Shown piece after piece: positions 1 through 64,000 of a stretch of 64,000 bases of DNA. The notes under the pieces are model-generated. The model did not search any database. It saw nothing but the letters and a program-made list of their open reading frames with translations, and was not told the origin of the DNA. Positions within the stretch are counted from its first letter, which is position 1, and the number at the start of each line of letters is the position of its first letter. A program made the position numbers and the translations under genes. This DNA is from Cladosporium halotolerans (lineage: Eukaryota): positions 124,001 through 188,000 of the forward strand of contig NW_027191467.1 in assembly GCF_011745625.1 (NCBI RefSeq), given 5' to 3'.

Positions 1-1546
1 GATTGTGATGGCAAGAGAGACTGCTTGAGACTTGATAGATCGTAATTGTGGTGGGTTTGCCCTGTCTGGATATAACCCGCCATGCTCACCTAATGTTAAT
101 GTCTTGATCCTTGAAATTGTTCCCGCTCCTGTGCTTGGTCCAAATTCAGCAGATCATCTACTATGAGTATACTCACTCCACAGACTATAAACAAGATCCG
201 TTCTGATGGTTACCTAGGTAGCCGTCCGAGGATGATGTTTTGCGAAACACGACAGGCCAAGGCCAAGCCGGATGAAGCTCGCATGCGTGCTTACAAGAAG
301 CTGATGGAGATTCGCATGCGGGGCCACATTAGGGCGACAACCTTGCTTTTTGGGAAATGGTAGCAAGCCACTTTTTGTGTAATGTGTATCCTTGTTATCC
401 CAAGACCGAGGACTAAAGTGTTTGGTGGTCTCCGCAGTCGTTCGTGTCAGACGTTTGGGAAGATAACAATGTTACGCGGAAGCCAAGGATCCAATGCATG
501 GCTACTTGCTGAACAGCGTACTGCTCAGATTATGCGATCCGGTTGTTCGAGTGACCCGAGGTTGGTGAGGATCCCGAAAAGCATGCCACTCACATTCACC
601 CTGGATGGCATCCACAGCATGTTAGCGGTCAGATCTACTGTACGCCTGGCCGAACGGCCCTTGGGCCCGGCTTCTTAGCGCATGGACACCTGCAGGCCTC
701 CAATTGTCGACTCCGGCTTTGCTCCGACTGCACGATGCCGGCCAACGCCACGCCCGCACGTGGCTTGATGGAGGCATGCGTGGGAGGGCAATGTTCGGAA
801 GTCGGTGAAACGGTTGTAACGTACTGTATTCTGTACCTCGCTGTTCGGACGATCAACAACGCGAGAACACAGCCTCAGCGTGTTCTCGCCAAGTCGTCCG
901 GGGTCACTTCTCGCCGATCGGATATCACGTGGGACGGCAGGCGAGAAACGGCGTTAAGGTTTGGCGCTAAGGTCCGGGGATTGGAGAGAGATGGCGGAGA
1001 AGCTGGAGAAGAACAGGAGAAGAGTGGGTCGGCCGACGGTCCCAGCTCGCTCACCAAACGCCTCGGTGCCACAGAAAGATGCGTGCGCGCAAACGGTAAC
1101 GCCGGCGCCCAGCGCGCTTGTCCTCTCGCAAGTGATTGCTCAAGCAAGCCTCGTCCAGTGAGGGCTGTAGCTTGGTTCCGGGCGCCTGTAAGCTTGAGAA
1201 TGAGCCTAAATGCGCCTCTTAACGAACGAATACGTGAGTCTGCAGCCGACTCGGTACCTTGGGTATGGCTGCAACCGCATACTCATGCCGGGTACTTCCT
1301 CCGCAACGCTAGTGGGTGACTGTCCACCTCATGGCACGAGTGGGCCATGTGCTGTCGATCGCTCCCCGGCAACATTCCCCTCACGCAGAGCTTAGCGCAT
1401 GATGATCCCGGCCGTCTCGTCAAGACTATATTATTGCTGATCCGTTGCTCTCGTCGTTCGCGTCGCTTTTTTATTCCTGTAGCGGGCCAAAGTCTGCAAG
1501 AAAACAAATCTTGTTTTGTCTCCATTCAATTTTATCGATTGCCACC

Positions 1547-3381
1547 ATGGACCCCGAGAAGACTGGCATTGGCCACCACGAGGCGCTCAACGACGATGAT
1601 GTCGTGGGCGAGAAGAAGATAACGCACGAGGAGGCGGAGCACTTGCGAGCTCTGTCGCCGGAAGAGAAGCTGATCGAGAAGAAGCTGAAGAAAAAGATCG
1701 ACGCCCTGATCATGCCGACTGTTGTGGTGGTCTATCTTATGAACTACATCGATCGCAACAACTATGCCGCCGCTAGGTTGCAAGGTTTGGTGGAAGATCT
1801 CAATTTGGAGGGCAACCAGTACCAGACTGGTCTCTCCATCCTGTTTGTCGGTTATGTAAGTCTGACATCCATGTTGCAATGGATTTGGGCTATGCTAACG
1901 TATACCTACCTAGGTGCTCATGCAAGTGCCGTCGAACGCTGTCATGAACTACGTCGGACGTCCATCGATATACATCGGCTTCTTCACCGCAGCTTGGGGA
2001 CTTGTCTCCCTTCTCACCAGTCAGACTACGGACTTTGGATCTATTGTCGCCTGTCGCTTCATTTTGGGTATTGTCGAGGCGCCATTTGTAAGAGCTATGA
2101 CACCGACAACTTCAGAAGAACAAAGTCACTAACATTCGTAGTTCGCTGGCGTGTTGTTCTATCTTTCGAAGTGGTACACCAAATCAGAACTCAATCTCCG
2201 AATGTCTATTTTCTACTCCGCCTCCCTGATGAGCGGCGCATTTGGACCTCTCATTGCAGCTGGCATCTTGAGTGGAATGGATGGTGCTCGCGGCCTGGGC
2301 GCGTGGCAATGGGTATGCCCCTACGACTTTGGCCGAACGTATAAATGCAAACTAACAAATCCGAACAGCTCTACATCATCGAAGGAGCAATTACCATCCT
2401 CATTGGCCTCATCGTCATGGTTGTCCTTCCCGACTTCCCCGATACGTGGAAGTCGTTGAGCCCTGAAGAGAAGCACGTGGCCAACCGCCGTCTCGCTCTC
2501 GATGCCGCCGAAGCCGATGTTGACGAGCCCGGTGGAATGTCTCAGCTTCGTGGTATCAAACTGGCATTCCTTGACCCTAAGACATGGGTTCTTGCCATTG
2601 CTTACCATGGCATCACTGGCGCTGCAGGGTGAGTTGCACTTGTCGAAAGACACTCAGAATCGAGCGCTGACCATTTCGAACAGTTTCCAGAATTTCTTCC
2701 CGACACTGGCCAAGGAAACCTTCAACTACGATTCCAACGTGATCAACCTCCTTCTCGCAGCACCGCCATACGTGTTCATCATTTTCTGGTCCCTCGGTCA
2801 CTCTCTCTTGAGCGACAGAGTTGGAAACCGCTTCTGGTTTTTCCTGTACCCGGTGCCGATTGTGCTCGTGGGCTGCTTCATCTTCATGTTCGCACACAAC
2901 AACGGCGCGAGATACTTCTCTCTCTTCCTCATGATGTTCATCTTTGCCATGAACGGAACTGTAAGTCTCCTTCGCCATACACCTACCTAGCTCGAAACTG
3001 ACTCCCTCTCTCCAGACTTACGCCTGGATCGCAAACGCCATCCCCCGTCCTCCAGCCAAGCGCGCCGCCGCCCTCGCATTCATCAACAGCTTTGGCAACG
3101 CCGCATCCATCTGGACGCCCTTCACCTACTTCACCTGGTCTTCACCATACTTCCACCCAGCAATGGGGATTATCATCGGCCTGACTGCCATTGCTGGGAT
3201 CTGCGGTATCATCCTCCGCTTCCTGTTGGAGAGAGACAACAAGCGTTTGGCACGCCTGGAGAACGAGAGCGTCGAGCTATCGGAGGCAGATCTGAAGAAG
3301 TTGCAAAAGACTGCGGACATGGAAGGCATTGATATTGCCACCGCAAGGCAGCTGCAGAAGGGATACCGGTTCATGATCTAG
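1547..3381 (+). CDS. MFS transporter, anion:cation symporter / allantoate-nicotinate permease-like family; 6 exons
   Basis: GCCACC-ATG at 1547. Motifs YLMNYIDRNNYAAARL, RFILGIVEAPF, SKWYTKSELNLR, WQWLYIIEG, SDRVGNR. GT..AG introns at 1856-1913, 2088-2141, 2313-2368, 2629-2683 and 2961-3015, each with a CTRAC branch site. TAG at 3379-3381. Confidence 0.92.
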
Positions 3382-3873
3382 TGGATTGTGGGAGATATCA
3401 TCAGTAGGGTTCGGATAAGCCATTAAGGTCAACGCGTAAGCGTGCGCAGACTGCTCGCAAGCCGACCTCATCCTGTTTCCAACCGTTTTCGTGACTGCGA
3501 TTTTCACATCAGTGTGCAACACAAGATTAATGCCAAAGGCCGCCGCCCAATCGATCTGTCAATTAGGTGCACAGATCCAAATCCAAAGAAAGGTCGGTAA
3601 CGCCATGGTCAGACCGCCTTCGAGCTTGAGGGTATTTGAATTTGTCAGCCCCGCTCTTAAAGTTCATTGATAGAAACACATTGGTCTGTCGCACAACCCT
3701 AGCAAGCCATGAGCTGTCGCTTGAACTTTAAAAGGTCTATATAAAAGCAAGCTGTCCGCTACTCCTGCGAGAAAGTAGGCACAATTCACTGTTTCATTCT
3801 TTCGGTACTAGGCCAGCACGCAATCGACATTCGCTACACACCCAATCACATAGCTTCAGCTAGCCCAATCAGC

Positions 3874-4502
3874 ATGGCAACCACCCTATATGACATGAGG
3901 TACGAAACCCATGGCGACGGCTAGATGTGTCTACCATGCTAATTCAGCTGCTAGTGAGCACTAACCTCGTAGAAACCCTACCTGCACTCAAGCTATAAGA
4001 CTCACCCAATCCAGGCATCCCGCTCTTCATCCGCGGTCTCACGCAACTCTCCCACGTCCTCTCCAAAGGAGAATCGTGGGCCAAAGAAAACAGCAAAGCC
4101 CCCGACGAGCTCCTCCAAGCCCGTCTCGCCCCGGACATGCAGCCGCTGCGCTTCCAAATCCACTTCGCCTGCAACAGCGCCAAAGCCGTGCTCTCGCGCG
4201 TCGCGGGCTTCGAGTGGGTCGCCGAGAAAGACGACGAGACGACGCTGGCGCAGATGCAGGAGCGGCTGGCGCGCACGGTGGCTTTGCTAAGGACTGCCGA
4301 GGACAAGAAGGAGGCGTTTGTGGGAAAGGAGGAGCTGGAGGTCACGGTCGCGATACCGGGCCGGGAGTTGAAGTTCCCGGCGCTGGTTTACTTGCAGTTC
4401 TGGACGGTGCCGAACTTTTTCTTCCATATTACGACGGCGTATGATATTCTGAGGCACTTGGGGGTGCAGATTGGGAAGCCGGATTTTTTGGGCGCGCCTT
4501 AG
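3874..4502 (+). CDS. DUF1993 family (DinB-like helical) protein; first intervening sequence is a stwintron
   Basis: Spliced product MATTLYDMSIPLFIRGLTQLSHVLSKG...ARLAPDMQPLRFQI...PNFFFHITTAYDILRHLGVQIGKPDFLG matches the DUF1993 pattern. Exon 1 is 3874-3898, exon 2 is 4015-4502. TATA-like TATATAAAA near 3738. Confidence 0.88.
3899..4014 (+). other. Spliceosomal twin intron (stwintron), [D1,2] type with an equivalent [A2,3] route
   Basis: G|GTACGA(3900)...GCTAAT...TAG(3954)|TGAGC...ACTCAC...CAG(4014)|G. Excising 3900-3954 rebuilds the donor GTGAGC. Only the two-step excision keeps exon 1 in frame with exon 2. Confidence 0.8.
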
Positions 4503-4960
4503 GAGGTCTTGCGGTGACTAGGAGTGCCATGTTCATGGCTTGCAGGAATCGTGGATGGAATCACAGTCAATGAGTACGCATAGAATGATATCAATGTCGA
4601 TTTCAGCTCCTGAAGACATCCACAACGCGTGATTTTGGATTCATTCCTCGAGAGCGCCCGCGTCACGCGTGGAAATTGATCGGCGTTTGCTGGACCTCGG
4701 CTCCTGTCCTCCTCGGCCCTCGAAAGCCCGCCGCCTTTGGTATCCACCACTCACAGCCTCACCATTACTATCTCCCATCAACAGTCGACCGGCCTCGGTA
4801 GTACAGCGATACACGCATATATTCACAAGCATTACCTATCCCTCTTCTCAGCGGATTGCAGACCCGTATTCCGCGTGCCGCACATCTCACAAATCACTCG
4901 CGCCCGAACCAGACAAGCACGCGCCAACGAACCATCAATTGCCGATAGAGACCGCCCACC

Positions 4961-5401
4961 ATGTCAAAGCAATTTACCGCCAACGACGTGAAAGAGAACG
5001 GCAGTGTAGAGAAGGGCCTCCACATCATCATTGATAACGATGTGTACGAGATGGGAGGTTTCGTGGATGAGCACCCCGGCGGAGCCAAGATCTTGAAGAG
5101 GGTGGGAGGGAAAGATGCCAGCAAGCAGTTTTGGAAGGTGAGTACACACCACATACGTTGCTCCGTACCGGATGGGTTTTGTTCGCGAAGATGTACTCGC
5201 GGGCAGATATGTGATGATCCCGTTTGGGCACGCGATCACCGGCCGGAAGCATCACCTTTCTCCTGCGACCTTCTTGATGGACACTATTATTGAGCAAAAC
5301 AAAAGACTGACACGTCCTTGCAGTATCACAACGAGTCCGTCCTCAAGAAGTACCAAGAACGGTTAAAGGTTGGCACACTGAAGGAGTCGTCGAAGCTATG
5401 A
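4961..5401 (+). CDS. Small soluble cytochrome b5-like heme-binding protein with C-terminal SKL (PTS1)
   Basis: IIIDNDVYEMGGFVDEHPGG...GGKDASKQFWK|YHNESVL (both heme His ligands present). Intron 5138-5323 (GTGAGT..ACTGAC..CAG). Ends ESSKL-TGA. Confidence 0.9.
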
Positions 5402-6057
5402 AGCAACGAATACATACACGCTTGTGTCTGCAACCGATGTTACGTTCCATCGACATTTCCCATCGCTCAATGTTGTGACTTGCTACAAGGCTTTGGACGG
5501 GCAGCTCGAATATCTCAGCTCTCATCTGCACCTCCAAACCTTTGTGTTTTAGAATGCGTCTGATGTGCAACAGCCGAACAGAATGCTCAGCCTGACGCCT
5601 TGGGTGCTTCACACACAGTCACACGCATTCTGAGTATCAATCTCACCTGCCTTCAGAATCGCCGCGCTCGAACAAGAACCAAACGAGACGACACTTTGCC
5701 TTCCTTCACAGCAGTCTGCATGCATTTCGCCGACCCGACCTTCCGACCCCATTGGCTTCCAGTGAGGCGCACTCGAGAAGCCGACTGACCTTTTTCGGCA
5801 TCAGAGGCTACTGGTAGACGAAAGCCAACTCTTCACTGCGCCCGCCGTCGACTATGGTCACATCCGTGGCCATTCTTGGACCAAACCTACCTCGCTCCCT
5901 CTGACAACCTCGGCTCATCCTCGGCACATCGTCGATCGGCCCACCCTGTACCAAAAAAATCGGCGAAAATTGTCGAAGGCTCTTCCAGAGCTCCCCAACG
6001 TTCCGCTATTTGTCTTGAACCTTGCCGTCGCCCTTGTTCTCATCAATCAAAGCCCTT

Positions 6058-6188
6058 GCCGGGGTAGCTCAATCGGTAGAGCGTGTGGCTCTTATAACGA
6101 TGATTCACTTACCGGCCTCTGGCCCTCACGTGATCATTGAATCAAGAGATCAACCTCAAGGTCGTGGGTTCGAGCCCCACCTTCGGCT
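6058..6188 (+). tRNA. tRNA-Lys(CTT) with 58-nt intron (6095-6152)
   Basis: Acceptor stem GCCGGGG/CTTCGGC; D arm GCTC-AATCGGTA-GAGC; anticodon CTT at 6091-6093; T arm GTGGG-TTCGAGC-CCCAC. The intron follows position 37 and contains AAGAG, complementary to the anticodon loop. T-run terminator near 6219-6224. Confidence 0.93.
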
Positions 6189-6349
6189 ATTCCTATATCA
6201 AAGCTTCATGAGACCTTCTTTTTTGATATTTTCTGTTTTTTGGTGTAAGGTGCTATTGTGTCTGTCGTTCGTATTTTTTGCTGTACCAGTCGAGACTGTA
6301 TAATGAAGTCTTGCTCATTACAAAAGACGTCCCTGCTACTATTCCCGCT

Positions 6350-7319
6350 CTATACTACCATACGGAACTTGAGCTTGTCCGCTCCAGTGATATCGTCTTT
6401 CTGCGCTTCCAGCTCGTCAACATCCCACTTGCAGTTGATGAAGCGTCCCGAAGCCCACGGTCTCGACTCCTTCGAGAACCAGACACAAACGGCACCGCAA
6501 AGCGTGATGTCGTCTTGCAGCACTGTGATCATTCCGTCAGTGACATCCCACACAAAGCACGTATGAACACCACTTACTCGCTTTCAAAGACTCCGGTGCG
6601 AACTGCGCGGAATGGCTCATGACACCACCCGGATGCAGCGCCACACAGTTCAGTCCCTCTTCAACGTAAGCCTCTCCAACGTGCTGCGTAAGCCGGTTCA
6701 GAGCATGCTTGCTCGCGCTGTACGCGATCGGCACGCGGTTGGTCATGTGCGCAGCCATGGACGTGATGTTGATGATCTGGCGGCCCTTGCTCTGCGGCTG
6801 GATCATCAAGGGGATCAAAGTCTGCATGGCGTACATAGGCCCAATGTAGTTGAGGTCGAACAGCTGCGCATGCTCCTCCGGGTCGGTTTTGTCGAGGCGG
6901 TTGAAACCCTCGTTGGAGCCGAGGCGGCCGGCGTTGTTGACGAGGCAATCGAGGCGGCCTTGGAATTCGTTCTCGATGATCTTGCGGAGCTCCTTGAAGG
7001 TCTCGAGCTTGGAGGCGTCGGATGGGAGAGTGCGGACGGTGATGGAGGTGCCGTTGCTCTTGGCGATGTTCTCGAGGTCTGATTTGACTTGGTCGAGGTC
7101 GGCGGCCGTCCGGGCTGTGATGATGATGTTGCTGGCTTTTGCTTGGGCGTAGGCTCGCGCGATGTATTGGCCGATACCTTTACCGGCTCCCGTGATGATG
7201 AGTGTGTAGCCTTCCGGAAGCGAGACCGTGGAGGGGTCCGTGGAGGCATTGGGCTTCGTGTGGATGATCTTGGTCATACCGTTGCCCATATGGGCAGGCG
7301 TTTGAGGTTTCTGAGCCAT
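6350..7319 (-). CDS. Short-chain dehydrogenase/reductase (classical SDR); 2 exons
   Basis: TGAGKGIG, NNAG, YSASK (YxxxK), LHPGGV motifs. Intron 6523-6577. C-terminal exon LCGAVCVWFSKESRPWASGRFINCKWDVDEL. Confidence 0.92.
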
Positions 7320-8317
7320 GATTGCTTCGTGGTCAGGTGTCTTCTCGGTAATAGAAGGACGAGATCGATTGACGTCTTTGCTTGCGCTGGGACGCTGGGA
7401 TATCTACAGGAAGTGCTGTAGGTTGAGGGAGGGGAGCCTTTATCAGACGAAGTGATCTAGATAGAGTTTATCCTTGTTATTGAATAGGCTACCTAGTATA
7501 CCGCGGTTCGTATGTAGGTACAGACTTGGCAGGTCGCCTTAAGATGAGATGTGTATCCCAAGAGCGTCTTCGAGCAAGATGTCGTCACGCTTCGGCTTTT
7601 GTCCCAAAGTCCGAAGACCGAAGGAGTGGGGAACAATAAAAGGATGTCAATATATCTGAACTTGTTCAACTTTAATGAAAGACGAACTTGTCGGCGTGTT
7701 CTGCGCACGCTCCATACTGTGATATGGATGCAGTTCTTGGGGCAAGGAGCACTACGGCGATGAAGTCCTTGAGCCTCGAGACGCCTCTACATGGACCCGT
7801 CGAAGCCAATTCGATGTGGATCAGACCATTTCGCGTGCGACCATCCTAGTTTTTCCATCATCGGACCTTTTTTTGATTTACCTGTCAAATGTCAGACACT
7901 GCCGGAACTCCTGATCACTGTCACTGATATCAGTGTTACCCTGATGAGCAGGCTGCGGATACCGACCGGAACCTATAGTATATGGAAATTCTACAATATG
8001 CAATAGGCTACCCTGCCCACGATGACAAAGATCGGATCTTTGCAACGCCAGACTGGCGTTGTGGTATTGGCAAAGTCATTGATTACTGCAAGCCAATTGC
8101 GCTTCATCAAAGCGAACATCAGGTAATAAGCAACCTGATCCGATCTAATGGCCATCCAGACAATCCTCCTCACCGCATTGCCGCATCTTCGGTGACAATC
8201 AATATTTCTCATGTCTGAGCCTAAGCAACAATATGATAAATATGCACTTTCGCTTACAAATGACACTCGATTCCCATTCGCATTCATCAAGAGACAATCG
8301 TTACGGAATACCTGAAA

Positions 8318-9625
8318 ATGGCGAACCATCCTCAAGGACGTTGGAATGTGCGCTCCAGGATCACGGAATTGACAAATTGGTTCAAGCAGAAAGATGCGTC
8401 AGATGCGAACCGGACTTGTGACGATGGGAACGGAAGCGCAGCACCCATACATCATGAACCTAACCACAGAACAGCCGCACCATCGAGATCTGCAACAAAG
8501 GGCAGCAGAAGTACGAGCGCGCCTGGTTCTGTCTCCCGAGAGCGACGAGTCACGTTCGGGGTGCTACCGCCTTCAATAGCAACACGCAGCTCGTCCAAGC
8601 AGCACTTGTCGAAGTCACGCCGCAACGAGAGGTTTCATCGAGCAAATGGCCCTCCGGGATCTCCGGTCGACCTTGACGCGATACGCCTCGACATTAAGCT
8701 GAAGCAAGCGACGCTCATGGCACATCAGTCAACGTCGTCGCATAGAGTTGCTTGGTCCGGCAGCAATCTGACCAGTTCTCCGGAAGACTCTCGTCCCCCT
8801 ATACCTCCGAGGAGTGGGCTCAGAGATTATATGCTCACAGCGAACGACAGCACCCCAAGTACCCGCGTCTCCACTCTTCGAAGCACGAGGCAGCTAAGAC
8901 TGGGAGCTGCAATGTCCCGGAGCCATCGTTGTTCAGTGATGCCTAATGAACATTCCGACTCTGCAGGCAGCCTAATGCCCCCCGGGATCTACAACGCGTT
9001 GCGGTCGATCGAAGCATCCGATGAACAAGAAGTACCGAGGATATCTCACTCATGCTCTGACCAGCCACCTTCGGACCAAGCTCTATCAATGATGATCAGA
9101 GAGAGACTCGCCGATCCTCACTCGGCATACATGCGCGAGTCGCTCGAACATCTGCTGCGAGCATCACGAGAAGTCACCTCCCAGAGGCAAACGGCAGCAG
9201 ACTGCAGATGCAAGGCTAGATGTGAGCTCGATCAGGCTCAACTCAATCTGGCAGGGCGTCTCCACAGTGACCCCAGTGGTGACAGCCCTCGTGCAAGAAG
9301 ATCTGAGCTGCGCCCAGCGAGCACCGCGCCATCAGGGAATGACCCGCAGAGGAGAGCCATTCTGTCCGCGTCCAGCTCGGTGTATTCCAGGTCGGTCTCT
9401 TCGACAGCTGCAAAGCAGATCGAGCCGCTACCCACGCAAGCATTGTCATCTTCTGGTCAAGCAGCGCAGGGGAGCACAAGGGCTTCGAACATCAGCCGGC
9501 GAATGATCTCCGTCACCGAATTTCCGCCTGATAGGGTGGGCGCGCGTGATAGCGGCGTGGAATTGTGGTCGGCAGAAGAGATCGAGCTTGTCAGGATGAG
9601 CATTCAGTACGCTGAAGGGTATTGA
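8318..9625 (+). CDS. Hypothetical Ser/Arg-rich, probably disordered protein
   Basis: 435-codon ORF in otherwise gene-free sequence; no recognisable domain. Confidence 0.5.
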   Translation: MANHPQGRWNVRSRITELTNWFKQKDASDANRTCDDGNGSAAPIHHEPNHRTAAPSRSATKGSRSTSAPGSVSRERRVTFGVLPPSIATRSSSKQHLSKSRRNERFHRANGPPGSPVDLDAIRLDIKLKQATLMAHQSTSSHRVAWSGSNLTSSPEDSRPPIPPRSGLRDYMLTANDSTPSTRVSTLRSTRQLRLGAAMSRSHRCSVMPNEHSDSAGSLMPPGIYNALRSIEASDEQEVPRISHSCSDQPPSDQALSMMIRERLADPHSAYMRESLEHLLRASREVTSQRQTAADCRCKARCELDQAQLNLAGRLHSDPSGDSPRARRSELRPASTAPSGNDPQRRAILSASSSVYSRSVSSTAAKQIEPLPTQALSSSGQAAQGSTRASNISRRMISVTEFPPDRVGARDSGVELWSAEEIELVRMSIQYAEGY

Positions 9626-9754
9626 GTCGACATGTATTTAGGATTATACACCGAGCAATACCACACAAGTCGTTGAGCCATACTATGCGATCAAAGTTGA
9701 TCTTCGCGGTTTTTGAAAACATTCATAACGTCGTCCATTTCAATACAGATTCCC

Positions 9755-10459
9755 TTAGCAAGCATTCTCAACACCGCCCTCAACTCTCAGTCCTGGTTTG
9801 CCCAGCACGCCGTCCTCGGTATCCTTAATCTCCCCAAACACCTGCAAGAACGCAGCCGGCTCCTCCGCACCCTGCACCTCAAAACGCTCGTTGATGGTAA
9901 AATTCGGCACACCAGTGATGAACTTCTTCTGCGCCTCAGCGACCTCCCTGTCAACCTCCGCGCCACCAGCATCGCTCTCCAACCACTCCCTGACCTCCTT
10001 CTCCTCCAGCCCAGCGCGGACCGCCCTCGCGATCAAAACCTCCTTGTCGACAATATCCTCCTCGTTCTCAAAGTACGCATTGAACAGCTCCTCCACAACC
10101 CTCGTCTGCACGTCCTCGCCCTTCGTGCGCCCCAGCTGGATCAGACGGTGCGAGTCGCGCGTGTTGCCCGTGCGGCCGCCGAACTTGAAGCTGATGCCGA
10201 CGTCCTTGCCCAGGCGCGCCAGGTGCGCCTGCATGACCTGCGTGCGCTGCGCACCGAACTTGGCGGCGTACAGCGCGGCTTTGTCCGTCGACTGCTTGGG
10301 CGCGTCCGGGTTGAGGTAGAAGGGGTGCCACGAGGTCGTGAAGGTGTCGTCCGGGTTGGTCTGCTTGTGCTGCTGGATGGCGCGCTCGAGCCGGTTCTTG
10401 CCCACGTAGCACCAGGGGCAGACGGTGTCGGAGACGATGGAGATGTTGTATTTCGTCAT
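9755..10459 (-). CDS. DsbA/FrnE-like thioredoxin-fold protein
   Basis: MTKYNISIVSDTVCPWCYVG (CPWC), WHPFYLNP, GNTRDSHRLI, ITGVPNFTIN, GAEEP motifs. Confidence 0.9.
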   Translation of the reverse strand: MTKYNISIVSDTVCPWCYVGKNRLERAIQQHKQTNPDDTFTTSWHPFYLNPDAPKQSTDKAALYAAKFGAQRTQVMQAHLARLGKDVGISFKFGGRTGNTRDSHRLIQLGRTKGEDVQTRVVEELFNAYFENEEDIVDKEVLIARAVRAGLEEKEVREWLESDAGGAEVDREVAEAQKKFITGVPNFTINERFEVQGAEEPAAFLQVFGEIKDTEDGVLGKPGLRVEGGVENAC

Positions 10460-10986
10460 GGCGCGGGTTGTTGCGCGGAAAGCCACGGTGGGTGGTTGGT
10501 GGGGTGTGTTGTTTTTGGGTGATGAGGGGTTGCTGGTATGGTGTGACGTGCTTCGCAAGTTGAGATGGGGAGGGAAGCAAGACGGGCAGTGGTGGTAAGA
10601 TCAGATGAAGAGAGAATGAAACAAGTGATCACGTATACTTAACTCCGGTGCTTCAAACCTCTTATGCGATAATTCATAATCTGGTGAGGGTGGCGGGCAG
10701 GGCGGCGTGCCACCGGCACATACATTTGCGAGCTTGGTGGGCGGGCGTAGCAGGGCCTCGGACAAAGCAAGCGAAGAGCGGAACTCTCGCGGGCGTGGCG
10801 GGACCCTTGCGTTGGTGTGATTAGTAATGCTACGGACGCTAGCACCGGATGGCGGCATGTACCACTTGATTTCAATCATAATTCTACGATTGATGACAAT
10901 AATGCACGTTGTGCGCGGCTAACTCGCATGTCACCTGGTACGGAGCGGGCAAAGGGTGTGCTGAAGAGCCTTGTCACCCGATCTTC

Positions 10987-11944
10987 TCAAACGTATCTCG
11001 AGGCCAGGTTCCTCCACCAGTCTCGCATCATCCAGATGTCAAACTCCTTCACCTCCGTGCTACTTCCAGCGTTCATGATGAAAGCATCCTGACCTGCGGG
11101 CAACCAGTCGTAGAAGTCATCTAGAGCCAAGGTGTGGCCAAACTCGTGCAGCCAGATGTGAGGAGCGTCGAGCGCGCCGAGGAAGTATTCCGATCCAACT
11201 CTCTGGCCCCAGTCGCCACCAGCGCCGCCCTCCATGCCTTCAGTCAGCCACAAAGACATGTCATACCTGCCCTCTGGTCCAGACGGGCATTCGCTGTAGT
11301 CACTGTCTTGGTGGAAGAATCGGCCACAACGAGGGTCACACTCAGGGATTCCCTCAGCGTCTGCAGTGGAGTCGTACACTTGGATGTTATCGGTGCTTCC
11401 TTGCAGCTTGGAAGCGTCGCTGACCGCCCATCCGACGACGTTGGCGCTGACGTTCTGGTACGGCCAGCCCATGAAGCCCGTCAAATGATCGGTCCACTTC
11501 GGAACGTTGGCCTGAAGAGACTTCTCAATAGCATTGCGTTGCTCAGCAGTGACGGATCCCGAAGAGTCCCAGCGGACACAGAAGTTGAGTTTACTACGAG
11601 ACATCAGCATCGCTCATAACATTCGCAATGCAGCGGTCATACCCTTCGGCGGCAACAATGATATCGTATCCGTAGTTTTTGAAGGCATCCCATTGACCAT
11701 TGTTGTAGGACTCGACAGTATGATCCCAAACCTCGTGCAAAGGCTTGACCAATTCAGATGGCGGGTCCCAGGAAGACTGGCGCTTGACCCGCGCGGCCTT
11801 TGAGATCAAGGACTTCCAAACCGCACCGTCAAGGTCACGGTCAGGACGAGAGGCCTGAGTATTAATGGTGCTTCCGCGCGGCAAAGCCAGCGTACCCAAT
11901 GGGCTGAGCGCAAGAAGAGAGAGCGCTGTAGCAGCAGAACGCAT
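10987..11944 (-). CDS. Secreted putative zinc metallopeptidase (HExxH); 2 exons
   Basis: Signal peptide MRSAATALSLLALSPLGTLA; Kex2-like RVKR; intron 11594-11642; GGAGGDWGQR and HIWLHEFGHTLALDDFYDW motifs. Confidence 0.8.
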
Positions 11945-12658
11945 AGTTGCGGTAATTTGATTTCAAGAAAGTAACGAGTGAAAGCGAGCCCGCTCGCCAA
12001 ATGAATGTACTGCTATGGAAGAAGGAAGGGTAGTGAGAAGATGTTCGACGTTGTACTATCTGCATAGGATCAATCTTGACTTATAATCTGGTGCCAGCAC
12101 TGCCAATGTAGGGCATTGCTTCGTATTGCTGAAGCGAAAGGCTTGCATGAAACATTAGAAACATTGGCACCTTACCAGGTAGGTCTCTTTGCTCGCAACG
12201 ATTCCGAGGGTCGCAGTAAATACACGAGCGAGGGCCAGATTCTCAGGTCCTCTCCGTAGGGCTGGGCTTCAAGTCACCCCAGGAGTTGCTTCGTATAGAG
12301 TGCCCAGACTGAGGGCTTGAAAGGTAGCGGCGGTAACATTGGGTAAACCTGTGCAACGATCACCGCGACAACCGGAGACCAAATGCACACACATCGGTAA
12401 GGTTAGGTGTCGGTCGAAACAGTCGATACAGTGCCTAGGTATGTTTCCATTCTAGTATGGAAGAAGCTGCCATCAAATGCCAGCGTGAAGGCTGGCGCGT
12501 GTGTCGCCATGCGATTGCGCACGGACGCGGGCCCAGCCGCTATTGGCCTTGATAGGTCAGTGCCGACTACTTCACTCCGGAGCATCAGCCATCTACGGCA
12601 TCGAGTGGAAACATCGCCAAGACGGCTATTGAGCCTTTGACCGGAATTTGGAGTCGCA

Positions 12659-13662
12659 ATGGCAGATGAGTCGAATGGCCCTATATTCCGCGCGAACAAG
12701 CGACGAAAGGTGTTTCGGAAGAGAGCCGACAGCGATGACCAGAATGAGTCGCCCGCCGTAGCTGCAGTCGAAAATATCGGAAATGGCCAGGGAGCAACGA
12801 ACGATCAGAACAACACCCTCGACGATAATGAAAATACAGCATCAAGACAAGAAGTCTCCCGAGCCCGCCGGCCAAAGAAGCAGGGCATCGCGTTTTCCAG
12901 CAACGACCCAGCATCTTCCCGACCACGTGACGGGAACGATGAGACCGCGTTGGTGGTGGCAACAGAGCCAAACCCACCACAACAGCACAATGACCGCTTT
13001 GCACGGCAGACCGGCAAACTCATAGTCGAAGACGACAAGCATATGTACGTTCGTCCCTGGCTTGCCCGCTCCACTAGCAGACTGGCAAAGTGCAGTACTG
13101 ACAACGTAGGTCGGCATACATAGACTCGAAGATGGCTGAGATGCGCTCTGCCGCAAGCACACCAAATCCACCGAGCAAAGCCTCCGAACCTGCCGCAGAA
13201 AAAGCCCAACGAGGCCAACAATCCACATCGCCACCCGACTCAACAGAGCCGCCGGCAGCTTCCAACCAAGCAACCCCCTCCCAATCCCGATCTCAAGCAC
13301 CACCTGACCGCAACCCCCTTCGCCGCCGCGGCAAAAAACACCGCGCCCCCTCCCCCTCAACCCAAGCCCGCGCCTCCCTCATCGACGAAATCATGCGCGA
13401 GTCCAACCACACGCCACACTACACGGCGCCGTCTTCCAACCCCAACTCCTCCGACCAGACTGCGCTAGACCCAGACGCCGCCGCCGCAGCGGCATTCAAA
13501 GCGGAGTTCCTGGCCCAAGCCGAAGCGCGGAATCTTTCGAGGAGGCAGCCAGCGGTGAATTCTGGCGCGCCGGCGGCGGCGAGTTCGGGGCCGAAGCTGG
13601 GCGGCAGTCGGGCGATGAGGGAGAGGATGAAGGCGGCGGAGGAAGCGAAGGGGAAGAAGTAG
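12659..13662 (+). CDS. Tls1/C9orf78 (Hep_59)-like nuclear splicing-associated protein; 2 exons
   Basis: Basic NLS-like RANKRRKVFRKR. FARQTG..EDDKHMSAYIDSKMAE is formed after removing intron 13045-13109. C-terminal GPKLGGSRAMRERMK. Confidence 0.65.
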
Positions 13663-14222
13663 GATTGTTTCTGGTCGGATTCGTGGAGGGGAGCTTGGTT
13701 CACCCATTTGCTTGCTTAGCGCAGGCATTGTCGCTGGCACGGCGCAGGGCGCTGAATGTATTAGGTGCAGAGTTGATGAGAATTGATTTACGGCGTGACT
13801 TAGGCAGGACAAATCACAGCTACCAACCGATAATAGAGAATGCAAATGGTACCGTAGCCCTCGTTGAAAACTTGTCTCGTTTCAAATGCATACATAATCT
13901 CGCTGAGTGTCGTATGTCAACATAATCGTCCCCTTCAAGTGACAATCATCCGTCCATACAACAAAGAGGACCTGATAAAAAGCAAAACAAACATTCCACC
14001 CTGCGTCAAGATGCTCGCCTTCGCTATGCAATTCCAGCCTGCTAGCCACTGTGCCCATGTGCTCTAATTATCTTTCTCTCTCTCTCGTGTCCGTCGCAAA
14101 GCCAAGTGAAGTCGTGTGAAAGATGTGCGGGAAAGATTTCCGACCCCTTGCGTTGATCTCGTGAAAGTTCGTGAATCAGACAAATAAGACGGCTTTAGTC
14201 CTAGGTGTGGTCGTCCTCGCAC

Positions 14223-16040
14223 CTACTTCGCGCCCCTCGGGCTGCCAATCACACCCAGCCCAGAGGCGTCGGACTTGCCCGAGATCTCGTCCATGTCGAA
14301 CAGCTCCTGCTCTTCGTCGATGCGCTCGCGGCCGACGCTGATGCCGCTCAGCGCGCGGTCGATGCTGAGGCGCTTGTTGGACGTCGCGGTGGCGTTTCGG
14401 GAAGCGCCGGGTGCCGTAGCGCTCGTCGAGGTGGGGATGGTGCTGCCGAAGCTGCCACTGCCTACTGTTGGGATGGAAGAGGATGAAGCGACGCGAGCGG
14501 CGTTGAGGTTCGTTCGCTGCAGCTCTTGCGTGAGCATGCTCATGCTGGCTTGGCGGGGCGGGCTGCTGACGCTGGGGTTGAGGGAGTGCTCGGGAGCGAG
14601 GGAGGGGCGTTGTGACTGGGGCGGGCCGGGGAGGGCGCCGAAGCCTGAGTTGCGTAGGGGTGAGCCGACGAAGTCGGAGCTGTTGCTGCGTTGAGGGGCG
14701 AACATGCTTGAGTAGCGCGAGGGCGAAGAGGAGAATGATGGGCTTCCGCTTTTACTGTCGCCTGGTGTGGCGGTTGTGGATAGCGTGCGTCGCTGGGCTG
14801 CGAGGAATGAAGCAGGATCTTCTGCTTGACGAGATTCGCGTCGATTGCGGGATCCGGGTATGAGGTCGTGAAGGGATGCGGGCAGGAGGTCTTCTTCGCG
14901 GTCCGTGTCAGTTTCGCCGTCGTCCTCGTCATCGGAGTACTCGAATGATTTGGTGGGGAGACCTGTGCCAACACTGGAAGATATCATAGGTCGGGACGTG
15001 CGGAGGCGATTTGAGTGTAGTGGTCGCTTGGGGAATGAGAGCGGCTCATCTCCACCAGACGGAGGCGACGAGCCGGCAAGAACGCTGTCGAGGTTCCCGC
15101 GGTCCCCGAATGCAGAGTGGTGAAGGTCCTGAAGTGCAGTATTCCCAAGCTGAGACTTGCGAGGTAACGACGACGGCGGTGACTCGATGCCAAACCTTGA
15201 CGGTACAGACGCAGCAAAAGGTCCCAGCCTCGCAGCCATGGAGACGCCGTTACTGTCGAAGGAGTTCGGTAGCGGCGCGTCCAACACACTCAAGCCCTTC
15301 TGATGAGGCGAAGAGCCATAGCCAAAGCGGTCATTCTGCGGCGGCGATCCAAACTTGGGCGAAGCAGATGTGTAGTCAAACTGCGGCATGTCGTATCCGT
15401 TCCTTGCCGCATATTGATATTGTGCCATATCCTCCGGCGACATTTCTCCGTTCGGCCTTTGCTCCAGTGCCTGCATCGAAAGAAGACCGGGCGGTGGTTG
15501 CTGCGCGTACGGTGCTGGGTTTGGTACTTGCGCGTAGTGAGGCGGCTGGGAGTACCGCTTGTTGTTCATGACCATGCCGTCCGGTGTGATGTGAAGCAGA
15601 GCGCATTTGGTGCCAAACTTGCAGTGGCCTTTAGCGAAGTATTTACAGGGTGCTGGGCGGGTCGTAGACTCGAGATCGTGGGAGAAGGGACACATCCGGC
15701 CGGCCTGGCATTGGCCTTGGAGGTAGAACTTGCACGGCACATGGGAAGTGTCTGCTCGCTTGCTCAGTCCGCCACGCCCTCTCTTTCCTCCAGCTGCTCC
15801 AGCACCCATCTCCGACTCACTCTTGTTCTTGGGCGGACTGCGCGCCGCACCCAGCATGCTCATGTCGCCCGGTGCGGTCTGATAGGGCGGTGGACGCTGC
15901 ATGCTTCCGCCGACGGGCATTGGCATGGCGCCGTTACCGTTCGGCGACTGCATGTTCGCGCTTGCGTCAAGGCTGTTGTCGCTCAGTTGGCGCTGGTGGT
16001 GATAGGGTGCATGTTGCTGCAGTTGGCCGTGGGCGTTCAT
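14223..16040 (-). CDS. Tandem CCCH zinc-finger protein (Cps3/Lee1-like)
   Basis: CKFYLQGQCQAGRMCPFSH and CKYFAKGHCKFGTKCALLH; conserved LDAPLPNSFDSNG and EEDLLP blocks. Probable in-frame, stop-free 69-nt intron at 15752-15820. Confidence 0.85.
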   Translation of the reverse strand: MNAHGQLQQHAPYHHQRQLSDNSLDASANMQSPNGNGAMPMPVGGSMQRPPPYQTAPGDMSMLGAARSPPKNKSESEMGAGAAGGKRGRGGLSKRADTSHVPCKFYLQGQCQAGRMCPFSHDLESTTRPAPCKYFAKGHCKFGTKCALLHITPDGMVMNNKRYSQPPHYAQVPNPAPYAQQPPPGLLSMQALEQRPNGEMSPEDMAQYQYAARNGYDMPQFDYTSASPKFGSPPQNDRFGYGSSPHQKGLSVLDAPLPNSFDSNGVSMAARLGPFAASVPSRFGIESPPSSLPRKSQLGNTALQDLHHSAFGDRGNLDSVLAGSSPPSGGDEPLSFPKRPLHSNRLRTSRPMISSSVGTGLPTKSFEYSDDEDDGETDTDREEDLLPASLHDLIPGSRNRRESRQAEDPASFLAAQRRTLSTTATPGDSKSGSPSFSSSPSRYSSMFAPQRSNSSDFVGSPLRNSGFGALPGPPQSQRPSLAPEHSLNPSVSSPPRQASMSMLTQELQRTNLNAARVASSSSIPTVGSGSFGSTIPTSTSATAPGASRNATATSNKRLSIDRALSGISVGRERIDEEQELFDMDEISGKSDASGLGVIGSPRGAK

Positions 16041-17823
16041 GGTGCTGGCGTTCGCGTGCGCGACATGAACTTGCGTCGAAGTGGGGCGGGACTATCGGCG
16101 GGGATGGCGATGTCGCGATGGAGCAAGGCGGAGCGGATGATGTATGCGGCGTGCCTGTCTCGCCTGTGCAGCGTGCGAGGAAGATCCTTACCGGCTGAGA
16201 TGCGTGCCCCTCGAGCTGTTACCGGAGGCAGAAGTGGGAGCTGGTGGCTGTGTCAACGAGAGGAAATCGCCGTGGGATGGCGCATGCATGTTGCGTACCA
16301 AGGTTCTCGACTCCGCCGCCTGGCTGTGCCGATTGGCCGGGGTGCGACGAGACGACTTCAACGCTCTTGAAGATAGTCTTCTCCCGCTATGGTGCCGACG
16401 AAATGTGGCGGTCACGTTCTGGTAGAAGTACCAGTAGCAATCGTCCTATCTTTATGTCGAGATGTACCTGAGCACACCACCTGGTGGCGGACCCTAGGCC
16501 GGGATTCGGGTCGACGCTTCTCCCGCTGCTGCTGTTGAAGATCCTTGACCACTTTGTCAACAGGGATCTTGCGCTCCGCCTTGGACAGGATCGCAGTGGG
16601 TTCTGGCTCATGTGGAACAAGATTTTGGGAATAGATTTACCGCAACCATCTTGAAGACCTCGAGATGCAGTTGCTTGGTGGATGAAGCTGCGTCAGGGTC
16701 ACGAGGCCGCTTGTCTCAGGCACACTCATCAGAGCTCGTGCAGATGACCAGCAGTATACTACGTTAGCGTTGCGTATGCATTGAACCAGCAAGTGACCCT
16801 AATGAGCAATCGGCTTTCAAATACCTGCCGGACTGACTTTCATGACTCTCTCCCAGAAATGGAACTCCGCTGTGAGAAGAGCTTGGCGGGTCGCCAATAT
16901 TGTCATTTATCACCAGGTTGCACGCTGTGCAAACAAACCCAGCACAGAATTCAGACATGTGACACACACGTGACTCCGAGCAGCCTCGCACATGCCCCTG
17001 GAATCGTTTCCAAACAAATAGGAGGCTCATCGGATGCGTGCCGTCCACGTTACACGGCATCAGTTGGTTCAAGTCGTCTGTTGCACTTCCTTGTGAGAGA
17101 TGAGTGCGCCGCTAGTTTTGCGTCATGATACGCTTATTACTCGCATGTTGTGTCGCAGAGGCTCCAGTTGGTCGACCAAAAGGACGCATACGCTCCTCCA
17201 TCTCCACGTCCTGGCGTATGTGATGGTGAGGGAAAGCGATGCCGGATTGCATATCTCAACTTCTCGCTGAGACGGCGACTCGCAAACGCACTGTTTTTTT
17301 TATATTGCTGCCGGTGTTGACTTTCAAGACTAGACCGCCGGATCGGTGCAGCTTGCGGGTTTCGCGTGCACTTGACGTGCTGCTTGTCCGCTGAGGTCTG
17401 ATCCGTTTGCCTCTCGAGGGCGCTGGGGCGCTCGTCTGGCCAGACTCATACGACCGCGCTCTAACCTCATAAATTTCTACCTCTTCCTTTCAGACATGGC
17501 TTGTGCAATGCCTTCTCATCGCTTTGCACTCGCATGGTGCTGCGCTGTGCCGCAGTACAACCAGCGCGATCCTCCGTGTGCTCCAATTGACCTCACCTCA
17601 CCTCACTGATCGCTCCTTCCCTAGCAGACCTCACACGCTTAGCGTCTTGGCGCACCCGCGCCTGCGCGCCTTCTTGTCAACTACCGCGTGCGTTTCCATC
17701 CTACCTTACTTTCTGCTCACCACAACTCCCTCGTCGCTCGTTCCCTCGACCTCGCTCGTCACTCCTTCAACCTCCTCTCACCCCAGTCACTCCTTACCTA
17801 CGGCCAACGCCTTCATCGGCACC

Positions 17824-20800
17824 ATGAAGCTCACTACCATACTCGCGACGATGCCATTCGGCATGGTTGCGGCCTTGACAGCGTCCGGTAGTCTGGTCTA
17901 CTATGGCAATTCGTCCGCGCAAACCGCCACTGCCATCAATCCGTAAGTACATCATTCAGTTGGCTCCTTACGCACATGGCTATCATTCGTTTTCCTTTCC
18001 TTCTTCTCGATACTCGACATTGGTCAAGCCTTCCAATGTCAAGCCGCTGCCTCGTGTGGCGGCAGCCTGTCTGGCTCCGGCCTCGCTCATCAATGCATCG
18101 AACAATCTTCAGGGCACGCCAAAATCTAGAACGCATTCAGCAGAGCATCAGTGCCTTCGCGGTCATCAAATTACTCCAAAATGCCATACTCTTCAAAACG
18201 CCCTTCCAAGGACCCATTGCCCGACAGGACTTATTCACCGCACATCAGCACATCGACAGCAAGCGGGAACTGTCCGCAAAAAGGACAGACATCGCTTCGC
18301 GAGCAACGCTCAAACATACTCGGGCGTCGGAAGGGTTCCACCGCTCTCGAAGGGGCAGTTCTCGGCAAGGAGGAGAGGAAGAAGCGAAATGACTCTGCAG
18401 TGGCATTACAGCCAGGGAAATCTCTGGCCGAACTTCAAGCAGAAGAGATGACCTTCCGAACGCTCCACAAGAAGATCAAACAAGCACTTTGCGATAAAGC
18501 CATGTCATTTTCGCTGGTCCGAAGAATACTCTCATCATGGGAAGATAACCTGGCGCCTGAAGCTGCCGCCAGGACTGTTCACGCTTTGGATGCTGGCACT
18601 CGACCACACCTCGCTCGTCATCTTTTCGTTTTGGTCATTCTGTTTTTGATCGTTTTCGGTTCATTGTATGTCTTGGTCAGTTACTTACTCAATGCCACTA
18701 GAGTGACCGCCCAGTGCAACACCAGTACGGTCTATTACCCGGTATTCGTGACCGAGACCTACACTACGTCGATCTTCGTGTCTCCCACCGCTTGCACCAC
18801 TGCCTCAGGCGACATCTTCCCTGCTGCTACTGATTCTGGAGGCTTGCCTACGGTGACCCACACTTCAACCTCAACATCAACCTACTTCAAGACGACCACA
18901 CTTACCGTCCTCGCTGTCACCTCAACTGAGCCTCCGAAATCCACGTCAAGCTCCCTGCCCTTCATTTTCGAGGTCACTTCAGGTACGACTCGATGGATCA
19001 ATGGGGTCTCACCTTCAAGTGGTGCCTCTTTGACTACGGCTACAACTACCGTCCTGGTGCCGCCAAGCTCGCTGTTGACCCCATCACCGGCATCCACCAC
19101 GACCTTGGGTACGAGTCAATCGCACACAACCACTCTCACTTCGCAAGGCGGTGTGTCGACCTCCACTAGCTACGTCAGTCCTGACCTGACCATCACTACT
19201 CACATCACACGGACCAGCACTGTCACCGCGCTGACAACCACCACACGTTCGTCCTTTGGTGGCATGGGCTCTGCTGGTTGGAACACGACAGATTCAGTCG
19301 ACCCAAGCCAGGCCTCGACAACTTCTCATCCTACACATGAAGCCGTACCAACTACAGCTACTGTCTCTTTCTTCTGGGCTTCCTCAGGTGGTCACACCTA
19401 CTCGACTAGTACAAGGGTCATCACCACAACCCTGTATCGTCCAATCCCGGTGACTAGCTCAAGCTTCATGCCTTCTGAATCCTCCCTACTCGGGACAGGC
19501 TCTGAGTCTGTGACAACAAGTGTTGTTGAGAGTGGAATCACTTCTTTGCCCAGCTTGCCGTCTTCTAACTTGAGCACAAACGGGAACTTTTCTATCTTGC
19601 CAATTACGCCTTCTGGCAGCGGTCAAGTCTCACCAGCTACTGCATCAGCGATCACGTCCATTGGCTCTGCTCCATCGCATGGTCTGACTCAACTTCCCTC
19701 AAGCATGGAGGGTCAGCGCTCCGCGAGCGTCCTAACAGCTACAAACGCCACAGTCATCCCTCCCGTGAACTCTCCCGCTACTTCTTTACAGAGCACACCT
19801 ACTGCTTCGTTCGGCAACCTGACTATGACAAGTACGAGACCGCAGACGTCGGTCTCTGAACCTTCGGTTACAGCAAATTCGACAGCGGTAACTCCAGCTA
19901 CACAATCTCCCAGCTCATCCCTCGCGAGCTCAGGTATCGTGAATCCAACCACGCAGACGACGCCTTTTCTGTCAATCAATACGTCTGGCGGAAGCATCGT
20001 CAGTACTTCTCATCTTACCAACCAAACAAGCTCGCTCCCCAAAGTTAGTGGCTCCGCCAGTGCTTCATTGACGAGCACAAGTTCCGCCACTCCAAGCACC
20101 CAGTTGCTGTCTTCAATCGGTACATCATTGGCCAATGGTCAAGGTCCGAGGCCAAAGTCTCCGACGACTCCGTCCTCGAGCTCTAACTCCGCTCCTACGG
20201 GTTCTACGTCGTCTAGTACGACTTTCTCAACCAGCAAGACAAGTGCGTCTGCTTCGACATCCCCGTCTGCATGCGGCGAGCATGGCGATTTCGTCCTCGA
20301 CTTCGATGATTTGCCAAGCTTCTCAGGCGACAAAGACATTACACAAGCGCCGCCAATCTTCAGCCCTTACCATCACTTGACCTTCAGTAGTGGATATGTG
20401 TACGCGCCGCAGGACAAGCAGCCTTTCGCACCTCACTCAGCAAATCAACTTGCGGTCTTCCTGGCGTCTGGAAACGGGACCAACGATACCACTTGGCACC
20501 AAAACGGCATGTCAGCCAATGTACCCCGTTCGGAGCCCGGTGAGATCACCGACGGTCCCTATGACGGCTTGTCCGCCTTCTGGTTCAATGCTCGCGGTGC
20601 TTGGCTTGGCTGCGACAACAATGGCCCTGAGCCTTGCGTTTTCAACGTCACAGGCTGGACATGGAACTCCCAAATTGGCGACGAAGTTGCTACCTACAAT
20701 ACTCAGATCGAGGTGCCGGCATGCTCAACTTCTTCGGGCTGCAAGCTCCAGCACGTCAACTTCCCAGACAGCTTCCGCGGCTTAAGCGGCATTCAGATCC

Positions 20801-20976
20801 AGGCATTCGCCAATGGAAAGCCACGCATGTTCTTCATGGACGATCTCGAGCTAGGCTGGTACGACAACAGCTGTGCCGCTGGCATGCAGCGCATGGGCCG
20901 TCCAGGCAGCTTTGGCGGCCCTGGCCGCAGCGGTGGCGGAAGGAAGAGGGTGGTGCGCCGCTCCCTCATGCGTTAG
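17824..20976 (+). CDS. Secreted/cell-surface Ser/Thr-rich (mucin-like) protein with a Cys-containing C-terminal domain (DUF7371-like)
   Basis: Signal-peptide exon 17824-17942 (MKLTTILATMPFGMVAA...), donor GTAAGT at 17943, acceptor TAG at 18701 restoring frame into the long ORF. Long S/T tract followed by CGEHGDFVLDFDDLP...WLGCDN...FFMDDL...WYDNSC. Confidence 0.7.
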
Positions 20977-21312
20977 GAAACGTGGTGATATGAGCATCGA
21001 AGGATTTTCGTTTTCTTCTTTTCAAAGTAGCCTTCAAGTGCATCGGTTTTGGCACGCGGGACGGCTGAAATTGGGCGCCTTGATTGGAAGCTCTCCTCAT
21101 GGTATCATGGGGATTTGAGCAGTGACTGTTGGTCTGGGACTGCAGTAGAGCTTTTCGTAGTTTCTCCATGCATGTATGGTCTTTAAAGGACACTCCAGGT
21201 GATTCAAACCTCATGTCACTTTCATTCGTTTCTCATTACTAACCAATTCTGCGTGGGGATGAAGCCGCCTAATCTGGATATATCCTACATGTACACAATG
21301 CCGCAGCCGCGC

Positions 21313-24300
21313 TCAATCGTCCCCAGCAAAAGCCCTGCTAAACTTGACCTGCGAACTGAAGTCCTCCCAACCCGCCACGCGATTCCTGCCCATTGCCCTA
21401 GCCACCTCACTCTCGCTTCCATCTCCGCCTGACGAGTACAACCACGACTTCGGCCTCAGACTAAACGCCCCTCCCTCCCTCACAAGCTGCACCCTCTCCG
21501 CCCTCACCTTCCCGTCCTCATCCGACGCCACGGCCGCCTCGGGCGCTTCGATCTCCATCGCCTCGGGTTCCGTCAGTGCAGTCGCGCGCTGCTCGCGATG
21601 CTCAAGAATATCGACGTCGATCGTGTGCAGCGCGCAGACGCGGTAGACGGAGATTCGCTTTTGCTGACCGTGCCGGCGCACGCGGCCGATCGCCTGCGCC
21701 ATCGTGGAGTCGTAGCCGTATTTACTGTCGCGTAGCAGGGGCGAGAGAAAGATGACGTGATTCGCGGCTTGCAGGTTGGAGCCGGCGGCGGTCTCGTCTG
21801 AGGCGTTGAGCACGATTACTGTGTCGGCGTTTGAGCGGAAAGAGGAGATCTGCTGGCCGGCTGTGGTTGAGTGAAAGACGATGGCAGAGGAGAAGGTGGT
21901 GGCAGAAAGCGCGGCTTCGACTTGGTGGAGTTGCTCGGCGAATTGGACGAAGAGGATTGCTTTTTCACCTTTGGACTTGATTCCGTTCAGGAGGCGGATG
22001 GCGGCTTCGAGTTTAGCCCCGTGCGAGGTGGTCTGTGTGGAAGCACTAAGGGTATGAGACCAGAGCAGGTGATAGTCGTGCATTGATGCGCCACAGTCTC
22101 CGGCGCGGCATTGGGTTTCGTGCTTGTTTTTTGAGATCGTATAGCATTCTTCGCAGACGCGGTGGCCGCAGAGAGCTGAGACAGCGATGCTTTGTCTGTG
22201 AGTAGCAGAACAGTCCACGCCGTCGCATTTGGTCGCTCGTCCGGCAGCTTCGTGGACGTTACGCACATTGCTAATGTAGCGCTTCGAGCGAATCGATGTA
22301 AGAAGACTCTTCGCATGAGCATTCACGGACGATGTGAGTTCTCTGGCCTTCTTCTCTTCCTTGCTGTTCTTGCCTTCGTTCTCACTTCCGTCATCATTTT
22401 TGGCCAATTTCGATCGCTTCGTTTTCTTAGGGCCATTGGCCTTTAGCTTACGAGCCTTCGTGTTGACGCTCGAACGAAGCGCCTCCTGGACATGGCGGAT
22501 CGTTTCATGGTCGCCTAGGGCTTGTTCATCAAGCAAGGTCGACGCCATCTGCTCCAGGGATTCGTTGTAAATCTTCACATCGTGTTGCGCGGCATGGCAT
22601 GCTACCTTCAAGTCCCCAAGGGCTGTATTGATCTCTGCTTGACGCGCCGCAGACATCTGCATCAAATCTACTCCCTCTGGCAGGAAAGCTGCGTCTCTGG
22701 TCAACGCCTCTTCCGCAGTCTGCACGTCTTCGATCGCTGCCGTGAATCTCTTGTCACGGACGGTCGTCTTAGCACTCTTAGCTTTCCGAATGTTCATGTC
22801 TTGAGAGGCGAGTTGCTGTGAGAGTTCGGTATAGGCAGCTTGGTGGGCCATATCCAACGTGACTGGAATCAGATAGTCATCGTACGTCATTTCGTCGCCA
22901 TCCATGATGTTTTGGCGAACGAAGGCATCCAACAAGTCTTGAGCAACCTCGTGAATTCTCTCGTGCATGCAATCCGACGCCACTTCCCGCATAGCATCAA
23001 ATCTCTCGAAGTCAGTCATGTCTTTGCGAAGAGCTCGGATATTTCTCTGTGCCATCACTCGTGCAGTGTCACTACCGATGCGTAGACGGATGCCCAGTAG
23101 GCCAGCGATTTGCGCGATGTCATAAGCATCGGAGAGAGCAGGCGTACCACTCAGGCCCCAGCGCTTATCTGCCTTCAACGCTTTCAGCGAGGCGTACTCG
23201 CGTGGGGTATATTGATGGAACTCATCGACAATGATGCGATTGAAGTAGAACATTTCGAAGAGGGGGTGCCTGAGGCCGTCTGTAGGGATAGATTTGGCTG
23301 CCGCCTTCACGGCCTGGCTTTTGTTCTTGCCCTCAACAAAGTCCCTACCGACGAGGCGGCGCGATGGTACTGTTGCCTTGAATTCTTCACTCTCGATCAA
23401 CTCGGCATACCGTTTTCGAACATGATTCTGAAGTGACTTCAGGCCTTCCTTCCTCAAGATTTCGAGGTGAGAGGGCACTTCTTTGCAGGCGTGTTTGAGC
23501 CACTTGGAAAACGCCCGTCCAGAGTTCGTTGCTGGCCCCGGCATAGCAACAAAATTTGCAAGCCTCTCGGCATATTCTGCCTGGCCAAGCACGGTCCGGT
23601 TGACAAGGACGATCTTCGCCTTTTCAAAGTCTTCGATCGAGTACTTGTTGAGATCTCTCCAAGCGCTCACTGTCAAAACGCTTTTGGCGTACCCAAGCTT
23701 TTCGTGGATCTCGGACGCCCATTGTTTGATCAGGGTATGGGGAGCCACGATCAATGTAGCTTTGGTTGGAATGAGACCTTGAGGTTGGCGTTCACGGAGA
23801 TCGGCCAAGATATCCTGCCCGCTGGTGAGGTGCGAGTGGATCAACGCAAGACTGGTGATTGTCTTGCCGAAGCCCGGGTGGTCTGCGCAGATACCGCCGC
23901 GCACGCTGACCTGCATGTGAGCACGCACTTCAGCTCGCCAATGCAGAGCCGGTAAGATCGCCTCTTCGGCTTCCTCAATCGTGAATGCTTTCCCAGAACC
24001 CACTTCTTGTTGTTGCATCCACTGAAGGACCGAGGCTTGTTTCGGAAACAGCACACAGCTCATGCCAATATCCTGAGGAGCAACCTTGCCTTCCGTTGAC
24101 CGGAGTGTGAATGGCTTGGGATTCGCATTGCTCGCTAGGCCCTGCTCCAGCTTCCATGTGAGCTTGATGGCGGAATCTTGGGCTGGGAGGCGAGCGATCG
24201 CTCGGTGCGCGAGAGAAGTCAGGTTCAGAGCAAAGTCGATCGTTGCATGATTGTCGCGTTGCGTCACTTGAAAGAACATTGGCGACGGGCGGCTCTTGAT

Positions 24301-27300
24301 GCATCGCTCGTACGTCGCTGCGCTTTTCGGATCTTCGTAGGGTTTGATCGTTTTTGCATCGTGCAGGACAAATCGCAGGCTAGGCTTGGCCGGCGCGCAA
24401 TTCACGCATTGTAAGGATTCAAAATCGAGCGTCCGCCACTGCGAACAGGGCAGCTGCCTTCTCATCGATTCGAGAGCGTACGCGTACTTCGTGAAGAATG
24501 CGACGTCCTTGGCATCCACATCCTGGCAACCCATGCTTTTATGTGCAGCACCATGGTTATCAGAGCTAAGGTCGCATCTGAGAACCAACTCAGCCTCTCT
24601 GCAGTGACCTTGGTGAGTTGAAGAATTCGACGATACTGGGATAGAGATCTGGACTTGTGGATCGATTGAATGAAGTCGAAGGTCATCAGCAAAGCCCCAA
24701 TTTCCAGCAAGTGTGATCTTTGGACTCGAGAAAATTTTGCCAGTGGCCGATGGCGTCCAAGCCGGTTCAACAGAAGCGATAACGGGTCTCTGATCAGTGT
24801 GGTCGAGACGCTCGTGTTCAGTTGAGAAAACAAAGCTGTCGAACTTCGGGTCTCCGGTGCGGCTTGGGTTCAGAAAAAGATAGATCTGATGGTCTTCTTC
24901 ACTACCCAGCCTCTTTGTACAAGCTATCACCGGCGGTACCGCACTGCGGGAGTGCTTGGTAAGAGCCGCTCAGGTTGTAGCCGACTTTGTCATGAACCTC
25001 TGTGGGGCATTTGACGTTGAGAACGCTCCACACCTTTTGATCCCGGTAATCAGGTAGCTCAATCCTAGCAAGCCAAGAAGTAATGCGCTGACCGTCGCCT
25101 TCTATTGCCAGTTTGAAGCTCTCTGCCGTATGATTGCGAATTTTCCACTCGATGCCATCAAATAGCGTAGTGGAGCATCTCCCGACAGCAATAGGCTGTT
25201 CGAGAATCGCTCTTATCTTGCTGTTCACCGGCAGGCTGTCATCCGGCAATGCGAACACTTGCCAGTACGCTTGCTCATCGCCGAGTACAAGCTCAAGCCG
25301 AGCCGAAGGTGCTCGAAAGATAGCCCTCCATAAATGCGTTCTCCTCAATTGCGAGAAGCGGAACGTGCTGCTCAGGGCTTCTCTCGCAGCGTCTGCATAG
25401 CTGCCCTCGCCTGAAACGCATGAGACCGTGGAGTCGCTATTGAATGACAGACATAGGGGCAAGATCGATCGAAGACGTTGCTCAAATTCGACGGGACTAC
25501 CCCGTGGGGAGGGGCATAGTTGGTAGTTGTGTGCCGGGTTGCCGCCACAAGATACGCATGTCGAATGGCCGCATTCTTGACATTTTTGGATGGGCTTCTG
25601 AGACAATCCGTTGGTACTCTCACACAGACAGCGTCGCGCTGACATGGCAGCGCAGGTCATGAGACCAGCTGAAGGAATGTCGTTATTCATCTCGGGAGTG
25701 TGGACGGGTTCGGTCAACGTCTCGGTAATCGCGGTTCTTGTGGTGCCTGGGGTCGCTCTATCATTGGTCGCATAAGAGCCTTGTCCCTTAAGGACAGTTT
25801 GTCCGCACATGATCGCGGCAAGAATCGCAGAGCCCACAGAAGTGGTTGACATGGCGTTGCCTGCTAAGCTTTGAATTTCGGGCCCGGTCTCTGTCGTGAA
25901 CGAAATCTTGTTCAGTGGTAGACCTTGCAGTCCCAATAGCTCTTCTGAGCTCAGGGAACGACCAGCGTCAGACGCAAAGAACATGCCACTAGGCGTTACA
26001 CACGGGGCTATGCCGAAGTGTGTGTTGTCCTCGAAAACGTCAATATTCTGAGAAACATCCCAGACTCTTGTTTTGTGCCGAACATCGAAAATTGTCGCTT
26101 TCCGGAGCAATGAGATATCCATATGGTCCCGGACACGCTCCACCTGCTTGCGGTACCATGACGGGATGCCATTCTCCGGTATGTTCATGGTTCCACTCTC
26201 AGACCAAAAGGTCAGAGGTCTGGCATTTCCTAGGCGATGTTTTTGGCGATACTGGATGTGGCGAAGCTCGCACTTTTCCCAATTGTACTCCCTCGTAAAA
26301 TCTTCCAAACTGTCGTGGTTTTGAGTACGAACCTTGTCATTAGGAAGCATGAAATCTGTCACAGGACTACTGGCATAGCGCCGAAAATCTGCCATGGTCG
26401 ATTGCCATTTAGCGCCCATTCCCTTCGTGGAAGACGCATCCGCTGCTTTGGATTTGTCAAAGCATACTAGGTACCCACGTCGGCGAGTGTGAGGGAGGTA
26501 GAAGTCCTTTGTATCCAAGATAACTCCGCCAACTTCGTAGCCTATGTCGCGATAGCATTCGATCATCATGTCCCAAGGGCTGCTGACGACATTCTCAATA
26601 ATCACAACTGCGGGACGAAACGCTTTCACATAGGATAGTACGCCAAACCACGTACTGCTGGATTCGCCACCCTCATCTTGATCCAGAGACTTCCGCGAGT
26701 TGTTCAGCTTAGAGAAATCGACGCAAGACGTTCCTGCAATCAGGATGTGTACGTTTCCCGGAATGGGCAGTTTTGCTCCGTATACAGTCGTCGCTGTTGG
26801 GACCTCATTGTTGACGGCTTCAGTGATCTCGCTGATGTCACGGAAGATGATTGGCGGGTTGAAGTTGCGTTCGATATAAGCCTGCTTGTACGGCACGATC
26901 TCTGCTGAGAACAAATGATCAATTTTAAGCTCAGGGGCACCTGCTGATTGCAGAGCATCCTGAACCATTTCCAGTGCCAGTAGTGGACTCTCCGTGCCAG
27001 AGCACATGGTCGCAACACGTAGTGGCTGAGGGAATGAAGCCAGAGCTTCCCTCAGGCCCATGGTCAGAGCTTGAGCCGTGATGTCCCTGAAGATACAATT
27101 GATATCGGAAAGTGGAGGGAGACTGGTGTCCAGCCCTTTGGGTTTCCCCTTCCCACGCTTGTATATCTTCGACATGCCTTCCGCGGTGGCTTTTCCTGTC
27201 TTTTTCCCAGTCTTGCTAAGACCACGTGGTCCTGAGGCGCTCGGCTTCGTGACAGATGACGATTTGGCTCCTTTGACCTTGGCGTTTTTCATCATGATGG

Positions 27301-28117
27301 CAAGTCCGTTTGTCATGCTCAAATGGACGTCTTCGGCGTCACTTTCGGAAGAATCTGACCCGTCTGCACTGGCATGGTCTGATCTTTCATCTTCTCCTTC
27401 TCCTTGCGAGTGGCCTTCGAAGTCCGACTCATCGGGGGGCGATTGTCTGGCGACCCGCTGCCGTCTGTGAGTTGACTTTGGCGGCTCAAACTCCATTTCT
27501 GAGTCGTTCAATGGGTCCACATAACAGGTTTGCTGCGCAGCAGACCGTCTAGGGCGTCGGCTTGTGTGAGATGCTGCGCAATGCAATACGGCTTCGTACT
27601 CGTCCGGTTTAGGGACCACGTGTTTGACGCCGGGACTGTGCGACCAACTTTTGTGTCCATCCCCGCGCCTATCATTCCCATCTCTTCTCTTGAGTGCACT
27701 CGGGACAGCACACTCGGCTTTCGAACCTTTTTTGTTGGCTTGTGTTCGAGGAGCTGAATAGAAGAAGTCCGAAATGAACCCACGTTCCGGATTTTGCTTG
27801 CGCGTTCGCGGACCTTCGACGATGAGCGGTCTCTCGTAGACTGGTTGTTGTCTCAGCTCAGTGAGGACTTGCGGGGACTCATGCTTGTTGGTGAATGAGC
27901 GATGTTGTGTTGTGGCTTCGCCGGAAGCACCAGAGTCACATGGTATAAGCACGCATTCGAGCTTGCGTCGCTTTTTGCCCGGAGAGACTGGGAAAGGCTC
28001 CGGTTGCGACCATTTTCGTTTCGTGAAGTGCTTGCCGGACGACGGATGTGGGACGGAGATTTGGTCGGGATCGGAATCCAGCAACATCGATATATCTGCT
28101 GGAGGCATTTTATCCAA
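21313..28117 (-). CDS. DNMT5: DNMT5-type C5 cytosine DNA methyltransferase fused to SNF2 ATPase and RING; split by a 1-nt frameshift at 24914-24916
   Basis: MTase motifs ATMCSGTESP, IAGTSCVDFS, IIENV, YLPHTRRRGY, AGNAM. SNF2 motifs ADHPGFGKT, VDEFH, LSGTP, QAIGRVRRHGQ. RING CDGVDC..CGHRVCEEC..CRAGDC. The two ORFs (24902-28117 and 21313-24930) overlap in different frames. Confidence 0.9.
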
Positions 28118-28543
28118 GAGTGCGGCTACATGAGCCTGGATATGATTCTTGTGGAGTATTTTATGTCATTACGCAGCACTTGTTGGTTGCGTGGCCACAG
28201 AGCATCTGTTTCTTGCGGAAGTGTTCGGCCAGCGTGCGTTTGGGCGACGCGTTCGTGGACGCGACTGGAATTGCGAAAAGCTCCAAGGGCCGTTGCCGAA
28301 GATCAAACGCCGACGTCAGTGAAGGATATGCTGCACCCATCATCAGAGCAGGCATCGCAATTGAGGTGGGCAGGAGCAGGATGAGTTGCAACAGCTGAAC
28401 AAGAAGCGCCAAAAACTACTCGAACCTTTAACCAGGCGAACGCCATGGAAGAGCGCCGGCGCTTTTATAAATACCTTAGCATGGCATCCTCACTCCAGCA
28501 TGTGCCTGATTGCGAGAGACGTCATGTGAGCATCCTCATTGAA

Positions 28544-28620
28544 GTGATCAATGATGAGGTTACCAGCGGCAGATCATTGTAATGAATGGTTTTTCACTCA
28601 AGCACATGACAACTGAACAC
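28544..28620 (+). ncRNA. Candidate box C/D snoRNA
   Basis: Box C ATGATGA at 28551-28557, D'-like CAGA at 28570, box D CTGA at 28613-28616, terminal GTG/CAC stem. Preceded by TATAAATA (~28466) and a GTGAGC donor (28526). No target identified. Confidence 0.35.
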
Positions 28621-29294
28621 AGTGTTCAGTCATGGCTCAAGGTCTTGGACTGCAGGCACTAGAAACCGGATTATCTTTGCCGCAGACGTTTCCCAGGGTG
28701 TCTATTGCCCAGGGGCGATAAGAGATTGCTCAAACAGGTCCGCGTCGTTGCACAGTCATCGACTGCAAATGACTGAGCAGAAGGTAGCTGTGAAGAAAGA
28801 AAAACAGATTAGCATTTCGGCAATTGATGGGCGATGAATGGTCACAATTTCAGCCTTAGGCACTCAAGATGGCCCAGGCCCTCCAACTGTTGAGCCAAAT
28901 TCATGAGGTCGGCAAGTACCAGGCATCGATAGACAAGTGAGCCAAAGTTACCGGTGTTGTTCTTCTATAGACTGATACAGCAATATCTTCTCTTCCTCCC
29001 GTCCTGGTTTCCTTCACGCGGGGTCTTTTAAGCAGCTCGCACGCCAGAAAGATCAAGGGTAAGTGGAGGGCTTCAGCCGATGCAGGAGGACGAGACGTGG
29101 CTTGGTCGAAACTATCGACATTAATAATAGACGACCGTGCAGTTTTCCGGGGCATGGGGCATAGCGTTGTATGATTCTGCACTCTAGGCAAGGTCTCCAC
29201 GGCATTTAATACCTACACTCTGGCCCAATTTCTTGAGATTGGCTGACAGCTTGGCTTTCCAAGGGTTGAACCGCGTCGAACAAACTGAGCAACA

Positions 29295-30305
29295 ATGGCC
29301 GCCCACTATACCTTCGAGGGTTACTCAGGCACCTCGAATACGAGCAAATCCGACAACCCCTATGACGCTCTGATCGAAGCCAGCAACAATGACCCAGTGA
29401 GTTTTTCACGCAGAACCAATAGCCAAATCCCCTCTCACACCACCAGCACCAACTCCAAACCAGATACCAAACGCACCGAACGACCCGCAACGGCCAACAG
29501 AAAGCCAAACTCCTCGCCCCCGACTTTCCCGGCGTCACCGTCGACGAGATACTCAAGAACCTCGAAGACCCTGCCCAGCCAGACTACGAAGACTGGCGTA
29601 ACTGCCTCGTCCTCTGGGCCCGCCCGCCCACCGCAATCCGCTCCCTAATCCTCAAGATCCAAGAACGCCTCCTGAAGGCTGCGCCTAGTCAGTCCCTCCC
29701 ATCCCTCCCAACACCACCACCACCAGCCCACTAATCTAACCAAAACAGACCTCTGGCTCATGCCCCCCTCAAACCTCCACATGACCGCCCTCGAAATCAC
29801 GCACTCCCAAACTCCCTCCTCCATCCCCCCTCTCCTGTCGCAACTCCAACCCTTCCTCCCGGCCCTCGCCTCCTACACCCTCACGCACCGCGCGCGCCTC
29901 GTGAAACCAGCCCTCAGCTTCGACGCCCAAGCCCTCGCGCTCTCCTTCCTGCCCGCCGCCGGCGAGCCCGGCCGCATCAGCCCTGAAAACGAAAACGACG
30001 CGTACAGCTACCACCACCTGCGCCGCGACCTCTTCGCGCGCCTGCGCGAGGCTGGTGTCGAGGTGGGGAGCAGGTATGTGGTACCGTCGGCGCATTTGAC
30101 GGTTGGGAGGTTTGTGAGGGAGGGAGGGTTTGAGGTGGGGGAGTTGGTGGCGGCTGTGGAGGAAATTAATGGATGGTTGGAGAGGGAGGTTTGGGGTGCT
30201 GAGGGAGGGGAGTGGGTTGTGGGCGAGGAGAGGGGGTTGGATGTCAGGAGTGGGACGCTGTGGTATGGGGGAGGGAGAAGGGAGGTGATTGGGGAGGGGT
30301 TTTAG
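29295..30305 (+). CDS. 2H phosphoesterase (RNA ligase/cyclic phosphodiesterase-like) protein; 3 exons
   Basis: Introns 29397-29446 and 29688-29748. RNCLVLWARPP block and two HxT motifs (LHMTA, AHLTV). Confidence 0.85.
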
Positions 30306-30558
30306 GGGCCTTTGGCGATGGGGAGGAGCAATTGAGTGTTAGGGGAGATGAAGAGATCTGGAGATGGGACGTAGAATTGATATAGATGATAGATCGTTGG
30401 CACGAGATAGATGAGAGTGAAAAGGTTTGGGAGATATTCTGACATCAATGGTATTGCAATTCATAATATCAATACCCAAAGGCCGTGTAGCCAAACGAAT
30501 GTGATCGTCGTCAAAACTCATCATGTCTCTTCGTACACATCACGCGGCAACGCAGAAT

Positions 30559-31640
<1,082 letters not shown>

Positions 31641-31699
31641 TTATGATCTGCCATGGTTAGTCCTTCCGCTCTAAGGGAGCGATGGAAGGGGGAACAATG

Positions 31700-31938
31700 T
31701 GTGCACGATTCCTTTCGCAGGTATTATCCTGATCAAGTTGAGCCGTATAATCTCAGAACGACCTCTGCGGAGTCTGCGCCGAGCCTTCTCCCATGATCAC
31801 CGATCGCATTGGCAACGGCTGCCAGAGCGTGAGACCTTTGTCTCGCAGCCCCAGCAGCGTCCCGAGTCATGCTGAAGGTGTCACGGGGTGGAAGGCTGGT
31901 CACGAGCTTTGGCATGAGGTGAACACCGGCAGTGCACA
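31700..31938 (-). promoter_or_regulatory. TPP riboswitch aptamer inside the THI4 5'UTR intron, with long P3 insertion
   Basis: Minus strand reads TGTGCAC-TGCCGGTGTTCACCTC...GAGGTCGTT-CTGAGA-TTATACGGC-TCAACTTGATCAGGATAATACCTGCGAAAGGA-ATC-GTGCACA. P1, P2, P3, the J3/2 UGAGA and the P4/P5 consensus are all present. Confidence 0.95.
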
Positions 31939-34245
31939 TCAAATCCTTCATGACGAAGTACCTTGATCATGGTGGCTGGTCGAGCCAACTACCCGTCTGG
32001 AATCGAACCCATTGTCGATAACGGCGTACCGATTGGGTCTCCGTAGGATCGTCTGCAGAGAGTCAGCATGCGCTCACGTCATATTTCGTATGCGGAGAAG
32101 GAGTACGCTTGAAAGTTTGGTCGAGATATGGGATCTTCGTAATGGGTTTGAGGAAGGAATCGAGGCCGAGGGGACTTCGCCTGCGGATTAAATACTATGG
32201 TCACGGCCGGAAAAACATGAGCTCACACAGAAGAGCTTGCTCCCCACAGCGGGGAAGCTATCTGCACGCGAAGGAAGGTGGGCGTGGACGAGTTCGTTTC
32301 GATCCATCTGATTTGCTAGATAACAGTTGATGACACCAAGGCCCGCCATAAGTGACTAAGTCGAGGTCGTCATCCTGCGTTCTCGGTCCGATCGTTCAAG
32401 TTTGTACGCTTTAGAAGACTACGACGTGTTCATCCACAGTCAAAATATGAGGCTCTCCGCGTAGAAATTCGGTTTTGATCCTCTCAAGAATAAGGGAACA
32501 CGTCACAATTATTTTCCTTCTTCGGAGAAAGGACGCATTCAAGGATGATCGCTATGACAATATCTCACAGACCTCAAATTTTCGGATGGGCGATGGAAGA
32601 TGCTTCTGCTCTGCTTGTCGACGCGTGTGACGTCCGAGGAGTCGCGTTGGTAAAGCCGACATCGGAAGAGCGGCGAGCAGACGACAGCTTTCAAATTTCG
32701 CTCTGCGTGCTGGGCTGCAAGATAACCCAAGTCATCACGCCGGCCGAAATGTCACAGGCGATGCTATTGCACGTCGTCAATCATATGAGCGGTCAACCGC
32801 CTGTCGGTCTGCAACTCCGCTCGGGACCAGCAATGCACTGCCGATTATATAGACCTCAGTCTTATGCCGCGCTGGACGTTTGGGCGCGGATCAGAAGAAG
32901 GATCCTCCCGCTGGTCGAGCCAGAAGCCGAACCATGTTCGTACCGTCGGAGCACGCAAATCCGCAAGCCCTCTAGCCGGAACTAACTTGTAATGCCCGGA
33001 TGAGGCATGTGAAAGTGAGCATCAGGATCACATGAATGCACAGCGCTGGTTTCAAATTGACGGGCACAACTGCCATCGGGAGAGTGATGCCCCGAGCGAC
33101 GCACCAACCTCGCCTGGATGACTCGTGGGACATTCGCACTCGCAGCTGTGAGGCTGATCGTTGGTGCAGAGCCTTGCTCGGTCTCGCCTGGCCACATATA
33201 CGGCCTGTGGCTACATGTAGGATAAGCACACCAGTTCCCGGACAGCGGCTCTCTGCATCCGAGAATACGATAATGCAACGGTGGAGCGTAAATGTCCGAC
33301 CGGATTGGCCAGCCGTGAAGATAGCTGCAAAGGCGAAGGCAGTGGTGGTCTCGCGGGCGGTGCTAGTTGGTGCGATCCGCCCGAGAAAAAAATAAAGTGA
33401 GCGCCAGCCACCAGCGAGGCGCAAAGTAGATCCTCTCGGCGGGCGCTCTCGACCGTCGTCTCGGGCTCGCATGTGGCCGCGGCTGTGCTGACCTGACCTG
33501 GCCTGACCTGAGTACCCAGGTATTGCCTGACTGCTCGTTTTGGTTCTTAGTAGACTGGTGGGCTTCTCTTCTCCACCATACCGGACTACTCTTAGACATA
33601 GCCGAAAGCTACTTGATGCGCACGTGCGCAGCCAGCCGGCGTCTGGGCGGCGGGTCGCGGGCAAGTCGTGAGACACGAAGTGACGGTGATTACTCTTTGG
33701 CTGGATGGCTGCAAGGCCGTATGGGCGACCGCCAGGCGACGGGGCAAGGGGTGTTGCTGACGGACAGCCGCGGCTGCGCGCTGGTATCTCGGCATTGTGC
33801 CTCATGCAGCACTCTGCAGTCCGGGAGTATGTAATAATAAGTAGTCGCGCAGGCTCGGCAGTGCCGTATGCAAATGGTGGCCCGCCCAGCGCTTCCCCAT
33901 CATCCGAACCTCTATTGTGGCTGGACCCACTCGTTAGCACGCTTTATGTCGTCAGGACAAGACGTTCACCTGCCTGACACTCAGCCCAGCAGCACAAGTC
34001 AGACCTGCCGTTTGATAGAAACGGCAGCGTGATGGCCCATACTAGGTAGTCACTACCCTGCACTCGCTGCATGTCTGTCCTATTCCTGCTCCCACAGTCC
34101 TCAATTCCATCCGTCACATCTCGCCTAGCGTTGATGCCACCACATGCCACCGTCGTCTCAGGCCACTCCTCTCTCTGTCTCCGCCGCCGTCGTCGTTGTC
34201 TCCCGCAGCCGCCCTGCCGCGACAACACTCTGTCCGCCTTAAGCC

Positions 34246-35367
34246 ATGTCCAGCACGCAGTACCTCCAGGTGCCCAAAATACTACCGCATAGGAAGTCCC
34301 GCTCACGCTCCAAGTCACGGCCACGTGAGGTCGTGCCCGTCGACGAGGTCGTCTATCCTTCTGTCAAAGACCGACGGCGCCTGCATTCACCGCCCATGCC
34401 AGCGGCTGAGCCGCGCATCAAACCCCAATCGAACGGCTACACCCACACATTCTCTCTCACAAACGGCCACGTCAACAGCCCATACACGAACGGAACCACG
34501 AAAGGCATCACATACCCCGCGACGAAACCCATAACACCACCCACGATCGAAACGAGCAACCACGAAGACTTGAACGGCGACATGTACACCCTGCGTGACT
34601 GCTCCACGCCCCCTCCCGAACCGCCCTTGCGCCAGAAAATCATCGGCGCCTGGAAACTCGAGTCCTACATCGCATACCCCACGCCCGAATCGCCCATACA
34701 GCGGCCCACCTTCCCGATGACCAAGAACGTGACGGGCTTCATAATGTACACGCCGGACGGCTACATGTCCGCGCAAATGCTGATCCCGGGCCAACAAAGC
34801 TTCAAGCGCGGCGAGGGCGAGGAGCCGCAGTGGGCGGAGGCGGGCAAGAGGTTCTTCGCGTACTGCGGGCCATACTACATCAGCAACGAGGGCAGCGGGC
34901 GCGAGGAGATCCTTCGCCACACGTTCCAGGTCTGCAACCTGCCCGGCTGGATCGGCGACGTCCAGGTGCGGACGCATCACTTCGAGGAGGACGGCCAGGT
35001 GCTTGTCCTCGGCAGCGAAGAGCCGACGGAGATCAAGGTGCGTTTTCTTTTTGTTTAGATCCCCCCGATACGGCTATGGGAAGCCGTTGAGAGATTTGGC
35101 GCTGCTTGCGCGGATATGTGGGACTCCCAGCCAGCCCAGCAACGGCTTTGTGGGCCTCAGGCGTGGGGGAGCAGCGCAACAAACAACGGCTTCCCATGGC
35201 GCAACACGACGCCTTGGAATGTTCAGCTTTAACAGCGAACTAACAAACCACAACAGGGCGACCGCCGCGTTCCCGTACTCAAATGGCGCCGAGCCCGCGA
35301 CAACACAAGCGGCACTCCGCCTGCGCCCATGCCGCAGATCAAAATCTCAGGGCCCGGCGAGCCGTGA
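34246..35367 (+). CDS. Lipocalin-like domain protein (Lipocalin_5 type); 2 exons, about 300 aa
   Basis: IIGAWKLESY, GFIMYTPDGYMSAQ, FAYCGPY, PGWIGDVQVR, LKWRR motifs. Intron 35038-35256 (GTGCGT..ACTAAC..CAG), phase 0. Confidence 0.88.
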
Positions 35368-35454
35368 CTAGGCCGGCGGCCCTCTCGACGCGCCGGCCGC
35401 TCGAGGTCGCGATCAAGGTCTAGCCTGAGAGGCCGCTCGCCGCATCGCAGGTGA
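35365..35454 (+). other. Putative stop-codon readthrough element (TGA CTAG plus hairpin) and RS-rich extension
   Basis: TGA-CTAG at 35365-35371; GGCCGGCG/CGCCGGCC stem at 35371-35398; in-frame LGRRPSRRAGRSRSRSRSSLRGRSPHRR ending at TGA 35452-35454. Confidence 0.65.
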
Positions 35455-35980
35455 AAGGAAGGGAAAATGAGCAGGCGGGATTTTGTCTCACGGCTCACAC
35501 ATCTCTTTTGCCCAACACATTAGCCCGGGTAATGCGCGGGACGAAACTACTGGCCGGTTTGCCATACACGAACACTACTACGTCCGAGAGTCCACCGCAG
35601 GCAGGGCCTCGCGGGACAGACGAACGCTCCGTCAATCTCGTGCTCCAATCGAGTCGAGTACGGCGATGAGCCATTTCGGGTGACCCGGAAAGGGCGCCCT
35701 CTTTTTACACGCGAAATATACCACAACATAGCGGGGCGTTTTTTTTTTTGGTTTTTGCTTTGCTTGCTTTATCTCTGTCGTTTGCCATATTCCCCAGCTG
35801 GCTACGAGTTTAGGCAGGCTTCTGTACGATACGCAACATCGCGACGAATTGGAACACGGAATCCGAATTGGAGGAGGGGATCACTGCAGGCACCTCGCAG
35901 AGAAGGAAGCCATGTGGCCGGGACTTCACAGGAGGAGGAGATAAGGTACATACTCACTTTACCGATCCATCCCATTCCCA

Positions 35981-37543
35981 TCAAACCCGCCAAACACACA
36001 TCAGCCTATCGTAAAAGCTCGTGCTCACCACCGTCCTCCCTTCCCCCTCCCCTCCCTGCCCCTCGCCCTCTTTTCTGCAAGGCTGCACATCACTCCCGTA
36101 GTTCATACTCGCATGCTCCTCGAACCTGGCAAGAACACTGAACTCCCACTCCGACTCGGGCGCCGACCGCTGGAGCCGCACGAGCCGCGAGCCGGCGTGC
36201 ATGCAGCTTGCTAGGAGGGTGTAGGAGTCGGCGAGGGGCCTGTGTGTGTCAGCGGAATGATCGGGTCGATGTTGCTTTCGTTGGGGGTAATGTTGGGCCG
36301 CGTGGGGGGGGTTGGTGCAACGCGAGAATTAAGGAAGCATAGTGGTTGCGGGTCGGCTCCGAGAATGAGTGTTGGGTTGGGTTGAGTTCGATCTGCCGGG
36401 CTCAGGTCTGCGATGATAATGCGTTCTGCGCGTCAGACGCAGCGTCGGGTTGCAGGGCAGGGCTGCAGGGGTGAGGTTTGCTTTCTCGCGTGCGAGCGCG
36501 TGGCGAGGCGCTCCGGTACCGTACCAGGGCGCTGTGGCGGGCTGACTGCTTGCTTGCTTGCTTTGACGGGGACGAAAACGAAGTACGAGAACACCAGCCA
36601 AAGAAAATTCTACACGTACCTGTCGTTGCCGACGGCGCTACCGTCATTCAGCATCCTGAGCCTCCACACGCCGCCGCCAAGGTGCAGTTCGGCGAGCACC
36701 TGCCTGCGCCCGACGGGCGGCGCCGCCAGCAGCCGGATGTGGTCGTCGTAGCTGCCGGTGACAAGCAAATCGTTGGCGAGCGGGAGGATGGAGGTTACGC
36801 CTGCTTGGTGGGTTTTGCGGTCGGTCCAGAGGGGGTTGGAGGGCGTGTCGGTGTCGGAAGGGGAGAGCTGAGTTGCTTGGAGGACGGCGTCGTCGCCGCC
36901 GGAGAAGATCAGGGAGGCGTCAGGGGAGAAGGCGAGGGTCCAGGGTTCGAGAGTGTGGGTTGCTATCTCGGTTGTGGTGGTTTTGCTGGAGGAGTGCCAG
37001 GGCTGGGAAGTGGTTGTGCTTTGGCAGATAGAGACGGCGCCGTCGGAGAGGGTCACTGCTATCGTGTCTGGTTGGTTTGGGTGCCAGAGCAAGTCCAGGA
37101 CGAGAGTGCTGGGGTCAGTGATTTGATGATTACTTGTGTGCTTTAATTCTCCGGCCTGTGCGTCGATTGTGAAGAATTCCAGCGATCCAGTAGATGTTGC
37201 CACGCATAGCAAGTCTCCGAGCTCGGCAACATGAGGCGTCCATTCGAGGTCCAGTATTGCTGAGTCGAGCTCTACCGTTTGGATATGTGTGCTGCAATCG
37301 CTATAAGTAAGCTGTATAATCGTCTCCACTGAAATGCGTTCCTACCTACAATTCTGTGTCCTCGAGCTTGTAAAGAATCAAAGTGCCGGTACGCTTCTGG
37401 GGTTCGTCGCTCGATTCCTGCCCTTCATTGTTGCGGTGGAGAAAGTATGTGCCAACGACATAGTACTCGGAATGGGACGGACAAAATGCCACTGCGCTCG
37501 GAGGAATGTCCAGTATTGTCGATTTTGCGGATGAAATCTCCAT
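35981..37543 (-). CDS. DPH7: Diphthine methyl ester demethylase (WD40; Dph7/Rrt2)
   Basis: LDIPPS..YYVVGTY, ILDLEW, HTLEPWTLAF, FSGGDD, HQAGVTSI, TGSYDD, LGGGVWRL, ASCMHAG, HASMNYGSD, STSFYDR motifs. Introns 37292-37349 and 36240-36619. Confidence 0.9.
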
Positions 37544-38052
37544 GATGAGTCTTCCAATTCGGTTCTGCGCCTAGGAATGTTTCGGAAAGAACTGTTATAC
37601 TGAGATAAGAAAGAATGTAACAATGATGTCTCTGTGTAGCTTGCGTGAAGTCTCAGACGAATGATATTGTTTGATGAAGCTGACGATGGTGTCTTGAAGT
37701 TCGGCGTTCCTCGAAGTTTTTCGCTTCGGTCAGCAGAACGGCTTCAACGATCAAGCGAACGCATTGCACCGGGAAACTCTACAGACTGGCACATATTTGT
37801 ATGCATGAATCCAGCGAAGCCACTGAAAATACTGTCACGAGGACAGAAAGTCTCACAAAACGAATTACTGTAAACATTCAAACGTTCAAGAGGCTACTCT
37901 CTGCGACTACGATTATTCTACCTTACTTGGGGATATCACTTGCATTCCACGCATCATTGTCTCGTTGCCAATCATCGGTGACTTACACTGCAGCCAAACA
38001 CCAACCCGCCCTGTAAAACTCCACAAACACAGTTTCCACCCCATCCTCCAAT

Positions 38053-40509
38053 CTAATACGGCGAGTTCACAATGTCGCTCCTCGACAAGTAACTCGCCCT
38101 GCCCTTGCTCCTCCTCGGCGTCGCGGGTGGCGCCATGATACTCTCGCGCGTAGGCCTCTGCAGCGCACGGCGCGCGACCATGTCGACCTCGTTCGGCAGC
38201 GCGACGACGATGTTCTTGTCCGAGCCGAAGCGGAAGTTGTCCGCCTTGACCTCCTCGCTGTAGCGCTTGATGCTGTACGGGTCTCTACGGCCGGCGAGAA
38301 TCTTCTTGAGCGACCAGGTGACGACAAAGGGGCCGGTGGCGGTGATGATGGTGGTTTCGTCGACGCCTTCGCCGGTGTTGAAGCGCGCGGGGGTGAAAGA
38401 CAGCGGCGCCTTGGTCTCGTGCTGGAACTGGGCGACGTGTGAGGGCGTGAGGGCCAGGCGGCGCGGCTGAGGCTTGGAGTCTTTGGCGAAAGGCTTTTCG
38501 AAACCGAGCTTGCCTTCATTCTTGCCGGACTTCTGGAGGTTGTCGATGAGGAGGAGGTAAGTGCGGGTGGTAGCGAGCACCCAGCGGCCATCGGCGGACA
38601 CATCGAGGCCGACAATTGGATCACCAAGGGCGGGCAACGCAGTCTTGGCTTGAATCCCAAGACGATCGAACATGCGAATATCGCCCTTGTTGGAAGCCAC
38701 GGCAATGTAGCCCTTGTCGGTTGTGGCGGCAGCGGAGAAGTCGTTCTTGCTGACATATTGCTTGAGCTCGGAGTCGACGAGCTTGTTGCCGGACAGACGC
38801 GGGTCGATGCGGTACAGGGCGTTCTTGGACAGACCAAGGAAGGTCTGCTCGCCAGTCATCTGCGCGAACTTGTTCTCGGGAGCGAATACGTTGACGGGGA
38901 TGTCATCGTGCACCTTCCACTCGTCCACAATCTTGCCGTACTCAAGGTCCATGCGATACAAGCTGTTGGGGTTGTCGGCATTCTGCATTACCATGTCGCG
39001 GTCTTCCATGTGAAGCATGACTTTCTTTGGTGCAAACTTCTTGCCATCAGGAGCAGCGACTTGATTGATGCTGGTCGAGAACTCGAGATGGTTGTCTGGA
39101 GTGTGCTTGAAGACGCCAATCTTGTCACCACGGACGACGAAAGAGCGGTCGACCTTAGCACCCACAGCAAGCTGGCTGTTGACATTGCCATCTTTGTCGA
39201 GGGTCTCGACCTCGTCTTCAGACTCATCCTCATCATATTCTTCGTGTCTTTGCCCAGAAGGCGCGTCTTCATATTCTTCCTCGTCTTCCTCGTCCTCTTC
39301 TCTCGCTTCAGCCTCACGCTCGTCATCTCTGGCATCTTCAATCACCAGATCGTTGAATGCATCGAGCACGTAGTCCTTCTCCGCATCCTTGATAACCTTG
39401 CCCCACTTCGCTTCATTCTGGTGCTCCCACAGCGCTTGCATCAGACCCTCCTGGAACCTCTCCTCCGTCTCGCGATCCTTGAACTTCAACAGCCAAGAGT
39501 ATGCAGAGCCATCTTCGGTGTAGTGGTTGAAGATGAAGCTGAGGTACTCGAAGTTGAAGACTGGGTTGATATCCGGGATGACCTCCTGTCCGAGCCAATC
39601 TTGCTTGCTGCCGCTGATCTGCAGCCAGTACTTCCAGTTGCCGATCTCAGAGACCTGCGAGTGCACTTGCTCATCCTGCAAGACAAAGGTGCCAGAGTTG
39701 AAGTCGAATAGGTGGAGCTCTGCATGCTCGCTGACCAGGACTTCGCGGGTCTCAGGCGCAGTACGAGATATAGGAGCTTTCGTCGGAGTCGGCTCTGCGG
39801 CCTTGACTGGTGTCTCGGCCTTCTTGCTCGATTCGCGCACCATGGCTCTCTCGTTCAGTCTCGACGGGGTGGCAGGAGAATCGATATATTGAGCAGTCGC
39901 AGAGGTCGGTGAGGTTTCTATCGGTGATCGGACGCTCGGACTCGGCGTAGGGCTCGCTTCAGGTATCGCGGGCTCGTCCTCGAACTCGAACTCCCTCAGG
40001 TCGTCCTCGGTGGCTTGCTGGTGTGACTGCCTGTACTTGCGCTCGAACTGGCACTGCGTAGCGACGAGCTCGAAACTTGCAGCAGTTTCTGGCCGTGTAG
40101 AAGCGTCGCAGACAAACTCAAAAAGATCGCCGTGGTCGCCGCTGAGGTCCTTCCAGGCTACAATCGTCTCCCCAGTCTCTCTCAGATCCACTCGCAGGCG
40201 CAAGTCTTCGTCGAGCGGAAAGATCCTCTCGTCCTTATCCGAAGCAGCTCCTTCGCCAGTGCCTTCCTCTCCACCTTCTTCGTCAAGCTCGGCTTCACCC
40301 TCCTCGTAGGCGCGCTGGATGACAAGCTGGTACTGGAACTCCTGCCCCGTGCGGCGGATGAAGGCAGCGGAATCCTTGAAGATGAGCGCGCTGTAGCCCT
40401 TGATAGAGTGCGGACGGACGATGTAGAGCTGGCCCTGCGGAAGCTCGACGATGTTCTCTTTGCTGGCGTCGCCGAAGAGGTACTTGGAAAGGGATTTTAT
40501 CGCAAACAT
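38053..40509 (-). CDS. VID27: Vacuolar import and degradation protein 27
   Basis: MFAIKSLSKYLFG, LPQGQLYIVRP, FQYQLVIQRAYEEGE, NSQLAVG..DRSFVVRG, MDLEYGKIVDEW, AKTALPALGDPI, IVNSPY. Confidence 0.92.
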   Translation of the reverse strand: MFAIKSLSKYLFGDASKENIVELPQGQLYIVRPHSIKGYSALIFKDSAAFIRRTGQEFQYQLVIQRAYEEGEAELDEEGGEEGTGEGAASDKDERIFPLDEDLRLRVDLRETGETIVAWKDLSGDHGDLFEFVCDASTRPETAASFELVATQCQFERKYRQSHQQATEDDLREFEFEDEPAIPEASPTPSPSVRSPIETSPTSATAQYIDSPATPSRLNERAMVRESSKKAETPVKAAEPTPTKAPISRTAPETREVLVSEHAELHLFDFNSGTFVLQDEQVHSQVSEIGNWKYWLQISGSKQDWLGQEVIPDINPVFNFEYLSFIFNHYTEDGSAYSWLLKFKDRETEERFQEGLMQALWEHQNEAKWGKVIKDAEKDYVLDAFNDLVIEDARDDEREAEAREEDEEDEEEYEDAPSGQRHEEYDEDESEDEVETLDKDGNVNSQLAVGAKVDRSFVVRGDKIGVFKHTPDNHLEFSTSINQVAAPDGKKFAPKKVMLHMEDRDMVMQNADNPNSLYRMDLEYGKIVDEWKVHDDIPVNVFAPENKFAQMTGEQTFLGLSKNALYRIDPRLSGNKLVDSELKQYVSKNDFSAAATTDKGYIAVASNKGDIRMFDRLGIQAKTALPALGDPIVGLDVSADGRWVLATTRTYLLLIDNLQKSGKNEGKLGFEKPFAKDSKPQPRRLALTPSHVAQFQHETKAPLSFTPARFNTGEGVDETTIITATGPFVVTWSLKKILAGRRDPYSIKRYSEEVKADNFRFGSDKNIVVALPNEVDMVARRALQRPTRESIMAPPATPRRSKGRASYLSRSDIVNSPY

Positions 40510-40817
40510 GGTTCCAGCTGGAAAGGTGGGCGGGCGGTGGGTGTTTCGTTTCGGATGCTTCCCGTGTATTTTGATTTGCCCCGCGCCGCCGCCTTGTGAC
40601 GTGCAGCTGGACGCCACTTTCAGGAAACCCTGCTGCTGCCTGCAGGTCATGTGATTGTCGGGCGCCGATCGATTCACTTCAAGACATGGTTCACTCGCGA
40701 AGTAGCCAAAGGCAGTGAAGGATAGCAAATACAAAGCTCTCGATTGGCTCGTTTTCTGGGTATCGCACACATTGTCTAATTACTTTTGTCCACGCATACG
40801 CGCTCCGTCAAAAGTCG

Positions 40818-42722
40818 CTAAGCGGTTTCACCCACGCTTCTGGCCAATGTCCACATGTTCTCCATGCCGCTCCTGCGCAGAACCTCCCTAGCCTCACCAT
40901 CTGTCTCACAGACACGTGAGTACCAGCGCTTGAACCTCTTCGCTCGCTCCACACCTTCCCAGACCAACTGACACTTGTTGCCGCTTAGGTCTTTCAGATT
41001 GCCATCATCGGTCATCGGGTTGAGCCATGAATCACGTGCTGTGCTCTGCTTGCTCTCCTTACCATCCGCTGGGCCAGTGAAAGTCGTAGGCGTTGTGGCG
41101 GAAAGTGGCAGCGTGTTCTCAGACCATTTGATGCGATTCAGCATCAGCTTCTTGTAATTCTTGATGCTGTGCGCACCGCCTTCCACAATGACCAGATTCA
41201 TGGTCGGATGTAGCGCCACAATACCCATGAGGGCATTCTGTTTGGCGTTGATGTCGACCTGGTAGCGGTGTTTGCCGGAGCTGAGGTTGTCAACACGGAA
41301 GACGCAGACATGGACCCCCTTCGCCTCGTCCGCTTCTTGCTGTTGCTGCAGCTTCTCCGCGCGTTGCTCCTTAGTGAGCTTGCGGTCCTCGTTGGCTGCT
41401 TCATGGTCGTGTAGTCGTTGTGCGATCTCGCGATTGACGCGAGCTTCGACCGCAGTCGGGTCCTTGACGGCTTGCTCACCGAGAACACGCATCATGTTAC
41501 TCTTCTTGACCTTCGGCGGAGGTGGCTCCACAAGACCCAGGCGAATCTTGGCCTGCTCTTCCTTCATGTCGGCCATGCGGCGTTGACGGCGAACCTTCTT
41601 CTGCTCCTTCTTCGTGAGCATCATGGGCTTTGCCGCCGGCTGGAAGGCTTCTTGTGGCGCTTTGAGTAGTACAGGGTGCTGTACATAGATCGTGATAATG
41701 GTGTCGTCGGATTCGATGCGGTTGCGGCCAGGCTTGTCCCAATCCTCATACGTGTTCTGCTCTGGCGGAAGTAAACCCTCGTCCCACCATTCCACATCAG
41801 GAGGCGCCTCAACAAGGAACGCCTTATCGCCTGCCTCCTCGATCTCTGTCTTCCTTGTCTCCATTGCAATCCGCTTCTTCATTTCCTCCATCCTAGCCTG
41901 CTGCTTCAAAGCATTCGCCTGTGCAATAAACTTACCCTTTTGATTGAACATCAATTCTCTGCTCTTCCGCTCGCCACCCTTTCGCGAAACCAGTGAAGGA
42001 TCGTAGATCTCATCGTCAAACTTCTCCTCTTCATCCTGCTGAGCCGTCGGCAGGTACGGATTGACCTTGACCGCTTGCTGGTTTCCCTTCGTGGTGCTGA
42101 ACTTAGGGCCTTGCTGTGATTTAGTCCTCGACGGCGCCGCCAAATCTCCCATGAGTGACGGGTGCAACCCAATTCCCAGTCCTCCGCGTGCTCCCTTCCC
42201 ATCCTGCCTAGGTTGTGGTGCGGGAACTGCTGGAGACGCTGGTTTCCTGGACGCCAATTCAGCTGCTCTCCTCCGTGCCTCCTCTCTCTGCTCCGCAAGC
42301 CGCGCTGCCATTTCGTTTCCGGGAGATTGAACTGGAGGAGGCGCACCAGGGCCTCCTGTCGCTGGTGACCCTGACGACCGTCCCCTAGTTGCTGCGATCC
42401 TTGCCTTTGCTTCCTCCAGCTTCCTCATGGTCGCCGCCTTTTTTGCAGCCGCGTCGTCAATTCCGCTCATTGCTGGAGGAGGGCTCGGCGCTGCTGATGA
42501 CGCTGGTATTCGGTGCGGCAAGGGCGCTTGTGCTGGTGTCGCGGGCGATCCATTAGATTGTCCGCCAGTCATTCTGGCCTTCAAGGCAGCGATTCTCGCC
42601 ATGGCTTCTGCCTTCTTGCGCTCCACATCGCTCTGCGCTGGCGCGGGCGATCCATCGTTGGAGCGCACTCGCTTTTGATCGCCGTCCGCGTCCGCACCAT
42701 CATACGGTCGCTTACCCGTCAT
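40818..42722 (-). CDS. PRP3: U4/U6 snRNP protein Prp3
   Basis: PPDVEWWD, ITIYVQHPV, LTKKEQKKVRRQRR, KIRLGL..PPPKVKKSNMMRVLG..DPTAVE, NAKQ..IVEGG, CQLVWEG. Confidence 0.95.
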   Translation of the reverse strand: MTGKRPYDGADADGDQKRVRSNDGSPAPAQSDVERKKAEAMARIAALKARMTGGQSNGSPATPAQAPLPHRIPASSAAPSPPPAMSGIDDAAAKKAATMRKLEEAKARIAATRGRSSGSPATGGPGAPPPVQSPGNEMAARLAEQREEARRRAAELASRKPASPAVPAPQPRQDGKGARGGLGIGLHPSLMGDLAAPSRTKSQQGPKFSTTKGNQQAVKVNPYLPTAQQDEEEKFDDEIYDPSLVSRKGGERKSRELMFNQKGKFIAQANALKQQARMEEMKKRIAMETRKTEIEEAGDKAFLVEAPPDVEWWDEGLLPPEQNTYEDWDKPGRNRIESDDTIITIYVQHPVLLKAPQEAFQPAAKPMMLTKKEQKKVRRQRRMADMKEEQAKIRLGLVEPPPPKVKKSNMMRVLGEQAVKDPTAVEARVNREIAQRLHDHEAANEDRKLTKEQRAEKLQQQQEADEAKGVHVCVFRVDNLSSGKHRYQVDINAKQNALMGIVALHPTMNLVIVEGGAHSIKNYKKLMLNRIKWSENTLPLSATTPTTFTGPADGKESKQSTARDSWLNPMTDDGNLKDLSGNKCQLVWEGVERAKRFKRWYSRVCETDGEAREVLRRSGMENMWTLARSVGETA

Positions 42723-43015
42723 GGCGGCGGTCGATGTGGTGCAGAAAAGTTGGTGTTGCGCGCGGAGGCACGGTGTTTGTCGCAGTTGATGTCACGCTCC
42801 GTCTCCGAACATTTGAAGCTTTGGCAAGGCCGGCGAGGCAAGCGCCTGCAGCCTGCAGCTCGCTGGCGCGCCGCGGCTCGGCTGTTCCCGCGCGCTCCGG
42901 AGAAGCTTTCAAGAAAAAGAAGTTCGTCTCGAAGCCTTCCAGCTGCTGCTAGTGCAGTTCCACCAGGAAACAATTGTGCAGTGTACGGTGAGGTGCACTC
43001 GTCAATCAGCACAAA
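42723..43015. promoter_or_regulatory. Compact bidirectional promoter between PRP3 and RPA190
   Basis: Divergent start codons 293 bp apart; region rich in CGCG. Confidence 0.6.
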
Positions 43016-46000
43016 ATGAACATCTCACAGCCCGTGGGCAGCCAGATCGCTGGCGTGTCCTTCGGCTTCTTGGGCTCCAAGGACATTCGCGCCTTGTCTG
43101 CGAAGCGCATCACGACCGCAACCACTTTCGATACCCTCCTCAACCCGGTGCCGGGCGGTCTCTACACTCCTGAACTTGGTCAATTCGCCGACAACAATTG
43201 CGCGACATGTGGTCTCAAGACGCCGCAATGTCCCGGTCACTGTGGACACATCGAAATGCCCGTTCCTTGCTACCACCCGACTTTCATGGACCAGGTGCTC
43301 CGGCTGCTGAGAGCGTCTTGCATTTACTGCGGCAAGCTCAAGATGAGCCGTGTGCATGTTAACCGCTTCTCATGCAAGCTTAGACTGGTGCAATATGGCC
43401 TGATCAAGGAACTGGCTGATCTGGACGACCTCACCATTCAGATGGCGACCAATGGCAAAGCGAAGACTGCCACTACCGGAAGCTCAGATGAGGACGACGA
43501 CGAGATGTCTGGAGATGCAAAGGAGGTTGTGGAAACCCGCGACCGCTTTGTGAAGAAGGCCATTAAGAAAGCGCGGGAGGAAGGAAGGTTGACCACGCAC
43601 AAAACGGAAGCCTTGACAAACGCGCGGAGGTTGATCATTCAGGAATTTATGGGCACAATCACCAAGGGCGTCAAGTGCTCAAATTGCCAGGGCATCAACC
43701 ACGGTTACCGTAAGGATCGTTTCGTCAAAATTTTCCGCAAGCCTCTGAAGAAGGAGCACCGGAATAAGATGATCCAGTCAGGCCTCAAGGCTAAGGACCC
43801 CGTCGTTGCCATGTACAAGAAGCAGAAGGCGGAGAAGGAGTCAAGTAGGAAAAGAAAGAGGGACGCGGATGAGGGCATCGCGGACATGGGTGGCTCATCA
43901 GAAGAGGAGGAGGAGGAAAGCGAAGGTGAAGTCGGAATCGCGGGTGGCGACATGATGGACACCGGTGCCATGGAAAGCAGCGGCTCGAAAACTGCAGCGG
44001 ACGAGACAGAGGTCTATCTCAATCAGAGCCGAGTGTACGCTCAGCTGGAGCAGCTTTTCGAGAACGAGCCCGAGATCATGGGGCTTGTGTACGGTGCCGA
44101 CGCCAAAAAGGGTACCTCCGCTGGTATCTCAGCTGAGATGTTCTTCATGAAGGACATTCTGGTACCACCCAACAGATTCCGTCCCGAAGCGCGCACCGGA
44201 AATGACGAGATTGCTGAAGCGCAAGAGAACACCCTTTACAAGAACATCCTCAACCTCTGCGATGTCCTCACACAGATTCAGCGCGAGCTCTCAGGATCGA
44301 AAGAACGCGATGAGAGGTACCGCGCCAGGACGTACGCCGATTTTGAAAACACATGGGCACAGCTTCAAGATGCAGTGAACAGTCTGGTCGATCGCGACCG
44401 TAACCCTGTCCAGGGTGCGGCCGGCAAGCGTAACGCAGACGGTATCAAGCAGAAGCTCGAGAAGAAGGAGGGTATGTTCAGAAAGTACATGATGGGAAAG
44501 CGTGTCAACTTTGCCGCAAGAACGGTTATCTCGCCCGACCCTAACATCGAGACAAACGAAATTGGTGTCCCGCCCGTTTTCGCCATCAAGCTCACATACC
44601 CGGAGCCGGTCACCGTCTGGAACGTTGAGGAGCTTCAGGAGGCCGTTCGCAATGGTCCTCATGTCTGGCCAGGTGCCGTGGCCATTGAGAGCGAGAGCGG
44701 TCAGGTCATCAACCTTGAGCGCAAGAACGCGGAGGAGCGTACTGCTCTGGCAAACCAGCTGCTCGCGCCCTCGTCGAGCACTCGCGGCACACGACCCAAG
44801 AAGGTGCACCGTCATCTGAACAACGGTGACGTTGTCATCATGAACCGTCAGCCAACACTCCACAAGCCTTCCATGATGTGCCACAGAGCGAGAGTCCTGC
44901 CCGGAGAAAAGACCCTGCGAATGCACTACGCCAATTGCAACACTTACAACGCCGATTTCGACGGTGACGAGATGAACATGCACTTCCCCCAGAACGAGAT
45001 TGCTCGCGCAGAGGCGCTTAGTATCGCTGACACCGACCACCAATATCTTTCTGGCACTGCTGGTAACCCTCTGAGAGGTCTGATTCAGGATCACATTACC
45101 ATGGGTGTATGGCTCTCGAACCGCGACACATTCTTCAACCGCGAGGATTACATGCAGCTTCTATACGCTGCTCTCAGGCCCGAGAATGGACACTGCGCGA
45201 CGGGCAGGGTGGAGACTGTGCCCCCAGCTATCATCAAGCCTAGGCCGCTGTGGACTGGCAAACAGGTTGTTTCCTCTGTCTTGAAGAACATCACTCCCCC
45301 TGACCACCAAGGCCTCAGCATGACTGGCGCTTCCACAACTCCCAAGAAGCTGTGGGGCGAGAACTCTGAGGAGGGTGTCGTCATCTTCAAGGATGGCGAG
45401 CTCATGCAAGGTGTGCTTGACAAGAAGCAGCTCGGTCCCTCAAGTGGTGGTGTGGTCAACAGTGTCTACGAAGCTTACGGTCACACCGTTGCTGGACGCC
45501 TTCTCAGTGTCATGGGTCGTCTTCTGACAAAGCTCTTGCACATGCGTGCACACTCCTGTGGTGTTGAAGACCTGATCTTTACGCAGAACGGTGAGGACAT
45601 GCGAAGAGACGCACTCTCTGGCGCTGCTAGTGTCGGTATGGAAGTCGCGGCGAAGTATGTCTCCCTTGAGAACGAAAAGCCGACAAGCGAGAACCGCGAA
45701 TTGAAGCGTCGTCTGGAAGACGTGATGCGTGATGATGAGAAGCAGCAGGGTCTCGATCAGCTCACAAACTCCCGCACACGAGAACTCTCCTCTAAGGTCA
45801 CACAGGCTTGTTTGCCCGCTGCCCTTACCAAGCCCTTCCCTAAGAACCAGATGCAGCTTATGACTTCGTCCGGTGCCAAGGGTAGTGGTGTCAACGCCAA
45901 CCAGATTTCTTGCAACCTGGGCCAGCAGGTTTTGGAAGGTCGCAGAGTTCCTGTCATGGTTTCAGGAAAGACGCTGCCTTGCTTCAAGCCTTTCGAGTCT

Positions 46001-48151
46001 TCTGTCCGCGCTGGTGGTTACATTGTCGACCGTTTCTTGACCGGTGTGCGGCCCCAGGAGTTCTACTTCCACGCTATGGCTGGTCGAGAAGGTCTGATTG
46101 ATACCGCCGTCAAGACTTCGCGTTCCGGTTACCTGCAGCGCTGCGTTATCAAGGGTATGGAAGGTCTCAAGGTCGAGTACGACACATCTGTCCGTGATGC
46201 GGACGGCTCCGTCGTGCAGTTCCTCTATGGTGAGGACGGTCTCGACGTCTGCAAGGCCAAGTACCTCGATAACTTCAAGTTCGCCGCCGACAACTACATG
46301 AGTCTGTTCCAAGGCCTGAACATGGCCGACGACTTCGAGAAGATTGTCTCCAAGGACGCTCAGGAATACACCAAGACCGCAGAGAAGAAGTACCGCAAGA
46401 CTGGTGATCTGGGTGCCAGCGACCCGGCGCTCGCTATCTACGCCCCTGGTGTTCACGCTGGTGCCATGAGCGAGAGGATGTTCTCCGCTCAGCGCGATTA
46501 CGTCGACAAGAACCCGGACAAGCTGATCAAGGACAAGAAGCAGAACATCGAGGGCACTGTCTCGAAGAAGACTTTCCAGTCCATCAACGACATCCGTTAC
46601 CTGCGCTCTGTGGTCGAGCCTGGTGAGGCTGTCGGTGTGGTTGCTGGCCAGTCGATCGGTGAGCCCTCGACTCAGATGACGCTCAACACTTTCCATTTGG
46701 CTGGTCACGCTGCAAAGAACGTCACGCTCGGTATTCCCCGTCTGCGTGAGCTTGTCATGACTGCCGCTGCCAACATCGCAACTCCTACAATGACGCTCAG
46801 GCTCAACGAGGAGATCAGCGTGGAGGATGCGAAGAAGTTTGCTAAGGGTATCAGCAAGCTCAGCATGGCTGAGGTTCTCGATCAAGTCTCTGTCACCGAG
46901 TCCACCGGTCCTGGTACTGCCTACGATGAGGCCAAGACGTACCGCGTCAAGCTCGACTTCTTCCCCAAGGAGGAGTACCTGAGGGAATATGCTATCACTT
47001 CCGAAGACGTCGTTGCTACGATCGAGCACCGCTTCCTCCCTAAGCTGCAAGCTATGACCCGCAAGGAGCTGAAGAAGCGTGGTGACGAGCGTAAGCTCAA
47101 GGCCTCCGCGAAGAGCGACGCTGTTCCGGAGATCGGCAAGTCTGCCGGTACCGTCGAGCAGGAGAGTGGCCGCGGCGAGGCTGAGCGCGAGGGTGGAGAC
47201 GATGACTCGGATGCCGAGGGCGACGACGATGCCACCCGTGACAAGGCCAAGAACAACCGCCAGCAAGCCGGTTACGAGGCGCAAGAGGACGACGAGGAGA
47301 ACATCATCGCTGCTCGTGCCCAACAGCGCGACGCAACCCCCGAGGCCGACGAACCTTCCGAGGACGAGACCTACGGTGGCAGCCCGCGCTCCAGCCCCGA
47401 GCCCGACTCCGGCAAGAACTACAAGTCGCTCGCCAAGGACCGCGAGAACCGCATCAAGGGCGGCAAGGCCACCAACGATGTCGTCGCCTTCAGCTTCGAC
47501 GACCGCACTGGCGCCACCTGCTCCTTCACCATGGAGTACGACGCCAACACCGCCAAGGTCCTCATGCTCCACCTCATCGAAGTCTGCGCCCGCCAATCCC
47601 TCGTGCAGTCCGTCCCCGGCCTGGCCACCTGCGTCGTCGACGACGAAGCGACCTCCAAGACCAAGATCCCGCACGTCCTCACCGCCGGCGTCAACCTCAA
47701 AGCCATGTGGGACTACCAGCACATCATCCACCCGCACTACCTGTACACGAACAGCATCTCGCACATCCTCACGCACTACGGCGTCGAGGCCGCGCGCGGC
47801 GCCATCGTGCGCGAGCTGCAGGGCGTCTTCGGCGGCCACGGCATCAGCGTCGACCCCCGCCACCTCACCCTCATCGCCGACTACATGACGCGCGACGGCG
47901 TCTACCAGGCCTTCAACCGCATGGGCTACCGCGGCAACGCCAGCCCGTTCATGAAGATGAGCTTCGAGACCACGCTGGCGTTCTTGCGCGATGCGGTCAC
48001 CGAGGGTGATGTCGACGATCTTACGAACCCTAGCGCGAGGATTGTGGCTGGTAGGGTCGGCAAGATGGGTACGGGCGGCTTTGATGTGCTGATGCCGTTG
48101 ACTGAGGCGGAGGGGATGGATGGCGATGGGGATGTGGAGATGGAGGGATGA
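43016..48151 (+). CDS. RPA190: RNA polymerase I largest subunit, intronless
   Basis: MNISQPV, CPGHCGHIE, KKEGMFRKYMMGKRVNFAAR, NRQPTLHKPSMMCH, catalytic YNADFDGDEMN, AGHAAKNVTLGIPRLRE, KMSFETT. Confidence 0.98.
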   Translation: MNISQPVGSQIAGVSFGFLGSKDIRALSAKRITTATTFDTLLNPVPGGLYTPELGQFADNNCATCGLKTPQCPGHCGHIEMPVPCYHPTFMDQVLRLLRASCIYCGKLKMSRVHVNRFSCKLRLVQYGLIKELADLDDLTIQMATNGKAKTATTGSSDEDDDEMSGDAKEVVETRDRFVKKAIKKAREEGRLTTHKTEALTNARRLIIQEFMGTITKGVKCSNCQGINHGYRKDRFVKIFRKPLKKEHRNKMIQSGLKAKDPVVAMYKKQKAEKESSRKRKRDADEGIADMGGSSEEEEEESEGEVGIAGGDMMDTGAMESSGSKTAADETEVYLNQSRVYAQLEQLFENEPEIMGLVYGADAKKGTSAGISAEMFFMKDILVPPNRFRPEARTGNDEIAEAQENTLYKNILNLCDVLTQIQRELSGSKERDERYRARTYADFENTWAQLQDAVNSLVDRDRNPVQGAAGKRNADGIKQKLEKKEGMFRKYMMGKRVNFAARTVISPDPNIETNEIGVPPVFAIKLTYPEPVTVWNVEELQEAVRNGPHVWPGAVAIESESGQVINLERKNAEERTALANQLLAPSSSTRGTRPKKVHRHLNNGDVVIMNRQPTLHKPSMMCHRARVLPGEKTLRMHYANCNTYNADFDGDEMNMHFPQNEIARAEALSIADTDHQYLSGTAGNPLRGLIQDHITMGVWLSNRDTFFNREDYMQLLYAALRPENGHCATGRVETVPPAIIKPRPLWTGKQVVSSVLKNITPPDHQGLSMTGASTTPKKLWGENSEEGVVIFKDGELMQGVLDKKQLGPSSGGVVNSVYEAYGHTVAGRLLSVMGRLLTKLLHMRAHSCGVEDLIFTQNGEDMRRDALSGAASVGMEVAAKYVSLENEKPTSENRELKRRLEDVMRDDEKQQGLDQLTNSRTRELSSKVTQACLPAALTKPFPKNQMQLMTSSGAKGSGVNANQISCNLGQQVLEGRRVPVMVSGKTLPCFKPFESSVRAGGYIVDRFLTGVRPQEFYFHAMAGREGLIDTAVKTSRSGYLQRCVIKGMEGLKVEYDTSVRDADGSVVQFLYGEDGLDVCKAKYLDNFKFAADNYMSLFQGLNMADDFEKIVSKDAQEYTKTAEKKYRKTGDLGASDPALAIYAPGVHAGAMSERMFSAQRDYVDKNPDKLIKDKKQNIEGTVSKKTFQSINDIRYLRSVVEPGEAVGVVAGQSIGEPSTQMTLNTFHLAGHAAKNVTLGIPRLRELVMTAAANIATPTMTLRLNEEISVEDAKKFAKGISKLSMAEVLDQVSVTESTGPGTAYDEAKTYRVKLDFFPKEEYLREYAITSEDVVATIEHRFLPKLQAMTRKELKKRGDERKLKASAKSDAVPEIGKSAGTVEQESGRGEAEREGGDDDSDAEGDDDATRDKAKNNRQQAGYEAQEDDEENIIAARAQQRDATPEADEPSEDETYGGSPRSSPEPDSGKNYKSLAKDRENRIKGGKATNDVVAFSFDDRTGATCSFTMEYDANTAKVLMLHLIEVCARQSLVQSVPGLATCVVDDEATSKTKIPHVLTAGVNLKAMWDYQHIIHPHYLYTNSISHILTHYGVEAARGAIVRELQGVFGGHGISVDPRHLTLIADYMTRDGVYQAFNRMGYRGNASPFMKMSFETTLAFLRDAVTEGDVDDLTNPSARIVAGRVGKMGTGGFDVLMPLTEAEGMDGDGDVEMEG

Positions 48152-48379
48152 TTGTAGGATTTTTTCGGCTTGACTAATTTGTTGCACGGGTTATGCGTAG
48201 GCGCTATATCTTGTACGGTTTATATCTTAAATGGGAAAGAAAAGTGATTTGTCTTGTTTTATTGAATTCTTGCTTCCATTTCGTGGAGACGAGCTACTCG
48301 CATTTATGTGCAGTGAGCATTCAGCTAGCGATCCGTTGTACACTGTTCACTGGGAAATCATGTCACCATTCCGTCGTGA

Positions 48380-49736
48380 TCATGTCCGCTGGTGTAGGGC
48401 CTGCAGGCGCCACTTCCCACCGCCTCTCACCCATCGCCCAGGGCGCTGGGGCTCTGGGCGCGCGTTCTCATGCTGGTTCGACGCGCCTGCGCCGTCGTCC
48501 TTGATGAAGGACGAATTGGCGAGGGCTTGAGCCTGGACCGCCCATACTTCTGTTCCCAGCTGGATGAGCTCACTGCCGGACTCGTCGAGAAGCTTCTCAG
48601 CGGCGCCCTTGTCCATAGAGATTATCTTTTCGAAGTCTTCGACCGTCCCGAAAGTGGCCACGTTCCAGATGTGCTTCCAGTATTGAACAGCGAGCGCGAC
48701 CTTGGGGTCTCCGCTTTGGATGTTCGTGGCGATCATGTAGAAGGATGAACGCGTGGCGTGGCCTGATTTCGGCTTGAACAGCCGTACAGTTGAGAAGGTG
48801 GCGAACTTTTGGAGCAGCTCGACGGTGTCGCAGCTCTCGAGTCTGTGAAGGAGGACAATCATGGTTCCGCCCGCCTTGACATGCTCGAGACCCAGGGCGA
48901 GCTGCGTCGAGGTCAGTCTCCGCGCTTCGCGCTCCTTCTCGCGGTATGGCGCACGCTCATGTGTTCTGAGCACCTGTCCGTCGCACAGGATGAGGTCGAA
49001 GAGACGCCCGTCGGGAAGCTGTTTGGGGAAGAAGTTCTGGCGGTCTGCATGGTCGTCCGGGATGTGTTCGGCGCCCATATCGCTGGCGAGCATGGTGATG
49101 TCGAGAAATTTTAGCTCGATGCTCGAATCGAGTTCGATGAACACGTCGTGCCCACCACTCGCAATAGGCAGGCTGGAAGCGGTGACTGACGAGGTGGGGT
49201 TGATGTCCTTCGCGAAACGAAGAAAGCCTCCCGGCGCCATGCAGAAGTCTAGGATTCTCACTTCATCGTGCGGTGCATCAAGTCGGATGCCAAAGGCTGC
49301 AGTGGCATCGTTGAGCTCTTTGCCAATTACCTGCATATGACTGTAGAAGAACGCCGCCGTCTCTCTGTCTTTCGAACGTGTGCTGTTTACGCTGGCAGAA
49401 TCGCCGTTCCGACGTCTGCTCTCGAAGATCCTGTCCGCCGCTGGATTGTTCCATCCCTGCATTCTGGTTAGAGACGCCATCTGAGCTCAAATGCTTCGGA
49501 AGGCACTTACCCTTTCGCGCAAATCCTCCAGAGTACGGTACACTTCGACCTTTTGAGATCATATAAGATTTGATGACCTGTTTCGCGGTGAGTTTGTGAT
49601 CAGAACCGGAGCCATCCTGAGATTTGAGAGTACGTCCAGCCTCGGGGTTGTGGACGCCGTCGCTTTGAATGCCGTCGGTCAGATCTGGCAGTACCGGTAT
49701 ATTCGCGTGTTCGGATGCCATCTTGTCCTGCACCAT
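48380..49736 (-). CDS. FtsJ/RrmJ-like SAM-dependent methyltransferase; apparent 1-nt frameshift in exon 1 (possible pseudogene)
   Basis: ILDFCMAPGGF, LDITMLA, FDLILCDGQVLRTH, GGTMIVLLHR, LFKP..HATRSSFY. Intron 49457-49510 is in phase only if one A is removed from the run at 49551-49554. Confidence 0.75.
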
Positions 49737-51745
49737 TGTCGTAGTGCCAGACGTCGGCCGATGTTACATGCGTGTGTTTGGTCTGGTCTTGGAGGTGGGC
49801 GACTTTCTCAAGGGGGGTTTGGTATGGCGTTGAAGGCGTTTGGACCTGCGACCGTGCTTTTCACTATGTTCAAACGCCATGAGACCTTTCTTCGCTGACT
49901 TGAGAGCTGCTGTGTGCGTTTGGAGGTGTGAGACATGAAACCTGGAAGAGGTGGGAGACCGGCGTGAAGGGAGGTAAGGTGGAGTGAATCATGTCAGGCG
50001 TTGGCCATGGCATGCAGACCTACTGTCTTCCCGCTCGTCATGAGAGTCTTTGATGAGCTGTGTGATCTTGGTCTCCTCTGTAGCGCCGGCAATGGTGTTC
50101 TCCGCCACGTCGAACACGCGCGCGTACGGCACCGTTCTTCAGGCGCGGGATCCTGCGCGTGTCCGCAGCTTTCTGCTTGCACCTTCGCCATTGCGCGAGC
50201 TTATGAGACAATGGCACTCTTCCAGACCTCTCTTGCGTTGGTATACGCAAGACTACCAACGCAATATGTGAAGTTCAGTGGATTGCGCGCTGGCAGCGTG
50301 CGTGGTGCGATTGATGTGTGAAGTTGGATTTCGAAGTGAGGCTCTCGCGGCTGCGGACACGAGCCAGCTGCGGGCTCAGGGCTTGGGGTATGAAGGGTTA
50401 GGGTTGGGGTACGCGGCTTTGGGATGAATTGACCGTACATCGCGAGTGGAAGACAAAGTGCTGTGAAAAGCCTTTCATATGGCTTTCTTGGGGTGTATGA
50501 AATATACTCCATCTGCTTGGGGGCTCGTGTCTAGCGTTGTTGTCGTCTGGGAGTGTGATTGATCGAATCTTCAACATACTTGATAGGCTTCACACGACAC
50601 TCATAGTCAACACAAAGAGATGAAGCAGACCTGTCATCCAGAATTTGAAGACACCTTCAATATTTCATAAACCATCACTGCTGAGGCGTCCAATCATCCA
50701 CACAAGCGATAATTGCCATAATCGCTTGTATATCTTGCAACATCACTGTCGTCACGCATAACACGGAACCGGACGACCGGCAAGAGGCAGTCGCAACTCC
50801 AGCAATGCCGCAACAGAACACTGCCAGAACGATGAATCCGCGGGACCAACAATTAGAACTACATCAAGGACATGAGACATATATTAACAAACCTACAAGG
50901 CAAGCATCCAAAAAGTGAAGCCTGCGAAGAAGGCAGCCATCAAACACCAGACGACACTGTTCCGCGTCGGAGGCCGCAGCGAGCGCAATCGCCACTGCAA
51001 CACGCAAGCCTGGGGACAGGCAGCCTCGCCACCCGGATATCGGCAGAGTCATCGCAAAGAATCACGCGGCATCAGCAGATGGAATGGAAGACCTCCCTAG
51101 CAGAACTCTGTCTTCCGGAGGAAGTTCGTCTGGACTGCGCTGCGCCTGCCAGGCTTGCCCCGCCGCGCTCCATGCGCCCTGCTTTTGTTTGCTACGAGGC
51201 CGGGCGCAAAGGACCTGCGCACAAGGCCAGGCCGTCCTGCTGCGTGATTGAGAGCAGTGACTCACAAGAAAGGTGTTCGCCACTGCCGACAATCACACTT
51301 GACGATGATGCGGGTGCGGCGGACTTGCGACTGACGGACAGCAGCAAGCAACAATGATCCCCTCAACGCGGTGGCACTTGCGCACGCGAGGACGATAAAC
51401 AACTCGACGCGTCGGGCGCAGGAAGCCGCGGACGAGGATCACAGACAGGATGCAAAGATGAGAAGACAAAGACAATGAGGTTGATGCATATTCATTTAAT
51501 TGTTGGTGTCACCCATGTGAACACTGGAGGTGTTGAGCTTATTCTACACTCAAAGCCACAGCCGTAGCCGATTGCTCTCTCGCATCGCACTCAAAAACAA
51601 GGAAGAAACCCCATAAAGAAAATCCCAATGTGACCCATTGCCCGTTCGCGCCATACCCGCAAGCCCATCTCTCGCCGTGGGTGGATATCTGATGTTGGAT
51701 GTGTTTGTCGTAAAAGAAGAAGTCGGAGGGGCGGAAGCGAGTCGC

Positions 51746-52134
<389 letters not shown>

Positions 52135-52594
52135 GTTGATGGAGGTTGATGGAGTGTGAGGTGGGAGAGTTGTGGTGATGAAGCTGGTGAGGCTTTGCTG
52201 TGTGGATGGATGGGTGGTTGTGGATGCTGAGTGGATGAGATTGAGAGAGACGGGCGACGCGGGGAATAAGTAGCAGAGGGGCGCGGGCGGGCGTCGCGCG
52301 TTTGATCTTGCAGGTTGGTGATCCAGAAGCGCGCTAAGCCTAAAGCGCGCGGGCAGCCAAAACATGGGCAGGATCAAATCCGCGCACGAGCCCACGGCTG
52401 CCTTAGCGGCGCAGCGCGCTCTTGACAGTTACGAGTGCTGGAAAGCGAGCGGTCGAAGCAGTGATTGTGAAGTCGCCCCCGCGCCTATATTTTCTTTGCC
52501 TTCCGCTTCCCACTCCTCCCCATCCACTCAGCATCCACATCCACCATCTCCATCTCCAACAACACCTCCTCCATCACCAACCACATCAGTCATC
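52135..52594. promoter_or_regulatory. Divergent H4/H3 promoter
   Basis: 460 bp between divergent histone ATGs, the typical fungal arrangement; many CGCG-containing words. Confidence 0.75.
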
Positions 52595-53203
<609 letters not shown>

Positions 53204-54150
53204 GCGTCTCGCTCTTGATACCCACCACAACACAACAACATGAGAGCATCCACCACGACCTCCCTGGCCTAGCATGGCGGTGATGGGCGGTGGTACTCAT
53301 AGGCATGGCTTTTCATCAGGGCGTTTGGTATTCCACAGGCAGAGGGTTCAAATGGGTTTCTTTTTTGGTTTGAGATATCACAACAATCGAGAGGTGCACC
53401 TGGCGGAAAGGTGTCACGACAGAAGGGTTGTATCATAATGACAATGGTGCAATGCGACAGCTTTACACATCCAACTTCATCTGTGCCTTTTCATTTCTCT
53501 TCTCTTATCGTGTCTCGCGTCTTGCCTCGTGTTGTGACCCGTATTCCTGGACCCCGCGACCCCTCACTGCTCACCGGGCGCAATTTGCCAACGACCAAGT
53601 GCATCCGCTGCGGAGCGGGAAGTTCAGCGTCAGCCTTGGGACGCAAGCCTTGCTGTAAACGCCGCCTTCGCATACAGGCTGATTTCGCTCCAAGCAAGTC
53701 CAACGCGATCGTGCGTAGGCACTCCGAAGCATTCGTGTTCATCGAGAGGTACACTCTCGCAAGGCCCAGAAATCAGACGAGCGGCTTCAACAACATTGAC
53801 CTCTTGTGCGCATGGATGCAAGGCACAGGAAGACAGACTGAACATCTAGGACAATACTTGCCAGTCTCTTCCCACGCATTCCGCCACAGCTAATGGCTGA
53901 TATCGACTTCGCAGACGCTGGAAGCTTGACAACCTCAGCTCGGGCGAACTTGCTCGTCGATGCCAACCAGCTGCTGCCTGGCCAAGTAGTCCGCCTAGAC
54001 TCTGCGTAATGACTACACCTCTCGCGGGAGGCATTCACGTCCGCATGCCTGACTCATCAGTATGCTACGCCTAGTAATCTCAATAGCTTGAGTATCACAC
54101 AGCCTCTCTCCCAGCATCCACCACACCACCCCACCGCCCCTCCAACCGCC

Positions 54151-54666
54151 ATGGGAACACTAACCCCAGCCCGCGTCACCAGACGCATCAAACAAGAACT
54201 CGCCGTCCTCCAGCACTCCCCCCTCGACACCTGCCACGCCGCGCCCATCAGCGACTCAGACCTCCACGCCTGGTTCGCCGTCGTCGCCGCGCCCCAAAAC
54301 ACCCCCTACGCCGGCGGCACCTTCAACCTCAGCATCCACTTCCCACCCACCTACCCGCTCCAGCCGCTCGGAGCCACCTGCACCACGCCCATCTTCCACC
54401 CGAACGTCTCACCGCAGGGCGAGGTCGGGCTCGCGGAGCTCCGGCCAAACCAGTGGTCGCCGGTGATTCGGACCGTTCTGGTTTGCTTGCAGGCGATGCT
54501 GGCGGGGCCGGATTTGGGGGAGGAGTGTGTGCTGAACGAGGAGGCTGCGAGGCTGTGCGTGGAGGATGCGGAGGGGTTTGGGGAGAGGGCGCGAAGGCAT
54601 ATGATGGAGCATGCAACGCCGTCTGCTGCGGTCAATCAGGCTTTGGAGGACTTGTCGAAGAGATGA
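54151..54666 (+). CDS. Ubiquitin-conjugating enzyme (E2)-fold protein lacking the catalytic Cys
   Basis: RRIKQEL, W...TPYAGGTF.L.I.FP..YP, IFHPNVSPQGEVGL (Gly at the expected Cys), WSP. Confidence 0.8.
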   Translation: MGTLTPARVTRRIKQELAVLQHSPLDTCHAAPISDSDLHAWFAVVAAPQNTPYAGGTFNLSIHFPPTYPLQPLGATCTTPIFHPNVSPQGEVGLAELRPNQWSPVIRTVLVCLQAMLAGPDLGEECVLNEEAARLCVEDAEGFGERARRHMMEHATPSAAVNQALEDLSKR

Positions 54667-55394
54667 TGGATCATTCGGTAGATGGATGAGGGTGTTTACG
54701 TTCGCGTCGCAGTGCAGCTTTCCCTTATGGCTAGCGAAGCGGCATCATGCTCGATTGCTGGCTGTGAGCGGCGCTGCCCACGAGCAGCTGCGTGGCCGTC
54801 ATGCGCTCATTTCGAGACTAAAGCAATGTTGGCAGGTGGAGCACTTGATGTACGTTGATATTCCCGCTCCTGCTTCTACATGTGTGTCTATGAGAGACGT
54901 GGTCGAACCTCAGCGCAGGTCGCACATCCGGTGGCCTCCTCGCAAGCACCTCCCCACGCTGTGTTGCGGGGTGATGAGATGCGCGAGCATCGTGAGAACC
55001 ACCGAACACCTTCTCAGACTCTCTCGCAAGGACTGAAATCCCTCTCTCCGACTCAACAGTCTGCTATAGCGACAGTTGTCTCAACACCTCCCTTACGCAT
55101 CTTTTGTCCACCGTCTCGTGGCATCTGCCCATGATGTCTTCGGAACCCCACATAGCGCCATCTTCAGCCCTACGCATGACACGCACGGATGATCTTCCGC
55201 CGTGGCTGTTGAACCCTGCGTGATCGCAAAGCAGAGCCGCACCCAACATTGCCGGTAAACCCGAGGCTCACGACTCCCTTTCTTTTGTTGAGCCAATTCC
55301 TTTCGACTGCTCTACTACGCTATGGCTGCATTGACACACCGCACATAACACACCTCTCTCGCATCCTCATGCGCATTGTCAGCCCTCCACGAAA

Positions 55395-56231
55395 ATGAGC
55401 GCCCTGAACTTCGCTGGACGGTCGACTCTGCGCCAGTTGCACCAGTCCGTCCAGCGCAACATCCTCCGCCGACACCAAGCCCGCTACGAATCCTCCAAAC
55501 CAAACACTCAAAAAGGCTCCCGCAATGCCTCCTCCCTCGCCACCCGCGCCGGCCGCTTCCTGCTCCCCGCCTCCGCCCAAGCCTGGGTCGAGCCGTTCAT
55601 GCGACCCTTCCAAGGCTACGCCGCGATGCAGCGCCGCTCGCCGCTCCTCACGCAGTTCGAGTCCTCGCTCATAATCTACTTTCTCGGCGACCTCAGCGCG
55701 CAGTCCGTGTCGTCGGGCGCCTTCGAGACTGCCGCCTACGAACCCTCGCGCGGTCTGCGCGCCCTCATCATCGGCGGCATCAGCTCCATCCCCTCCTACA
55801 AGTGGTTCATGTTCCTGGGCAACCACTTCAACTACGCCTCGCACACGCTCTCGCTCGCCGTCAAGATCGTCATCAACCAGTCGGTCTTCACGCCGATCTT
55901 CAACACCTACTTCTTCGGCATGCAGTCGCTGCTGACGGGCTCGACGCTCGCGGAGGCGAAGCAGAGGGTCATTGACACCGTGCCGGTGAGCTGGAAGAAT
56001 AGCTGGAAGGTCTGGCCGGCCGTGACGGCGTTTTCGTTCACGTTTATCCTGCCGCAGTATCGTAATGTTTTCGCGGGCGTGATTGCGATTGGCTGGCAGA
56101 CTTATCTGAGTTGGTTGAATAAGACTGCGGAGGCGATGGAGTCGGGGAAAGAGTCTGGAAACAAGGCTGCTTCTCAGCAAGAGAAGGGAAAGGCGGAGGG
56201 TAGGGAGATGAAAGCTGGTGCGAAGGCGTGA
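55395..56231 (+). CDS. Mpv17/PMP22 (Sym1-like) membrane protein
   Basis: PLLTQ..GDLSAQ, YKWFMFL, KIVINQSVFTP, WKVWPAVTAFSF, GWQTYLSWLN; Arg-rich N-terminal presequence. Confidence 0.9.
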   Translation: MSALNFAGRSTLRQLHQSVQRNILRRHQARYESSKPNTQKGSRNASSLATRAGRFLLPASAQAWVEPFMRPFQGYAAMQRRSPLLTQFESSLIIYFLGDLSAQSVSSGAFETAAYEPSRGLRALIIGGISSIPSYKWFMFLGNHFNYASHTLSLAVKIVINQSVFTPIFNTYFFGMQSLLTGSTLAEAKQRVIDTVPVSWKNSWKVWPAVTAFSFTFILPQYRNVFAGVIAIGWQTYLSWLNKTAEAMESGKESGNKAASQQEKGKAEGREMKAGAKA

Positions 56232-56688
56232 GGAAGAGGAGGTTGTTGACCTTCATACGAGAAAAAAGCATTGGAGGTATAGAGGGCTGCCTGTGTTGAA
56301 CGCAGCCGGGCTACTTACCGGGAAGCATTGTAGGAGCATTTGGATTTACGAATTTGGGAGCATCAGCGGCGTTCAAGGAGCATCATGGGCGGAAGCGTGT
56401 CTCATCTGTTCTGAAGATACCCAATTCCCCGTATGGAAAGGGTGGCATAAAGACTAGCGAAAACTTAGAAAGATTGTTCACACAAATATTTTTATCCTCG
56501 CAACGATGGTACGGCTCCTCAGAAATAGTTGCACCTCAAGTCATCCTTCCAAATGGCGCGCACGTGAGACCGCGTTTCCCCAATCGCGTCAAGCCCGCGC
56601 TCGATGACCACACCACTCGCTTCTATATGACGTTGGAAAACACCCCGATCGCCGCAAGAAAGACAAAACCCAACGGCACCATGGCAGC

Positions 56689-58412
56689 ATGGCAGACCAC
56701 CAGACGCCTTCTGCCCCGATAGCAGCGCCTTCCAGCGATTACGGCTCCGAATTCGACGATGATGCCTTGACAGAGCTCTTCTCGCAAGCCGACCAACAAC
56801 CCCAGCCGCAACCAGCGGCTCTAGAACACGACCCCGTCGTCCAAGATGCGCCGCCTGCCCTGCAGCACTCGGTGGTCCTCAAGCGCTCTCTCACGCAGCG
56901 CGACTGCGGCGCCGAGTGCTCTCTGGACCTGGAGATCGAGGCGCGGCCTGACCACAACCTCGAAGTCGAGTACAGCGCGCGCAACCGCGCAGCCTTCACC
57001 TGTAAGTACAACTATACCGCCTCCCTTGTTCTGAGAGTCGCGTAACTCCTCATCCCCACGCTGACGCCGCTGACGCCCAGCGCCTCACAGCCGACCCGCC
57101 CTCTAACCTCCAACCCACCTCCCCCAAAGAAACCCCAGACGATGCCTCCACCGCCCCCGAGCAACCCGGCGACGACCCGCGCGCTCCGCTCGAGCGGTTC
57201 CGCCGCCGCAAGCCCCTCAGCGTGACCGACCTCGTCTCGCCCGCCTGGTGCGAGCAGCAGTACTGGTACAGCCTGACGCGGTTCGGGCGCGTGCGCAAGA
57301 CGAAAGCCATGCGGCAGGGCAGCTCCGTGCACAAGGTGCTGGAGGAGCAGGTGCACCGCGAGGTGCGGGTCGACGTGCAGACCCGCGAGGACATGTTTGG
57401 GCTGCGGGTGTGGAATGTTGTTCAAGGGTTGCGGACGCTGAGGGCCACGGGCTTGACGAGGGAGTTGGAGGTTTGGGGCTTGCTTGGGGGCGAGGTCGTG
57501 AATGGGATCATTGATGAGGTTAGTGCGGTTTGTCCGGACGAGGATGCGGAAGCGAGGATGTTGGAGAGGGAGGAGGGGGCGGAGAGGGCGAAGGGTGGTG
57601 AGTCGTCGACGAAAGGCAAGCCGCTCGAGGCCGGCCAGAAGACTCTCCCTGGTTTCTTCAAGGACTCCCAGAACGCGCGCATCCTCGAAGAGCACTTCAA
57701 CAGCGTCCCTTCCTCCGGCCACGAACCCTCCACCCCGGCCACCTTCTACATCACCGACATCAAAACCCGGCAATCCAAATCCCTCCCGCCCGCAGGCAGC
57801 CAGTCCAAACCCGTCTACATGCAGCTGATGCTCTACCGGCGACTCCTCTCCTCGCTCGCCGCCAACGAAGTGCCCGCCGAGCAGGTCTTCGAGCGCTACA
57901 GCCTCGACCCGCACGCGACCTTCAGCGACACCTTCATCGCCGAGATCGGGCAGCTGGACTTCAACTTCCCCGACGACGTCTCCGATGCCGCGGAGCGCGA
58001 GGTCCGGCTCGAGAGCAGACAGGACTCCGTCGACGAGCTGCTCGCGCACAACTCGCTCGCAAGCCTCTGGACGCTCATGGTCGCTGAATTCGCGCGGACC
58101 ATCCCCCATCCCACCTCTAACTCCCAACCCTCCATCTCAAGACTCCTGGCAGCCGAGTACCGCAGCGGAGGATCCGGGGCCCTGATAGGCAGGAAGCCGT
58201 TCGTGCACGACGATGCGGCGCTGGACACTTATGTCGAGGACGAGGTGCGGTGGTGGCGGGGCGAGCGGGCGACGAAGGGCGTGGATATAGAGGACGCGTT
58301 CAAGTGTCGGATCTGCGAGTTCGCGGAGGGCTGCAGTTGGCGGGAGGAGAAGATCGAGGAGGCGAAGAGGAAGGCTAGGTTGAGGGCTGGGGCGAGGAAG
58401 AGTCAGGTTTGA
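56689..58412 (+). CDS. EXO5: Exonuclease V (Exo5/Dem1, 4Fe-4S); intron 57002-57090
   Basis: PLERFR, LSVTDLVSPAWCEQQYWY, GSSVHKVLE, TRELEVWG, GIIDE, DIKTR, QLMLY, KCRICEFAEGCSWR. Confidence 0.92.
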
Positions 58413-59267
58413 GGGGCGCGGGTTAGTGTCGTGGCTAGACGTGTAGATCGCTGTAATGATGGTATCTGAGGAAAAGACCTCTTCAACTTGTTTATCACAT
58501 CTTTTGCCGCAGCGGAGCAGTGGTGCGTTGGGGGTTTCTGGATCTGTGGTTGTTAGGGTTAGGGTTGGGGTATCCGCTGTTCGTTGATATTTACGACAGT
58601 CTGCTCTGTGCGACACGATTGGGCTGTTTCACGCTCAGTGTCGTTTTTTCTGAGTCGCCTGTAATATAAAAGCTTATTTCCAAGAATGTTAAAGAAGCTG
58701 TTGCGGCGAAATTGACCTTCCTTGCTCTATAATGCCGACAAATTGTACGTGCGCTTGAGGGGCTGGACACTGATTGATAGCATCTCGCATGGCGAACACT
58801 CGTGACGACACGAGTGGAAGCCGTTCAGCCTGGGAGTACATACACAGAAAAAGACAGACGAGCTAACAAGATTGAGCAGGCATTCGAGATTCGACAAATC
58901 GTGTACAAAGTACGGATAGCACGAGGATTCGCCTTCTTCCATCGAAAGCAAGATAGAGCTTCAATCGTTTCCGATGCCCGCAACTCGCTCAATCTCCATG
59001 ATAAACCTCGAGGGGGCGGTAAGGAGCTACTCCGGCTCTCAAAAAGATCAACGACACACACATTTCCGGCGGAGACCGCACGAATGCACATACTACGAGG
59101 GATACTGCGATCGCTGTTCGCAAATGATCATTTGAAAAAGGAAATAAGTATGCTCACAATACCCGATGCTGTGCCACGTATAAGAAGCCCTTGGCCGTCT
59201 CTATCATACATCACTCGAACCCTCCACAAGAGAGGAGACACGAGCTGGCTAATCCAGAAGCATCAAT

Positions 59268-62183
59268 CTAGAGCTCGTCTTTGCCAGTGCTCTTGCCAAC
59301 ATCGCTCTCCGGCTCCGGGACAGCAACACTTTCGACCACACTGCGCTCCTTCTTGAGGTCCTCCTTGACGCCAGCCTGCGGCGGGGCAGTGTTAGCCTCG
59401 TTCTCGCCGAGCGGGTCCTGAGTGTCCGGGTTGCGGCCCTCGGCATACGAGCCAGCGACGCCAGCCTCGTCGCCGTCGACGACGCCCTCGTAGATCTCGT
59501 TGCCCTTGTCGTCGACGAGGCGGGTGCGGGTCTCGTAGCGCGTGGAGAAGGAGACCTTGCCTTCCATGGCCTTGACTTGCTCTTCGTTGAGGAGGTTGCC
59601 GTTCTCGTCGCGGTATTCGACCTTCTCCTCAGTGATGGAGCCATCCGGCTGGACCTGTTGGCTGCCGGGGGTGAGGTAGACGTCCTTCTTAGGGTCGTCG
59701 GCCACCGGTGGCGCGGGGCCTACGGCTGCTTGCGAGGTGGGAGCCGGGCCGGAGGCGGAAACGGCCTCGTTGGCGTACTCGGCGTACTGTTGTGTATCGT
59801 CAGCATCTGTGATTTACGAACGAGCGCCTGTGGAACTTACAGTATCGTAAAAGTTGTTGCACTCCCAGTCCCAGGTATCAAAAAGCTTCACCTTCCTGCA
59901 GTCATTCTTGGTCCACTGGTTGCCGTAGCCTAGCGGTGCGTACAGACCGAAAACGACAATGCTGGCGGCAAGGAAGACAACAATGCCAGTCTGGCCGATG
60001 AAGGGGCGCTCCTTGATACCAAGGCCAGGGACGCGGGTGGTGGCGAAGTCCCAGATTTGACAGAGGACGATAATTGCAAAGAAAAGGGCTGGGAAGTAAT
60101 GGTGCAGGAACAGTTGACGCTGCATGAGGAAGAAAGGAAAGTAGTGGAAGGCCCATCCAAGGACTGACATGCCGATTTCGTAGTCGAAGCGCTTGAAGAT
60201 CGCGTTCCTGTAGTCGTTGCAGCTGCGCTGCCATCTCAGCACGGAGAGGGCCTTGAAGACAGCGTACAAACCGATCGCAGCGGTAGATGACCACCAGATG
60301 AGCGGGTTACCAATGAGGTAAATCTGGCGGTGGTTGCGGCCCCAGAAGTTAATACCACGGCGGAGGATAGGCCAAGACTGAGGGCGGGAGTCCCAAGCGT
60401 GAGAGTCAACAAGACCAGCGTTGGTAGTCCACATCACACGCTGGAGCTCCCAGAACTTGCCAAAGAAGCCAGGGTTGCGGTAGTTGACCTTTTCAGCATC
60501 CTCCTTGAGCTGAGGATGCTTGTTGCTCTCGATGTACCAGATGCTGTTGGGGAGAGTGCCACCCTTCGCACAAGTGACTTCTTGCTGCTCAAAACCCCAG
60601 TCAGGTAGCTTGACCTTGTGGGAGAAAAGCACGCAACCGGTCATGAGGTGGACGAGCTTGAACTTGGTCTGGATAGTACGAAGACGCTCCTTGGCTTCCT
60701 TACCATCAGACATAGACTTGACGATCTCTACGCGGAAGAGGTCGTTGGCATCACCCTCGAAGCCCTGGTAACCGTAGGCGCTGACTTCATTCTGCCAGTC
60801 GGCCTCAGTGATAGGCGGGCGGTGGTCGTGGGAGTGCACGCGACGATCGGTAATGACGTGGTACAAGCGGATCACAGATCCATCTGTCACCCATTCCGGG
60901 TCGAAAGTGTCCCATGCCATCGGGCCAGTGACGGAAGTGTTGCCGGTGGGGTCATTGACCCAATCGATGGGCTGAGTCTGGTTCTCCAGAAGGAAGACAT
61001 TGTTCTCGTCCTTGTGAGGGTAAAGAGTGATCTGCTGCTGCTTGCTGCCAGTGGGGTACATGTGCTGGTGCGAGTGAAGGTAGCCACCTTGGGTGTTGTG
61101 GTGACGGAGGCTGACACGCGCCCCGAAAGCCACATCAGCTGGCACATCAGCCATAGCCTTGGTGTTCAAGGTCGACTGGAACTCGCTGCTCATGAATCCA
61201 TCGCCATCGCCAGGGTTGACCAGACAGATGAAGTGAATAGCGAACATGCCCATGTAGAAAGCAAGAGGGATGACAATCAAGCAGAAAGTACGAGCGAACA
61301 GGTGCTTAAACCAGATCCTGGTAGTAACATTCTTGGTGTCTCCAAGTAAGACCCAAAGCTGCAACGCTGTAAGAGAGCCAACCCATGCAATCGTGAAGAG
61401 GCCGACCCACTTCACACTGAAGGTGGCTCCCAAGGTGACACCGGACGCTGCGAGCCAGAACCACCACGCAGGCTTGAAAGCGTATTTGGGACCAAGCTCG
61501 TGCTGGTTTTGGAAAGAAGTCCAGGAGAGAGCAGTCATTGCCGTGAACAGAACCAGTGGGGAGTCGAGCAGAATAAGCCGAGACTGTGTGACCAGGCCGT
61601 TCTCGAAGATAACCAAAGCTGAGCCGAATGCCGCCGTCGCTGACCTGCAGCCAGCGGCCTTCAGCGTAAGGAACATGACCGGCACCGCAAGCACACCGCA
61701 GATTGCGGGTAGCAACCTCATGGCCACATAGGGCACACGAGGCTCAATGTAGTCCTTTCCAATATCCTTGAAATCGAAGTTTCCATCGAAGCCAGCCAGC
61801 CATCCGGCAAGTGTAATCAAGAGCTTTGCAAGCGGAGGGTGTACGTCCATGAAGAACTTGCCCTTGATGTATTTACTGGCAAATCCTCCAAAGTGCACCT
61901 CATCGAAGACGACCGACGACGGCTGGTAGATGCGGAACAGCCGCACGAACAGCGCGACAAGTGTAAGCGCGCCCACAGCCTCCCAATCCCCGCTCTTGAG
62001 ATGGGCGATGTTGTTGTCCTCTACGCCATCGGATGTGTAGTCGCATTTCGGGTAAGGCGGTTTGTTCGAACTTGTTTGGGTCATTCCAGAGGGTACGTTT
62101 CGCTTTGTCGTCGTAGCGGAGAGGTCATTGGTGTTGTATAGGACACCATTGACCTCCATCGGTTTGGCGCCTTTAGCAGCCAT
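59268..62183 (-). CDS. PMT1: Dolichyl-phosphate-mannose:protein O-mannosyltransferase, PMT1 subfamily; intron 59787-59840
   Basis: VVFDEVHFGGFASKY, FMDVHPPLAK, MIR repeats (YLHSH, LPDWGFEQQEV), LFLHHYFPAL. The second exon is in frame and ends KDEL. Confidence 0.95.
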
Positions 62184-63545
62184 AATGGCGGTCGTCGTGT
62201 GTTTCCCTTGGGATGTATCAGACGCCCAGAGGGGTTTGCGCTTGCATGTGGTGGGTGATTATCCAAGTCGAGGCTGACTTGTTGCAACCAGGTCAAAGCT
62301 CCTGACCCTTGGACGATCGCGCGAAGCGCGTCTACCTTGCAAGAGGCGACGTATTAGTCCCGAAATAGCCAACCCTAACCCTAGTGCGATTGAACCAACC
62401 AACCTCACTTGGTCGCAGGATCGCGATCAAACACAGCCTCGATACGTCTTCACGTGCCAGAGGTGTCCTATCGACGCATGCTGCTCGTCTGAAATGCGAA
62501 ATCGTGCGCTCCCCTTCGAATAGTGTCTATCCTGCGCTTATGAGGCTGTTGAAAAGACGATTGCCCACAATCACTCAGGAACAGCGTGATCGATGGGTAG
62601 AGTCCACATGCTCAGACCGTTGGACCGGCACATGATGTCTGGTTGAATCAAAACATCGTGCGCTCTCCTTACAACTCAAGTATGTGCTGCTATCGGAACT
62701 CACAGCTAGAGAAATCATGGCGACTTCCCAGAAGCAGTGCGAGGGAGAGCATGGATTTCAACTGCTCGGGCTTTCTTGATTGGGACATATCCTTTCGATT
62801 GCTGGAGATCAAAGTCGCGCGCTATCTTCCTCAAAACCCGTTCGTGCGCTTATATCGAAAGTCGCCACAAGGAAACTCTTCGCATTATCCGGGAACAACA
62901 CAAGCGAGGTGATGGGCATTCACATGCTCAGGATCGGCACATGATCTCTTCGGTCAAAATTATCAAGGCAGCGTGGTCTCCGTCAAGTCTTGTTAATGCG
63001 CTCTTCTCTAGACTGTTGGCAAGAAAAACGCTGTCTGCTTACTTGGAGCAGCACAATTTTGACACGGAGAGGTACGACTTCTGAGTCGTGATTCGAAGTG
63101 GTCAGGGTCAACAGCTCGATATGCGTCTATTTATGACCTCAGAAAATTCTGCTGCCGGGCACTCAGGCAGGACATCACAAGATCGGGCATTGTGCTGTTC
63201 TGCGGATCGGCACCGGTTGCTGGTCGCCGGTGGCGGTCGTCATGCGTCAACACCGTCAACACCTCTCATCCACCCGTCCAACGCTCCTTCCTCACGTCGT
63301 GCTTTGCTTCTTTACTGATCTGGTACTGCTGAAGACTTGGCATTGCCGCCTTCGCCGCCGCTGCGCTGAAAAGTCTTTCACTGCCCACTTCCCACCTGTC
63401 ATCTCTCACCCAAGGCAATCACCACTATGTTTCTTTCCACCACCCTTCCCTCCTCTTCAGGCTATCCATTTGGCCTTGCCCTGCTTCTTGCCAGCAGCGC
63501 ATTCGACCTCCCTTTACATGGAAGACTCGGATTTACCCTTGGTCG

Positions 63546-63845
63546 CCTGCTTGATTGCAGCACCTGGTCGCCTCCCACTATCGGAGTGCCCACTTCATAC
63601 CTATCTTGGGGCACCGCTTCATTGCGTCTGCCCCACCCATCTGCTTAATTGCAGCACCTTTCTGGCTTCTTCCACTATCGAAGAGCCAGTGTCAAAACCT
63701 CACAGCTGCGCTTAAATGCGCCTGTGCACTGTGCCTGCTTAGTTGCAGCATCTCCCTGGTCGCCTCCCACTATCGGAGGCCCACTCAAGGACCTCACAGC
63801 TGCGCTCATATGCGCCTGTACACTCAGTGCCTGCTTGACAGAAGT
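63546..63845. repeat. Degenerate tandem repeat, about 94-96 nt unit, about 3.2 copies
   Basis: CTGCTT anchors at 63547, 63641, 63735 and 63831. Shared blocks TTGCAGCA, CTGGTCGCCTCCCACTATCGGAG and ACCTCACAGCTGCGCT. Confidence 0.8.
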
Positions 63846-64000
63846 GCTCTGCGGAGTTGTCAAACATCAGTGGTGCAGAACCAATCACGACGGCACAGCA
63901 TTCATTGAAAATCACCGCGTGCCGCCCGTTATCCGCGAACTTGTCTCCCTAGCATGGTACGAAGGCGAGCTCAAGGGTTATGGGACTCAACGTGCAGAAT

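Follow-up and report, generated by a model that had tools for sequence, protein, structure and literature searches.

The DUF1993 gene of the analysed window, by which the whole stretch of 64,000 nucleotides is meant, raises the question of how a coding sequence that begins with an ATG at position 3874 is joined to the domain-encoding exon downstream, when no single intron leaving from the donor at position 3900 keeps the reading frame. The initial annotation had proposed that a spliceosomal twin intron (stwintron) separates the two coding parts. In the available part of the text of PMC5587772, a stwintron is defined as two U2 introns overlapping at a terminal G, and a [D1,2] stwintron with G on either outer flank qualifies as an [A2,3] stwintron as well. 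The evidence presented here makes it highly probable that intervening sequence 1 of this gene is an alternatively excisable [D1,2]/[A2,3] stwintron, composed of two U2 introns that overlap at G3954, and the initial interpretation is supported.

Layout of the DUF1993 gene and gene content of the window

On the plus strand, a TATA-like box read from the sequence (3738-3747), which may serve as a promoter element, is followed at a distance of about 45-55 nt by the starts of the RNA contigs, located at 3792 in run X4 and at 3803 in run X1. The 5' untranslated region (3792-3873, plus strand) is covered by RNA contig from the X4 start onward and contains no ATG before the one at 3874. The coding part of exon 1 (3874-3898, plus strand) comprises eight codons and A3898, the first base of a Ser codon, with the upstream side ending as ...ATGAG at 3899. 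The remaining DUF1993 coding sequence is located in exon 2 (4016-4502, plus strand), with the stop codon TAG at 4500-4502 and RNA cover over 4015-4514. Within this exon, the segment 4017-4499 corresponds to Pfam PF09351 (DUF1993) over profile positions 6-161 of 161, with an E value of 9.4e-53 and a score of 178.9 bits against a Pfam gathering cut-off of 23.4. Extension of the DUF1993 frame further upstream is blocked, as initially claimed, by an in-frame TAA (3996-3998), and the open reading frame starts at 3999.

The gene content of the window is fungal, with genes for the RNA polymerase I large subunit, PRP3, VID27, PMT, Exo5 and a cytochrome b5 domain, of which VID27 is closest (74-78%) to named Dothideomycetes including Hortaea, Teratosphaeria and Baudoinia. 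Elsewhere, the minus strand carries two long ORFs that are placed end to end and overlap (21313-28165). One of them (24902-28165) encodes a C-5 cytosine DNA methylase domain and the other (21313-24969) an SNF2 ATPase with a helicase C domain, and together they resemble a single gene for an SNF2-fused DNA methyltransferase, presumably of the DNMT5 kind. A 948-aa open frame on the plus strand (18130-20976) carries a DUF7371 domain at its end (E 1.4e-67), while no Pfam match at E 1e-5 was obtained for its first 700 residues.

Single-intron models and the parts of the proposed twin intron

Single-intron models were enumerated by combining all GT and GC donors with all AGs between 3860 and 4040, for introns of at least 40 nt. 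Donor 3900 is used by none of the 18 open, in-frame models obtained in this interval, which bears out the initial claim that its pairing with the AGs at 3947, 3954, 3972 or 4014 yields no in-frame single intron. The AGs at 3924, 3958, 3992 and 3999, missing from that earlier list, equally give none. The 18 in-frame models, whose number rises to 28 if ATGs from 3574 onward are allowed, rely on GC donors or on other ATGs, and the cleanest among them combines a start at ATG 3911 with a single intron at 3954-4014.

The intervening sequence can instead be resolved into two complete introns, and the coordinates, frames and splice signals that the initial annotation had assigned to them all check against the sequence. 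The 5' constituent U2 intron (3900-3954, plus strand, 55 nt) has the donor GTACGA, the branch motif CTAAT (3939-3943), whose A3942 lies 12 nt before the intron end, and the acceptor TAG. The 3' constituent U2 intron (3954-4014, plus strand, 61 nt) has the donor GTGAGC (3954-3959), the branch motif CTCAC (4001-4005) with A4004 placed 10 nt before the intron end, and the acceptor CAG. Their overlap consists of a single G, G3954 on the plus strand, which is both the last base of the AG of the 5' intron and the first base of the GTGAGC of the 3' intron, and the total excised amounts to 116 nt. GTACGA as the 5' donor and CTCAC as the 3' branch motif both deviate from the commonest fungal consensus.

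Both outer flanks of this arrangement are G. G3899 (plus strand) stands directly upstream of the 5'-most donor (5'-G/GT) and is either base 1 of the external donor, when the sequence is processed as [D1,2], or exonic, when it is processed as [A2,3]. G4015 (plus strand), following the 3'-most acceptor, either serves as base 2 of the exonic Ser codon ([D1,2]) or completes the external acceptor TA/G ([A2,3]). In the [D1,2] order, the internal intron 3900-3954, which by its sequence is a complete U2 intron of viable length, would leave first, and the fusion of G3899 to TGAGC would rebuild the donor GTGAGC of an external intron having its own branch motif and the CAG ending at 4014, as predicted initially. 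The 61-nt external intron would then be removed in the second step. In the [A2,3] order, 3954-4014, a canonical intron in the primary transcript, would be removed first, CTA joined to G4015 would create the acceptor TAG, and the second step would remove a 55-nt external intron. Either order would eliminate 116 nt and give an identical mRNA, in which the mature Ser codon consists of A3898, one G and C4016.

Directly behind GTGAGC lies a perfect branch consensus ACTAAC (within 3959-3972), 8 nt before a TAG ending at 3972. Donor 3900 and this TAG delimit a canonical, frame-shifting intron of 73 nt, a possible non-productive competitor; it was seen in no contig, and the ACTAAC motif is absent from the two orthologous loci described below.

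Removal of 116 nt in RNA and retention of the intron in DNA

Contigs from four public runs (X1, X4, X15 and X18) were aligned to 3600-4800, giving 8 pieces, and a joint was regarded as bridged when at least 31 letters were present on both of its sides. A 633-nt contig from the metatranscriptome RNA of X4 passes from 3792-3898 directly to 4015-4514, with 116 nt skipped and with 107 and 500 letters flanking the joint. In run X1, RNA by guess, the same joint recurs in a short contig of 59 nt with 29 and 30 letters on its sides, which counts as weak support because these flanks fall under the 31-letter threshold; bridging with at least 31 letters on both sides thus comes from one contig (X4) of one study. 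The mature junction predicted by the initial annotation (A3898-G4015, or equivalently G3899-C4016) is hence found in the X4 contig and in the short X1 contig. The X4 joint is ambiguous by 1 nt, so that the skipped segment ends either as GG..AG or as GT..GG, and neither corresponds to a single canonical intron.

This joint of 3898 to 4015 excludes all single-intron models as the main form. It bears directly on the model with a start at ATG 3911 and one ordinary intron at 3954-4014, under which ATG 3874 would head a short upstream frame. Such a model is canonical and in frame, but the X4 contig leaves 3792-3898 straight for 4015, and the main mRNA accordingly lacks 3899-3953. Together with the family profile and the orthologue L002, considered below, this renders a start at 3911 very improbable.

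DNA contigs retain the intron. The X15 DNA has 0 differences from the window, of which it is possibly the source, and the X18 contig, representing the DNA of a relative, differs at 51 positions over 1201 nt, with T3944C as the only change within 3899-4015 and no indel. A hidden indel that would let one intron suffice is hence present in neither of the two DNA assemblies (X15 and X18), and no other junction or start is seen in the contigs. At all their listed differences the RNA contigs match the X18 variants, and therefore the spliced RNA originates from a lineage with the intron in its DNA, its splice signals being the same. The source of the RNA is a close relative, approximately 98% identical and other than the window's own strain. 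Relative to the window, X18 is ~98% identical over the coding part and shows dense differences from 4515 (4515-4574), just behind the stop codon. Because of these dense differences, the X1 and X4 RNA contigs end as loose ends at 4514.

RNA libraries may contain DNA, and contigs by themselves are no proof of transcription, so the joined form might be argued to stem from an intron-less DNA copy, such as a retro-copy carried by the relative or by some other organism sampled in the metatranscriptome. This explanation is hardly credible in view of several observations. The contig begins about 45 nt behind the TATA-like box, as expected of an mRNA, and its loose end after 4514 matches the X18 divergence from 4515 and marks no boundary of a DNA copy. 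The copy present in the relative's DNA contig X18 bears the intron, and X1 contains, besides the joined form, an unspliced 175-nt contig covering 3870-4044.

Agreement of the joined protein with intron-less homologues

For a family profile, 109 of the 110 intron-less full-length homologues (P0011-P0120) were used, one having been excluded on the criteria of length and initial Met. The product of the 116-nt removal scores 214.2 bits and covers profile positions 1-167 of 168, and the joined protein can be aligned over its full length with the intron-less DUF1993 homologues. The best rival model, with ATG 3911 and intron 3954-4014, reaches 206.2 bits with a match beginning at position 7, and its N-terminus is off the family profile, as opposed to the match from position 1 for the joined product. 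Two GC-donor models obtain 203.6-204.2 bits and exon 2 alone 201.6 bits. The N-terminus encoded by exon 1 occupies profile positions 1-9 of the intron-less homologues, and it is at 3898 that the RNA joint leaves this exon. The Ser generated across the joint corresponds to S in 75 of the 83 homologues anchored on a P-x-F motif.

Conservation of the twin layout and mode of excision

A scan of metagenome contigs retrieved 80 loci, among which L001 and L002 are close, with exon 2 protein identities to the window of 61% and 63%, respectively. Comparison of intron structure in orthologues, proposed by the initial annotation, reveals that the twin layout is kept in both. In L001, the 5' intron measures 61 nt (GTACGG, CTGAC, CAG) with its CAG fused to TGAGC, and the 3' intron 59 nt (CTAAC, TAG, then G). 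In L002, the 5' intron measures 65 nt (GTAGGG, CTAAC, TAG) with the TAG fused to TGAGC, and the 3' intron 53 nt (CTAAC, CAG, then G), the shared G being 1446. Exon 1 ends with ...ATGAG in both loci, the upstream flank G is 1379 in L001 and 1381 in L002, and the downstream flank G is 1499 in both. AG fused to TGAGC is thus found in all three genes (window, L001 and L002), with GTGAGC invariant at the overlap, and the intron interiors are unalignable outside the splice and branch signals.

L001 also permits a canonical 111-nt single intron (1380-1490) that is in frame and adds 3 residues, and for this reason L001 alone does not force a twin intron. A gene finder would probably annotate this single intron at L001 1380-1490, hiding the twin layout. 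A comparable single intron from the exon-1 donor exists in neither L002 nor the window, and the equivalent of the ATG 3911 model is absent in L002.

The probability of obtaining such a layout by chance was estimated with dinucleotide-preserving shuffles of the intron interior, keeping the terminal signals, in 5000 trials per intron. Under a strict rule requiring an internal AG/GTRHGY, two usable branch motifs flanking it and both halves of at least 45 nt, the layout arose in 20/5000 shuffles for the window, 5/5000 for L001 and 5/5000 for L002 (0.1-0.4%). Under a loose rule the corresponding counts were 39/5000, 9/5000 and 27/5000.

These results bear on whether the 116 nt could leave in one non-canonical step, as GT..GG (3900-4015) or GG..AG (3899-4014), with the internal AG/TGAGC being irrelevant. 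The contig joint taken alone is compatible with one or two steps, and neither intermediate, lacking 3900-3954 or 3954-4014 alone, occurs among the 8 contig pieces, contigs being prone to drop rare forms. A one-step reaction is nevertheless improbable, since the internal overlap and a branch motif at 10-12 nt are kept in 3/3 genes despite the divergence of the introns, and a chance layout appears in just 5-20/5000 shuffles per intron. Both intermediates have moreover been amplified and sequenced in comparable stwintrons (PMC5587772, as far as its available text goes), and the use of the distal sites in one step results in a +1 frameshift and the wrong product (PMC5587772; PMC9024468, both in their available parts). 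In the latter source, direct distal-site splicing of stwintrons is described as infrequent mis-splicing with such a frameshift. At this locus, splicing between the canonical distal sites would excise 115 nt, with loss of the frame, and the contigs show the loss of exactly 116 nt instead.

Thus, 116 nt are removed from the RNA, the intron is intact in the DNA and the layout is conserved. Because the internal sites are canonical and conserved, and a canonical excision of 116 nt in one step is impossible, we infer that the twin intron is removed in two reactions, in whichever order.

Phylogenetic distribution and possible origin

A tree of 38 rows was calculated from the window, L001 and L002, each represented by its exon 2, together with L003, P0002-P0006, P0011, P0012 and 27 of the 108 proteins P0013-P0120, sampled as every fourth protein; the truncated P0001 and P0007-P0010 were left out, and the root is a midpoint root only. 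In this tree, the eight interrupted genes fall into a single clade (99/97), in which the window branches deepest, and therefore the three cases verified at the DNA level span the clade. The read-through ORFs P0002-P0006 are compatible with the twin layout at the protein level; being known from protein only, they were not counted as cases. The next group consists of L003 and P0012 with weaker support (93/60). L003, which has 49% identity and resides in gene-poor, eukaryote-like DNA, contains no intron at the corresponding place, and the nearest sister genes of the clade have none there. On this distribution, the twin layout most likely predates the clade of eight interrupted genes.

Beyond this small fungal-like group, the nearest DUF1993 homologues are bacterial, mostly from Pseudomonadota, with 42-49% identity (P0013-P0120), and a protein atlas look-up of exon 2 retrieved bacterial DUF1993 clusters only. 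In the midpoint-rooted tree, the eukaryote-like DUF1993 genes are nested in bacterial diversity. It is possible that DUF1993 was transferred from bacteria long ago and gained its intron afterwards.

Consequences for annotation

As stwintrons are uncommon and are mishandled by standard gene finders, the true protein N-terminus is lost. The initial statement that they are missed by gene finders fits the database record of this gene, as the spliced N-terminus is present in 0/10 of the closest database proteins (P0001-P0010, mostly ORF-style contig calls), which comprise five truncations of 121-122 aa from an internal Met and five read-through ORFs. Mis-annotation has likewise been reported by the authors of PMC5587772 for their own stwintron cases, in the available part of that text. 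A strict regular-expression scan for [D1,2] stwintrons on both strands of the window gave no match and also missed the codon-9 stwintron itself, owing to the final A of its 5' donor and to CTCAC as its 3' branch motif.

An RNA-backed stwintron that is kept across a clade provides a data point on the age of stwintrons, and the codon-9 stwintron is a candidate case of the shift of introns by one nucleotide that has been proposed as a mechanism. Knowledge of splicing as such is left unchanged by this case.

Comparison with known systems

Recursive (ratchet-point) splicing of long animal introns likewise proceeds in steps, the first of which restores a 5' splice site. Its splice-site elements are not interrupted by a further intron, whereas in the present gene the exon side supplies the G of the second donor and the two introns have one base in common. 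A distinction between stwintrons and recursive splicing is also drawn in the available text of PMC5587772.

Within fungi, the sister stwintrons of Hypoxylaceae and Xylariaceae (PMC8469720, PMC12403724 and PMC9024468, each in its available part) share the [D1,2] geometry. They are, however, multi-copy, sequence-similar and internally symmetrical, and the codon-9 stwintron is not of this repeated, introner-like type. A blastn search of its 117 nt against the 64-kb window returned only itself and chance 10-12-mers, hence no second copy, and the 117-nt fold is no better than that of shuffles (-19.9 kcal/mol as compared to a shuffle mean of -22.8, z = +0.88). Absence of a second copy in the window and of a special fold fits the class of "uniquely occurring", older stwintrons.

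The initial annotation had further supposed a probably unannotated stwintron in this gene family. A stwintron at codon 9 of DUF1993 has no record in the full-text stwintron and DUF1993 literature, with supplements covered in part; none of the papers retrieved in full text for DUF1993 deals with introns, and the PMC12403724 supplements, file 3 aside, have no DUF1993 entry. For the family as a whole the supposition has to be narrowed, because a DUF1993 stwintron at another position is already tabulated as "no 317", in a 173-aa gene of Hypoxylon sp. CO27-5 (Table S1 of PMC9024468, a source available in part). It likewise interrupts DUF1993 and is a [D1,2] stwintron marked YES for [A2,3], and it is a phase one intron and the sole intron of its gene. 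It differs in following 388 nt of coding sequence as compared to 25 nt, in its length of 212 nt (110 + 102) as compared to 116, and in its host, a member of Hypoxylaceae (Sordariomycetes) and not a Dothideomycete (PMC9024468). These differences in position, length and lineage point to an intron site of its own, in a gene that is paralogous or only distantly related. One may tentatively suppose, although the odds are somewhat against it, that the small, bacterial-like DUF1993 family of filamentous ascomycetes gained twin introns at two unrelated positions, at codon 9 in the Dothideomycete clade before its deepest split and near codon 130 in Hypoxylaceae, and that the codon-9 stwintron is in precisely the G-flanked state which has been proposed as intermediate when an intron shifts by one nucleotide. 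Relatives losing one half should then show canonical introns one base apart, in phase 1 and phase 2, respectively, and if the supposition were true, the intron-shift mechanism could be tested on a second natural case, independent of the first.

The closest parallels are the stwintrons of the Helminthosporium solani alternative oxidase gene and of Trichoderma reesei dhaoS (PMC5587772, in its available part), in which there is likewise an overlap of one G, both outer flanks are G and the same mRNA results from either order of excision. The constituent introns are of the usual fungal size in these systems, with 55 + 61 nt here against 66 + 88 nt in T. reesei. For H. solani and T. reesei both intermediates were sequenced (PMC5587772), whereas the present case is made from the layout and the mature joint. 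It further differs from these two in the gene affected (DUF1993), in the position (codon 9) and in the lineage (a Dothideomycete), and its assignment as a new example of an already described stwintron type is well supported.

Follow-up and report, generated by a model that had tools for sequence, protein, structure and literature searches.

The window analysed here, 64,000 nucleotides of Cladosporium halotolerans DNA, contains a two-exon gene on the + strand with a product of 300 amino acids (Table 1). Exon 1 covers 34246–35037, and exon 2, counted through its stop codon, covers 35257–35367. The gene model rests on the ends of annotated orthologues and on a 219-nt GT..AG joint that was found in contigs of three runs from three studies (X1, X3, and X5). 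The annotated orthologues share the exon join, at which ...EIK is followed by GD(K/R)R..., and they end in ...PQIKISGPGEP, a C terminus that is highly conserved in the orthologue comparison. The intron also holds a ctaac at 35240–35244 that resembles a branch site.

Table 1. Positions of the features of the lipocalin-like gene and its 3′ end
Feature	Coordinates	Strand	Description
Exon 1	34246–35037	+	264 codons; RKSRSRSKSR motif, long low-confidence region, most of the PF13924 β-barrel
Intron	35038–35256	+	219 nt, GT..AG
Exon 2, coding	35257–35364	+	36 codons; last β-strand of the barrel and flexible C terminus ...PQIKISGPGEP
Leaky stop context TGA CTA G	35365–35371	+	Stop TGA at 35365–35367; CTN G kept in Cladosporium-like loci
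Proposed readthrough extension LGRRPSRRAGRSRSRSRSSLRGRSPHRR	35368–35451	+	28 codons, Arg/Ser-rich, in frame
8-bp stem GGCCGGCG + CGCCGGCC	35371–35398	+	Window-specific, not conserved
Potential hairpin CUCGA-C-GCG (CCGGC) CGC-UCGAG	35384–35405	+	Nearly invariant
Second in-frame stop TGA	35452–35454	+	Conservation collapses directly after
Conserved 3′UTR block tttttacacgcgaaatataccacaacatagcggggc + T-run	35703–35750	+	ATATACC-centred, conserved in relatives

The encoded protein contains PF13924 (Lipocalin_5) as its only Pfam domain, matched over residues 133–259 with a score of 85.1 bits (E = 5.7e-24) for a gathering threshold of 25. The N-terminal RKSRSRSKSR motif, to which a reading of the sequence alone had drawn attention, is present at residues 16–25 within exon 1 and is conserved. 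A search for homologues returned 217. In the predicted structure of the orthologue P0012, the barrel strands span residues 134–278 at a pLDDT of about 75–90, with the final strand at 266–278; residues 1–113 lie below 50 almost throughout, and the C terminus falls to 42. Foldseek matched this model exclusively to lipocalin- or calycin-like structures, each time weakly (best E = 7.2e-4, target-normalised TM up to about 0.5), and a search of the PDB by sequence gave no match with E < 0.5. A literature search on PF13924 found no paper whose abstract concerns the present fungal protein. The lipocalin-like protein is uncharacterised, and it is conserved across Capnodiales-type fungi.

The gene ends in TGA CTA G, as the sequence-only reading had claimed. 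UGA CU(A)(G) is a readthrough core motif that experiments in Ustilago maydis and in HeLa cells have established (PMC4207609), and it is also covered in PMC12233894. The locus was compared with 13 orthologous Cladosporium-like loci, all on metagenome contigs, which comprise 10 distinct sequences and together with the window make 11; this sample stands for three lineages (the window, A, and B) of a single genus-level clade. All 13 loci match the published core motif. The conservation of TGACTA that had been proposed as a test holds in the form TGA CTN G (13/13), the exact CTA being found in 10 loci only, with CTT in two and CTC in one. TGA CTN G is also present, as CTC, in all three Teratosphaeriaceae-like loci (L012–L014). 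In 16 more distant orthologous loci the context occurs in none (0/16) and the tail is absent from all 16. The window contains four TGACTAG sites against 4.6 expected, which is no enrichment, and none of the other three ends a long conserved-looking open reading frame. Taken alone, the window shows no feature at this locus above chance; the significance comes from the orthologue comparison only.

The 28 in-frame codons that had been described between the first stop and TGA 35452–35454 are present, and an open frame of that length in sequence of about 59% GC is unremarkable by itself. In the 13 Cladosporium-like loci the extension is open over 29–31 codons (28–31 including the window), and none of them carries a frameshift or an in-frame stop. 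Stops are absent from frame 0 in 11/11 distinct sequences and present in the +1 frame in 9/11 and in the +2 frame in 7/11. The three indel events in the extension are all multiples of 3 and affect whole codons. Mean pairwise nucleotide identity rises from 0.57 in the intron to 0.83 in exon 2, stays at 0.77 across the extension, and falls to 0.52 over the 90 nt past the second stop. Variable columns at codon positions 1, 2, and 3 of the extension number 14, 10, and 25 of 33 each (Fisher p = 2.7e-4). The dN/dS ratio (omega) of the extension is 0.189 under MGK+F1X4 (2ΔlnL = 58.2, p = 2e-14 against omega = 1) and 0.22 under F3X4 (p = 6e-12), from a peptide-guided codon alignment whose ambiguity inside the RS repeat can make dN too low. 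For comparison, omega is 0.034 for exon 2 and 0.067 for the whole coding sequence. The signature in the extension is one of purifying selection specific to the frame, with 0.19 in frame against 3.4 in both shifted sense frames.

At the peptide level, the invariant residues include L-G-R, S-R-x-A-G-R-S, and R-S-S-x-R-G-x-S-P-x-R, and conserved arginine positions switch between codon families (AGA, CGG, CGA). The RS run in the window uses mixed codons (CGC TCG AGG TCG CGA TCA AGG TCT AGC), and Tandem Repeats Finder reported no repeat over 35300–35520, which bears out the earlier view that the run is no microsatellite. Among 121 homologous proteins, 36 have an SGPGEP-type end; none of these 36 shows a sense codon in place of the stop followed by an RS tail, and P0071, from Polychaeton citri, alone runs on past the SGPGEP-type end, as LTSSYF. 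P0014, a homologue with 75% identity, follows the +1 frame. In frame 0 its letters would fit TGA CTT GGA CGG (L-G-R) and then an S/P-R repeat; it was not counted as evidence.

Spliced RNA-like contigs from three runs in three studies cover the first stop, the 28 codons after it, and 35454, and reach at least 35900; the runs are presumed to be RNA, and the contigs show neither transcript ends, strand, expression level, nor rare splice or editing variants. Listed strain variants number 0 in 35281–35492 and 17 sites in 35493–35900. Of the outcomes that the sequence-only reading had named as refuting, none arose in the orthologue comparison or in these contigs.

On the strength of the conserved context, the frame, the dN/dS ratio, and the RNA-like contigs, programmed UGA readthrough appears well supported by evolution. 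We consider it probable that partial ribosomal readthrough at UGA 35365–35367 gives rise to a minor isoform of about 329 residues with a selected Arg/Ser tail. As termination is weak in the context UGA CUA G, some ribosomes would decode this UGA through a near-cognate tRNA and would add 28 codons before ending at UGA 35452–35454. From yeast studies, W, R, or C would be expected at the UGA. The minor isoform would exist beside the 300-residue lipocalin-like protein; the gene model gives 329 residues with readthrough against 300 without, in agreement with the length suggested earlier. The added tail would be basic, Arg/Ser-rich, and probably disordered, would prolong a C terminus that is already flexible, and would be maintained by selection in Cladosporium-like fungi. 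We infer ribosomal readthrough as the mode by which the stop is bypassed, and likewise its efficiency and the role of the tail.

The peroxisomal targeting signal PTS1 has the consensus [SAC][KRH][LM]. The tails among the sequences end in HRR, SRK, NRR, NRT, SRT, or RRG, none of which fits, so that the earlier description of the tail as other than a PTS1 stands. An SR protein has at least one RRM and, in addition, a long RS domain. Membership in that family was rejected, since PF13924 is the sole Pfam domain and the RS run within the 28-residue tail is short; the tail can be called RS-like only. In yeast Npl3p, Sky1p/SRPK phosphorylates a C-terminal RS dipeptide and thereby controls Mtr10p-dependent nuclear import (PMC2175287). 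Similarly, the Cladosporium tail has an RS dipeptide followed by proline near its C terminus (RGRSPxR[RKT]) as well as SRPK-type RS repeats, a likeness that is no closer than analogy. The Cladosporium protein contains neither an RRM nor an RGG domain, and the tail has a glycine at −2, a residue that SRPK2 selects against.

Our best guess is that the tail acts as a phospho-regulated basic signal that would alter the localisation or the partners of the protein, for example through nuclear or nucleolar import that depends on SRPK or an AGC kinase. A more far-reaching combination, which as a whole we regard as doubtful, is that filamentous fungi would here have their first conserved case of programmed readthrough unrelated to peroxisomes, in which UGA CUN G and a nearly invariant hairpin at the unusual spacing of 16–19 nt would set a regulated isoform ratio, and the RS tail with its near-terminal RSP site would, under the control of a kinase, direct import into the nucleus or nucleolus and so open a second compartment to a small-ligand-binding lipocalin-like protein.

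The tail could also be translated without having any targeting role, either as a disordered tail that destabilises the protein and tunes its dosage or as tolerated noise, and we give this a small though appreciable chance. Stop-loss extensions in Fusarium are often destabilising disordered tails (PMC13123824), and the C terminus to which the present tail would be attached is already predicted with low model confidence. Pure noise is contradicted by the omega of 0.19 and by the invariant residues; the tail may still act as a degron.

Part of the conservation may lie at the level of the RNA. GGCCGGCG (35371–35378) and CGCCGGCC (35391–35398) are exact reverse complements, and the 8-bp GC stem that the sequence-only reading described directly after the stop does exist in the window. 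It does not hold as a conserved element, however: the stem is complete in the window alone, 73.9% of cells are paired across the sequences, pair 17–39 is kept in 2/11, and compensatory changes are absent. A second potential hairpin at 35384–35405 begins 16 nt past the stop in the window and 19 nt past it in the group A loci. In this hairpin 98.9% of cells are paired and 7/8 pairs never vary; covariation is absent because the element is invariant. The 23-nt core TCTCGACGCGCnGGCCGCTCGAG has four variable sites, three of which fall in the loop or bulge. Folding of the 96 nt after the stop is no better than that of shuffled sequences (z = +0.51; 134/200 shuffles fold at least as well), and the RNAalifold consensus contains compensatory changes in 0/20 predicted pairs. 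Readthrough-stimulating stem-loops sit about 8 nt after the stop. The hairpin at 35384–35405 may modulate readthrough. A search of Rfam with 35000–36600 gave 0 matches at E ≤ 1, and with no SECIS element found, selenocysteine recoding of the UGA was rejected; Ascomycota are not known to have the selenocysteine machinery.

These features raise the question of a conserved untranslated 3′UTR element, such as a hairpin or a protein-binding site, for which the open frame and its RS translation would be a GC-rich by-product. The 23-nt core is hairpin-capable and hardly varies, wobble positions included, and for that reason not all of the constraint need be on the protein. A second conserved block lies further downstream, centred on ATATACC and situated 268–351 nt past stop 1 in 13/17 sequences checked, so the UTR of the lipocalin-like gene does carry non-coding constraint; the block at 35703–35750 may be a poly(A) signal region, with the poly(A) site predicted near 35750. 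Outside the core, however, changes are strongly biased to codon position 3, omega is 0.19 in frame 0 against 3.4 in the shifted sense frames, and all indels are multiples of 3. Conservation stops exactly at the in-frame second stop, and the Leu codon after the first stop varies synonymously (CTA, CTT, CTC). An untranslated element as the whole explanation is therefore improbable.

Alternative splicing could in principle attach the tail without any readthrough, if exon 1 were joined to an acceptor CTAG/G (35369–35370) and exon 2 were missing. Such a join would be in frame, because exon 1 closes in phase 0 and position 35371 belongs to the frame of the extension. Freitag et al. reportedly described in 2012 that fungal cryptic PTS1 isoforms arise through alternative splicing as well as through readthrough. 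The CTT G and CTC G variants at L003, L004, and L005 keep the leucine and the extension yet destroy the AG of CTAG, which argues against a splice acceptor there. The only joint in the contigs of the three runs is the canonical 219-nt intron, although rare forms can drop out of contigs; the ctaac branch-like motif lies about 126 nt from the CTAG/G acceptor, and skipping of exon 2 would be expected from the model to delete the last β-strand of the barrel. We regard this route as very unlikely.

Little probability is likewise left for A-to-I editing of the stop in the mRNA, by which UGA would become UGI and be read as Trp, comparable to the stage-specific stop-loss of Sordariomycetes. Stop-loss editing yields functional disordered C-terminal extensions in Fusarium and Neurospora (PMC13123824). 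The Cladosporium tail resembles them: in both, one gene of a filamentous ascomycete gives rise to a conserved C-terminal extension that is short and, for Cladosporium, probably disordered. Fungal A-to-I editing, according to that paper, is biased to UAG stops, acts at the mRNA level in the sexual stage, and is conserved throughout the Sordariomycetes. The Cladosporium stop, by contrast, is a UGA that has been conserved together with its readthrough context. The first stop is UGA in 14/14 sequences, so that an editable UAG is lacking, and the host is a Dothideomycete relative. No A>G difference at 35367 is listed in four runs, in contigs that can miss minor variants.

A minus-strand gene that overlaps the 3′ end and owns the conserved open frame is the least probable source of the signal: the antisense frame whose wobble positions coincide with those of frame 0 has 0 stops in 11/11 sequences and an omega of 0.24, so that periodicity and omega alone leave the strand unfixed, but it was rejected on two grounds only, namely that it has no conserved start (its upstream boundary lies anywhere between +101 and +506, counted from stop 1, 7/11 sequences have no Met upstream of the extension, one of these seven has no Met at all, and no ATG-started minus-strand ORF of at least 40 residues covers 35368–35451) and that it continues across exon 2, where the constraint is already explained by the sense gene.

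Programmed readthrough at the Cladosporium UGA can be compared with the cryptic PTS1 isoforms of U. maydis Tpi1, Art1, and Rpe1 and of human MDH1 and LDHB (Stiebler et al. 2014, PMC4207609). The systems agree in the UGA CU(A)(G) context, in the conservation of context and extension, in the shortness of the extension, and in the two isoforms expected from each mRNA. They differ in the payload, which in Cladosporium is an Arg/Ser-rich basic tail without a PTS1 end, and in the host, which is an uncharacterised PF13924 lipocalin-like protein and no enzyme of core metabolism. A coding signature past the stop has also revealed conserved readthrough genes in mammals (PMC4132726) and in Arabidopsis, where extensions with an NLS occur (PMC9293766). 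Like these, the Cladosporium gene has a coding signature between stops 1 and 2 after UGA CUA G, and the payloads described there vary. Unlike those genes, which are confirmed by reporters or ribosome profiling, the Cladosporium case is known from sequence evolution. A literature search for an equivalent fungal readthrough with an RS-rich tail found none.

Functional readthrough in fungi has hitherto been tied almost wholly to hidden peroxisomal signals on metabolic enzymes. The Cladosporium gene combines the same leaky context and a clear coding signature with a quite different payload, which suggests that readthrough is a more general source of isoforms in filamentous fungi. It also suggests that conserved protein sequence is missed by annotations that end at the first stop. 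The locus is small, with a context of 7 nt, an extension of 84 nt, and a candidate hairpin of 22 nt, and could therefore be moved easily into reporters for the determinants beyond UGA CUA G and for the effect of the RS tail on the lipocalin-like protein.

The extension follows a two-exon gene (see the table). Annotated orthologues share the exon join ...EIK/GD(K/R)R... and the end ...PQIKISGPGEP, and contigs from three sequencing runs of three studies (X1, X3 and X5) contain a joint that skips exactly 219 nt; their agreement confirms the gene model. Exon 1 matches Pfam PF13924 (Lipocalin_5) with 85.1 bits (cut-off 25). In a structure model built on the 300-residue orthologue P0012, almost all of residues 1–113 have a pLDDT below 50, residues 134–278 form a predicted β-barrel whose last strand comes from exon 2, and the C terminus is of low confidence. 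Comparison of this model with the PDB using Foldseek returned lipocalin- or calycin-type barrels only, as weak matches (best E = 7.2e-4), and a search by sequence for a solved relative found none. The nearest named protein, from Cladosporium inversicolor, is 83% identical, and homologues range over fungi of the Capnodiales and Mycosphaerellales type.

Features of the gene and of the region following its stop codon (window positions)
Feature	Position	Strand	Description
Two-exon gene	ATG 34246 to TGA 35365–35367	+	ORF and translation
Exon 1	34246–35037	+	264 codons
Intron	35038–35256	+	GT..AG, 219 nt
Exon 2	35257–35364, then TGA 35365–35367	+	translation
Conserved core	35383–35405	+	23 nt, TCTCGACGCGCnGGCCGCTCGAG
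Potential hairpin	35384–35405	+	CUCGA-C-GCG (5-nt loop) CGC-UCGAG

The leaky context TGA CTA G is present at 35365–35371, and translation from this first stop (stop 1) gives 28 in-frame codons, LGRRPSRRAGRSRSRSRSSLRGRSPHRR, up to a TGA at 35452–35454. The RS run is written in mixed codons, as the sequence-only reading had stated, and a tandem repeat search of that region detected none. Taken alone, the observation in the window is not beyond chance, because TGACTAG occurs 4 times against 4.6 expected and the region after stop 1 is no more stably folded than shuffled versions of it (z = +0.51). The mRNA probably does not end before 35454, since spliced contigs of X1 and X5 span the exon join and continue through stop 1 and the extension to at least 35900, and slightly beyond. 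No joint other than the 219-nt intron was reported in the contigs. Apart from this joint, it is a guess that the runs are RNA, and minor isoforms, transcript ends and strand are not readable from contigs. Across four runs, no strain differences are listed in 35281–35492, compared with 17 variant sites in 35493–35900.

A scan of metagenome contigs yielded 32 orthologous loci, 13 of which (L001–L011, L030 and L031) form a Cladosporium-like clade with 79–96% identity to the window in exon 1. Stop 1 is TGA in all 13 and is followed by CTA G (10 loci), CTT G (two) or CTC G (one). Past stop 1 the open frame spans 29 codons (10 loci), 30 (two) or 31 (one), and the second stop is TGA in 10 and TAA in three. 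Within the clade the tails are clearly homologous, as LGRRNSSRRAGRSRSRSRSSHRGRSPSRK and LGRSNSRRAGRSSPSRCRSSGRGRSPNRR illustrate. The other 16 loci, which belong neither to this clade nor to L012–L014 and of which two match Friedmanniomyces endolithicus proteins, lack a similar tail and have the contexts TGA GTC/CGC/AGT/TCA/ACA/GGA/ATG/TAA or TAG AAA. The normal end of the protein is thus ancient and the tail specific to one clade.

Three loci at greater distance, L012–L014, match proteins of Meristemomyces and Hortaea most closely; their stop context is TGA CTC G and their tails, LGRRAT and LERRATRRGSDSSSPSRS, are shorter. The two Teratosphaeriaceae-like lineages among them (L012:3997–4020 and L013:1797–1853) share both TGA CTC G and a start L(G/E)RRAT; L012 reaches TAA after 6 codons, and L013 and L014 have a Ser-rich tail of 18 codons. 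Given this sharing, the readthrough context may predate the Cladosporium tail or may have two separate origins. Among the 36 homologues compared that carry the conserved end, just one, an annotated Polychaeton citri protein (P0071), runs on beyond ...GPGEP, with LTSSYF. Its Leu next to GEP could reflect loss of the stop there or a gene-model artefact.

According to two reports, UGA CU(A)(G) drives readthrough in Ustilago maydis and HeLa cells; a UGA stop and CU as the next two bases are needed, A at +3 helps and G at +4 is frequent (PMC4207609; PMC12233894). The CTA, CTT and CTC variants found here keep the UGA CU core as well as a Leu codon. Programmed ribosomal readthrough at stop 1 is, on the comparative evidence, probably what attaches the tail. 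Splicing to an acceptor at CTAG/G would also join the tail in frame, but is disfavoured: the AG is missing from that position in the CTT and CTC loci, the corresponding joint is absent from the contigs, and the isoform would be predicted to lose the barrel strand. Removal of stop 1 by A-to-I mRNA editing is disfavoured as well, as fungal stop-loss editing is described as targeting UAG and as known from Sordariomycetes (PMC13123824), whereas the stop here is always UGA. Selenocysteine recoding of the UGA is likewise disfavoured, no SECIS-like match having been found in 35000–36600.

Three of the 13 loci duplicate another across the extension, so that coding tests were performed on 10 distinct sequences plus the window, which fall into three lineages on the CDS tree (window, group A and group B). 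The readthrough frame contains no stop in any of the 11 sequences, compared with stops in 9 of 11 in frame +1 and 7 of 11 in frame +2. Mean pairwise nucleotide identity is 0.57 in the last 90 nt of the intron, 0.83 in exon 2, 0.77 in the extension and 0.52 in the 90 nt after the second stop. The multiple alignment breaks down directly 3' of that stop. The three indel events in the extension are of +3, +3 and +6 nt. Variable columns at codon positions 1, 2 and 3 number 14, 10 and 25 of 33 each in the extension (Fisher p = 2.7e-4) and 7, 4 and 31 of 36 in exon 2.

Using a codon model with the CDS tree fixed, ω (dN/dS) is 0.189 for the extension, 0.034 for exon 2 and 0.067 for the whole CDS. The Cladosporium-like orthologues keep TGA CTN G together with an open, frame-kept extension of low ω. 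For the extension, a likelihood ratio test against ω = 1 with κ scanned gives 2ΔlnL = 58.2 (p = 2e-14), F3X4 gives ω = 0.22 (p = 6e-12), and six sequence pairs have dN of 0.10–0.28 and dS of 0.81–1.40. Both shifted sense frames of the same alignment, with stops masked, give ω = 3.4. Where Arg is conserved, some sequences encode it with AGR codons and others with CGN codons. The antisense frame that shares its wobble positions with the readthrough frame is also free of stops in all 11 sequences, with ω = 0.24, so periodicity and ω alone cannot assign the strand. Antisense coding is nevertheless rejected as the source of the conserved extension, because that frame has no conserved start (a Met upstream of the extension is absent in 7 of 11), its upstream limit lies anywhere between +101 and +506, and it simply runs on over exon 2, a region whose pattern the sense gene accounts for anyway. 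The sense reading is anchored by being contiguous and in frame with the conserved CDS, by starting at a conserved leaky stop and by losing conservation at its own second stop.

The 8-bp stem proposed from the window has exactly complementary arms (35371–35378 and 35391–35398), but it is complete in the window only: the share of paired cells over all 11 is 73.9%, a single pair persists in only 2 of them, and there are no compensated changes. The 23-nt core is almost invariant, wobble positions included, compared with variable wobble positions in 31 of the 36 codons of exon 2, and this points to a nucleotide-level constraint besides coding, imposed for instance by a hairpin or binding site. The core can form a potential hairpin with 98.9% of its cells paired and 7 of its 8 pairs invariant; of the four sites that vary in the core, three are in the loop or bulge. 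No covariation was found in this hairpin, which therefore stays hypothetical. It starts 16–19 nt after stop 1, further than the roughly 8 nt at which known readthrough stimulators begin.

The tail carries no PTS1, in keeping with the original proposal, and its terminal tripeptides are HRR, SRK, NRR, NRT, SRT and RRG. Residues that vary little or not at all are found at its start (L-G-R), in its middle (S-R-x-A-G-R-S) and at its end (R-S-S-x-R-G-x-S-P-x-R). This basic, serine-rich tail would be joined to a C terminus that is flexible in the P0012 model. One analogy suggests that it might serve as a kinase-controlled import signal: in yeast, phosphorylation of Npl3p by Sky1p at the RS dipeptide nearest its C terminus is reported to promote Mtr10p-dependent import (PMC2175287). 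The same source, however, describes Gly near the phosphorylation site as disfavoured by SRPK2, and a Gly stands at -2 here. The tail might equally well be a destabilising one, like the stop-loss extensions described for Fusarium (PMC13123824). An R/S-rich motif also lies near the N terminus (RKSRSRSKSR; like HRKSRSRSKSRPRE, 34291–34320, residues 16–25 of exon 1), and throughout the order most orthologues have a similar motif, even in lineages that lack the tail. Where the tail is present, the long isoform would thus have an RS run at either terminus.

Both the mechanism and this kind of evidence are well established for fungi (PTS1 cases), animals and plants; what is unusual here is the payload of the extension. 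Among the articles returned by full-text searches outside subscription journals and supplements, none, as judged by listing and abstract, describes a conserved fungal readthrough extension of similar kind or a readthrough case from these fungi. The locus is a solid candidate that is directly testable.

In the 3'UTR, which is otherwise unalignable, a block centred on ATATACC stands out at 35703–35750. It reads TTTACAGCG..ATATACCAC..ACAT.GCGGGG, in most cases with a T-rich stretch after it, and occurs 268–351 nt after stop 1 in 13 of 17 sequences checked: the window, L001–L004, L007, L008, L010, L011, L030, L031 and the distant L013 and L014. The block may mark where the poly(A) signal lies, or be a cis element of some other kind. 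In a T-run and the next tract (35739–35763), deletions of 3–4 nt separate the window from the contigs of each of the four runs, which indicates that this homopolymer varies in length between strains.
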